A stretch of DNA of 64,000 bases from Eukaryota sp. TZLM1-RC (Eukaryota > Protista > Metamonada: BaSk clade), in the NCBI GenBank assembly GCA_040285825.1, contig JAUPSS010000015.1, positions 1 through 64,000 on the forward strand, written 5' to 3'. Within the stretch, counting starts at the first letter, position 1. The number at the start of each line of letters is the position of its first letter. Under the pieces are notes generated by a model that was not told the origin of the DNA, ran no database searches, and worked only from the letters and a program-made list of their open reading frames with translations. Shown here piece by piece: positions 1-64,000 of the stretch. The position numbers and the translations under genes are program-made.

Positions 1-2005
1 GCACCTTGATGGTGTTTTGTTGCTGCTATTGCCTTCGATAATTGTCTAATGCAGAGGTGACTCTTATGTCTCCGACTTTATGCTTTTGGTTCTGTAAAGC
101 GAGAAGCAATTTTGAAGTTATTGTAAATCTGGATTTTCCTGAGCTATCGAGTCTGCACCATATGGTAGAGAATCAGACTTTTAATTCATTTGTTCTTGAA
201 TCCATTCTGAGTGAAGCAGGGAGATCCTTTTAGGCCCATTATTTGTTTAGCTTGGTCTACAAAACTTAAATATCATTAAGCATAATCATATAGTTAAGCT
301 TATATGGATGATATATCATCCTTGATTGGTTCATTTGATTTACTAGAATTAATTGCTCAAGAAATTGCCGTTCATATGAGTCATTGGGCTTCATCTTATC
401 GCCAAATGCCTCTGATTGGCTCTTCTGCTCAAGACCTCGTGATAAACGATTCTATTGTCCCTTTTACTACCTAGTAGTGATGCTTTTGAAGTTTGGTTGT
501 TGTTAGAAATGTGCAAATTCAGAATGAACGTTATTTTGATGAAAATTCGAACTCTTGATTCAATTCTTCCTTTAGATATAGAAAGCATAAATTCTTCACA
601 CATGCTTTCTAAAATTTGCTATTCGAATTTGGAATAACCCACATTTGAGATCTCTTGTTCTTCCATAGTATATTAGATTTTGTCGTTCATTCAATTCATT
701 GAGGAACAGATTTTTGCTGATTTTATTGGATGTAGAACCGAGGAATGCTGAAAAGAGTCACTCATTTTCTTCAGCAAATCGAGGTGTGAGTTTTACTAAC
801 CTTCAATTTGGTGTCAATCAGCATTGTACATTCGTGTAGGTGGCAAAAATTTTATTTATGAAAGAATTTTGTCGTAGATTTCCTTCGATGATTCCTCTAT
901 CTGTTAGTTCCCAATTGCAGTCCCTATTTGTATGAGTTATCTTGTGAACTTGAGATTGCCGCCAAATAAATGGACCAAATGTTTCCTCAATCACGTCGAA
1001 GAAATTCCAAACCGATCTCTTTTACTTACAGTTTTGCTGTAAAAGCTTCAACAAAAATTGTCAAAGATTTTTGAAAAAGCTTGGATTTGCCTTTTCGATG
1101 GAGCTTGGCTTTGGCCATGAAAAGAGATCCCTGGTGCTGTGCAGCGTCTTTTGCAGAATGCTGTGAGTGACATTACTTCTTCTGCTTTAGTAACAACAAT
1201 TCCACATGTTTATGGTACTCTCTTATCCGACTTGCTTTGGACTCTGAATATGAGAGATTTTCGTTTCCTTTATCCTGGGCCCTGATAATTTTACTCCTCA
1301 TAATTTAATTTGTAAATCTCGAGAAAATTACAACCTACTCATTTGTTAAATTGTAAACATTTTATTACTTTTAGAAACAGGTTCATGATGCTGTAGAGAC
1401 CAGTTATATTGTATGTAAAATCTCATAGAATTGAATCTTCTTGGAACCTCTGTTGTCAAATCTGTTTGATGCTGAAGATGATTTTCATAAGAATAATAGA
1501 GGTGATGTCATATTACCTGGATTAGATGGAAGCTTCATTCTATTGGATGTAATGTCTGTTGATCCTTGTAATGCCTCAAATGAAAGGCTAGTTAATTCTG
1601 AAATTCATGATCCCCTTTCAAATGCTGAAAAATTTTAAATTCAAAAATACAATGAACCTTTGTCTAAATTAGCCAGTTTGTTGCAGCATGCAGAAAATAC
1701 AATTTGTATCCATTTGCATTTTCCCTTTTGGTTCACTGGCACCAACTGCTTTACGTTTTTGGATGATTTTTGAAATGATTGTAAAAGAGAAGAACTGGCA
1801 AGTTTCTGCAATAGATTGTTTTGGCAAAATAGAATTTGTGTTTTCTATTTTTAAAGGGGATGTTGAAGATGGTTTCTGATGCTTTGCTTTCTCTTGGATC
1901 TCACTATGAAAGAGTTGCATCTAGTGTTTTTGTTCTGGAGAGATGGATTTTTAGATGTTGATTTATAGGTTTTGAATAAAAATTAAAATTTTGGTAAAAA
2001 AAAAA
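1..2005 (+). mobile_element. Family A RLE non-LTR retrotransposon, RT to 3' end and poly(A), noisy sequence
   Basis: Collinear with cleaner A copies (YMDD region ~300, RGDVILPGLDG ~1500, stop ~1968, AATAAA, A-run to 2005); many scattered errors. Confidence 0.85.
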
Positions 2006-2549
2006 GAAATTGAAGTTCAATTCTTTTCCTGCTCTTTCTTTTATTAAAACTGCGAAACCTTCAAAGAAATTTAATGTAGATATTCAATGTTACCAAAAAG
2101 AGAAACTGGCAAATGGAACCAACTGATGCTTAACATGCTCAACACGTCCCTAGCTGAGATAAGGGTTCATTGTACTTTTTGAGTTTTTGCTCTTTTCAGC
2201 AAAGCAAAGTGGAGTTTCATCTCTTTTTAGCAAAGTCAATTGCTGAGTCTTTACAAACATCAACAGTCGACAACATCAACAACTTTAATAACACCCATCA
2301 GACGCAGGGTAATTAAATCAGACGCAAAAGTATTTTCATTTTCATTTTTCAGGATACGACAACCTTCGCTGCAAGTGGTTCAACAAAGCTTCAATGTGAT
2401 GGCTTTTGCACATGGCGCATAGTTGGTCTCTAACAGCATCGTGAACAACTGAGCGATATGTAATATTAAATTTGCAATTAAAATAAATGATTCCAGATTA
2501 ATGAGCTGACCACAACGACAAATCATCAAATCATTTGGCACTACATGGC
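2006..2549 (-). mobile_element. Family F fragment (E/B-like endonuclease region, one copy in window)
   Basis: Minus-strand translation across frameshifts gives CRCG.., VVDVV..DVCKDSA.., KYNEPLSQLGRVEHVKHQLVPFA; similar to family E but a different nucleotide sequence. Confidence 0.65.
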
Positions 2550-2552
2550 TTT

Positions 2553-3251
2553 GGCCAGTTCTTCACTTTACAATCATTTCAAAATCATCCAAAAACGTAA
2601 AGCAGTTGGTGTGGAAGTGAACCAAAAAGGAAAATACAAATGGATATAAATTGTATTTTGCATGCTGTAGAACTGCTGAATTTTGGACAAAAGGTTCAGT
2701 ATATTGAATTTAAAATTTCTCAGCATTTGAGGGATGATGAATTTCAGAATTAACCAAGCTCTCATTTGAGGCATTACAAGGATCAACAGACATTACATCC
2801 AATAAAAATGAAGCTTCCATCTAATCCAGGTAATATGACATCACCTCTATTATTCTTATGAAAATCATTTTCAGCATCAAACAGATTTGACAACAGAGGT
2901 TCCAAGAAGGATTCAATTCTATGAGATTTTACACATACAAATATAACTGGTCTCTTACAGCATCACATGAACCTTGCTTCTAAAAGTAATAAAAAATGTT
3001 TACAATTTAACAAATGAGTAGTTGTAATTTCTCGAGAACATTTACAAAATTAAATTATGAGGTAAATTATCAGGCCAAGATACAGAACGAAATCTCATAT
3101 TCAGAGTCCAAGCAGAATCGGATAGAGAGTACCATAAAACTTATTGGAGTGTTGTTACTAAGGCAGAAGAAGTACTGTCACACATATCTTGTAAAAAGAT
3201 TTGCAAAAGCAGGATTCTTTTTCTTGCCAAGCCAAGTCTAACATCAAAATC
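2553..3251 (-). mobile_element. Family A internal fragment (zinc finger and RLE region)
   Basis: Reverse complement of A from FDVRLG to KRRTG. Confidence 0.8.
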
Positions 3252-3257
3252 AAAGGT

Positions 3258-6200
3258 TACTCACGCAGCACGTCTGATTGCTTTTGAGTAAAAAGCCTGG
3301 AAACTGGAATCAAACCTGATGGAATACGCCCAATTGCTGTTGGTGAATCTCTTTCTCGTTTGCTGGCATCAATTGTCTTCGATCGTGCTCAAAGACAAAG
3401 CTTCTACATTTTGAATCCTCATCAATTTTGGAATCAAAACAATTGATGGTGCTTCTGTTGCTGCTATTGCCTCTGATACCTTTTAATGCAGAGGAAAATA
3501 ATTTTTATTTTAATCTGACTTTAAAAATGCTTGTTTCTGTAAAGCGAGAAGCAATTTTGAAGTTATTAAATCTGATTTTCCTGAGCTATCGAGTTTTTTC
3601 TACCATTTTTATGGTAAAGAATCAGATTTAATTTTTCAATTCATTGCTCTTAAATCATCTTCTGGAGTGAAAGCAGGAGATCCTTTAGGCCCATTATTGT
3701 TTTGTTTAGCTATTCACAAAACTTTAAGTATCATTAAGCAGAAAATGCCCTTCCTATAAAAAATAGTAGCTTATATGGATGATATACCTCCTTGATTGGT
3801 TCATTTTGATTTACTAGAATTGGTGGCTCAAGAAATTGCCGATTCATATGAAAATATTGGGCTTTATCTTAATGCGAACAAATGCCTTCTGATTGGTCTT
3901 CTGCTCAAGACCTCGTGATAAACGATTCTATTGTCCCTTTTACTAATTATAGTAGTGATGCTTTTTAAGTTCCTTGGTTGTTGGTTAGGAAATGTACTCA
4001 AATTCAGAATGAATTGCAAGTTATTTTGAAAATGAAAATTAAGGCAGGTTCAATTTCTTCTTTTAGAATATAGAAAAGCATGTTAAATTTTTTATGCTTA
4101 AAATTTGCTACACTTTTTTTTAAATTTAATTTTTATTCTAAAACCTATAAATCAACATCTAAAAATCCATCTCTCCCAAAACAAAAACACTAGATGCAAC
4201 TCTCTCATAGGTGAGATCCAAGAGAAAGCAAAGCATCAGAAACCATCTTTCAACATCCCCTTAAAAATAGAAAACACAATTCTATTTTTTGCCAAAAACA
4301 ATCTGTTGAAATTTCTACCAGTTCTTCTCTTTACAATCATTTCAAAATCATCCAAAAACGTAGAAAGCAGTTGGTGCAAGTGAACCAGGGAAAAATACAA
4401 ATGGATACAAATTATGACTTTTTGCATGCTGTAGGACTTGGCCAATTTGGACAAAGGTTCATTGTATTTTTGAATTTAAAAAATTTTCAGCATTTGAAGA
4501 GGGATTATGAATTTCAGAATTGACTTCATTTGAGGCATTACAAGGATCAACAGACATTACATCCAATAAAGATGAAGCTTCCATCTAATCGGAGGTAATA
4601 TGACATCACCTCCTATTATTCTTATGAAAAATCATTTTTCAGCATCAAACTAAAATTTGACAACAGAGGGTTCCAAGAAGGATTCAATTCTATGAGATTT
4701 ACACATACAATATAACTGGTCTCTTGGCATCATGAACCTTGCTTTCAGAATAAAATGTTTACAATTTAACAAAATGAGTAGTTGTAATTTCTCGAGAACA
4801 TTTACAAAATTAAATTATGAGGTAAATTATCAGGCCAGAATCAAAGGAAGCAGAAATCTCACATTCAGAGTCCAAGCAGAATCGGATAAGAGAGTACCAT
4901 AAACATTGGAATTGTTGATTTACTAAGACGCAGAAGAAGTACTGTCACACATATCTTGTAAAAGATTTGCAAAAAGCGGGATTCTTTTCTTGGCCAACCG
5001 AGTCTAACAAATGCTCACACTGGGAGAATAAATACCCACATTTTGAGATCTTGTCTCCTTCCATAGCATTAGATTTTTGTCGTTCTTACCTAATTCATTG
5101 AGAACAGAATTTTTGCTGATTTATTGGATCTGAAACGAGGGAATGTTGAAAAAGCCATTTTATTTTCTTCAGCAAATTTTGGGTGGAAGCTGGATTTACT
5201 AAATCTTCAATTTTGTGTCAATCAGCATTCTTTGGGTGGAGGCAAAAAATTTTATTTTATGAATTTTTCTCGTAGATTTCCTGATGATTCTCATCTGTTA
5301 GTTCCCAATTGCGGTCCTTATTTTGTTGCGAGTTATCTCTGTGAACTTGAAAAATTGCCGCCCACAAATTTGGACCAAATGTTTTCCTCAATCAATTCAA
5401 GAAATTCCAAAACCGATCCCTTTTTTTAATTTTACAGTTTTGCTGTAAAAAGCTAAAAGTGTCAAAAGATTTTTTGAAAGCTTGATTTTTGATGTTAGAC
5501 TTGGCAGCCGAAAAAGAATCCCCGCTTTTGCAAATCTTTACAAAGACTCATGTGTGACAAGTACTTCTTCTGCCTTAGTAACAACAATTCCACAAGTTTG
5601 TATGGTGCTCTCTTTATCGATTCTGCTTGGACTCTGAATATGAGATTTCGTTCCTTTATCTGGCCTGATAATTTACCTCATAATTTAATTTGTAAAATGT
5701 TCTCGAGAAAATTATACTCATTTGTTAAATTAGTAAACATTTTATTACTTTTAGAAGCAAGGTTCATGATGCTGTAAGAGACCAGTTATGTTAATATGTG
5801 TAAATCTCATAGAATTGAATCCTTCTTGGAACCCTCTGTTGTCAAAATCTGTTTGATGCTGAAAATGATTTTCATAAGAATAATAGAGGTGATGTCATAT
5901 TTCCTGGATTAGATGGAAGCTTCATTATTGGATGTAATGTCTGTTGATCCTTGTAATGCCTCAAATGAAAAGGCTTATTAATTCTGAAATTCATAATCCC
6001 CTTTCAAATGTTGAAAATTTTTAAATTCAAACACAATGAACCTTTGTCCAAATTGGCCAGTTACATGCAAAATACAATTTGTATCCATTTTGTATTTTCC
6101 CTTTTTGGTTCACTTGCACCAACTGCTTTTTACGTTTTTGGATGATTTTGAAAATGATTGTAAAAAGAGAAGAACTGGCAGAAATTTTCCACAGATTGTT

Positions 6201-6378
6201 TTGGCAAAAATAGAATTGTGTTTTCTATTTTTAAGGGATGTTGAAGATGGTTTCTGATGCTTTGCTTTCTCTTGGATCTCACTAGAGAGAGTTGCATCTA
6301 GTGTTTTGTTCTGGGGAGAGATGGATTTTTAGATGTTGATTTATAGGTTTTTGAATAAAAATTAAAATTAAAAAAAAC
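3258..6378 (+). mobile_element. Family A, 5'-truncated, interrupted by an antisense A copy at 4113-5008
   Basis: Runs from LAARLIAL/RPIAVGE to ..LDVDL stop, AATAAA and poly(A); resumes collinearly after the insert. Confidence 0.85.
4113..5008 (-). mobile_element. Family A 3' ~0.9 kb inserted antisense into family A
   Basis: Poly(T) at 4113; imperfect TSD aaatttgctacac / aaatgctcacac. Confidence 0.8.
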
Positions 6379-6394
6379 CAAAGGTTCATTTTTT

Positions 6395-7505
6395 AATGAA
6401 AAATTTAATTTATTGTTAAACTACAGTCTAAAAGTCAATATCTTTCAAAACAAGCTTCCACACATCAAACCACACAACAGCAATTTCTTCGTAATGTGCA
6501 CTGACAGACATCAAAGCTTTTCGAAATCATTTTAGGAATTGATTTGAAAATAGTAAAAACAATACGATTTAGCCACAAGCGACGATCAAACAAACTTATT
6601 CATTCTTCTTTTTCACAAGATTTTCAAAATCATCAATAAAATTCATGCAGTTTTCCAAGACGACCATACAACGATATAGCAAATGGGCAAATTTGGTAAT
6701 CTACATGGCGAACATGTTTCAATTCTTTTAAAGGATTTGCATATTTTTCCGTTTGTACAATTCGGAGTCATCAAGGGATACTTCAGATTGAGCATTTTTC
6801 AAGGAGCATTTTTCTTGCAAACATCCACTGTTACGACATCAACAACACATTCATGACATCATCAAACGAGGGCACAACAACATCAGCACGTCGTTTTCCA
6901 TATTCTGAATCTCTACGCTTTCATTTATATCAGAGACCTCAACAAAGGTTCTACAAAAGATTCAATATGATAGAATTACACATTGCATGGATTTGATCTC
7001 TGACTGCATCATGCAACGTAGAGATGATAGACAAATCTATTACAATTAAATAAAATGTGATAATGTTAAACCAGCTCCACAATTTTGCAAAAACAAATCA
7101 TTGGGCAAATTACAAGGCCATAAATAACAACGCATTCTCATAGTAGTGGTCCATTGGCCGTCATTCAAAAAATAGCCAAAAATCTGGGGAATTTGATTTA
7201 TCAAAACTGCAGATGAATTGTCCTTCAAATCAATCATTTGTAAAAGCAGGATTTTCTAGCTGTGTCTAAGTCGAACAATAAAATCCTTGCTTTTCAAATC
7301 TTTCTCAAAAGATGTCGTTGGAGCTTTTTCAACGCAAATTTTAATGAATACAAACTTCTGTCTGGAATTTGAATGGATATGGAAACATGATTGCCATAAG
7401 TCGGGAGATAAACTGGATATTTCTTCTCTTAAGTTATCGTGAGGAATAAGCTTTATTTGCAGTTTCAAGAAGATTTTCGGCAAAAGGATATCCTCTAGAG
7501 AATTC
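6395..7505 (-). mobile_element. Family B 3' part (continues at 12878-12963 beyond the C insertion)
   Basis: ..EACFEDIDF stop, B 3' UTR, RRADVVVP endonuclease motif. Confidence 0.85.
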
Positions 7506-10500
7506 TTGTATTTATTGAATTTGCACATATGATTAAATTAAATCATAACTTATGGGACGACCTTCTGATACCTTTTTAATGCAGGAAAATAATTTTATTT
7601 TTAATCTCGACTTTAAAATGCTTTTAATTCTGTAAAAGCGAGAAGCAATTTTTGAAGTTATTAAATCTGATTTTTCCTGAGCTATCGAGTTTTTTCTACC
7701 ATTTTTATGGTAAAGAATCAGATTTAATTTTAATTCATTTGCTCTTAAATCATCTTCTGGTGTGAAGCAAGGTGACCCTTTAGGCCCATTATTGTATTGT
7801 TTAGCTATTCATAGAAAACTTTAAATATCATTAAGCAAAAATACCCTTCTATAAAAATAGTTGCTTATATGGATGATATATCCTTGATTGGTTCATTTGA
7901 TTTACTAGAATTGGTTGCTCAAGAAATTGCTGATTCATATGAAAATATTGGCTTCATCTTAATGCTAGCAAATGCCTTCTGATTGGCTCTTCTGCTCAAG
8001 ACCCTCGTGATAAACGATTCTATTGTCCCTTTTTACTAATTATAGTAGTGATGCTTTTAAGTTCCTTGGTTGTTGGTTAGAAATGTGCCTCAAATTCAGA
8101 ATGAATTGCAAGTTATTTTTGGAAAAAAATGAAAAATTGAACTTGATTCAATTTCTTCTTTAGATATAGAGAAAGCATATTAAATTTTTGTATGCTTAAA
8201 ATTTGCTACACTGGGAGAATAACCCACATTTTGAGATCTTGTGCTCCTTCCATAGCATTAGATTTTTGTCGTTCTTTTAATTCATTGAGAACAGAATTTT
8301 TTGCTGATTTATTGGATGTAGAACCAGGAATGTTGAAAAAGCCATTTATTTTCTTCAGCAAATTTGGGGGTATTGGATTTACTAAATCTTCAATTTTGTG
8401 TCAATCAGCATTTCTTGGGTGGTGGCAAAAATTTTATTTATGAATTTTTCTCTGTAGATTTCCTGATGATTCCCATCTATTTAGTCCCCAATTGTAGTCC
8501 CTATTTGTATAAGTTATCTTGTGAACTTGAAAAATTACCGCCACAAATTTGGACCAAATGCTTTCCTCAATCAATTCAAGAAATTCAAACCGATCTCTAT
8601 TTAATTTACAGGTTTTGCTGTAAAAGCTTCAACAAAAATTGTCAAAGATTTTTGAAAGCTTGGATTTTGATGTTAGACTTGGCTTGGCCAAGAAAAAGAA
8701 TCCACTTTTGCAAATCTTTTACAAGATATGTGTGACAGTACTTCTTCTGCCTTAGTAACAACAATTCCGCAAGTATATGGGTACTCTCTTATCCGATTCT
8801 GCTTGGACTCTGAATATGAGATTTTCGTTCCTTTATCTGGCCTGATAATTTACCTCATAATTTAATTTGTAAAATGTTCTCGAGAAATTACAACTACTCA
8901 TTTGTTAAATTGTAAACATTTTATTACTTTTTAGAAAGCAAGGTTCATGATGCTGTAAGAGACCAGTTATATTGTATGTGTAAATCTCATAGAATTGAAT
9001 CCTTCTTGGAACCTCTGTTGTCCAAAATCTGTTTGATGCTGAAAAATGATTTTTCATAAGAATAATAGAGGTGATGTCATATTACCTGGATTAGATGGAA
9101 GCTTTATTTTTTATTGGATGTAATGTCTGTTGATCCTTGTAATGCCTCAAATGAAAGGCTTGTTAATTCTGAAATTCATAATCCCCTTTTCAAATGCTGA
9201 AAATTTTAAATTCAAAAATACAATGAACCTTTGTCCAAATTGGCCAGTCTACAGCATGCAAAATACAATTTGTATCCATTTGTATTTTTCCCTTTTGGTT
9301 CACTTGCACCAACTGCTTTACGTTTTTGGATGATTTTTGAAAATGATTGTAAAAAAGAGAAGAACTGGCAGAAATTTCAACAGATTGTTTTTGGCAAAAA
9401 TAGAATTGTGTTTTTCTATTTTTAAGGGGATGTTGATGATGGTTTCTGATGCTTTGCTTTTCTTGGATCTCACTATGAGAGAGTTGCATCTAGTGTTTTT
9501 GTTTTTGGGAGAGATGGATTTTTAGATGTTGATTTATAGGTTTAGAATAAAATTAAAAAATATGGGACGACTATCATTAAACCAAGATTTCCCTCTACAA
9601 AAATCTTGATTTGCTTTGCTGTCTAGCTAAAAGCTTCCCTAATTCGATTGAAAAACCGCGGTAATCTATTAATAATGGCAAATTGAATCCGTGAACGCCA
9701 TAAAAAAATATCAAATCTTTTCATTGTTTTTCTTTTCACCATTTTTGGAAGTCATCCAAAAAGTTTCTGCTTCAACTGATAATCTTCCATTTATCGAAAA
9801 TGGGAAAGCAATAAAAACCAGCTGTATTTCTATCGACATTTGCATCTTCAATTTCTTTATCATATTTTTCTATGTTTTTTCTTTTTGCTTTAAAATCCAG
9901 AGCAGCCCACAGGATTAAGTTTTCTTCTGTGAACCAAAGTATCGTTTGCAACATTACATGAGACAAAGTCAACAATAGCTTCAGAATTATCAATCCAATC
10001 ACAGTATACATCACCTCTATCATCAGAACCAAAAATTATTCAGAGAAAGTGTTTCCCTTCAGCAGGGGCTCTTTGATACACGATATCCTAGCAGTTTGTG
10101 CCATATTGAAAACAGTGTCTCTAACAGCATCATGTAATGAAGAACGATAAGTTATCAATTTAGAGCAATTTAGAGCATGGCGCAAAGTGAGTTGAGGTGA
10201 ATTCGAACAAATACATTTTTTTCTTTTGATAATAATTGGTTAATGGGATGTTCAAATATAATCTCATTTTTGTTACAAATGCTTCATTAGTGGCACACAA
10301 TCCAAATCTTCGTGGTACAATGGTTGCAAAAAGTGAAGAATCTGACGCCTTGTTTTCACAAACACCCTTTTCCAATAACAATGAGTGAAGATCTTGATTT
10401 AAAACAGCCGAGCTGCAAATATTATTATAAAGATCTTTTTCATACATTCCAGTCAATCTTTTTCTGTAATGTTCGAAGAGTGTACTTCAAATTTAAAAAC

Positions 10501-12877
10501 ATTTTTCTGGAATATTGCCATTGAATGATTGGGGAAAACATCGACCCCATTTTTCTACATCAATTCTTGAAATTTCTTCATTTAATGCAAAAAACAGTGG
10601 AACTTTTGCGTTGTCATCAATAAATCTTCCCAATCTGCAAATCTTTCGGAAAACTCAAAGATTGCATTTCTGCATCCACCAACAAAAGCACCCGAGGTAA
10701 GAATAGAAGCCTTCGTTCACCCTAAACCACCATAATGTGGACTAAGGTAAGCATGATCTGGAATTTGAAACATTTTACATCCCAGTAATTGAGCCAGAAC
10801 TTTTGCACGTAACTCATTAAACTTTTGAGCCAAAGGTCTAGTGACGAGAGGATTTGTAGATCGAAATATATGATTAAAAATTGGAACTAAAAACACAGTC
10901 TTATAATGGTAAAATTTGATGTGTTTTTTATATCTAAATTCATCATTCGGTCAATTTTGTCAGAAATTGAGTTCAACTTTTCAAACAATTTTTTTGGTAA
11001 TTTCATCATTATTTCCTAAAAACGAACCCAAATGACGAATAGCATCAATTGAATATAATTTGGCTTGAATTTCAATATCATCAATTATTGTGGAAACTGG
11101 AGAATTCGATAACAAAAACACATTTAAGTAGAATTAAGTCGGAGACCAATTTTGGTAAATAATTCTTTAAAAACATACAGTTGCTTTTTCACAATATCTA
11201 AATCACTAATAAGCACAACATCATCCATATATGCAATCATTTTTAGTGAAGGAAACATCTCTTGAATTTGCAGTAGAATAGGATGAATGGCCAAATAAAA
11301 CAAAAGAGGTCCTAACGGATCTCCTTGCTTTTACGCCATGATGAACTCAAAATGTTGTTACCAAAATGTAAATTAGAATATGTGCAATATGTTGATTGAA
11401 AAATATGGTATTAATTCCGGCATATATTGCAATAGAGCACCATGGATACTGCGACGACTTAGTGAATTGAAAACATTACTAAAATCCAATGACATGCAAA
11501 CATTGGATTCATTTTGACGAAATAAGACATCAGTAGCAAAAATCGCTGAAGAGACTCCATCTGTAGTATTTATACCATATTGAAAAGGGTAATAAAAATC
11601 TTTTTAGCTTTTTCATTGAACCTGCTTAAGCAACACGCAGAAAAAAATATTGTGTAAAGCTCTCAGAGACTGCAATGGGACGAACATCCATTTTTGAATT
11701 TTTGACAAGTGCAGTCAAACGAGAACTTCTTAATTCTTCTGGGTATTTGCGTTGACCAGATAATATTTGGTTGAAAAATTTGGTCAATAAACCAAGGCAA
11801 TCTTCTGAAGAAATAATCGCGGCTTTTACATGATCAATAGTAATACCAGAAAGTCCGGCAGACTTACCACGAGGTCTCTTTTTGATAACCGAAAAAAACT
11901 TCTGATGGCATCAATGGATAATTTTTCCCAGTATGTGCCGTAAAAATTTTGATCCATTATAGGGTCTTCATAAGGATGAAGTATTTTTCAGTTTATCTAT
12001 TGTATTTTTCATTGTTCGGTGCTTTAACCCGGGACTTAAAGCTGACAAAGCCTTGGACCATTTGTTGTCAAAGCATTTGTCTTCAAAAATTTTACTTAAT
12101 TTCTCGGATGACTGATTTCTCGGTGCTATATTAGTTAAAATCTTCGGAAATATTAACAAAAATTTTGTTCAAAAGGAGGACAAAAAGAACCAAAAATTCC
12201 CAAATAATATTGATAGCATACTTTCCTTTACATAATTGATCCAAAAATCTTTGAAAAAAACGAAAAGCAAATTCATTGCATTTGGTCGGATGAATTTCTT
12301 GAGGTATTCTTATAGGAGGATGGTAGTTATCAACTATGCGGCATTTCAAGCAGCGGTCAGAAGTTTTTCCTTTGCATTTTTCTAAAAGAAATACCACAAG
12401 TGTTGCAAGTTTTGTGCTTTAAACGGTTGCAAACTGGTTTTGCAACAATTTGTGGAGCATTATTTATGGGTTCTACCTTAGACTCTTTCCTTCTAATAAA
12501 TTTTTCTTTTACATTTTGGTTCAGAATTTGCCGCATCATTTTTCCAACATTGGGGCATGTTCGAGCATTATGTCCCTGTTGTCGACACTTTGAGCATCTG
12601 TAGGAGCGTGGCTTTGTTTTTGAACAAACTTTGTTTTCATCGTGATTGTCTAAAAATTCTTGATCAGAATTTTTTGTCCAAAATGAGAGAGAAGAGGTTG
12701 AGGAGGAGAGGTGGAAAAGGACGTCTTGAGCATCTTGTTGACTATCGTTCTTTCTTTTTGACTCCATTAGAATCAGAAACTGATTCAGGCATCAACAAGA
12801 AAGAATAGAAGCAATGATCTCAGTTCAGCCAGGTTTTTAAGTTAAAACGGTTATATGTAGAGGCTTAGAGAAAAAAA
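7506..12877 (-). mobile_element. Family C, apparently full length (~3.4 kb net), carrying an A insertion in its 3' UTR
   Basis: TSD tctagagaattc at 7494-7505 and 12878-12889; N-terminal CSKCRQQGHNARTC, RT motifs, RGDVYCDWID endonuclease region. Confidence 0.88.
7562..9560 (+). mobile_element. Family A, 5'-truncated, inserted antisense in the family C 3' UTR
   Basis: TSD tatgggacgac at 7551-7561 and 9561-9571; poly(A). Confidence 0.9.
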
Positions 12878-13106
12878 TCTAGAGAATTCAAATACAAAAA
12901 TTTTTTTCCACCACCAATAAATGCAGCTTTGGTCAAATATTTTGATGAATTGAATCCAACACCTTTTTACAATCATTTCAAAATCATCCAAAAACCTAAA
13001 AGCAGTTCGTGCAAAGTAAACCAAAAAGGAAAAGTACAAATGGATACAAATTGTATTTTTGCATGCTGTAGACTGGCCAATTTGGACAAAGGTTCATTGT
13101 ATTTTT

Positions 13107-14235
13107 GTTAATGAAAATTTTAATTTATTGTTAAACTACAGTCTAAAAGTCAATATCTTCAAAACAAAGCTTCCACACCATCAAACCACACAACAGCAAT
13201 TTCTTCGTAATGTGCACTGACAGACATCAAAGCTTTCGAAATCATTTTTAGGAATTGATTTGAAAATGGTAAAAACAATACGATTTAGCCACAAGCGACG
13301 ATCAAAACGCTATTCATTCTTCTTTTTCACAAGATTTTCAAAATCATCAATAAAATTCATAGCAGTTTTTCCAAGACGACCATACAACGATATAGCAAAT
13401 GGGCAAATTTGGTAATCTACATGGCGAACATGTTTCAATTCTTTTTAAAGGATTTTGCATATTTTTCCGTTTGTACAATTCGGAGTCATCAAGGGGGGAT
13501 ACTTCAGATTGAGCATTTTTCAAGGCATTTTTCTTGCAAACATCCACTGTTACGACATCAACAACATTCATGACATCATCAAACGAGGGCACAACAACAT
13601 CAGCACGTCGTTTTTCCATATTCTGAATCTCTTACGCTTTCATTTATATCAAGAGACCTCAACAAAGGTTCTACAAAAAGATTCAATATGATAGAATTAC
13701 ACATTGCATGGATTTGATCTCTGACTGCATCATGCAACGTAGAACGATAGAAATAAATCTATTACAATTAAATAAATGTGATAATGTTAAAACCAGCTCC
13801 ACAATTTGCAAAAACAAATCATTGGGCAAATTACAAGGCCATAAATAACAACGCATTCTCATAGCAGTGGTCCATTGGTCGTCATTCAAAAATAGGCCAA
13901 AAATCTGGGGAATTTGATTTATCAAAACTGCAGATGAATTGTCCTTCAAATCAATCAAAAATTTGCAAAAAGCAGGATTTTCTTTTCTTAGCCGTGCTAA
14001 GTCGAACAATAAAATCCTTGCTTTCAAATTTTCTCAAAGGAGTCGATGGAGCTTTGTCAACGCAAATTTTTAATGAATACAAAACTTCTGTCTGGAATTT
14101 CTTGAATGGATATGGGAAACATGATTGCCATAAGTCGGGAGATAAACTGGATATTTCTTCTCTTAAGTTATCGAGGAATAAGCTATTTGTAGTTTCAAGA
14201 AGATTTTCGGCAAAAGGATATCTTCTAGAGAATTC
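13107..14235 (-). mobile_element. Family B 3' part (continues at 18541-18625)
   Basis: Same sequence and same C-insertion junction as 6395-7505. Confidence 0.88.
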
Positions 14236-14296
14236 TTGTATTTATTGAATTTGCACACTTGATTAAATTAAATCATAACTAATGGGACGACTATCA

Positions 14297-17200
14297 TTAA
14301 ACCAAGATTTCCTCTACAAAATCTTGATTTGCTTGCTGTCTAGCTAAAGCTTCTCTAATTCGATTGAAAAACCACTGAGTAATCTATTAATAATGGCAAA
14401 TTGAGTCCGTGAACGCCATAAAAAATATCAAATCTTTTTCATTGTTTTTCTTTTCACCATTTTTGGAAGTCATCCAAAAAGTTTCTGCTTCAACTGATAA
14501 TCTTCCATTTATCGAAAATGGGAAAGCAATAAAAACCAGCTGTGTATTTCTATCGACATTTGCATCTTCAATTTCTTTATCATATTTTTCTATGTTTTTT
14601 CTTTTGCTTTTAAAAATCCAGAGCAGCCACAGGATTAAGTTTTTCTTCTGTGAACCAAAGTATCGTTTTGCAACATTACATGAGACAAAGTCAACAATAG
14701 CTTCAGAATTATCAATCCAATCACAGTATACATCACCTCTGTCATCAGAACCAAAATTATTCAGAGAAAGTGTTTCCTTCAGCAGGGGCTCTTTGATACA
14801 CGATATCCTAGCAGTTTGTGCCATATTGAAAACAGTGTCTCTAACAGCATCATGTAATGAAGAACGATAAGTTATCAATTTAGAGCAATTTAGAGCATGG
14901 CGCAAAGTGAGTTGAGGTGAATTCGAACAAATACATTTTTCTTTTGATAATAATTGGTTAATGGGGATGTTCAAATATAATCTCATTTTTGTTACAAATG
15001 CTTCATTAGTGGCACACAATCCAAATCTTCGTGGTACAATGGTTACAAAAAGTGAAGAATCTGACGCCTTGTTTTCACAAACACCCTTTTCCAATAACAA
15101 TGAGTGAAGATCTTGATTTAAAACAGCCGAGCTGCAAATATTATTATAAAGATCTTTTTCATACATTCCAGTCAATCTTTTCTGTAATGTTCGAAGAGTG
15201 TACTTCAAATTTAAAACATTTTTCTGGAATATTGCCATTGAATGATTGGGGAAAACATCGACCCCATTTTTTTCTACATCAATTCTTGAAATTTCTTCAT
15301 TTAATGCAAAAACAGTGGAACTTTGCGTTGTCATCAATAAATCTTCCCAATCTGCAAATCTTTCGGAAAACTCAAAGATTGCATTTCTGCATCCACCAAC
15401 AAAAGCACACGAGGTAAGAATAGAAGCCTTCGTCCACCCTAAACCACCATAATGTGGACTAAGGTAAGCATGATCTGGAATTTGACACATTTTACATCCC
15501 AGTAATTGAGACAGAACTTTTTGCACGTAACTCATTAAACTTTTTGAGCCAAAGGTCTAGTGACGAGAGGATTTGTAGATCGAAATATATGATTAAAATT
15601 GGAACTAAAACACAGTCTTATAATGGTAAATTTGATGTGTTTTTTTATATCTAAATTCATCATTCGGTCAATTTTGTCAGAAATTGAGTTCAACTTTTCA
15701 AACAATTTTTTGGTAATTTCATCATTATTTCCTAAAAACGAACCCAAATGACGAATAGCATCAATTGAATATAATTTGGCTTGAATTTCAATATCATCAA
15801 TTATTGTGGAAACTGGAGAATTCGATAACAAAACACATTTAAGTAAATTAAGTCGGAGACCAATTTTTTTTTAACTAAAACTTTTTATTCAACAACAAAT
15901 ATGAAATACACAATTAAAACTCCACATCCTCAAAACCTGCCTCCCCTACATCAAAACAATTAATCGCTAAAGATTCAGAAAATTTCCCAAAAGAAGATAG
16001 TGAATCAGAAATTAGTGTTACCATTCCCTTAAAAATAGAAAATACAATCCTGTTTTGCCAGTAAACACGATTGAAAATTCTTCCAGTTCTTTTCCTTTTA
16101 CAACTACAACAAAATCCTCAAGGAAAGCCATAGCAGCCTTACCTAGAGATCCAAGCAAAGAAAAACAAATGGACATAAATTATATTGGGCATGAGAATTT
16201 TCATTAACCGAGGAAATGGGTTTTCGCATATTTAGCAATTTTATATTTTTCGCCTGCAAGAAGAGGATTATTTACATCCGAGTTAATGAAATGTTCGTTA
16301 GAAGAATTACAAGGGTCAATAGACATGGCGTCCAAAATAGTAAAACTACCATTTAAACCGGGAACAACTAGATCACCTCTAGTCAGACCCATAGAAGCTC
16401 TGTTGTAACGCATACTATCAATATTGGGATCATCAAGAATTAATTTTTGATAACAGCGGTTCTAAAAAGGAATCTACACGATATGATTTGCACATTACAT
16501 AAATTTGGTCCCTGACGTTATTATGCACTTTGCTTCTAAACGTAATGAAATGTTTACAGTTCAAAAGATGAGTAAACAAAGAGGTTTACCACATTTACAA
16601 GTTAAATGATTGGGCAAATTGTTTGGCCACAGAAAACAACGAAAAACGCATGTTTAGAAGCCATTCATTGTCTTTTAACAAAAAGTCCATAAACAGAGGG
16701 AACTTGAGTTACTAAAGCAGCAGCTGAACTATCACGAATATCCTTTAAAAAAATTACCGAAAGCGGGATTTTTAGTTTTGGCCAAAGCCAAGTCTAGACC
16801 AATTTTGGTAAATAATTCTTTAAAACATACAGTTGCTTTTTTCACAATATTTAAATCACCAATAAGCACAACATCATCCATATATGCAATCATTTTTAGT
16901 GAAGGAAACATCTCTTGAATTTGCAGTAGAATAGGATGAATGGCCAAACAAAACAAAAAGAGGTCCTAACGGATCTCCTTGCTTTACGCCACTTGATGAA
17001 CTCAAAATGTTGTTACCAAAATGTAAATTAGAATATGTGCAATATGTTGATTGAAAATATGGTATTAATTCCGGCATATATTGCAATAGAGCACCATGGA
17101 TACTGCGACGACTTAGTGAATTGAAAGCATTACTAAAATCCAATGACATGCAAACATTGGATTCATTTTGACGAAATAAGACATCAGTAGCAAAAAAATC

Positions 17201-18452
17201 GCTGAAGAGACTCCATCTGTAGTATTTATACCATATTGAAAGGGTAATAAAAATCTTTTTAGCTTTTTCATTGAACCCTGCTTAAGCAACACGCAGAAAA
17301 AAAATATTGTGTAAGCTCTCAGAGACTGCAATAGGAGGAACATCCATTTTTTTGAATTTTTGACAAGTGCAGTCAAACGAGAACTTCTTAATTCTTCTGG
17401 GTATTTGCGTTGACCAGATAATATTTGGTTGAAAAAAATTTGGTCAATAAACCAAGGCAATCTTCTGAAGAAATAATCGCGGCTTTTACATGATCAATAG
17501 TAATACCAGAAAGTCCGGCAGACTTACCACGAGGTCTCTTTTTTGATAACCGAAAAAAACTTCTGATGGCATCAATGGATAATTTTCCCAGTATGTGCCG
17601 TAAAAATTTTGATCCATTATAGGGTCTTCATAAGGATGAAGTATTTTTCAGTTTATCTATTGTATTTTCATTGTTCGGTGCTTTAACTCGGGACTTAAAG
17701 CTGACAAAGCCTTGGACCATTTGTTGTCAAAGCATTTGTCTTCAAAAATTTTACTTAATTTCTCGGATGACTGATTTCTCGGTGCTATATTAGTTAAATC
17801 TTCGGAAATATTAACAAAATTTTGTTCAAAAGGAGGACAAAAAGAACCAAAAAATTCCCAAATAATATTGATAGCATACTTTCCTTTACATAATTGATCC
17901 AAAAATCTTTGAAAAACGAAAGCAAATTCATTGCATTTGGTCGGATGAATTTCTTGAGGTATTCTTATAGGAGGATGGTAGTTATCAACTATGCGGCATT
18001 TCAAGCAGCGGTCAGAAGTTTTTCCTTTTGCATTTTTTCTAAAAGAAATACCACAAGTGTTGCAAGTTTTGTGCTTTAAACGGTTGCAAACTGGTTTTGC
18101 AACAATTTGTGGAGCATTATTTATGGGTTCTACCTTAGACTCTTTCCTTCTAATAAATTTTCTTTTACATTTTGGTTCAGAATTTGCCGCATCATTTTTT
18201 CCAACATTGGGGCATGTTCGAGCATTATGTCCCTGTTGTCGACACTTTGAGCATCTGTAGGAGCGTGGCTTTGTTTTTGAACAAACTTTGTTTTTCATCG
18301 TGATTGTCTAAAAAAATTCTTGATCAGAATTTTTGTCCAAAAATAAAGAGAGAAGAGGTTGAGGAGGAGAGGTGGAAAAGGACGTCTTGAGCATCTTGTT
18401 GACTATCGTTCTTTCTTTTGACTCCATTAGAATCAGAAACTGATTCAGGCAT
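14297..18452 (-). pseudogene. Family C single ORF (CCHC knuckle, C4 finger, RT, CCHC, RLE; ~1070 aa net), interrupted by D and by homopolymer frameshifts
   Basis: Pieced from ORFs 17657-18298, 17113-17460, 16874-17149, 16732-16956, 15535-15831 and 14387-15535; start MPESVSDS at 18452 is inferred; ends ..DFVEEILV as in the 31050 copy. Confidence 0.75.
15868..16795 (-). mobile_element. Family D, 5'-truncated, inserted in the family C RT (one copy in window)
   Basis: TSD agaccaatttt at 15857-15867 and 16796-16806; RGDLVVPGLNG..KIAKY; ends FDVGEAGFEDVEF stop (15914-15916), AATAAA, poly(A). Confidence 0.88.
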
Positions 18453-18767
18453 CAACAAGAAAGAATAGAAGCAATGATCTCGGTTCAGCCAGGTTTTAAG
18501 TTAAACGGTTATATGTAGAGGAAAAAAAATAGAGAAAAAATCTAGAGAATTCAAATACAAAATTTTTTTCCACCACCAATAAATGCAGCTTTGGTCAAAT
18601 ATTTTGATGAATTGAATCCAACACCTTTTTACAATCATTTCAAAATCATCCAAAAAACGTAAAGCAGTTGGTGCAAGTGAACCAAAAAGGGAAAGTACAA
18701 ATGGATACAAATTGTATTTTGCATGCTGTAGACTGGCCAATTTGGACAAGGTTCATTGTATTTTGTT

Positions 18768-19957
18768 AATGAAAAATTTTAATTTATTATTAAACTACAG
18801 TCTAAAAGTCAATATCTTCAAAACAAGCTTCCACACCATCAAACCTCACAACAGCAATTTCTTCGTAATGTGCACTGACAGACATCAAAGCTTTCGAAAT
18901 CATTTTTAGGAATTGATTTGAAAATAGTAAAAACAATACGATTTAGCCACAAGCGACGATCAAAACGCTTATTCATTCTTCTTTTTCACAAGATTTTTCA
19001 AAATCATCAATAAAAATTCATAGCAGTTTTTTTCCAAGACGACCATACAACGATATAGCAAATGGGCGAATTTGGTAATCTACATGGCGAACATGTTTCA
19101 ATTCTTTTAAAGGATTTGCATATTTTTTCCGTTTGTACAATTCGGAGTCATCAAGGGGGGATACTTCAGATTGAGCATTTTTCAAGGCATTTTTCTTGCA
19201 AACATCCACTGTTACGACATCAACAACATTCATGACATCATCAAACGAGGGCACAACAACATCAGCACGTCATTTTCCATATTCTGAATCTCTTGCGCTT
19301 TCATTTATATCAAGAGACCTCAACAAAGGTTCTACAAAAGATTCAATATGATAGGAATTACACATTGCATGGATTTGATCTCTGACTGCATCATGCAACG
19401 TAGAACGATAGGAAATAAATCTATTACAATTAAATAAATGTGATAATGTTAAACCAGCTCCACATTTGCAAAACAAATCATTGGGCAAATTACAAGGCCA
19501 TAAATAACAACGCATTCTCATAGCAGTGGTCCATTGGTCGTCATTCAAAAATAGGACAAAAATCTGGGGAATTTGATTTATCAAAACTGTCCTTCAAATC
19601 AATCAAAAATTTGCAAAAAGCAGGATTTTTCTTTCTTAGCCGTGCTAAGTCGAACAATAAAATCCTTGCTTTCAAATTTTCTCTCAAAAGATGTCGTTGG
19701 AGCTTTTTTTCAACGCAAATTTTAATGAATACAAACTTCTGTCTGGAATTTCTTGAATGGATATGGGGAAACATGATTGCCATAAGTCGGGAGATAAACT
19801 GGATATTTCTTCTCTTAAGTTATCGAGGAATAAGCTATTTGTAGTTTCAAGAAGATTTTCGGCAAAGGATATCTTCTAGAGAATTCAAATACAAAATTTT
19901 TCCACCACCAATAAATGCAGCTTTGGTCAAATATTTTGATGAATTGAATCCAACACC
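18768..19957 (-). mobile_element. Family B 3' 1.2 kb, backbone unit
   Basis: GVGFNSSK to EDIDF; flanked by the A spacer on both sides. Confidence 0.88.
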
Positions 19958-20099
19958 TTTTTACAATCATTTCAAAATCATCCAAAAACCTAAAGCAGTT
20001 CGTGCAAGTAAACCAAAAAGGGAAAGTACAAATGGATACAAATTGTATTTTTGCATGCTGTAGACTGGCCAATTTGGACAAAAGGTTCATTGTATTTTT

Positions 20100-21309
20100 G
20101 TTAATGAAAAATTTTAATTTATTATTAAACTACAGTCTAAAAGTCAATATCTTCAAAAACAAGCTTCCACACCATCAAACCTCACAACAGCAATTTCTTC
20201 GTAATGTGCACTGACAGACATCAAAGCTTTCGAAATCATTTTTAGGAATTGATTTGAAAATAGTAAAAAAACAATACGATTTAGCCACAAGCGACGATCA
20301 AAACGCTTATTCATTCTTCTTTTTCACAAGATTTTCAAAATCATCAATAAAATTCATAGCAGTTTTTTTCCAAGACGACCATACAACGATATAGCAAATG
20401 GGCGAATTTGGTAATCTACATGGCGAACATGTTTCAATTCTTTTAAAGGATTTGCATATTTTTTTCCGTTTGTACAATTCGGAGTCATCAAGGGGGATAC
20501 TTCAGATTGAGCATTTTTTTCAAGGCATTTTTCTTGCAAACATCCACTGTTACGACATCAACAACATTCATGACATCATCAAACGAGGGCACAACAACAT
20601 CAGCACGTCGTTTTCCATATTCTGAATCTCTTACGCTTTCATTTATATCAAGAGACCTCAACAAAGGTTCTACAAAAGATTCAATATGATAGGAATTACA
20701 CATTGCATGGATTTGATCTCTGACTGCATCATGCAACGTAGAACGATAGGAAATAAATCTATTACAATTAAATAAATGTGATAATGTTAAACCAGCTCCA
20801 CATTTGCAAAACAAATCATTGGGCAAATTACAAGGCCATAAATAACAACGCATTCTCATAGCAGTGGTCCATTGGTCGTCATTCAAAAAAATAGGACAAA
20901 AATCTGGGGAATTTGATTTATCAAAACTGCAGATGAACTGTCCTTCAAATCAATCAAAAAAATTTGCAAAAGCAGGATTTTTCTTTCTTAGCCGTGCTAA
21001 GTCGAACAATAAAAATCCTTGCTTTCAAATTTTCTCAAAAGATGTCGTTGGAGCTTTTTTTCAACGCAAATTTTAATGAATACAAACTTCTGTCTGGAAT
21101 TTCTTGAATGGATATGGGGAAACATGATTGCCATAAGTCGGGAGATAAACTGGATATTTCTTCTCTTAAGTTATCGAGGAATAAGCTATTTGTAGTTTCA
21201 AGAAGATTTTCGGCAAAGGATATCTTCTAGAGAATTCAAATACAAAATTTTTTCCACCACCAATAAATGCAGCTTTGGTCAAATATTTTGATGAATTGAA
21301 TCCAACACC
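20100..21309 (-). mobile_element. Family B 3' 1.2 kb, backbone unit
   Basis: Near-identical to 18768-19957. Confidence 0.88.
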
Positions 21310-21451
21310 TTTTTTACAATCATTTCAAAATCATCCAAAAACCTAAAAGCAGTTCGTGCAAGTAAACCAAAAAGGGAAAGTACAAATGGATACAAATTGT
21401 ATTTTTGCATGCTGTAGACTGGCCAATTTGGACAAAGGTTCATTGTATTTT

Positions 21452-22238
21452 TGTTAATGAAAATTTTAATTTATTATTAAACTACAGTCTAAAAGTCAAT
21501 ATCTTCAAAACAAGCTTCCACACCATCAAACCTCACAACAGCAATTTCTTCGTAATGTGCACTGACAGACATCAAAGCTTTCGAAATCATTTTAGGAATT
21601 GATTTGAAAATAGTAAAAACAATACGATTTAGCCACAAGCGACGATCAAAACGCTTATTCATTCTTCTTTTCACAAGATTTTCAAAATCATCAATAAAAT
21701 TCATAGCAGTTTTTCCAAGACGACCATACAACGATATAGCAAATGGGCGAATTTGGTAATCTACATGGCGAACATGTTTCAATTCTTTTAAAGGATTTGC
21801 ATATTTTTTCCGTTTGTACAATTTGGAGTCATCAAGGGGGGATACTTCAGATTGAGCATTTTTCAAGGCATTTTCTTGCAAACATCCACTGACATTCATA
21901 ACATCATCAAACGAGGGCACAACAACATCAGCACGTCGTTTTCCATATTCTGAATCTCTTGCGCTTTCATTTATATCAAGAGACCTCAACAAAGGTTCTA
22001 CAAAAGATTCAATATGATAGGAATTACACATTGCATGGATCTGATCTCTGACTGCATCATGCAATGTAGAACGATAGGAAATAAATCTATTACAATTAAA
22101 TAAATGTGATAATGTTAAACCAGCTCCACATTTGCAAAACAAATCATTGGGCAAATTACAAGGCCATAAATAACAACGCATTCTCATAGCAGTGGTCCAT
22201 TGGTCGTCATTCAAAAATAGGCCAAAAATCTGGGGAAT
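21452..22238 (-). mobile_element. Family B 3' part (continues at 25469-25877)
   Basis: ORF 21489-22307 contains CKCGAGLTLSHLFNC and RRADVVVP. Confidence 0.88.
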
Positions 22239-25200
22239 ACGAATGGAATACGAATGGAATACGCCCAATTGCTGTTGGTGAATCTCTTTCTCATTTGCTA
22301 GCATCAATTGTCTTTGATCGTGTCAAAGACAAAGCTTCTACATTTTTGAATCCTCATCAATTTGGAATCAAAACAATTGATGGTGCTTCTGTTGCTGCTA
22401 TTGCCTCTGATACCTTTTTAATGCAGAGGAAAATAATTTTATTTTTAATCTCGACTTTAAAAATGCTTTTAATTCTGTAAAGCGAGAAGCAATTTTTGAA
22501 GTTATTAAATCTGATTTTCCTGAGCTATCGAGTTTTTCTACCATTTTTATGGGAAAGAATCAGATTTAATTTTTAATTCATTTGGTCTTAAATCATCTTC
22601 TGGAGTGAAGCAGGGAGATCCTTTAGGCCCATTATTGTTTTTGTTTAGCTATTCACAAAACTTTAAATATCATTAAGCAAAATACCCTTCTATAAAAATA
22701 GTTGCTTATATGGATGATATATCCTTGATTGGTTCATTTGATTTACTAGAATTGGTTGCTCAAGAAATTGCCGATTCATATGAAAATATTGGGCTTCATC
22801 TTAATGCCAGCAAATGCCTTCTGATTGGCTCTTCTGCTCAAGACCTCGTGATAAACGATTCTATTGTCCCTTTTACTAATTATAGTAGTGATGCTTTTTA
22901 AGTTCCTTGGTTGTTGGTTAGGAAATGTGCCTCAAATTCAGAATGAATTGCAAGTTATTTTGGAAAAAATGAAAATTGAACTTGATTCAATTTCTTCTTT
23001 AGATATAGAAAAGCATATTAAATTTTTCATGCTTAAAATTTGCTACACTGGGAGAATAACCCACATTTTGAGATCTTGTGCTCCTTCCATAGCATTAGAT
23101 TTTTGTCGTTCTTTTAATTCATTGAGAACAGAATTTTTTGCTGATTTATTGGATGTAGAACCAGGAATGTTGAAAAGCCATTTATTTTCTTCAGCAAATT
23201 TGGGTGGTATTGGTTTTACTAAATCTTCAATTTTGTGTCAATCAGCATTCTTGGGTGGTGGCAAAAATTTTATTTATGAATTTTCTCGTAGATTTCCTGA
23301 TGATTCTCATCTGTTAGTCCCCAATTGTAGCTCCTATCTTATTTCTTTGCAACAGGAAATTGAAACTCTTTCACCCAATATTTGGGCTAAATGTTTCCCC
23401 TCTGATATTGTGGAACTTCCTTCAAGAAGCTTGCTCTCCTTACCATTGACTTTTGCAAAATTGCAGAAAAAAATTTTGAAAGTTTTAGAAAACTTGGATT
23501 ATATTGTACGTCTTAGCTTGGCTAAGGAAAAAAATCCCGTTTTTGCAAACTTTTTGATTGATCTTGAAGACAGTTGCTCAAGTTGCTTAATCTCCCAAAT
23601 TCCCAACATTTACGGCCTTCTACTTAATGATCACCAATGGACCACTGCAATGAGATTGAGATGTTTTTCTATGGCCTTGCTCATTGCCAAATGATTTAAT
23701 TTGTCGCTGCAAGAGTGTTGTTACGCTTTCCCATATTTTTAAACTGTAAGTATTTCATAACTTATCGCTCACTTGTTCATGACTCAGTTCGTGATCAATT
23801 ATATGCCATGTGCAAAAGTTTCAATATAGAGGCATTTATTGAGCCACTAGTACGTAAGCTGTCTTCAGATCAAACTGATGATTCCTTTGGTAAAAGAAGG
23901 GCAGATTTAGTAGCTCCAGGGATCGATGGTGTTCTCAATGTTGTAGACGTTGTCTCAGTGGATGTTTGCAAAAATTCTGCTGCTCGTTTAGTGTATTCCG
24001 CTGACTCGCCGTTATCTAACGCCGAAAAAAAGAAGATAAAAAATATGAAGAACCTTTGGCACAGTTAGGTAGAGTGGAACATGTGAAATATCAGTTTGTG
24101 CCGTTTGCAATTTCTCTTTTTGGCAATATTGGACCTTCAGGCTTGCACTTTTTGGAAAATTTTAAAAAAGTGTTACTGAATAGGTCTGGTAAAACAATGA
24201 ACTCCACTTTCTGGTTAAATAGAATTGTTTTTGCATTTTCAAGTCTATTCCAACAATGATTTCAAAGGCACTTTTTAGCTATTGGTGTAGAATATGAACG
24301 TAATGCTGTGAGTAGGTTCAGTAATAGTGACGCTTGTTTGGAGGATATTGAATTCTAGATGGTTATTTTTATCTCAATAAATATTCCAGTTTTTAAAAAA
24401 AAATTGTAGTCCCTATTTGTATGAGTTATCTTGTGAACTTGAAAAATTACCGCCACAAATTTGGACCAAATGTTTTCCTCAATCAATTCAAGAAATTCCA
24501 AACCGATCTCTATTTAATTTACAGTTTTGCTGTAAAAAGCTTCAACAAAAATTGTCAAAGATTTTTGAAAGCTTGGATTTTGATGTTAGACTTGGCTTGG
24601 CCAAGAAAAAGAATCCCGCTTTTTGCAAATCTTTTACAAGATATGTGTGACAGTACTTCTTCTGCCTTAGTAACAACAATTCCACAAGTTTATGGTACTC
24701 TCTTATCCGATTCTGCTTGGACTCTGAATATGAGATTTCGTTCCTTTATCTGGCCTGATAATTTACCTCATAATTTAATTTGTAAATGTTCTCGAGAAAT
24801 TACAACTACTCATTTGTTAAATTGTAAACATTTTATTACTTTTTAGAAGCAAGGTTCATGATGCTGTAAGAGACCAGTTATATTGTATGTGTAAATCTCA
24901 TAGAATTGAATCCTTCTTGGAACCTTTGTTGTCAAATCTGTTTGATGCTGAAAATGATTTTCATAAGAATAATAGAGGTGATGTCATATTACCTGGATTA
25001 GATGGAAGCTTCATTTTATTGGATGTAATGTCTGTTGATCCTTGTAATGCCTCAAATGAAAGGCTTGTTAATTCTGAAATTCATAATCCCCTTTCAAATG
25101 CTGAAAATTTTAAATTCAAAAAAATACAATGAACCTTTGTCCAAATTGGCCAGTCTACAGCATGCAAAATACAATTTGTATCCATTTGTATTTTCCCTTT

Positions 25201-25468
25201 TTGGTTCACTTGCACCAACTGCTTTACGTTTTTTGGATGATTTTGAAATGATTGTAAAGAGAAGATCTGGCAGAAATTTCAACAGATTGTTTTGGCAAAA
25301 TAGAATTGTGTTTTCTATTTTTAAGGGGATGTTGAAGATGGTTTCTGATGCTTTGCTTTCTCTTGGATCTCACTATGAGAGAGTTGCATCTAGTGTTTTT
25401 GTTTTGGGAGAGATGGATTTTTTAGATGTTGATTTATAGGTTTAGAATAAAATTAAATTTAAATAAAA
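22239..25468 (+). mobile_element. Family A, 5'-truncated, inserted antisense in B, carrying an E insertion
   Basis: TSD aaaaatctggggaat at 22224-22238 and 25469-25483. Confidence 0.9.
23331..24401 (+). mobile_element. Family E, 5'-truncated, inserted in frame in family A (one copy in window)
   Basis: TSD aattgtag at 23323-23330 and 24402-24409; RRADLVAPGIDG; ends SDACLEDIEF stop (24356-24358), AATAAA, poly(A). Confidence 0.88.
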
Positions 25469-26050
25469 AAAAATCTGGGGAATTTGATTTATCAAAACTG
25501 CAGATGAACTGTCCTTCAAATCAATCAAAAAATTTGCAAAAGCAGGATTTTCTTTCTTAGCCGTGCTAAGTCGAACAATAAAATCCTTGCTTTCAAATTT
25601 TCTCAAAAGATGTCGTTGGAGCTTTTTCAACGCAAATTTTAATGAATACAAACTTCTGTCTGGAATTTCTTGAATGGATATGGGGAAACATGATTGCCAT
25701 AAGTCGGGAGATAAACTGGATATTTCTTCTCTTAAGTTATCGAGGAATAAGCTATTTGTAGTTTCAAGAAGATTTTCGGCAAAGGATATCTTCTAGAGAA
25801 TTCAAATACAAAAATTTTTTTCCACCACCAATTAATGCAGCTTTGGTCAAATATTTTGATGAATTGAATCCAACACCTTTTTACAATCATTTCAAAATCA
25901 TCCAAAAACCTAAAGCAGTTCGTGCAAGTAAACCAAAAAGGGAAAGTACAAATGGATACAAATTGTATTTTGCATGCTGTAGACTGGCCAATTTGGACAA
26001 AGGTTCATTGTATTTTGTTAATGAAAAATTTTAATTTATTATTAAACTAC

Positions 26051-28804
26051 TTTTTTTTTTAAAATTTAATTTTATTCTAAACCTATAAATCAACATCTAA
26101 AAAATCCATCTCTCCCAAAACAAAAACACTAGATGCAACTCTCTCATAGTGAGATCCAAGAGAAAGCAAAGCATCAGAAACCATCTTCAACATTCCCTTA
26201 AAAATAGAAAACACAATTCTATTTTGCCAAAACAATCTGTTGAAATTTCTGCCAGTTCTTCTCTTTACAATCATTTCAAAATCATCCAAAAAACGTAAAG
26301 CAGTTGGTGCAAGTGAACCAAAAAGGGAAAATACAAATGGATACAAATTGTATTTTGCATGCTGTAGACTGGCCAATTTGGACAAAGGTTCATTGTATTT
26401 TTTGAATTTAAAATTTTCAGCATTTGAAAGGGGATTATGAATTTCAGAATTAACAAGCCTTTCATTTGAGGCATTACAAGGATCAACAGACATTACATCC
26501 AATAAAATGAAGCTTCCATCTAATCCAGGTAATATGACATCACCTCTATTATTCTTATGAAAATCATTTTCAGCATCAAACAGATTTGACAACAGAGGTT
26601 CCAAGAAGGATTCAATTCTATGAGATTTACACATACAATATAACTGGTCTCTTACAGCATCATGAACCTTGCTTCTAAAAAGTAATAAAATGTTTACAAT
26701 TTAACAAATGAGTAGTTGTAATTTCTCGAGAACATTTACAAATTAAATTATGAGGTAAATTATCAGGCCAGATAAAGGAACGAAATCTCATATTCAGAGT
26801 CCAAGCAGAATCGGATAAGAGAGTACCATAAACTTGTGGAATTGTTGTTACTAAGGCAGAAGAAGTACTGTCACACATATCTTGTAAAAGATTTGCAAAA
26901 GCGGGATTCTTTTTCTTGGCCAAGCCAAGTCTAACATCAAAAATCCAAGCTTTCAAAAATCTTTGACAATTTTTTGTTGAAGCTTTTTTACAGCAAAACT
27001 GTAAATTAAATAGAGATCGGTTTGGAATTTCTTGAATTGATTGAGGAAAACATTTGGTCCAAATTTGTGGCGGTAATTTTTTTCAAGTTCACAAGATAAC
27101 TCATACAAATAGGGACTACAATTGGGGACTAACAGATGAGAATCATCAGGAAATCTACGAGAAAAATTCATAAATAAAATTTTTGCCACCACCCAAGAAT
27201 GCTGATTGACACAAAATTGAAGATTTAGTAAATCCAATACCCCCCAAATTTGCTGAAGAAAATAAGTGACTTTTCAACATTCCTGGTTCTACATCCAATA
27301 AATCAGCAAAAAATTCTGTTCTCAATGAATTGAATGAACGACAAAAATCTAATGCTATGGAAGGAGCACAAGATCTCAAAATGTGGGTTATTCTCCCAGT
27401 GTAGCAAATTTTAAGCATGAAAAAAATTTAATATGCTTTTTCTATATCTAAAGAAGAAATTGAATCAAGTTCAATTTTCATTTTTTCCAAAATAACTTGC
27501 AATTCATTCTGAATTTGAGGCACATTTCCTAACCAACAACCAAGGAACTTAAAAGCATCACTACATATAATTAGTAAAAGGGACAATAGAATCGTTTATC
27601 ACGAGGTCTTGAGCAGAAGAGCCAATCAGAAGGCATTTGCTGGCATTAAGATGAAGCCCAATATTTTCATATGAATCGGCAATTTCTTGAGCAACCAATT
27701 CTAGTAAATCAAATGAACCAATCAAGGATATATCATCCATATAAGCAACTATTTTTATAGAAGGGTATTTTTTTGCTTAATGATATTTAAAGTTTTGTGA
27801 ATAGCTAAACAAAACAATAATGGGCCTAAAGGATCTCCCTGCTTCACTCCAGAAGATGATTTAAGAGCAAATGAATTAAAAAAATTAAATCTGATTCTTT
27901 ACCATAAAAAAATGGTAGAAAAAAACTCGATAGCTCAGGAAAATCAGATTTAATAACTTCAAAAATTGCTTCTCGCTTTACAGAATTAAAAGCATTTTTA
28001 AAGTCGAGATTAAAATAAAATTATTTTCCTCTGCATTAAAAAAAGGTATCAGAGGCAATAGCAGCAACAGAAGCACCATCAATTGTTTTTGATTCCAAAT
28101 TGATGAGGATTCAAAAATGTAGAAGCTTTGTCTTTGACACGATCGAAGACAATTGATGCTAGCAAACGAGAAAGAGATTCACCAACAGCAATTGGGCGTA
28201 TTCCATCAGGTTTGATTCCGTTTCCAGGCTTTACTAAAAGCAATCAGACGTGCTGCGAGTAATTCAAATGGAGGATTAATTTTCAAAACAATTAATTGTT
28301 GAAAATAGTGGGCTAGATCATCAGCAATTTCGGGAACACTGGAACACGCTATTTTTAAGAGATCAAAAAGAAATTCCAGATGGGCCTGCTGCTTTCCCCT
28401 TAGGTAATTTTTTTGAATAGCTGTAAGAACTTCAATTGCAGTAATAGGATTTTCAATCCAAAAAGGACACACTTCAGGCTTGCTGCACTTGAAATTTTCT
28501 TGAGGATGCAACTTTTGAAGTTTTTCAAGGGTATCAGAGTTTGCATCAGCCAAAGAAGAGGAAAACAAAGACTGCTTTTGCGGCACCATAACGACCACGT
28601 AAGCACAATTTACGGCAAATTTTTGATTTTACAATTTTTCTATTTCCAAATTTTTTTCTTAAAACAATTTTTTTGTTTTTTTCTAGCAAAAATATTTCCA
28701 GAAGGATGAAATATTCCACTTATTATTTTTTTCAATTCAGAAGTAAAATTTCTCATTTCCATTGAGAAGGGATTGTGCTGTGGGACTTATTTCTACTGGG
28801 ATCC
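26051..28804 (-). mobile_element. Family A, long 5'-truncated copy
   Basis: Poly(T) at 26051; spans the pre-RT region through RLE; ORF 26083-26634. Confidence 0.9.
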
Positions 28805-28821
28805 TTCAATTTCTGGCACAA

Positions 28822-30953
28822 TTTTTTTTTAAAAAAATTTAATTTTATTCTAAACCTATAAATCAACATCTAAAAAAATCCATCTCTCCCAAAACAAAAA
28901 CACTAGATGCAACTCTCTCATAGTGAGATCCAAGAGAAAGCAAAGCATCAGAAACCATCTTCAACATTCCCTTAAAAAAATAGAAAACACAATTCTATTT
29001 TTGCCAAAACAATCTGTTGAAATTTCTGCCAGTTCTTCTCTTTACAATCATTTCAAAATCATCCAAAAAAACGTAAAAGCAGTTGGTGCAAGTGAACCAA
29101 AAAGGGAAAATACAAATGGATACAAATTGTATTTTTGCATGCTGTAGACTGGCCAATTTGGACAAAAGGTTCATTGTATTTTTTTGAATTTAAAATTTTC
29201 AGCATTTGAAAGGGGATTATGAATTTCAGAATTAACAAGCCTTTCATTTGAGGCATTACAAGGATCAACAGACATTACATCCAATAAAATGAAGCTTCCA
29301 TCTAATCCAGGTAATATGACATCACCTCTATTATTCTTATGAAAATCATTTTCAGCATCAAACAGATTTGACAACAGAGGTTCCAAGAAGGATTCAATTC
29401 TATGAGATTTACACATACAATATAACTGGTCTCTTACAGCATCATGAACCTTGCTTCTAAAAAGTAATAAAATGTTTACAATTTAACAAATGAGTAGTTG
29501 TAATTTCTCGAGAACATTTACAAATTAAATTATGAGGTAAATTATCAGGCCAGATAAAGGAACGAAATCTCATATTCAGAGTCCAAGCAGAATCGGATAA
29601 GAGAGTACCATAAACTTGTGGAATTGTTGTTACTAAGGCAGAAGAAGTACTGTCACACATATCTTGTAAAAGATTTGCAAAAGCGGGATTCTTTTTTTCT
29701 TGGCCAAGCCAAGTCTAACATCAAAATCCAAGCTTTCAAAAATCTTTGACAATTTTTGTTGAAGCTTTTTACAGCAAAACTGTAAAATTAAATAGAGATC
29801 GGTTTGGAATTTCTTGAATTGATTGAGGAAAACATTTGGTCCAAATTTGTGGCGGTAATTTTTTTCAAGTTCACAAGATAACTCATACAAATAGGGACTA
29901 CAATTGGGGACTAACAGATGAGAATCATCAGGAAATCTACGAGAAAAATTCATAAATAAAATTTTGCCACCACCCAAGAATGCTGATTGACACAAAATTG
30001 AAGATTTAGTAAAACCAATACCACCCAAATTTGCTGAAGAAAATAAATGGCTTTTCAACATTCCTGGTTCTACATCCAATAAATCAGCAAAAAAATTCTG
30101 TTCTCAATGAATTAAAAGAACGACAAAAAAACTAATGCTATGGAAGGAGCACAAGATCTCAAAATGTGGGTTATTCTCCCAGTGTAGCAAATTTTAAGCA
30201 TGAAAAAAATTTAATATGCTTTTCTATATCTAAAGAAGAAATTGAATCAAGTTCAATTTTCATTTTTTCCAAAATAACTTGCAATTCATTCTGAATTTGA
30301 GGCACATTTCCTAACCAACAACCAAGGAACTTAAAAGCATCACTACTATAATTAGTAAAAGGGACAATAGAATCGTTTATCACGAGGTCTTGAGCAGAAG
30401 AGCCAATCAGAAGGCATTTGCTGGCATTAAGATGAAGCCCAATATTTTTCATATGAATCGGCAATTTCTTGAGCAACCAATTCTAGTAAATCAAATGAAC
30501 CAATCAAGGATATATCATCCATATAAGCAACTATTTTTTTATAGAAGGGTATTTTTTTGCTTAATGATATTTAAAGTTTTGTGAATAGCTAAACAAAACA
30601 ATAATGGGCCTAAAGGATCTCCCTGCTTCACTCCAGAAGATGATTTAAGACCAAATGAATTAAAAAAATTAAATCTGATTCTTTCCCATAAAAAAATGGT
30701 AGAAAAAAAACTCGATAGCTCAGGAAAATCAGATTTAATAACTTCAAAAATTGCTTCTCGCTTTACAGAATTAAAAGCATTTTTAAAGTCGAGATTAAAA
30801 ATAAAATTATTTTCCTCTGCATTAAAAAAGGTATCAGAGGCAATAGCAGCAACAGAAGCACCATCAATTGTTTTGATTCCAAATTGATGAGGATTCAAAA
30901 ATGTAGAAGCTTTGTCTTTGACACGATCGAAGACAATTGATGCTAGCAAACGA
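28822..30953 (-). mobile_element. Family A, 5'-truncated copy, head-to-tail with the previous copy
   Basis: Poly(T) at 28822; the pair is bracketed by ttattaaactac at 26039-26050 and 30966-30977. Confidence 0.88.
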
Positions 30954-30987
30954 TATTAAAGCAACTTATTAAACTACAGTCTAAAAG

Positions 30988-31590
30988 AATATATTTATTG
31001 AATTTGCACACTTGATTAAATTAAATCATAACTAATGGGACGACTATCATTAAACCAAGATTTCCTCTACAAAATCTTGATTTGCTTGCTGTCTAGCTAA
31101 AGCTTCTCTAATTCGATTGAAAAACCGCGGTAATCTATTAATAATGGCAAATTGAATCCGTGAACGCCATAAAAAAATATCAAATCTTTTCATTGTTTTT
31201 TCTTTCACCATTTTTTGGAAGTCATCCAAAAAAGTTTCTGCTTCAACTGATAATCTTCCATTTATCGAAAATGGGAAAGCAATAAAAACCAGCTGTGTAT
31301 TTCTATCGACAATTGCATCTTCAATTTCTTTATCATATTTTCTATGTTTTTCTTTTGCTTTAAAATCCAGAGCAGCAACAGGATTAAGTTTTCTTCTGTG
31401 AACCAAAGTATCGTTTGCAACATTACATGAGACAAAGTCAACAATAGCTTCAGAATTATCAATCCAATCACAGTATACATCACCTCTATCATCAGAACCA
31501 AAATTATTCAGAGAAAGTGTTTCCTTCAGCAGGGGCTCTTTGATACACGATATCCTTGCAGTTTGTGCCATATTGAAAACAGTGTCTCTA
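30988..31590 (-). mobile_element. Family C 3' 0.6 kb inserted at the family B stop codon
   Basis: TSD acagtctaaaag at 30976-30987 and 31591-31602; open endonuclease ORF 31050-31571. Confidence 0.9.
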
Positions 31591-32434
31591 ACAGTCTAAA
31601 AGTCAATATCTTCAAAACAAGCTTCCACACCATCAAACCTCACAACAGCAATTTCTTCGTAATGTGCACTGACAGACATCAAAGCTTTCGAAATCATTTT
31701 AGGAATTGATTTGAAAATAGTAAAAACAATACGATTTAGCCACAAGCGACGATCAAAACGCTTATTCATTCTTCTTTTCACAAGATTTTCAAAATCATCA
31801 ATAAAATTCATAGCAGTTTTTCCAAGACGACCATACAACGATATAGCAAATGGGCAAATTTGGTAATCTACATGGCGAACATGTTTCAATTCTTTTAAAG
31901 GATTTGCATATTTTTTCCGTTTGTACAATTCGGAGTCATCAAGGGGGATACTTCAGATTGAGCATTTTTTTCAAGGCATTTTTTTCTTGCAAACATCCAC
32001 TGTTACGACATCAACAACATTCATGACATCATCAAACGAGGGCACAACAACATCAGCACGTCGTTTTTCCATATTCTGAATCTCTTACGCTTTCATTTTA
32101 TATCAAGAGACCTCAACAAAGGTTCTACAAAAAGATTCAATATGATAGGAATTACACATTGCATGGATTTGATCTCTGACTGCATCATGCAACGTAGAAC
32201 GATAGGAAATAAATCTATTACAATTAAATAAATGTGATAATGTTAAACCAGCTCCACATTTGCAAAAACAAATCATTGGGCAAATTACAAGGCCATAAAT
32301 AACAACGCATTCTCATAGCAGTGGTCCATTGGTCGTCATTCAAAAATAGGACAAAAATCTGGGGAATTTGATTTATCGAAACTGCAGATGAACTGTCCTT
32401 CAAATCAATCAAAAAATTTGCAAAAGCAGGATTT
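31591..32434 (-). mobile_element. Family B 3' part (continues at 34383-34722)
   Basis: ORF 31596-31928 ends EDIDF. Confidence 0.88.
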
Positions 32435-34382
32435 AAAAATGCTTTTTAATTCTGTAAAAGCGAGAAGCAATTTTTTTGAAGTTATTAAATCTGATTTTTC
32501 CTGAGCTATCGAGTTTTTTTACCATTTTTTTATGGGAAAGAATCAGATTTAATTTTTTTAATTCATTTGGACTTAAATCATCTTCTGGTGTGAAGCAAGG
32601 TGATCCTTTAGGTCCATTATTGTTTTGGTTTAGCTATTCACAAAACTTTTAAATATCATTAAGCAAAAATACCCTTCCATAAAAAAATAGTTGCTTATAT
32701 GGATGATATATCCTTGATTGGTTCATTTGATTTACTAGAATTGGTTGCTCAAGAAATTGCCGATTCATATGAAAATATTGGGCTTCATCTTAATGCCAGC
32801 AAATGCCTTCTGATTGGCTCTTCTGCTCAAGACCTCGTGATAAACGATTCTATTGTCCCTTTTACTAATTATAGTAGTGATGCTTTTTAAGTTCCTTGGT
32901 TGTTGGTTAGGAAATGTGTCTCAAATTCATAATGAATTGCAAGTTATTTTTGGAAAAAAAATGAAAATTGAACTTGATTCAATTTCTTCTTTAGATATAG
33001 AAAAGCATATTAAATTTTTTTCATGCTTAAAATTTGCTACACTGGGAGAATAACCCACATTTTTGAGATCTTGTGCTCCTTCCATAGCATTAGATTTTTT
33101 TGTCGTTCATTCAATTCATTGAGAACAGAATTTTTTTGCTGATTTATTGGATGTAGAACCAGGAATGTTGAAAAGTCACTTATTTTCTTCCAGCAAATTT
33201 GGGGGTATTGGATTTACTAAATCTTCAATTTTTGTGTCAATCAGCATTCTTGGGTGGTGGCAAAAATTTTATTTATGAATTTTTCTCGTAGATTTCCTGA
33301 TGATTCTCATCTGTTAGTCCCCAATTGTAGTCCCTATTTGTATGAGTTATCTTGTGAACTTGAAAAATTGCCGCCACAAATTTGGACCAAATGTTTTCCT
33401 CAATCAATTCAAGAAATTCCAAACCGATCTCTATTTAATTTACAGATTTGCTGTAAAAAGCTTCAACAAAAAAATTGTCAAAGATTTTTGAAAGCTTGGA
33501 TTTTGATGTTAGACTTGGCTTGGCCAAGAAAAAGAATCCCGCTTTTGCAAATCTTTTACAAGATATGTGTGACAGTACTTCTGCCTTAGTAACAACAATT
33601 CCACAAGTTTATGGTACTCTCTTATCCGATTCTGCTTGGACTCTGAATATGAGATTTCGTTCCTTTATCTGGCCTGATAATTTACCTCATAATTTAATTT
33701 GTAAATGTTCTCGAGAAATTACAACTACTCATTTGTTAAATTGTAAACATTTTATTACTTTTAGAAGCAAGGTTCATGATGCTGTAAGAGACCAGTTATA
33801 TTGTATGTGTAAATCTCATAGAATTGAATCCTTCTTGGAACCTCTGTTGTCAAATCTGTTTGATGCTGAAAATGATTTTCATAAGAATAATAGAGGTGAT
33901 GTCATATTTCCTGGATTAGATGGAAGCTTCATTTTATTGGATGTAATGTCTGTTGATCCTTGTAATGCCTCAAATGAAAGGCTTGTTAATTCTGAAATTC
34001 ATAATCCCCTTTCAAATGTTGAAAATTTTAAATTCAAAAAATACAATGAACCTTTGTCCAAATTGGCCAGTCTACAGCATGCAAAATACAATTTGTATCC
34101 ATTTGTATTTTCCCTTTTTGGTTCACTTGCACCAACTGCTTTACGTTTTTTGGATGATTTTGAAATGATTGTAAAGAGAAGAACTGGCAGAAATTTCAAC
34201 AGATTGTTTTGGCAAAATAGAATTGTGTTTTCTATTTTTAAGGGGATGATGAAGATGGTTTCTGATGCTTTGCTTTCTCTTGGATCTCACTATGAGAGAG
34301 TTGCATCTAGTGTTTTTGTTTTGGGAGAGATGGATTTTTTAGATGTTGATTTATAGGTTTAGAATAAAATTAAATTTTAAAA
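32435..34382 (+). mobile_element. Family A, 5'-truncated, antisense in B
   Basis: TSD aaaagcaggattt at 32422-32434 and 34383-34395; ORF 33475-34356. Confidence 0.9.
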
Positions 34383-34862
34383 AAAAGCAGGATTTTTTTT
34401 TCTTAGCCGTGCTAAGTCGAACAATAAAATCCTTGCTTTCAAATTTTCTCAAAAGATGTCGTTGGAGCTTTTTCAACGCAAATTTTAATGAATACAAACT
34501 TCTGTCTGGAATTTCTTGAATGGATATGGGGAAACATGATTGCCATAAGTCGGGAGATAAACTGGATATTTCTTCTTTTAAGTTATCGAGGAATAAGCTA
34601 TTTGTAGTTTCAAGAAGATTTTCGGAAAAAGGATATCTTCTAGAGAATTCAAATACAAAATTTTTTCCACCACCAATAAATGCAGCTTTGGTCAAATATT
34701 TTGATGAATTGAATCCAACACCTTTTTACAATCATTTCAAAATCATCCAAAAACGTAAAGCAGTTGGTGCAAGTGAACCAAAAAGGGAAAGTACAAATGG
34801 ATACAAATTGTATTTTGCATGCTGTAGACTGGCCAATTTGGACAAAGGTTCATATTATTTTT

Positions 34863-35733
34863 TTAATGAAAAATTTTAATTTATTATTAAACTACAGTCT
34901 AAAAGTCAATATCTTCAAAACAAGCTTCCACACCATCAAACCTCACAACAGCAATTTCTTCGTAATGTGCACTGACAGACATCAAAGCTTTCGAATTCAT
35001 TTTAGGAATTGATTTGAAAATGGTAAAAACAATACGATTTAGCCACAAGCGACGATCAAAACGCTTATTCATTCTTCTTTTCACAAGATTTTCAAAATCA
35101 TCAATAAAATTCATAGCAGTTTTTCCAAGACGACCATACAACGATATAGCAAATGGGCAAATTTGGTAATCTACATGGCGAACATGTTTCAATTCTTTTA
35201 AAGGATTTGCATATTTTTTCCGTTTGTACAATTCGGAGTCATCAAGGGGGGATACTTCAGATTGAGCATTTTTCAAGGCATTTTTCTTGCAAACATCCAC
35301 TGTTACGACATCAACAACATTCATGACATCATCAAACGAGGGCACAACAACATCAGCACGTCGTTTTTCCATATTCTGAATCTCTTACGCTTTCATTTTA
35401 TATCAAGAGACCTCAACAAAGGTTCTACAAAAAGATTCAATATGATAGGAATTACACATTGCATGGATTTGATCTCTGACTGCATCATGCAACGTAGAAC
35501 GATAGGAAATAAATCTATTACAATTAAATAAATGTGATAATGTCAAACCAGCTCCACATTTGCAAAACAAATCATTGGGCAAATTACAAGGCCATAAATA
35601 ACAACGCATTCTCATAGCAGTGGTCCATTGGTCGTCATTCAAAAATAGGCCAAAAATCTGGGGAATTTGATTTATCAAAACTGCAGATGAACTGTCCTTC
35701 AAATCAATCAAAAAATTTGCAAAAGCAGGATTT
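34863..35733 (-). mobile_element. Family B 3' part (continues at 37695-38042)
   Basis: ORFs 34899-35372 and 35403-35768. Confidence 0.88.
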
Positions 35734-37694
35734 AAAAATGCTTTTAATTCTGTAAAAGCGAGAAGCAATTTTTTTGAAGTTATTAAATCTGATTTTCCTG
35801 AGCTATCGAGTTTTTTCTACCATTTTTATGGGAAAGAATCAGATTTAATTTTTCATTCATTTGGTCTTAAATCATCTTCTGGAGTGAAGCAAGGTGATCC
35901 TTTAGGTCCATTATTGTTTTGTTTAGCTATTCACAAAACTTTAAATATCATTAAGCAAAAATACCCTTCCATAAAAATAGTTGCTTATATGGATGATATA
36001 TCCTTGATTGGTTCATTTGATTTACTAGAATTGGTTGCTCAAGAAATTGCCGATTCATATGAAAATATTGGGCTTCATCTTAATGCCAGCAAATGCCTTC
36101 TGATTGGCTCTTCTGCTCAAGACCTCGTGATAAACGATTCTATTGTCCCTTTTACTAATTATAGTAGTGATGCTTTTAAGTTCCTTGGTTGTTGGTTAGG
36201 AAATGTGTCTCAAATTCATAATGAATTGCAAGTTATTTTGGAAAAAAAATGAAAATTGAACTTGATTCAATTTCTTCTTTAGATATAGAAAAAGCATATT
36301 AAATTTTTCATGCTTAAAAATTTGCTACACTGGGAGAATAACCCACATTTTGAGATCTTGTGCTCCTTCCATAGCATTAGATTTTTTTGTCGTTCATTCA
36401 ATTCATTGAGAACAGAATTTTTTTGCTGATTTATTGGATGTAGAACCAGGAATGTTGAAAAAGTCACTTATTTTCTTCAGCAAATTTGGGGGGGTATTGG
36501 ATTTACTAAATCTTCAATTTTGTGTCAATCAGCATTCTTGGGTGGTGGCAAAAAAATTTTTATTTATGAATTTTTCTCGTAGATTTCCTGATGATTCTCA
36601 TCTGTTAGTCCCCAATTGTAGTCCCTATTTGTATGAGTTATCTTGTGAACTTGAAAAAAATTGCCGCCACAAATTTGGACCAAATGTTTTTCCTCAATCA
36701 ATTCAAGAAATTCCAAACCGATCTCTATTTAATTTACAGATTTGCTGTAAAAAGCTTCAACATAAAAATTGTCAAGATTTTGAAAGCTTGGATTTTGATG
36801 TTAGACTTGGCTTGGCCAAGAAAAAAAGAATCCCGCTTTTGCAAATCTTTTTACAAGATATGTGTGACAGTACTTCTGCCTTAGTAACAACAATTCCACA
36901 AGTTTATGGTACTCTCTTATCCGATTCTGCTTGGACTCTGAATATGAGATTTCGTTCCTTTATCTGGCCTGATAATTTACCTCATAATTTAATTTGTAAA
37001 TGTTCTCGAGAAATTACAACTACTCATTTGTTAAATTGTAAACATTTTATTACTTTTTAGAAGCAAGGTTCATGATGCTGTAAGAGACCAGTTATATTGT
37101 ATGTGTAAATCTCATAGAATTGAATCCTTCTTGGAACCTCTGTTGTCAAATCTGTTTGATGCTGAAAATGATTTTCATAAGAATAATAGAGGTGATGTCA
37201 TATTACCTGGATTAGATGGAAGCTTCATTTTTATTGGATGTAATGTCTGTTGATCCTTGTAATGCCTCAAATGAAAGGCTTGTTAATTCTGAAATTCATA
37301 ATCCCCTTTCAAATGTTGAAAATTTTAAATTCAAAAAAATACAATGAACCTTTGTCCAAATTGGCCAGTCTACAGCATGCAAAAATACAATTTGTATCCA
37401 TTTGTATTTTCCCTTTTTGGTTCACTTGCACCAACTGCTTTACGTTTTTTTGGATGATTTTTGAAATGATTGTAAAGAGAAGAACTGGCAGAAATTTCAA
37501 CAGATTGTTTTGGCAAAAATAGAATTGTGTTTTTCTATTTTTTTAAGGGGATGTTGAAGATGGTTTCTGATGCTTTGCTTTCTCTTGGATCTCACTATGA
37601 GAGAGTTGCATCTAGTGTTTTTTTGTTTTTGGGAGAGATGGATTTTTTTAGATGTTGATTTATAGGTTTAGAATAAAATTAAATTTTAAAAAAG
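35734..37694 (+). mobile_element. Family A, duplicate of the 32435-34382 insertion
   Basis: Same 5' and 3' junctions and the same private variants (GNVSQIHNE, CDSTSAL one-codon deletion). Confidence 0.9.
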
Positions 37695-38185
37695 AAGCAG
37701 GATTTTTCTTTCTTAGCCGTGCTAAGTCGAACAATAAAAATCCTTGCTTTCAAATTTTCTCAAAAAGATGTCGTTGGAGCTTTTTTTCAACGCAAAATTT
37801 TTAATGAATACAAACTTCTGTCTGGAATTTCTTGAATGGATATGGGGAAACATGATTGCCATAAGTCGGGAGATAAACTGGATATTTCTTCTCTTAAGTT
37901 ATCGAGGAATAAGCTATTTGTAGTTTCAAGAAGATTTTTCGGCAAAAGGATATCTTCTATAGAATTCAAATACAAAAATTTTTTTCCACCACCAATAAAT
38001 GCAGCTTTGGTCAAATATTTTTGATGAATTGAATCCAACACCTTTTTACAATCATTTCAAAAATCATCCAAAAACCTAAAAGCAGTTCGTGCAAGTAAAC
38101 CAAAAAGGGAAAGTACAAATGGATACAAATTGTATTTTTGCATGCTGTAGACTGGCCAATTTGGACAAAGGTTCATTGTATTTTT

Positions 38186-39410
38186 GTTAATGAAAAAAAT
38201 TTTTAATTTATTATTCAACTACAGTCTAAAAGTCAATATCTTCAAAACAAGCTTCCACACCATCAAACCTCACAACAGCAATTTCTTCGTAATGTGCACT
38301 GACAGACATCAAAGCTTTCGAAATCATTTTTAGGAATTGATTTGAAAATAGTAAAAAAACAATACGATTTAGCCACAAGCGACGATCAAAAACGCTTATT
38401 CATTCTTCTTTTTCACAAGATTTTTCAAAAATCATCAATAAAAATTCATAGCAGTTTTTTTCCAAGACGACCATACAACGATATAGCAAATGGGCGAATT
38501 TGGTAATCTACATGGCGAACATGTTTCAATTCTTTTAAAGGATTTGCATATTTTTTTCGTTTGTACAATTCGGAGTCATCAAGGGGATACTTCAGATTGA
38601 GCATTTTTTTCAAGGCATTTTTTTCTTGCAAACATCCACTGTTACGACATCAACAACATTCATGACATCATCAAACGAGGGCACAACAACATCAGCACGT
38701 CGTTTTTCCATATTCTGAATCTCTTGCGCTTTCATTTTATATCAAGAGACCTCAACAAAGGTTCTACAAAAGATTCAATATGATAGGAATTACACATTGC
38801 ATGGATTTGATCTCTGACTGCATCATGCAACGTAGAACGATAGGAAATAAATCTATTACAATTAAATAAATGTGATAATGTTAAACCAGCTCCACATTTG
38901 CAAAACAAATCATTGGGCAAATTACAAGGCCATAAATAACAACGCATTCTCATAGCAGTGGTCCATTGGTCGTCATTCAAAAAAATAGGACAAAAAAATC
39001 TGGGGAATTTGATTTATCAAAACTGCAGATGAACTGTCCTTCAAATCAATCAAAAAATTTGCAAAAGCAGGATTTTCTTTCTTAGCCGTGCTAAGTCGAA
39101 CAATAAAATCCTTGCTTTTCAAATTTTCCTCAAAAGATGTCGTTGGAGCTTTTTCCAACGCAAATTTTAATGAATACAAACTTCTGTCTGGAATTTCTTG
39201 AATGGATATGGGGAAACATGATTGCCATAAGTCGGGAGATAAACTGGATATTTCTTCTCTTAAGTTATCGAGGAATAAGCTATTTGTAGTTTCAAGAAGA
39301 TTTTTCGGAAAAAAAGGATATCTTCTAGAGAATTCAAATACAAAAATTTTTTTCCACCACCAATAAATGCAGCTTTGGTCAAATATTTTTGATGAATTGA
39401 ATCCAACACC
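38186..39410 (-). mobile_element. Family B 3' 1.2 kb, backbone unit
   Basis: Same boundaries as the other units. Confidence 0.88.
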
Positions 39411-39552
39411 TTTTTTACAATCATTTCAAAATCATCCAAAAAACGTAAAGCAGTTGGTGCAAGTGAACCAAAAAGGGAAAATACAAATGGATACAAATTG
39501 TATTTTGCATGCTGTAGACTGGCCAATTTGGACAAAGGTTCATATTATTTTT

Positions 39553-40197
39553 TTAATGAAAAAAATTTTTAATTTATTATTAAACTACAGTCTAAAAGTC
39601 AATATCTTCAAAACAAGCTTCCACACCATCAAACCTCACAACAGCAATTTCTTCGTAATGTGCACTGACAGACATCAAAGCTTTCGAATTCATTTTTAGG
39701 AATTGATTTGAAAAATGGTAAAAAAACAATACGATTTAGCCACAAGCGACGATCAAAACGCTTATTCATTCTTCTTTTCACAAGATTTTTCAAAATCATC
39801 AATAAAAATTCATAGCAGTTTTTTTCCAAGACGACCATACAACGATATAGCAAATGGGCAAATTTGGTAATCTACATGGCGAACATGTTTCAATTCTTTT
39901 AAAGGATTTGCATATTTTTTCCGTTTGTACAATTCGGAGTCATCAAGGGGGGATACTTCAGATTGAGCATTTTTCAAGGCATTTTTCTTGCAAACATCCA
40001 CTGTTACGACATCAACAACATTCATGACATCATCAAACGAGGGCACAACAACATCAGCACGTCGTTTTCCATATTCTGAATCTCTTACGCTTTCATTTAT
40101 ATCAAGAGACCTCAACAAAGGTTCTACAAAAGATTCAATATGATAGGAATTACACATTGCATGGATTTGATCTCTGACTGCATCATGCAACGTAGAA
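39553..40197 (-). mobile_element. Family B 3' part (continues at 43049-43582)
   Basis: ORF 39810-40244. Confidence 0.88.
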
Positions 40198-43048
40198 TTT
40201 TTTTTTTTTAAATTTAATTTTATTCTAAACCTATAAATCAACATCTAAAAAATCCATCTCTCCCAAAACAAAAACACTAGATGCAACTCTCTCATAGTGA
40301 GATCCAAGAGAAAGCAAAGCATCAGAAACCATCTTCAACATCCCCTTAAAAATAGAAAACACAATTCTATTTTGCCAAAACAATCTGTTGAAATTTCTGC
40401 CAGTTCTTCTCTTTACAATCATTTCAAAATCATCCAAAAAACGTAAAGCAGTTGGTGCAAGTGAACCAAAAAGGGAAAATACAAATGGATACAAATTGTA
40501 TTTTGCATGCTGTAGACTGGCCAATTTGGACAAAGGTTTATTGTATTTTTTTGAATTTAAAATTTTTCAGCATTTGAAAGGGGATTATGAATTTCAGAAT
40601 TAACAAAGCCTTTCATTTGAGGCATTACAAGGATCAACAGACATTACATCCAATAAAAATGAAGCTTCCATCTAATCCAGGTAATATAACATCACCTCTA
40701 TTATTCTTATGAAAATCATTTTCAGCATCAAACAGATTTGACAACAAAGGTTCCAAGAAGGATTCAATTCTATGAGATTTACACATACAATATAACTGGT
40801 CTCTTACAGCATCATGAACCTTGCTTCTAAAAAGTAATAAAATGTTTACAATTTAACAAATGAGTAGTTGTAATTTCTCGAGAACATTTACAAATTAAAT
40901 TATGAGGTAAAATTATCAGGCCAGATAAAGGAACGAAATCTCATATTCAGAGTCCAAGCAGAATCGGATAAGAGAGTACCATAAACTTGTGGAATTGTTG
41001 TTACTAAGGCAGAAGAAGTACTGTCACACATATCTTGTAAAAGATTTGCAAAAGCAGGGATTCTTTTTTTCTTGGCCAAGCCAAGTCTAACATCAAAATC
41101 CAAGCTTTCAAAAATCTTTGACAATTTTTGTTGAAGCTTTTTACAGCAAAACTGTAAATTAAATAGAGATCGGTTTTGGAATTTCTTGAATTGATTGAGG
41201 AAAACATTTGGTCCAAATTTGTGGCGGTAATTTTTTTCAAGTTCACAAGATAACTCATACAAATAGGGACTACAATTGGGGACTAACAGATGAGAATCAT
41301 CAGGAAATCTACGAGAAAATTCATAAATGAAATTTTTGCCACCACCCAAGAATGCTGATTGACACAAAAATTGAAGATTTAGTAAAACCAATACCACCCA
41401 AATTTGCTGAAGAAAATAAATGGCTTTTCAACATTCCTGGTTCTACATCCAATAAATCAGCAAAAAAATTCTGTTCTCAATGAATTAAAAGAACGACAAA
41501 AAAATCTAATGCTATGGAAGGAGCACAAGATCTCAAAATGTGGGTTATTCTCCCAGTGTAGCAAATTTTAAGCATGAAAAAAATTTAATATGCTTTTTCT
41601 ATATCTAAAGAAGAAATTGAATCAAGTTCAATTTTCATTTTTCCAAAATAACTTGCAATTCATTCTGAATTTGAGGCACATTTCCTAACCAACAACCAAA
41701 GGAACTTAAAAGCATCACTACTATAATTAGTAAAAGGGACAATAGAATCGTTTATCACGAGGTCTTGAGCAGAAGAGCCAATCAGAAGGCATTTGCTGGC
41801 ATTAAGATGAAGCCCAATATTTTCATATGAATCGGCAATTTCTTGAGCAACCAATTCTAGTAAATCAAATGAACCAATCAAGGATATATCATCCATATAA
41901 GCAACTATTTTTTTATAGAAGGGTATTTTTTTGCTTAATGATATTTAAAGTTTTGTGAATAGCTAAACAAAACAATAATGGGCCTAAAGGATCTCCCTGC
42001 TTCACTCCAGAAGATGAATTAAGACCAAATGAATTAAAAAAATTAAATCTGATTCTTTCCCGTAAAAAAATGGTAGAAAAAAACTCGATAGCTCAGGAAA
42101 AATCAGATTTAATAACTTCAAAAATTGCTTCTCGCTTTACAGAATTAAAAAGCATTTTTTTAAAGTCGAGATTAAAAATAAAATTATTTTTCCTCTGCAT
42201 TAAAAAAAGGTATCAGAGGCAATAGCAGCAACAGAAGCACCATCAATTGTTTTGATTCCAAATTGATGAGGATTCAAAAATGTAGAAGCTTTGTCTTTGA
42301 CACGATCGAAGACAATTGATGCTAGCAAACGAGAAAGAGATTCACCAACAGCAATTGGGCGTATTCCATCAGGTTTGATTCCGTTTCCAGGCTTTACTAA
42401 AGCAATCAGACGTGCTGCGAGTAATTCAAATGGAGGATTAATTTTCAAAACAATCAATTGTTGAAAATAGTGGGCTAGATCATCAGCAATTTCGGGAGCA
42501 CTGGAACACGCTATTATTAACAGATCAAAAGAAATTCCAGATGGGCCTGCTGCTTTCCCCTTTGGCAATTTTTGAATAGTTTTAAGAACTTCAATTGCAG
42601 TAATAGGATTTTCAATCCAAAAAGGACACACTTCAGGCTTGCTGCACTTGAAATTTTCTTGAGGATGCAACTTTTGAAGTTTTTCAAGGGTATCAGAGTT
42701 TGCATCAGCCAAAGAAGAGGAAAACAAAGACTGCATTGCGGCACCATAACGACCACGTAAGCACAATTTACGGCAAATTTTTGATTTTACAATTTTTCTA
42801 TTTCCAAATTTTTTCTTAAAACAATTTTTGTTTTTTCGAGCAAAATATTTCCAGAAGGATGAAATATTCCACTTATTATTCAGAAGTAAAATTTCTCATT
42901 ACCATTGAGAAGGGGATTGTGCTGGCGGGACTTATTTCTACTGGGATCCGGATCGGGGGTCTTACGGTATCAACGGCTTTACAATTCGTACAAAACAGAA
43001 GTTTTCGACCATTTCTTGAATCTGCAACATCTTTTTTGCAAAATCTTT
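40198..43048 (-). mobile_element. Family A, longest copy (~2.85 kb), reaching the N-terminal Cys finger
   Basis: TSD tcatgcaacgtagaa at 40183-40197 and 43049-43063; ORF 42200-42766 has GKAAGPSG and RPIAVGE. Confidence 0.9.
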
Positions 43049-43582
43049 TCATGCAACGTAGAACGATAGGAAATAAATCTATTACAATTCAATAAATGTG
43101 ATAATGTCAAACCAGCTCCACATTTGCAAAACAAATCATTGGGCAAATTACAAGGCCATAAATAACAACGCATTCTCATAGCAGTGGTCCATTGGTCGTC
43201 ATTCAAAAATAGGCCAAAAATCTGGGGAATTTGATTTATCAAAACTGCAGATGAACTGTCCTTCAAATCAATCAAAAAATTTGCAAAAGCAGGATTTTCT
43301 TTCTTAGCCGTGCTAAGTCGAACAATAAAATCCTTGCTTTCAAATTTTCTCAAAAGATGTCGTTGGAGCTTTTTCAACGCAAATTTTAATGAATACAAAC
43401 TTCTGTCTGGAATTTCTTGAATGGATATGGGGAAACATGATTGCCATAAGTCGGGAGATAAACTGGATATTTCTTCTCTTATGTTATCGAGGAATAAGCT
43501 ATTTGTAGTTTCAAGGAGATTTTCGGCAAAAGGATATCTTCTAGAGAATTCAAATACAAAATTTTTTCCACCACCAATAAAT

Positions 43583-46037
43583 CATAGAATTGAATCCTTC
43601 TTGGAACCTCTGTTGTCAAATCTGTTTGATGCTGAAAATGATTTTCATAAGAATAATAGAGGTGATGTCATATTACCTGGATTAGATGGAAGCTTCATTT
43701 TATTGGATGTAATGTCTGTTGATCCTTGTAATGCCTCAAATGAAAGGCTTGTTAATTCTGAAATTCATAATCCCCTTTCAAATGCTGAAAATTTTAAATT
43801 CAAAAAATACAATGAACCTTTGTCCAAATTGGCCAGTCTACAGCATGCAAAATACAATTTGTACCCATTTGTATTTTCCCTTTTTGGTTCACTTGCACCA
43901 ACTGCTTTACGTTTTTTGGATGATTTTGAAATGATTGTAAAGAGAAGAACTGGCAGAAATTTCAACAGATTGTTTTGGCAAAATAGAATTGTGTTTTCTA
44001 TTTTTAAAGGGATGTTGAAGATGGTTTCTGATGCTTTGCTTTCTCTTGGATCTCACTATGAGAGAGTTGCATCTAGTGTTTTTGTTTTGGGAGAGATGGA
44101 TTTTTTAGATGTTGATTTATAGGTTTAGAATAAAAAGGTTTCGCTTAAAAAAAATAAAAAAAAAACCACCAATAAATGCAGCTTTTTGAAAGATTTTTGA
44201 AAGCTTGGATTTTGATGTTAGACTTGGCTTGGCCAAGAAAAAGAATCCCGCTTTTGCAAATCTTTTACAAGATATGTGTGACAGTACTTCTTCTGCCTTA
44301 GTAACAACAATTCCACAAGTTTATGGTACTCTCTTATCCGATTCTGCTTGGACTCTGAATATGAGATTTCGTTCCTTTATCTGGCCTGATAATTTACCTC
44401 ATAATTTAATTTGTAAATGTTCTCGAGAAATTACAACTACTCATTTGTTAAATTGTAAACATTTTATTACTTTTAGAAGCAAGGTTCATGATGCTGTAAG
44501 AGACCAGTTATATTGTATGTGTAAATCTCATAGAATTGAATCCTTCTTGGAACCTCTGTTGTCAAATCTGTTTGATGCTGAAAATGATTTTCATAAGAAT
44601 AATAGAGGTGATGTCATATTACCTGGATTAGATGGAAGCTTCATTTTATTGGATGTAATGTCTGTTGATCCTTGTAATGCCTCAAATGAAAGGCTTGTTA
44701 ATTCTGAAATTCATAATCCCCTTTCAAATGCTGAAAATTTTAAATTCAAAAAATACAATGAACCTTTGTCCAAATTGGCCAGTCTACAGCATGCAAAATA
44801 CAATTTGTACCCATTTGTATTTTCCCTTTTTGGTTCACTTGCACCAACTGCTTTACGTTTTTTGGATGATTTTGAAATGATTGTAAAGAGAAGAACTGGC
44901 AGAAATTTCAACAGATTGTTTTGGCAAAATAGAATTGTGTTTTCTATTTTTAAAGGGATGTTGAAGATGGTTTCTGATGCTTTGCTTTCTCTTGGATCTC
45001 ACTATGAGAGAGTTGCATCTAGTGTTTTTGTTTTGGGAGAGATGGATTTTTTAGATGTTGATTTATAGGTTTAGAATAAAAAGGTTTCGCTTAAAAATAA
45101 AAACCACCAATAAATGCAGCTTTTTGAAAGATTTTTGAAAGCTTGGATTTTGATGTTAGACTTGGCTTGGCCAAGAAAAAGAATCCCGTTTTTGCAAATC
45201 TTTTACAAGATATGTGTGACAGTACTTCTTCTGCCTTAGTAACAACAATTCCACAAGTTTATGGTACTCTCTTATCCGATTCTGCTTGGACTCTGAATAT
45301 GAGATTTCGTTCCTTTATCTGGCCTGATAATTTACCTCATAATTTAATTTGTAAATGTTCTCGAGAAATTACAACTACTCATTTGTTAAATTGTAAACAT
45401 TTTATTACTTTTAGAAGCAAGGTTCATGATGCTGTAAGAGACCAGTTATATTGTATGTGTAAATCTCATAGAATTGAATCCTTCTTGGAACCTCTGTTGT
45501 CAAATCTGTTTGATGCTGAAAATGATTTTCATAAGAATAATAGAGGTGATGTCATATTACCTGGATTAGATGGAAGCTTCATTTTATTGGATGTAATGTC
45601 TGTTGATCCTTGTAATGCCTCAAATGAAAGGCTTGTTAATTCTGAAATTCATAATCCCCTTTCAAATGCTGAAAATTTTAAATTCAAAAAATACAATGAA
45701 CCTTTGTCCAAATTGGCCAGTCTACAGCATGCAAAATACAATTTGTACCCATTTGTATTTTCCCTTTTTGGTTCACTTGCACCAACTGCTTTACGTTTTT
45801 TGGATGATTTTGAAATGATTGTAAAGAGAAGAACTGGCAGAAATTTCAACAGATTGTTTTGGCAAAATAGAATTGTGTTTTCTATTTTTAAAGGGATGTT
45901 GAAGATGGTTTCTGATGCTTTGCTTTCTCTTGGATCTCACTATGAGAGAGTTGCATCTAGTGTTTTTGTTTTGGGAGAGATGGATTTTTTAGATGTTGAT
46001 TTATAGGTTTAGAATAAAAAGGTTTCGCTTAAAAAAA
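43583..46037 (+). mobile_element. Three tandem 5'-truncated family A copies (43583-44165, 44186-45103, 45124-46037), antisense in B
   Basis: Open ORFs ending LDVDL; shared tail aaggtttcgctt; separated by target-derived ccaccaataaatgcagcttt. Confidence 0.9.
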
Positions 46038-46057
46038 ATAAATGCAGCTTTGGTCAA

Positions 46058-49000
46058 GCTTTTAAAAAATAATTTATATGTATGCCATGTTTGCTCCTCG
46101 CTTGATACATTACGGCCTCCATGTAAGATTCCGAATGTTCTCAGTCCCAAGGCTTCCATTCCCTTTTCTGTTGCGTTTAGAACATTCAGTCTTGCTTTGA
46201 AAAAAGGAGAATGGGATATATTTTCTATTTGGAAATTCTTCCTTGAACAAAAATCAGGTTCTCGTCCCCAAAAGGCTTTCACTCCAAAGAAACAACCCAA
46301 GAATAAGACTGTACGAAAATTTTTGCTACGTGGGAGATATGGTTCAGGGAAAAACGCTCTGTTCTCATCTGATCTTGCTCCTGTGACTGATGAAACTGTA
46401 AATCAATTAGTGGATCTGCATCCAGCTGAATTTCTTCATTTGGATAAACCATCTGCTTCACAATTTTGGAAACAAAATCCACTTTCTGAAAAAGAAGTTG
46501 AAACTGCCATTTTCCGTCTTCCATCTGGAAAAGCTCCAGGTCCATCTGGAATTACTTTTGATATGCTGAAATCTGTGTGCCGCCAAAATGCCTTTATTAT
46601 TAAAGATTTATGTTCCTTTTTTCAAGATGTTTTGACAATGAAAATTGTTCCACCAAAAGAATTAAGTGCATCACGGTTAGTGGCTTTAACTAAACCTAAT
46701 GGAAAAGTTCGCCCAATTGCCATTGGTGAAGCCATTTATCGCCTGATGTCTTCAGTAATTTTTAATCGAGTTTCAACAAAAGCTAAAGAATACTTTTCTC
46801 CATTCCAATATGGAATCAAAACCATAGATGGAGCTTCAGTTGCAGCTTTGACATCTGATCTGTTTTTCAATTGTCACGAAAATAGTTGCATTTTTAATCT
46901 TGATTTCAAAAATGCTTTCAATTCAGTGAACTTGTTCAGTAAATTGTAGACAATTTAACAAAATACGTACCCAATTTTTGGCTTATTTAATGTCTGTTGA
47001 TCCATCAATTTTGAAAAATCATATTTTTTCTGATGTTCAACTTGGCGGTGTTGGATTCAATTCATCAAAATATTTGACCAAAGCTGCATTTATTGGTGGT
47101 GGAAAAAATTTTTGTATTTGAATTCTCCAGAAGATATCCTTTTGCCGAAAATCTTCTTGAAACTACAAATAGCCTATTCCTCGATAACTTAAGAGAAGAA
47201 ATTTCCAGTTTATCTCCAGACTTATGGCAATCATGTTTCCCCATATCTATTCAAGACATTCCAGACAGAAGTTTGTATTCTCTAAAATTTGCGTTGAAAA
47301 AGCTCCAACGACATCTTTTTGAAAAAAATTTGAAAAGCAAGGATTTTTATTGTTCGACTTAGCACGGCTAAGAAAGAAAATCCTGTTTTGCAAATTTTTG
47401 ATTGATTGAAGGACAGTTCATCTGCAGTTTTGATAAATCAAATTCCCCAGATTTATGGTCTATTTTTTTGAATGACGACCAATGGACCACTGCTATGAGA
47501 ATGCGTTGTTATTTATGGCCTTGTAATTTGCCCAATGATTTGTTTTTGCAAATGTGGAGCTGGTTTGACATTATCACATTTATTTAATTGTAATAGATTT
47601 ATTTCCTATCGTTCTACGTTGCATGATGCAGTCAGAGATCAAATCCATGCAATGTGTAATTCCTATCATATTGAATCTTTTGTAGAACCTTTGTTGAGGT
47701 CTCTTGATATAAATGAAAGCGTAAGAGATTCAGAATATAGGAAAACGACGTGCTGATGTTGTTGTGCCCTCGTTTGATGATGTCATGAATGTTGTTGATG
47801 TCGTAACAGTGGATGTTTTGCAAGAAAAAAATGCCTTGAAAAATGCTCAATCCGAAGTATCCCCCTTGATGACTCCGAATTGTACAAACGGAAAAAAAGT
47901 ATGCAAATCCTTTAAAAAGAATTGAAACATGTTCGCCATGTAGATTACCAAATTTGCCCATTTGCTATATCGTTGTATGGTCGTCTTGGAAAAAAACTGC
48001 TATGAATTTTATTGATGATTTTTGAGAAATCTTGTAGAAAGAAGAATGAATAAGCGTTTTTGATCGTCGCTTGTGGCTAAATCGTATTGTTTTTACTATT
48101 TTCAAATCAATTCCTAAAATGATTTCAAAGCTTTGATGTCTGTCAGTGCACATTACGAAGAAATTGCTGTTGTGAGGTTTGATGGTGTGGAAGCTTGTTT
48201 TGAAGATATTGACTTTTTAGACTGTAGTTTAATAATAAATTAAAAATTTTTCAAAAATTCAGTGAAAAAGAGATTCAATTTGGAAAGAAATCAAATCAAA
48301 TTTTTCCTGAACTCGAAACCTTTTTTATAGGTTTTTATGGTAATTCATCTGATTTAATTTTTAATTCTTTTTAATCTGGATTCTTTATCAGGAGTTAAAC
48401 AAAGGAGACCCTTTAGGTCCTTTCTTTTTGTCGTGCAATTCACCCAATTTTGGAAAAAATTAAAGAAGAAAATTCTGACCTTCAAGTGGTAGCTTACATG
48501 GATGACATTTTCTTGTATTGGTCCAGAAAGTACAATTAATAGGGTTGCTAATGAAGCTGCTACATTATACCAATCCATAGGTCTTGATTTGAATGTTCAA
48601 AAAAATGTTTTTTTGTATTTCTAGGAAAAAAATGTTAAGTTAATAATTAATTCCCTCGAAGTTCCATATATTGATTATACTTCAACTAGTTTCTGCTTTC
48701 TGGGTTGGTATTTAGGTTCCGCCGAAAAAGACACTTGACAGCCTTGAAAATTATTTAAATTCAATTAAAAAGAGCTAGAAGTCATAAAGACTCTTGGATT
48801 GGAAGAAACATCTTAAATTTTTTTCTTTTTGAAAATTTGTTATGCTGGAAAAAAATTACTCATTTACTGCGATCATTACCTCCATCCCTAACTTACAATT
48901 TTTTTGTAGACAATTTAACAAAAATACGTACCCAATTTTTTTGGCTTATTTAATGTCTGTTGATCCATCAATTTTGAAAAAAATCATATTTTTTTCTGAT

Positions 49001-50230
49001 GTTCAACTTGGCGGTGTTGGATTCAATTCATCAAAATATTTGACCAAAGCTGCATTTATTGGTGGTGGAAAAAAATTTTTGTATTTGAATTCTCTAGAAG
49101 ATATCCTTTTGCCGAAAATCTTCTTGAAAATACAAATAGCATATTCCTGGATAACTTAAGAGAAGAAATATCCAGTTTATCTCCCGACTTATGGCAATCA
49201 TGTTTCCCCATATCCATTCAAGAAATTCCAGACAGAAGTTTATATTCATTAAAATTTGCGTTGAAAAAGCTCCAACGACATCTTTTTGAGAAGATTTGAA
49301 AGCAAGGATTTTATTGTTCGACTTAGCACGGCTAAGAAAGAAAATCCTGCTTTTGCCAATTTTTTGATTGATTTGAAGGACAGTTCATCTGCAGTTTTGA
49401 TAAATCAAATTCCCCAGATTTATGGTCTATTTTTTTGAATGACGACCAATGGACCACTGCTATGAGAATGCGTTGTTATTTATGGCCTTGTAATTTTGCC
49501 CAATGATTTGTTTTTGTAAAATGTGGAGCTGGTTTGACATTATCACATTTATTTAATTGTAATAGATATATTTCCTATCGTTCTACGTTGCATGATGCAG
49601 TCAGAGATCAAATCCATGCAATGTGTAATTCCCTATCATATTGAATCTTTTTGTAGAACCTTTTGTTGAGGTCTCTTGATATAAAATGAAAGCGTAAGAG
49701 ATTCAGAATATGGAAAACGACGTGCTGATGTTGTTGTGCCCTCGTTTGATGATGTCATGAATGTTGTTGATGTCGTAACAGTGGATGTTTGCAAGAAAAA
49801 TGCCTTGAAAAATGCTCAATCCGAAGTATCCCCCTTGATGACTCCGAATTGTACAAACGGAAAAAGTATGCAAATCCTTTAAAAAGAATTGAAACATGTT
49901 CGCCATGTAGATTACCAAATTTGCCCATTTGCTATATCGTTGTATGGTCGTCTTGGAAAAACTGCTTTGAATTTTATTGATGATTTTGAAAATCTTGTGA
50001 AAAAAAGAATGAATAAGCGTTTTGATCGTCGCTTGTGGCTAAATCGTATTGTTTTTACTATTTTCAAATCAATTCCTAAAATGATTTCGAAAGCTTTAAT
50101 GTCTGTCAGTGCACATTATGAAAACATTGCTGCTGTAAGGTTTGATGGTGTGGAAGCTTGTTTTGAAGATATTGACTTTTAGACTGTGGTTTTGAAAATA
50201 AATTAAAAGTATGTTAAAAATTAAAAAAAA
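46058..50230 (+). mobile_element. Family B long copy (~2.85 kb net, B2-type 3' end), antisense in backbone B, carrying a nested B
   Basis: TSD agctttggtcaa at 46046-46057 and 50231-50242; ORF to 46930 has CHVC, GKAPGPSG, RPIAIGE, LDFKNAFNS. Confidence 0.88.
46931..48255 (+). mobile_element. Family B 5'-truncated copy nested in sense within family B
   Basis: TSD aattcagtgaa at 46920-46930 and 48256-48266; ~14 extra nt at the 5' junction. Confidence 0.85.
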
Positions 50231-50448
50231 AGCTTTGGTCAAATATTTTGATGAATTGAATCCAACACCTTTTTACAATCATTTCAAAATCATCCAAAAA
50301 ACGTAAAGCAGTTGGTGCAAGTGAACCAAAAAGGGAAAGTACAAATGGATACAAATTGTATTTTGCATGCTGTAGACTGGCCAATTTGGACAAAGGTTCA
50401 TTGTATTTTTTTAATGAAAAATTTTAATTTATTATTAAACTACAGTCT

Positions 50449-51175
50449 ATATTTGCAGCTCGGCTGTTTTAAATCAAGATCTTCACTCATTGTTATTGGA
50501 AAAGGGTGTTTGTGAAAACAAGGCGTCAGATTCTTCACTTTTTGTAACCATTGTACCACGAAGATTTGGATTGTGTGCCACTAATGAAGCATTTGTAACA
50601 AAAATGAGATTATATTTGAACATCCCCATTAACCAATTATTATCAAAAGAAAAATGTATTTGTTCGAATTCACCTCAACTCACTTTGCGCCATGCTCTAA
50701 ATTGCTCTAAATTGATAACTTATCGTTCTTCATTACATGATGCTGTTAGAGACACTGTTTTCAATATGGCACAAACTGCAAGGATATCGTGTATCAAAGA
50801 GTCCCTGCTGAAGGAAACACTTTCTCTGAATAATTTTTGGTTCTGATGATAGAGGTGATGTATACTGTGATTGGATTGATAATTCTGAAGCTATTGTTGA
50901 CTTTTGTCTCATGTAATGTTGCAAACGATACTTTGGTTCACAGAAGAAAACTTAATCCTGTGGCTGCTCTGGATTTTTAAAGCAAAAAGAAAAAAACATA
51001 GAAAATATGATAAAGAAATTGAAGATGCAAATGTCGATAGAAATACACAGCTGGTTTTTATTGCTTTTCCCATTTTTCGATAAATGGAAGATTATCAGTT
51101 GAAGCAGAAACTTTTTGAAAAATTTTTAATTTATTATTAAAACTAAACTTTTTGGATGACTTCCAAAAATGGTGC
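50449..51175 (+). mobile_element. Family C internal fragment (no 3' end) containing a 28 bp B insertion
   Basis: ORF 50490-50846 has CICSNSPQLTLRHALNC and HDAVRD. Confidence 0.82.
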
Positions 51176-51186
51176 AAAAATGGAAT

Positions 51187-51533
51187 TTGATAAATCAAAT
51201 TCCCCAGATTTATGGTCTATTTTTTTGAATGACGACCAATGGACCACTGCAATGAGAATGCGTTGTTATTTATGGCCTTGTAATTTGCCCAATGATTTGT
51301 TTTTGTAAATGTGGGCTGGAATTTCTTGAATGGATATGGGGAAACATGATTGCCATAAGTCGGGAGATAAACTGGATATTTCTTCTCTTAAGTTATGGAG
51401 GAATAAGCTATTTGTAGTTTCAAGAAGATTTTTCGGCAAAAGGATATCTTCTAGAGAATTCAAATACAAAATTTTTCCACCACCAATAAATGCAGCTTTG
51501 GTCAAATATTTTTGATGAATTGAATCCAACACC
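51187..51533. mobile_element. Family B fragments: plus strand 51187-51314 joined to minus strand 51316-51533
   Basis: INQIPQ..FCKC on +, switching at ctgg to the minus-strand backbone. Confidence 0.75.
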
Positions 51534-51676
51534 TTTTACAATCATTTCAAAATCATCCAAAAACCTAAAAGCAGTTGGTGCAAGTGAACCAAAAAAGGAA
51601 AGTACAAATGGATACAAATTGTATTTTTGCATGCTGTAGACTGGCCAATTTGGACAAAAGGTTCATTGTATTTTTG

Positions 51677-52889
51677 TTAATGAAAATTTTAATTTATTAT
51701 TAAACTACAGTCTAAAAGTCAATATCTTCAAAACAAGCTTCCACACCATCAAACCTCACAACAGCAATTTCTTCGTAATGTGCACTGACAGACATCAAAG
51801 CTTTCGAAATCATTTTTAGGAATTGATTTGAAAATAGTAAAAACAATACGATTTAGCCACAAGCGACGATCAAAACGCTTATTCATTCTTCTTTTTCACA
51901 AGATTTTTCAAAATCATCAATAAAATTCATAGCAGTTTTTCCAAGACGACCATACAACGATATAGCAAATGGGCAAATTTGGTAATCTACATGGCGAACA
52001 TGTTTCAATTCTTTTAAAGGATTTGCATACTTTTTCCGTTTGTACAATTCGGAGTCATCAAGGGGGGATACTTCAGATTGAGCATTTTTTTCAAGGCATT
52101 TTTTTCTTGCAAACATCCACTGTTACGACATCAACAACATTCATGACATCATCAAACGAGGGCACAACAACATCAGCACGTCGTTTTCCATATTCTGAAT
52201 CTCTTACGCTTTCATTTATATCAAGAGACCTCAACAAAGGTTCTACAAAAGATTCAATATGATAGGAATTACACATTGCATGGATTTGATCTCTGACTGC
52301 ATCATGCAACGTAGAACGATAGGAAATAAATCTATTACAATTAAATAAATGTGATAATGTCAAAACCAGCTCCACATTTGCAAAAACAAATCATTGGGCA
52401 AAATTACAAGGCCATAAATAACAACGCATTCTCATAGCAGTGGTCCATTGGTCGTCATTCAAAAAAATAGGCCAAAAAAATCTGGGGAATTTGATTTATC
52501 AAAACTGCAGATGAACTGTCCTTCAAATCAATCAAAAATTTGCAAAAGCAGGATTTTCTTTCTTAGCCGTGCTAAGTCGAACAATAAAATCCTTGCTTTC
52601 AAATTTTCTCCTCAAAAGATGTCGTTGGAGCTTTTTCAACGCAAATTTTTAATGAATACAAATTTCTGTCTGGAATTTCTTGAATGGATATGGGGAAACA
52701 TGATTGCCATAAGTCGGGAGATAAACTGGATATTTCTTCTCTTAAGTTATCGAGGAATAAGCTATTTGTAGTTTCAAGAAGATTTTTCGGCAAAAGGATA
52801 TCTTCTAGAGAATTCAAATACAAAAATGTTTTCCACCACCAATAAATGCAGCTTTGGTCAAATATTTTTGATGAATTGAATCCAACACC
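51677..52889 (-). mobile_element. Family B 3' 1.2 kb, backbone unit
   Basis: Same boundaries as the other units. Confidence 0.88.
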
Positions 52890-53030
52890 TTTTTACAATC
52901 ATTTCAAAATCATCCAAAAACCTAAAGCAGTTGGTGCAAGTGAACCAAAAAGGAAAGTACAAATGGATACAAATTGTATTTTTGCATGCTGTAGACTGGC
53001 CAATTTGGACAAAGGTTCATTGTATTTTTG

Positions 53031-54961
53031 TTAATGAAAAATTTTTAATTTATTATTAAACTACAGTCTAAAAAGTCAATATCTTCAAAACAAGCTTCCA
53101 CACCATCAAACCTCACAACAGCAATTTCTTCGTAATGTGCACTGACAGACATCAAAGCTTTCGAAATCATTTTAGGAATTGATTTGAAAATAGTAAAAAA
53201 ACAATACGGATTTAGCCACAAGTGATGATCAAAACGCTTATTCATTCTTCTTTTCACAAGATTTTCAAAATCATCAATAAAATTCATAGCAGTTTTTCCA
53301 AGACGACTATACAACGATATAGCAAATGGGCAAATTTGGTAATCTACATGGCGAACATGTTTCAATTCTTTTAAAGGATTTGCATACTTTTTCCGTTTGT
53401 ACAATTCGGAGTCATCAAGGGGGGATACTTCAGATTGAGCATTTTTCAAGGCATTTTTCTTGCAAACATCCACTGTTACGACATCAACAACATTCATGAC
53501 ATCATCAAACGAGGGCACAACAACATCAGCACGTCGTTTTCCATATTCTGAATCTCTTACGCTTTCATTTATAACAAGAGACCTCAACAAAGGTTCTACA
53601 AAAGATTCAATATGATAGGAATTACACATTGCATGGATTTGATCTCTGACTGCATCATGCAACGTAGAACGATAGGAAATAAATCTATTACAATTAAATA
53701 AATGTGATAATGTCAAACCAGCTCCACATTTGCAAAACAAATCATTGGGCAAATTACAAGGCCATAAATAACAACGCATTCTCATAGCAGTGGTCCATTG
53801 GTCGTCATTCAAAAATAGGCCAAAAATCTGGGGAATTTGATTTATCAAAACTGCAGATGAACTGTCCTTCAAATCAATCAAAAAATTTGCAAAAGCAGGA
53901 TTTTCTTTCTTAGCCGTGCTATGTCGAACAATAAAATCCTTGCTTTCAAATTTTCTCAAAAGATGTCGTTGGAGCTTTTTCAACGCAAATTTTAATGAAT
54001 ATAAACTTCTGTCTGGAATTTCTTGAATGGATATGGGGAAACATGATTGCCATAAGTCGGGAGATAAACTGGATATTTCTTCTCTTAAGTTATGGAGGAA
54101 TAAGCTATTTGTAGTTTCAAGAAGATTTTCGGCAAAAGAATATCTTCTAGAGAATTCAAATACAAAATATTTTCCACCACCAATAAATGCAGCTTTGGTC
54201 AAATATTTTGATGAATTGAATCCAACACCGCCAAGTTGAACATCAGAAAAATATGATTTTTCAAAAATTGATGGATCAACAGACATTAAATAAGCCAAAA
54301 ATTGGGTACGTATTTTGTTAAATTGTCTACAAAAATTGTAAGTTAGGGATGGAGGTAATGATCGCAGTAAATGAGTAATTTTTCCAGCATAACAAATTTT
54401 CAAAAGAAAAAACTTAAGATGTTTTTCCAATTCAAGAGTCTTTATGACTTCTAGCTCCTTTTTAATTGAATTTAAATAATTTTCAAGGCTGTCAAGTGTC
54501 TTTTCATGGAACCTAAATAGCAACCCAGAAAGCAGAAACTAGTTGAAGTATAATCAATATATGGAACTTCGAGGGAATTAATTATTAACTTAACATTTTT
54601 CCTAGAATTACAAAAACATTTTTGAACATTCAAATCAAGACCTATGGATTGGTATAATGTAGCAGCTTCATTAGCAACCCTATTAATTGTACTTTCTGGA
54701 CCAATACAAGAAATGTCATCCATGTAAGCTACCACTTGAAGGTCAGAATTTTCTTCTTTTAATTTTTTCAAAATTGGGTGAATTGCACGACAAAAAAAGA
54801 AAGGACCTAAAGGGTCTCCTTGTTTAACTCCTGATAAAGAATCCAGATTAAAAGAATTAAAAATTAAATCAGATGAATTACCATAAAACCTATAAAAAAA
54901 GGTTTCGAGTTCAGGAAAATTTGATTTGATTTCTTTCCAAATTGAATCTCTTTTCACTGAA
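53031..54961 (-). mobile_element. Family B, RT to 3' end
   Basis: ORFs 54472-54957 (GVKQGDPLGP, YMDD) and 53045-54523. Confidence 0.9.
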
Positions 54962-57097
54962 TTTTTTTTTGAAAAATTTTAATTTATTATTAAACTACAG
55001 TCTAAAAGTCAATATCTTCAAAACAAGCTTCCACACCATCAAACCTCACAACAGCAATTTCTTCGTAATGTGCACTGACAGACATCAAAGCTTTCGAAAT
55101 CATTTTAGGAATTGATTTGAAAATAGTAAAAACAATACGATTTAGCCACAAGTGATGATCAAAACGCTTATTCATTCTTCTTTTCACAAGATTTTCAAAA
55201 TCATCAATAAAATTCATAGCAGTTTTTCCAAGACGACTATACAACGATATAGCAAATGGGCAAATTTGGTAATCTACATGGCGAACATGTTTCAATTCTT
55301 TTAAAGGATTTGCATACTTTTTCCGTTTGTACAATTCGGAGTCATCAAGGGGGGATACTTCAGATTGAGCATTTTTCAAGGCATTTTTCTTGCAAACATC
55401 CACTGTTACGACATCAACAACATTCATGACATCATCAAACGAGGGCACAACAACATCAGCACGTCGTTTTCCATATTCTGAATCTCTTACGCTTTCATTT
55501 ATATCAAGAGACCTCAACAAAGGTTCTACAAAAGATTCAATATGATAGGAATTACACATTGCATGGATTTGATCTCTGACTGCATCATGCAACGTAGAAC
55601 GATAGGAAATAAATCTATTACAATTAAATAAATGTGATAATGTCAAACCAGCTCCACATTTGCAAAACAAATCATTGGGCAAATTACAAGGCCATAAATA
55701 ACAACGCATTCTCATAGCAGTGGTCCATTGGTCGTCATTCAAAAATAGGCCAAAAATCTGGGGAATTTGATTTATCAAAACTGCAGATGAACTGTCCTTC
55801 AAATCAATCAAAAAATTTGCAAAAGCAGGATTTTCTTTCTTAGCCGTGCTAAGTCGAACAATAAAATCCTTGCTTTCAAATTTTCTCAAAAGATGTCGTT
55901 GGAGCTTTTTCAACGCAAATTTTAATGAATATAAACTTCTGTCTGGAATTTCTTGAATGGATATGGGGAAACATGATTGCCATAAGTCGGGAGATAAACT
56001 GGATATTTCTTCTCTTAAGTTATGGAGGAATAAGCTATTTGTAGTTTCAAGAAGATTTTCGGCAAAAGAATATCTTCTAGAGAATTCAAATACAAAATAT
56101 TTTCCACCACCAATAAATGCAGCTTTGGTCAAATATTTTGATGAATTGAATCCAACACCGCCAAGTTGAACATCAGAAAAAATATGATTTTTCAAAATTG
56201 ATGGATCAACAGACATTAAATAAGCCAAAAATTGGGTACGTTTTTTGTAAAATTGTCTACAAAAATTGTAAGTTAGGGATGGAGGTAATGATCGCAGTAA
56301 ATGAGTAATTTTTCCAGCATAACAAATTTTCAAAAGAAAAAATTTAAGATGTTTTTCCAATTCAAGAGTCTTTATGACTTCTAGCTCTTTTTTAATTGAA
56401 TTTAAATAATTTTCAAGGCTGTCAAGTGTCTTTTCGGCGGAACCTAAATACCAACCCAGAAAGCAGAAACTAGTTGAAGTATAATCAATATATGGAACTT
56501 CGAGGGAATTAATTATTAACTTAACATTTTTTCTAGAAATACAAAAACATTTTTGAACATTCAAATCAAGACCTATGGATTGGTATAATGTAGCCGCTTC
56601 ATTAGCAACCCTATGAATTGTACTTTCTGGACCAATACAAGAAATGTCATCCATGTAAGCTACCACTTGAAGGTCAGAATTTTCTTCTTTTAATTTTTTC
56701 AAAATTGGGTGAATTGCAAGACAAAAAAAGAAAGGACCTAAAGGGTCTCCTTGTTTAACTCCTGATAAATAATCCAGATTAAAAGAATTAAAAATTAAAT
56801 CAGATGAATTACCATAAAACCTATAAAAAAGGTTTCGAGTTCAGGAAAATTTGATTTGATTTCTTTCCAAATTGAATCTCTTTTCACTGAATTGAAAGCA
56901 TTTTTGAAATCAAGATTAAAAATGCAACTATTTTCGTGACAATTGAAAAACAGATCAGATGTCAAAGCTGCAACTGAAGCTCCATCTATGGTTTTGATTC
57001 CATATTGGAATGGAGAAAAGTATTCTTTAGCTTTTGTTGAAACTCGATTAAAAATTACTGAAGACATCAGGCGATAAATGGCTTCACCAATGGCAAT
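54962..57097 (-). mobile_element. Family B, RT to 3' end, head-to-tail with the previous copy
   Basis: Starts at IAIGEA; poly(A) is followed by ttcagtgaaaagag, the same junction as at 48256. Confidence 0.9.
55002..56702 (-). CDS. Family B polyprotein C-terminal 566 aa (RT YMDD, thumb, CCHC, RLE endonuclease), partial
   Basis: Longest open frame: AYMDD, LGGVGF, CKCGAGLTLSHLFNC, HDAVRD, RRAD..DVVTVD..KRKKY. Confidence 0.88.
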   Translation of the reverse strand: MKKLKEENSDLQVVAYMDDISCIGPESTIHRVANEAATLYQSIGLDLNVQKCFCISRKNVKLIINSLEVPYIDYTSTSFCFLGWYLGSAEKTLDSLENYLNSIKKELEVIKTLELEKHLKFFLLKICYAGKITHLLRSLPPSLTYNFCRQFYKKRTQFLAYLMSVDPSILKNHIFSDVQLGGVGFNSSKYLTKAAFIGGGKYFVFEFSRRYSFAENLLETTNSLFLHNLREEISSLSPDLWQSCFPISIQEIPDRSLYSLKFALKKLQRHLLRKFESKDFIVRLSTAKKENPAFANFLIDLKDSSSAVLINQIPQIFGLFLNDDQWTTAMRMRCYLWPCNLPNDLFCKCGAGLTLSHLFNCNRFISYRSTLHDAVRDQIHAMCNSYHIESFVEPLLRSLDINESVRDSEYGKRRADVVVPSFDDVMNVVDVVTVDVCKKNALKNAQSEVSPLDDSELYKRKKYANPLKELKHVRHVDYQICPFAISLYSRLGKTAMNFIDDFENLVKRRMNKRFDHHLWLNRIVFTIFKSIPKMISKALMSVSAHYEEIAVVRFDGVEACFEDIDF

Positions 57098-57120
57098 AAA
57101 ATTTGCTAAATAAAATTTAT

Positions 57121-57521
57121 CCAAATTTGCTGAAGAAAATAAGTGACTTTTCAACATTCCTGGTTCTACATCCAATAAATCAGCAAAAAATTCTGTTCTT
57201 AATGAATTGAATGAACGACAAAAATCTAATGCTGTGGAAGGAGCACAAGATCTCAAAATGTGGGTTATTCTCCCAGTGTAGCAAATTTTAAGCATGAAAA
57301 ATTTAATATGCTTTTCTATATCTAAAGAAGAAATTGAATCAAGTTCAATTTTCATTTTTTCCAAAATAACTTGCAATTCATTCTGAATTTGAGGCACGTT
57401 TCCTAACCAACAACCAAGGAACTTAAAAGCATCACTACTATAATTAGTAAAAGGGACAATAGAATCGTTTATCACGAGATCTTGAGCAGAAGATCCAATC
57501 AGAAGGCATTTGCTGGCATTT
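57121..57521 (-). mobile_element. Family A internal fragment
   Basis: ASKCLLIG to FSSANL; shares the APST variant with the adjacent plus-strand copy. Confidence 0.82.
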
Positions 57522-57522
57522 T

Positions 57523-58565
57523 GGAATTTCTTTTGATCTCTTAAAAATAGCGTGTTCCAGTGTTCCCGAAATTGCTGATGATCTAGCCCATTATTTTCAA
57601 CAATTAATTGTTTTGAAAATTAATCCTCCATTTGAATTACTCGCAGCACGTCTGATTGCTTTAGTAAAGCCTGGAAACGGAATCAAACCTGATGGAATAC
57701 GCCCAATTGCTGTTGGTGAATCTCTTTCTCGTTTGCTGGCATCAATTGTCTTCGATCGTGTCAAAGACAAAGCTTCTACATTTTTGAATCCTCATCAATT
57801 TGGAATCAAAACAATTGATGGTGCTTCTGTTGCTGCTATTGCCTCTGATACCTTTTTTAATGCAGAGGAAAATAATTTTATTTTTAATCTCGACTTTAAA
57901 AATGCTTTTAATTCTGTAAAGCGAGAAGCAATTTTTGAAATTATTAAATCTGATTTTCCTGAGCTATCGAGTTTTTTCTACCATCTTTATGGGAAAGAAT
58001 CAGATTTAATTTTTAATTCATTTGGTCTTAAATCATCTTCTGGTGTGAAGCAAGGTGATCCTTTAGGTCCATTATTGTTTTGTTTAGCTATTCACAAAAC
58101 TTTAAATATCATTAAGCAAAAATACCCTTCTATAAAAATAGTTGCTTATATGGATGATTTATCCTTGATTGGTTCATTTGATTTACTAGAATTAGTTGCT
58201 CAAGAAATTGCCGATTCATATGAAAAAATTGGCCTTTATCTTAATGCCAGCAAATGCCTTCTGATTGGCTCTTCTGCTCAAGACCTCGTGATAAACGATT
58301 CTATTGTCCCTTTTACTAATTATAGTAGTGATGCTTTTAAGTTCCTTGGTTGTTGGTTAGGAAACGTGCCTCAAATTCAGAATGAATTGCAAGGTATTTT
58401 GGAAAAAATGAAAATTGAACTTGATTCAATTTCTTCCTTAGATATAGAAAAGCATATTAAATTTTTCATGCTTAAAATTTGCTACACTGGGAGAATAACC
58501 CACATTTTGAGATCTTGTGCTCCTTCCACAGCATTAGATTTTTGTCGTTCATTTAATTCATTGAG
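57523..58565 (+). mobile_element. Family A RT region, cut by the LTR array
   Basis: Open frame from 57613: RPIAVGE, LDFKNAFNS, GVKQGDPLGPLLF, AYMDD, FLG. Confidence 0.9.
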
Positions 58566-58706
58566 TGTTGTTGTTGAACTCAAATTGAATTAGTAGGTTT
58601 CTTTGTATTTCGACTGATGACGTGATACTCATTTATGAATCAGTTTTATTAATAAACTACAGATTTTTTCTCTCTCCTTCGTGTGTTCATCTGCCTAACG
58701 GCATCA
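58566..58706 (+). repeat. LTR 1 (TG..CA, ~140 bp)
   Basis: tgttgttgtt..aacggcatca imperfect terminal inverted repeat; internal AATAAA; 3' end set by where copy 4 diverges. Confidence 0.82.
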
Positions 58707-58732
58707 ATAATTATTGGCCCTTCTTATTTCAG
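58681..58732 (+). other. Putative 52 nt spliceosomal intron spanning the LTR 3' end and candidate PBS (unit 1)
   Basis: GTGTGT..CTAAC..pyrimidines..TTTCAG directly before the gag ATG; precisely absent in unit 3. Confidence 0.78.
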
Positions 58733-59487
58733 ATGACTGTTCCTTCTGTCAACCTCCGTCTCTTTCTTCCATGAAAGTTGAAAGTGTTCTCTTGTTCCTA
58801 CAAGAGTGGAAGATCTATTCTTCTGTGACTTCTAAGAAAGAGCTTGTTCCAGCAAGACTCTTGGTCGATTCTTTTCTGTTAGAGTCCCTATCTCTCCAGA
58901 AATCCGACGTCTCTTCCAGTGACGATGTTCTTCTTAGACATCTTCAATCTGTCGTATCGTTCGCCACGTACGAAGATTTTAGTCTGGCTATGTCAAAACT
59001 GAAGCTTGATGTCCGTATTGGTGACGTCCGAGAACGTATGTCCTGTTACCTGCGACGTTTTCTCCAGGTAAAGAGTAGGGCTTCCGGACTGAAGTTACCA
59101 GACACAGCTTTTCTGAATCGATTTGCCAGAGGAATTCTTCCCGTAGGTCTTCAACGTTCTCTACTAGCGAGCATTCGAGATGATGTATTCCCAGATCTTC
59201 ACTCTCTTGTCGAAACCACTACTGATGAGCTGTTGGACTGCTCTAGGGTTGCTTCATGGACTCGTGGTTTCAAAACCTCAGTGAATGATGTGGAACGTAC
59301 GGCTGGCACTAAAACGAGGTCCTCTTGGCGCTCTCAGGATTTAAAAAATCAATCGTGCTTCAAGTGCCACAAGCCTGGACACATCTCCCGCGATTGTCCA
59401 TCTAAAATCAAACATGAGGTAAATTATTTGTGTCACACAAACGATGCACCAAAGAGTTTAACAAACCCCATATCTTCCCTCTATTGA
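58733..59487 (+). CDS. gag: Gag-like protein with CCHC zinc knuckle, copy 1 (1 nt homopolymer frameshift near 58757)
   Basis: CFKCHKPGHISRDC; near-identical to intact copy 3. Confidence 0.75.
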
Positions 59488-59507
59488 GCCAGTACTGTAT
59501 TTGTCCT

Positions 59508-59528
59508 CAGAAAAGTGGGAAAAAGTAG
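59508..59528 (+). promoter_or_regulatory. Polypurine tract before LTR 2 (also before LTRs 3 and 4)
   Basis: agaaaagtgggaaaaagtag abuts the TG start of the LTR. Confidence 0.8.
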
Positions 59529-59668
59529 TGTTGTTGTTGAACTCAAATTGAATTAGTAGGTTTCTTTGTATTTCGACTGATGACGTGATACTCATTTATG
59601 AATCAGTTTTATTAATAAACAACAGATTTCTCTCTCTCCTTCGTGTGTTCATCTGCCTAACGGCATCA
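59529..59668 (+). repeat. LTR 2
   Basis: Direct repeat of LTR 1. Confidence 0.82.
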
Positions 59669-59694
59669 ATAATTATTGGCCCTTCTTATTTCAG
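59643..59694 (+). other. Putative 52 nt intron (unit 2)
   Basis: Same sequence as 58681-58732. Confidence 0.78.
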
Positions 59695-60451
59695 ATGACT
59701 GTTCCTTCTGTCAACCTCCCGTCTCTTTCTTCCATGAAAGTTGAAAGTGTTCTCTTGTTCCTACAAGAGTGGAAGATCTATTCTTCTGTGACTTCTAAGA
59801 AAGAGCTTGTTCCAGCAAGACTCTTGGTCGATTCTTTTCTGTTAGAGTTCCTATCTCTCCAGAAATCCGACGTCTCTTCCAGTGACGATGTTCTTCTTAG
59901 ACATCTTCAATCTGTCGTATCGTTCGCCACGTACGAAGATTTTAGTCTGGCTATGTCAGAACTGAAGCTTGATGTCCGTATTGGTGACGTCCGAGAACGT
60001 ATGTCCTGTTACCTGCGACGTTTCCTCCAGGTAAAGAGTAGGGCTTCCGGACTGAAGTTACCAGACACAGCTTTTCTGAATCGATTTGCCAGAGGAATTC
60101 TTCCCGTAGGTCTTCAACGTTCTCTACTAGCGAGCATTCGAAATGATGTATTCCCAGATCTTCACTCTCTTGTCGAAACCACTACTGATGAGCTGTTGGA
60201 CTGCTCTAGGGTTGCTTCATGGACTCGTGGTTTCAAAACCTCAGTGAATGATGTGGAACGTACGGCTGGCACTAAAACGAGGTCCTCTTGGCGCTCTCAG
60301 GATTTAAAAAATCAATCGTGCTTCAAGTGCCACAAGCCTGGACACATCTCCCGCGATTGTCCATCTAAAAATCAAACATGAGGTAAATTATTTGTGTCAC
60401 ACAAACGATGCACCAAAGAGTTTAACAAACCCCATATCTTCCCTCTATTGA
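59695..60451 (+). CDS. gag: Gag-like protein, copy 2 (extra A near 60370 gives an early stop at 60381, probably a read error)
   Basis: Near-identical to copy 3. Confidence 0.75.
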
Positions 60452-60492
60452 GCCAGTACTGTATTTGTCCTCAGAAAAGTGGGAAAAAGTAG

Positions 60493-60606
60493 TGTTGTTG
60501 TTGAACTCAAATTGAATTAGTAGGTTTCTTTGTATTTCGACTGATGACGTGATACTCATTTATGAATCAGTTTTATTAATAAACAACAGATTTCTCTCTC
60601 TCCTTC
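60493..60606 (+). repeat. LTR 3, lacking its last 26 bp (spliced form), fused directly to the gag ATG
   Basis: ..tctctccttc|ATGACTG. Confidence 0.82.
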
Positions 60607-61362
60607 ATGACTGTTCCTTCTGTCAACCTCCCGTCTCTTTCTTCCATGAAAGTTGAAAGTGTTCTCTTGTTCCTACAAGAGTGGAAGATCTATTCTTCTG
60701 TGACTTCTAAAAAAGAGCTTGTTCCAGCAAGACTCTTGGTCGATTCTTTTCTGTTAGAGTCCCTATCTCTCCAGAAATCCGACGTCTCTTCCAGTGACGA
60801 TGTTCTTCTTAGACATCTTCAATCTGTCGTATCGTTCGCCACGTACGAAGATTTTAGTCTGGCTATGTCAGAACTGAAGCTTGATGTCCGTATTGGTGAC
60901 GTCCGAGAACGTATGTCCTGTTACCTGCGACGTTTCCTCCAGGTAAAGAGTAGGGCTTCCGGACTGAAGTTACCAGACACAGCTTTTCTGAATCGATTTG
61001 CCAGAGGAATTCTTCCCGTAGGTCTTCAACGTTCTCTACTAGCGAGCATTCGAGATGATGTATTCCCAGATCTTCACTCTCTTGTCGAAACCACTACTGA
61101 TGAGCTGTTGGACTGCTCTAGGGTTGCTTCATGGACTCGTGTTTTCAAAACCTCAGTGAATGATGTGGAACGTACGGCTGGCACTAAAACGAGGTTTTCT
61201 TGGCGCTCTCAGGATTTAAAAAATCAATCGTGCTTCAAGTGCCACAAGCCTGGACACATCTCCCGCGATTGTCCATCTAAAATCAAACATGAGGTAAATT
61301 ATTTGTGTCACACAAACGATGCACCAAAGAGTTTAACAAACCCCATATCTTCCCTCTATTGA
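60607..61362 (+). CDS. gag: Gag-like protein, copy 3, intact 251 aa
   Basis: C-x2-C-x4-H-x4-C knuckle near the C-terminus; lies between LTR and PPT. Confidence 0.82.
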   Translation: MTVPSVNLPSLSSMKVESVLLFLQEWKIYSSVTSKKELVPARLLVDSFLLESLSLQKSDVSSSDDVLLRHLQSVVSFATYEDFSLAMSELKLDVRIGDVRERMSCYLRRFLQVKSRASGLKLPDTAFLNRFARGILPVGLQRSLLASIRDDVFPDLHSLVETTTDELLDCSRVASWTRVFKTSVNDVERTAGTKTRFSWRSQDLKNQSCFKCHKPGHISRDCPSKIKHEVNYLCHTNDAPKSLTNPISSLY

Positions 61363-61403
61363 GCCAGTACTGTATTTGTCCTCAGAAAAGTGGGAAAAAG
61401 TAG

Positions 61404-61543
61404 TGTTGTTGTTGAACTCAAATTGAATTAGTAGGTTTCTTTGTATTTCGACTGATGACGTGATACTCATTTATGAATCAGTTTTATTAATAAACAACAG
61501 ATTTCTCTCTCTCCTTCGTGTGTTCATCTGCCTAACGGCATCA
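61404..61543 (+). repeat. LTR 4
   Basis: Direct repeat ending ggcatca, followed by family G sequence. Confidence 0.82.
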
Positions 61544-61974
61544 CCAGTTTTTGACAATAGTAGAGAAATCATCTAGAAATAATAAAGCGGTTTTACCCAA
61601 GGTTCCAAATAAAGAAAAAGCAAAAGGACAAAGAAGGTATTGAGTATGTGAGTTGGAATTCAGATTATTGATTTTTTCTGTGTACTTGATAATTTTCGCT
61701 TCTTCAGCTCTACGTAAAGGTGAATTATAAGATTGTGCCAGTTTTTCATTTGAGCTGTTTGATACATCAGTAGATCTGATATCAATATGATCATTGATCC
61801 ATCAAGTCGGGGAACTAGCACATCACCACGGCTGTCACCAGAAGAATTTTTGTCAGATTCATCAGCCAGATTTGAAAGCAAAGGTTCTAAAAAAGATTCA
61901 ATCCGGTAGGACTTAAACATACAATAGAGCTGATCACGAACTGCATCATGCACTTTTGATCTAAAAGTAATAAA
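61544..61974 (-). mobile_element. Family G endonuclease fragment (one copy in window)
   Basis: HDAVRDQLYCMFKSYRIESFLEP..SRGDVLVPRLDG..KIIKY; A/D-like but distinct. Confidence 0.8.
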
Positions 61975-62960
61975 TTTTGTTTATTAATTTTCATTTTATT
62001 CAAAACCTACAAATCAACATCTAAAAAATCCATCTCTCCCAAAACAAAAACACTAGATGCAACTCTCTCATAGTGAGATCCAAGAGAAAGCAAAGGATCT
62101 GAAACCATCTTCAACATCCCCTTAAAAATAGAAAACACAATTCTATTTTGCCAAAACAATCTGTTGAAATTTCTGCTAGTTCTTCTCTGTACAATCATTT
62201 CACAATCATCCAAAAAACGTAAAGCAGTTGGTGCAAGTGAACCAAAATGGGAAAATACAAATGGATACAAATTGTATTTTGCATGCTGTAGACTGGCCAA
62301 TTTGGACAAAGGTTCATTGTATTTTTTGAATTTGAAATTTTCAGCATTTGAAAGAGGATTATGAATTTCAGAATTAACAAGCCTTTCATTTGAGGCATTA
62401 CAAGGATCAACAGACATTACATCCAATAAAATGAAGCTTCCATCTAATCCAGGTAATATGACATCACCTCTATTATTCTTATGAAAATCATCTTCAGCAT
62501 TAAACAGATTTGACAACAGAGGTTCCAAGAAGGATTCAATTCTATGAGATTTACACATACAATATAACTGGTCTCTTACAGCATCATGAACCTTGCTTCT
62601 AAAAGTAATAAAATGTTTACAATTTAACAAATGAGTAGTTGTCATTTCTCGAGAACATTTACAAATTAAATTATGAGGTAAATTATCAGGCCAGATAAAG
62701 GAACGAAATCTCATATTCAGAGTCCAAGCAGAATCGGATAAGAGAGTACCATAAACTTGCGGAATTGTTGTTACTAAGGCAGAAGAAGTACTGTCACACA
62801 TATCTTGTAAAAGATTTGCAAAAGCGGGATTCTTTTTCTTGGCCAAGCCAAGTCTAACATCAAAATCCAAGCTTTCAAAAATCTTTGACAATTTTTGTTG
62901 AAGCTTTTTACAGCAAAACTGTAAATTAAATAGAGATCGATTTGGAATTTCTTGAATTGA
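61975..62960 (-). mobile_element. Family A variant, 3' ~1 kb
   Basis: Open ORF 62007-62891 ending LDVDL with several private substitutions. Confidence 0.9.
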
Positions 62961-64000
62961 TTTTTTTTAATTTAATTTTAATTTATTTTCAAAACCACAG
63001 TCTAAAAGTCAATATCTTCAACACAAGCTTCCACACCATCAAACCTTACAGCAGCAATGTTTTCATAATGTGCACTGACAGACATTAAAGCTTTCGAAAT
63101 CATTTTAGGAATTGATTTGAAAATAGTAAAAACAATACGATTTAGCCACAAGCGACGATCAAAACGCTTATTCATTCTTTTTTTCACAAGATTTTCAAAA
63201 TCATCAATAAAATTCAAAGCAGTTTTTCCAAGACGACCATACAACGATATAGCAAATGGGCAAATTTGGTAATCTACATGGCGAACATGTTTCAATTCTT
63301 TCAAAGGATTTGCATACTTTTTCCGTTTGTGCAATTCGGAGTCATCAAGGGGGGATACTTCGGATTGAGCATTTTTCAAGGCATTTTTCTTGCAAACATC
63401 CACTGTTACGACATCAACAACATTCATGACATCATCAAACGAGGGCACAACAACATCAGCACGTCGTTTTCCATATTCTGAATCTCTTACGCTTTCATTT
63501 ATATCAAGAGACCTCAACAAAGGTTCTACAAAAGATTCAATATGATAGGAATTACACATTGCATGGATTTGATCTCTGACTGCATCATGCAACGTAGAAC
63601 GATAGGAAATATATCTATTACAATTAAATAAATGTGATAATGTCAAACCAGCTCCACATTTACAAAACAAATCATTGGGCAAATTACAAGGCCATAAATA
63701 ACAACGCATTCTCATAGCAGTGGTCCATTGGTCGTCATTCAAAAATAGACCATAAATCTGGGGAATTTGATTTATCAAAACTGCAGATGAACTGTCCTTC
63801 AAATCAATCAAAAAATTGGCAAAAGCAGGATTTTCTTTCTTAGCCGTGCTAAGTCGAACAATAAAATCCTTGTTTTCAAAATTTTTCAAAAGATGTCGTT
63901 GGAGCTTTTTCAACGCAAATTTTAATGAATATAAACTTCTGTCTGGAATTTCTTGAATGGATATGGGGAAACATGATTGCCATAAGTCGGGAGATAAACT
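62961..64000 (-). mobile_element. Family B2 variant, 3' part, runs off the window
   Basis: Poly(T) at 62961; open ORF 63002-63913 ending EACVEDIDF; same 3' UTR type as at 50183. Confidence 0.9.

Follow-up and report, generated by a model that had tools for sequence, protein, structure and literature searches.

A spliced-like unit within a tandem array of Gag-only LTR retrotransposons in the metamonad Skoliomonas litria

Three tandem units of a small (about 1.1 kb) Gag-only LTR retrotransposon lie in the window, the 64,000 nt of contig JAUPSS010000015.1 from the free-living metamonad Skoliomonas litria TZLM1-RC that were analysed here. The first two carry a 52-nt segment directly before the gag start codon and the third lacks exactly that segment, precisely excised at host-type splice signals, a gap which we found in two contigs. 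How could one unit inside an array come to lack what looks like an intron?

Anatomy of the element and its array

Sequence reading and pattern searches located four LTR copies, starting at 58566, 59529, 60493 and 61404. Tandem Repeats Finder reported no repeat for the array, because its 962-nt period exceeds the limit of the tool. The LTRs measure 140 bp, slightly more than the 138 or so first estimated, with TG..CA ends in all copies. The features of the array are, in order:

57613–58565, + strand: 3' part of an RT-bearing element, host of the insertion
58566–58706, + strand: LTR-A, 141 bp, TG..CA, the 'ctacagatttttt' variant
58681–58732, + strand: 52-nt GT..AG segment, copy 1; the final 26 nt of the LTR and the whole 26-nt leader
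58733–59487, + strand: gag of unit 1, with a 1-nt deletion near 58757 that breaks its ATG frame
59509–59525, + strand: polypurine tract AGAAAAGTGGGAAAAAG, 3 nt upstream of the next LTR
59529–59668, + strand: LTR-B, 140 bp
59643–59694, + strand: 52-nt GT..AG segment, copy 2; 5' GTGTGT, 3' CTTATTTCAG, abutting the gag ATG
59667–59678 (also 58705–58716), + strand: 12-nt perfect palindrome CAATAATTATTG, spanning LTR end and leader, inside the segment
59695–60381, + strand: gag of unit 2, truncated via a 1-nt insertion near 60367
60493–60606, + strand: LTR-C, truncated to its first 114 nt, stopping at the putative 5' splice-site position
60606–60607, + strand: exon–exon-like junction ..CCTTC/ATGACT.., 52 nt absent
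60607–61362, + strand: gag of unit 3, whose 251-aa Gag is intact and includes a CCHC zinc knuckle
61404–61543, + strand: LTR-D, complete, 140 bp

Intact Gag is encoded by unit 3 only, units 1 and 2 being frame-broken. Within LTR-B a TGACGTG block is followed by AATAAA (59614–59619), a CT-rich run and GTGTGT at 59643. The AGAAAAGTGGGAAAAAG polypurine tract precedes the last LTR as well as every internal one, and two relatives considered below, subfamily B and GEM-RC1, retain it.

The 251-aa Gag is the sole content between the LTRs and the element has no pol of its own, so it is non-autonomous. Its Gag is homologous to Gag-PR-RT-RH-IN polyproteins, of which P0080 (E = 4e-29), P0114 and P0117 align over Gag residues 6–228; all three have PR, RT, RNase H and integrase in Ty3/gypsy order, and P0114 and P0117 also have a chromodomain. 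The element is thus a non-autonomous LTR retrotransposon whose Gag is related to that of Ty3/gypsy elements. Among the loci examined, we found no pol-bearing element that shares its LTR end and leader.

The 4-bp target duplications match at 13 distinct insertion sites, the exception being the window array (TGAG versus CCAG). The left flank of LTR-A (..cattgag) holds the TGAG insertion site within the RT-bearing element, the right flank of LTR-D (ccag..) does not match it, and the variant seen in LTR-A is identical to a solo copy 3 kb outside the window. With no matching duplication and a first LTR of another variant, the window array is no simple integration product. The reverse transcriptase reading frame runs into the first LTR, and a DIRS/PAT-like or non-LTR identity was therefore considered; it was rejected, as the TGAG duplication and an uninterrupted paralogous site (cattAAGaacag, empty, near 57200 on the minus strand) mark the RT-bearing element as a mere insertion target.

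The 52-nt segment and its splice signals

The 26-nt LTR end (GTGTGT..GGCATCA) is present at 58681–58706, 59643–59668 and 61518–61543, and is missing from the third LTR, where ..CTCTCCTTC (ending at 60606) is joined directly to ATGACTG (starting at 60607). Since the LTR ends are set by the 13 matching 4-bp duplications, the segment comprises the last 26 nt of the LTR, as the initial annotation had held, together with the whole 26-nt leader. That annotation had also described the segment as present in units 1 and 2 and exactly missing from unit 3, with no direct repeat, and the sequence itself, a BLAST search with the unspliced junction (one clean 52-nt gap in unit 3) and the boundary bases all bear this out. 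At the deletion boundaries a flanking C stands against the segment-final G, and the segment-initial G against the A of the next flank; because these bases differ at both ends, the cut cannot be shifted, and there is neither microhomology nor a direct repeat. A TTC microhomology was rejected, as slippage there would leave AG before the ATG. The 5' GT lies inside the LTR, 23 nt past AATAAA and 26 nt short of the LTR end.

For comparison we used 11 host introns in conserved genes, candidates being removed to check that the annotated frames remain open. The 5' motif GT[ATG]TG occurs in nine of the 11, one Rad21 intron beginning GTGTGT as the segment does, and a fused branch/3' motif, YTNAYNNYAG, in 10 of the 11. 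The segment ends, GTGTGT and CTTATTTCAG, fit both motifs. The CTAAC first proposed as the branch point lies 34 nt upstream and forms part of the conserved LTR end; in the sampled host introns, branch sites are 6–9 nt away from the 3' AG, which points to CTTAT, beside the 3' site, as the likely branch motif.

Related elements retain the same arrangement. Subfamily B (65% amino acid identity) has a 45-nt segment, GTATT..CTCATTGCAG, and the Gag-only element GEM-RC1 (64%) a 49-nt segment, GTATC..CTCACTGCAG; the GT and CAG/ATG are kept in both, while adjacent bases vary. CAG/ATG is no host start-codon context, AG being outside the eight commonest dinucleotides that precede the ATG in 49 host genes. 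The CCTTC/GTGTGT block is also found in one distant autonomous relative in which no AG precedes the ATG and the 3' site is absent, so the GT may be retained for another reason, for example as a GU-rich element downstream of the poly(A) signal. Apparent spacing anomalies in the subfamily-B array (996, 917) were rejected as splice footprints, as they reflect gene-call shifts.

The proposal that the segment is a spliceosomal intron thus gains from both host motifs and from the GT and CAG/ATG kept in relatives, but not from its length, since 52 nt (45 and 49 nt in the relatives) is outside the 22–34 nt range of the small sample of 11 host introns; two unverified host gene models imply introns of 106 and 118 nt. 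The accompanying claim that the segment holds the primer-binding site fared unevenly: every possible primer-binding position is removed with it, but the TGG motif on which the claim relied, kept as TGGCCCT across Gag-only lineages, is replaced by TGACC in the autonomous relative. We found no tRNA genes in the window or in ten further loci (about 260 kb in total), and so no match between a primer-binding site and a tRNA.

From spliced RNA to a unit of the array

Splicing in RNA, the route of its product into DNA and any regulatory role are what we infer from these observations. The 52 nt are probably a spliceosomal leader intron, judging from the sequence, and unit 3 a DNA copy of a spliced RNA, taken into an existing array. 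The host spliceosome would excise the LTR tip, the conserved 12-nt palindrome and every possible primer-binding position, leaving an RNA that would still encode Gag but, for want of the tip and those positions, could not prime or complete its own reverse transcription. Its cDNA would have to be made in trans, and would then enter the LTR-sharing array through homologous recombination or gene conversion, the entry that we favour; alternatively, spliced and unspliced RNAs would have been co-packaged and reverse transcriptase would have changed template between them. A transcription start past LTR position 115 would leave the 5' site out of the element's own RNA.

A second explanation, distinctly less likely but the strongest of the alternatives, has the spliced unit born within the tandem. 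A multimeric read-through RNA would have had an internal LTR-leader intron spliced out, kept the first, and then been reverse-transcribed; or, with a spliced RNA packaged alongside, reverse transcriptase would have reached the 5' end of that RNA and then jumped onto the 3' R of another. Consistent with this, the spliced unit is not the first, the first two units retain the leader as the route requires, and every internal LTR supplies a 5' site with a 3' site downstream of it. Arrays are also very common in the family (6 arrays with 23 units, versus 11 solo copies), 4-bp target duplications are intact around arrays of 2 and of 6 units, and for LTR tandems in plants a template-switching origin has been put forward (PMC1950507; PMC11899658). 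However, the window array has no matching duplication, the only case of mismatched flanks among 14, and its first LTR is of another variant. Moreover, one duplicated site carries a solo copy in one instance and three units in the other: DNA-level recombination acts on these arrays, and array size changes. Against this route, too, splicing is seen in none of the 20 further arrayed units that were examined. The initial annotation had raised the question of whether spliced copies are always internal; the sole case is indeed not the first unit of its array. Spliced junctions number one in 34 in subfamily A and none in 13 in subfamily B, a scarcity that weighs against the favoured reading.

An extension of the read-through route, which from sequence we regard as rather unlikely, is that splicing is regulated. 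It would partition transcripts between a non-replicable, short-leader Gag mRNA and unspliced genomic RNA, and arrays would be propagated by multimeric read-through RNAs that need an unspliced first unit only, unit 3 being a fossil of this process.

Returning to the favoured reading, in which unit 3 derives from spliced RNA, we weighed it against an ordinary 52-bp deletion by replication or repair error whose GT..AG ends arose by chance. The event is single among 34 junctions, and the segment exceeds the sampled host introns in length, as such a deletion would allow. Yet microhomology is absent and the right breakpoint coincides exactly with the start codon. When all possible deletions of 20–200 nt in a unit were enumerated, 0.42% had GT..AG ends, and only one of 174,122 (about six per million) had both host-type splice motifs, namely the one observed. 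We therefore consider a chance deletion very improbable.

Finally, the genome is a repeat-rich Nanopore assembly with Illumina correction (PMC11316075), in which a tandem is hard to assemble, and consensus building or RNA-derived reads might have introduced the gap. Contig 6 carries it identical to the base (junction at L010, 17255/17254) in a copy whose only differences from the window are indels of the homopolymer type (85 of 96 gaps). That copy is poorly polished, its 7 kb retaining about 90 uncorrected Nanopore-type homopolymer errors. Polishing with RNA or short reads was therefore not the source of the gap; the initial annotation had named RNA-based polishing as a possible refutation. 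The L010 junction was rejected as a second independent event; it lies in the same 13 kb of sequence, which contig 6 contains either through assembly or through duplication. Of four runs compared, one gave no match and the assembled contigs of the other three, all of DNA, showed no 52-nt skip, which might favour an artefact, but such contigs drop rare variants and so neither support nor refute the junction. An artefact is the least credible explanation of all, as it would not choose host splice motifs, and neither the 33 other junctions nor the host introns are disrupted.

Comparison with known systems

The S. litria genome has 55% repeats and introns among the shortest known, and a spliceosome tuned to introns of 22–34 nt would apparently be able to excise 52 nt. 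With an intron reaching from the LTR to the gag ATG, one splicing event would decide whether an RNA is fit to serve as a replication template. Unit 3 offers DNA-level evidence, from a deep-branching and little-studied metamonad, suggesting that a spliced retroelement RNA was reverse-transcribed and recombined back into the genome. If confirmed by RNA, this would be a minimal natural system for the partition of RNA between translation and replication, and for the origin of LTR tandems.

Ty1/copia elements such as Drosophila copia, Arabidopsis EVADE and barley BARE produce subgenomic spliced Gag RNAs, from which the intron removes pol and leaves R-U5-PBS intact. As in these elements, host splicing would here (judging from DNA) yield an RNA for Gag production rather than a replication template. 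The context for EVADE is given in PMC7197481. Unlike them, the Skoliomonas element has no pol, and its putative leader intron begins in the LTR and removes the LTR tip and primer-binding region.

In retroviruses the major splice donors lie upstream of the packaging signal, and within R in deltaretroviruses and foamy viruses. The likeness is that the 5' splice site is in or near the LTR and that spliced RNAs lose leader signals for packaging or replication. In retroviruses, however, it is unspliced RNA that yields Gag, and the acceptors lie a long way downstream, ahead of env or accessory genes, whereas here the putative acceptor abuts gag itself and the intron would be only 52 nt. Retroviral splice donors are reviewed in PMC5035971. 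Splicing of retroelements is thus itself known; it is the placement of the intron, from LTR to gag ATG, that is unusual.

Human LINE-1 SpIREs, and classic intron loss mediated by reverse transcription, leave genomic copies precisely without an intron, spliced RNA having been the template. Unit 3 resembles them in missing exactly what appears to be an intron. SpIREs, however, are products of a non-LTR element copied by target-primed reverse transcription, whereas unit 3 stands within an LTR-sharing tandem and has no LTR tip, so that its insertion by integrase as a free-standing element is impossible. LTR-sharing tandem arrays are known from plants, often with a single target duplication and polymorphic in unit number (PMC11899658; PMC1950507; Cassandra, PMC7215508). 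The array described here has the same LTR-internal-LTR-internal-LTR structure and, unlike those in these reports, includes one unit with a splice footprint.

The gap and the element that carries it

Unit 3 of the gag array lacks exactly the 52-nt GT..AG segment that units 1 and 2 carry before the gag ATG (the last 26 nt of the LTR and a 26-nt leader), and the claim of the initial annotation on this point is borne out. Aligned with the unspliced junction, unit 3 shows one gap of 52 nt, the edges of which cannot slide, and no repeat flanks either boundary in the array. A pattern search found the 26-nt LTR end in LTRs 1, 2 and 4 only; the third LTR (..CCTTC) stops at 60606, with the gag ATG directly next at 60607.

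Features of the array and of its relatives
58566, 59529, 60493 and 61404 (window): starts of the four LTRs
58681-58732 and 59643-59694 (window): 52-nt segment
60607-61362 (contig JAUPSS010000015.1): gag of unit 3
58705-58716 and 59667-59678 (window): palindrome
Leaders at loci L012 and L013: palindrome
2977-2988 of L019, a locus of the species GEM-RC1: palindrome

Thirteen independent sites define where the LTRs end and set the target duplication at 4 bp, and a paralogous site without the insertion lies at ~57200 on the minus strand. A polypurine tract precedes every downstream LTR in the array, and the LTRs enclose a 251-aa CCHC Gag and nothing else. Residues 6-228 of this Gag are homologous to the N-terminal Gag of three Ty3/gypsy-type Gag-PR-RT-RH-IN polyproteins, two of which additionally have a chromodomain. 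This makes it a Gag-only LTR retrotransposon that is non-autonomous, and the RT ORF running into its first LTR is part of the element that received the insertion. A 323-nt inverted repeat (57198-57520 and 58243-58565, 98% complementary) consists of two oppositely oriented copies of the 3' part of that RT element, one uninterrupted and the other split by the Gag-only insertion. A minus-strand repeated family (52000-56100 and 61860-64000, unit spacing 1353 and 1930 nt) stands on the array's right flank; its 290-570-aa ORFs had no Pfam matches.

The segment, host introns and relatives

For comparison, 11 introns were taken from conserved host genes: RPS23, proteasome alpha, Rad21 (two), an ABC transporter (two), Macro, an amino-acid transporter, a PrsW-like protease, a zf-PARP protein and a TnpB-like gene. 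They measure 22-34 nt; nine begin with GT[ATG]TG (one Rad21 intron with GTGTGT), and 10 of the 11 end in YTNAYNNYAG, in which branch motif and 3' site are fused. The segment matches host introns at both ends, starting with GTGTGT and ending with CTTATTTCAG, one base apart from CTTACTTCAG of a Rad21 intron, but at 52 nt it exceeds all 11 in length. A unit allows 174,122 different deletions of 20-200 nt; GT..AG ends occur in 0.42% of these, and both host motifs in the observed deletion alone. The CTAAC that had been read as the branch point is unlikely in that role: 34 nt separate it from the AG, much unlike the position of host branch motifs, and it is part of the conserved LTR tip. Genes of the host at loci L001, L003, L005, L008 and L016-L018 have few introns, on a very rough estimate one in every six to eight genes; these introns are ultra-short (22-34 nt), with GTTTG or GTATG donors and the fused YTNAYNNYAG end.

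The homologous stretch is 45 nt long in subfamily B, which has 65% Gag identity (GTATT..CTCATTGCAG), and 49 nt in GEM-RC1 (GTATC..CTCACTGCAG). Both keep the GT and CAG/ATG while adjacent bases differ, and their altered 3' ends again fit the 3' motifs of the host. A CAG in front of the ATG is no start context of host genes. An autonomous Ty3/gypsy relative from GEM-RC1 has the CCTTC/GTGTGT block in its LTR and no AG before ATG. The GT-rich block probably predates the intron, because it sits 23 nt past AATAAA, at the expected place of a GU-rich downstream element of the poly(A) signal, while the 3' splice site appears specific to the Gag-only lineage. This relative (L019, 2869-7148) has very short LTRs of 110 bp, and its lineage is a candidate source of the Pol used by Gag-only families, since its LTR has the TGATGACGTGGCA and CCTTCGTGTGT blocks common to them.

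Inside the segment, a 12-nt perfect palindrome, CAATAATTATTG, spans the LTR end and leader, and every Gag-only lineage has it. In the autonomous relative it reads CAGTAATTACTG: positions 3 and 10, which pair with each other, have both changed in a compensatory way. The palindrome itself therefore seems to be under selection, perhaps for dimerisation or for priming.

Reality of the gap and behaviour of arrays

The window comes from Skoliomonas litria, deposited as 'Eukaryota sp. TZLM1-RC' (GCA_040285825.1), and lies on the 95-kb contig JAUPSS010000015.1 (contig 15). The genome of this anaerobic, free-living metamonad (31.9 Mb, 55% repeats) was assembled from Nanopore reads with ABruijn and Nanopolish, followed by Illumina correction (PMC11316075). 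The element belongs to a protist and is no virus of animals, people or crops.

The segment is missing from one of 34 distinct junctions in subfamily A, the family of the array, and from none of 13 in subfamily B; the 52-nt skip was not seen in contigs of the DNA runs, which has little weight for a rare variant. A second copy of the array (L010, contig JAUPSS010000006.1, or contig 6) has identical flanks, the private substitutions and the gap. Over 7 kb, 96 indels separate L010 from the window (of the 96, 85 lie in homopolymers and 88 are extra bases in L010), along with a few mismatches, which adjoin indels; over a match of at least 13 kb (L010 7539-20757 against the window and locus L002) there are five mismatches, and gaps open 182 times, mainly in homopolymers. 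Gene models on contig 6 span frameshifts by invented 25-nt 'introns'. Either a single locus has been assembled two times, or the L010 array is a duplication of very recent date; contig 15 may be a redundant, better-polished version of a stretch of contig 6, or such a duplication. Given the long match and the same private substitutions, we rejected the L010 gap as a second independent event. Polishing had been named as a possible source of the gap; the long-read consensus shows the gap on contig 6 too, where short reads hardly corrected the sequence, which argues against an RNA-based or short-read polishing origin.

The Gag-only family is abundant and young: two clusters at 90% hold 58 and 42 distinct Gag sequences, and many cluster-2 proteins elsewhere begin at Met14 (237 aa). 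Tandem arrangement is frequent: the sample held 11 solo copies and six arrays with 23 units in total. Locus L012 (contig JAUPSS010000009.1, 7971-20634) has at least 14 subfamily-B Gag units with a 957-nt period, in an array that extends past the locus. At L004, one insertion site (TSD GTTT) is present twice, 5.3 kb apart (2652-3754 and 7909-10937), with flanks 99.5% identical over 1 kb and one Gag unit versus three. Array size therefore changes after insertion, and DNA-level recombination clearly reshapes these arrays.

Origin of unit 3 and known systems

Splicing would take out LTR positions 115-140 and the entire leader, palindrome included, leaving the Gag ORF behind a short leader and no site for priming minus-strand synthesis. 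A DNA copy of this RNA would have no left LTR tip for integrase, and a spliced copy would therefore enter the genome only in trans. On one route, strand transfer from co-packaged unspliced RNA would allow cDNA synthesis on the spliced RNA, and the cDNA would then recombine with, or convert, a resident array. We favour this route because the window array is the only one with target sites that do not match (TGAG on its left, CCAG on its right), because its first LTR belongs to another variant, and because of the recombination evident at the duplicated site. Variants that would delimit a conversion tract are absent close to the junction. It is also possible that a partly spliced, multimeric read-through RNA, as the initial annotation had suggested, or template switching at reverse transcription produced unit 3; the spliced unit is not first in the array, which fits this alternative, and template switching has been proposed for plant tandems (PMC1950507, PMC11899658). 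Beyond the preferred route through trans-made cDNA, anatomy and conservation make it plausible that splicing serves as the proposed switch, deciding whether a transcript becomes Gag mRNA or genomic RNA.

In copia, EVADE and BARE, the intron taken out of spliced Gag RNAs is pol and the primer region stays, whereas the intron of the window element would include the primer region. Donors of retroviruses that lie in R or close to it are joined to distant acceptors, whereas the putative acceptor here adjoins the gag ATG. LINE-1 SpIREs and classic RT-mediated intron loss are likewise genomic copies derived from spliced RNA, and LTR-sharing tandems are well known in plants. Each ingredient is known, but to our knowledge their combination, for which one genomic event so far gives support, has no earlier description: a Gag-only element with an intron that runs from within the LTR up to the gag start codon and has left its footprint inside a tandem, in a metamonad with ultra-short introns.
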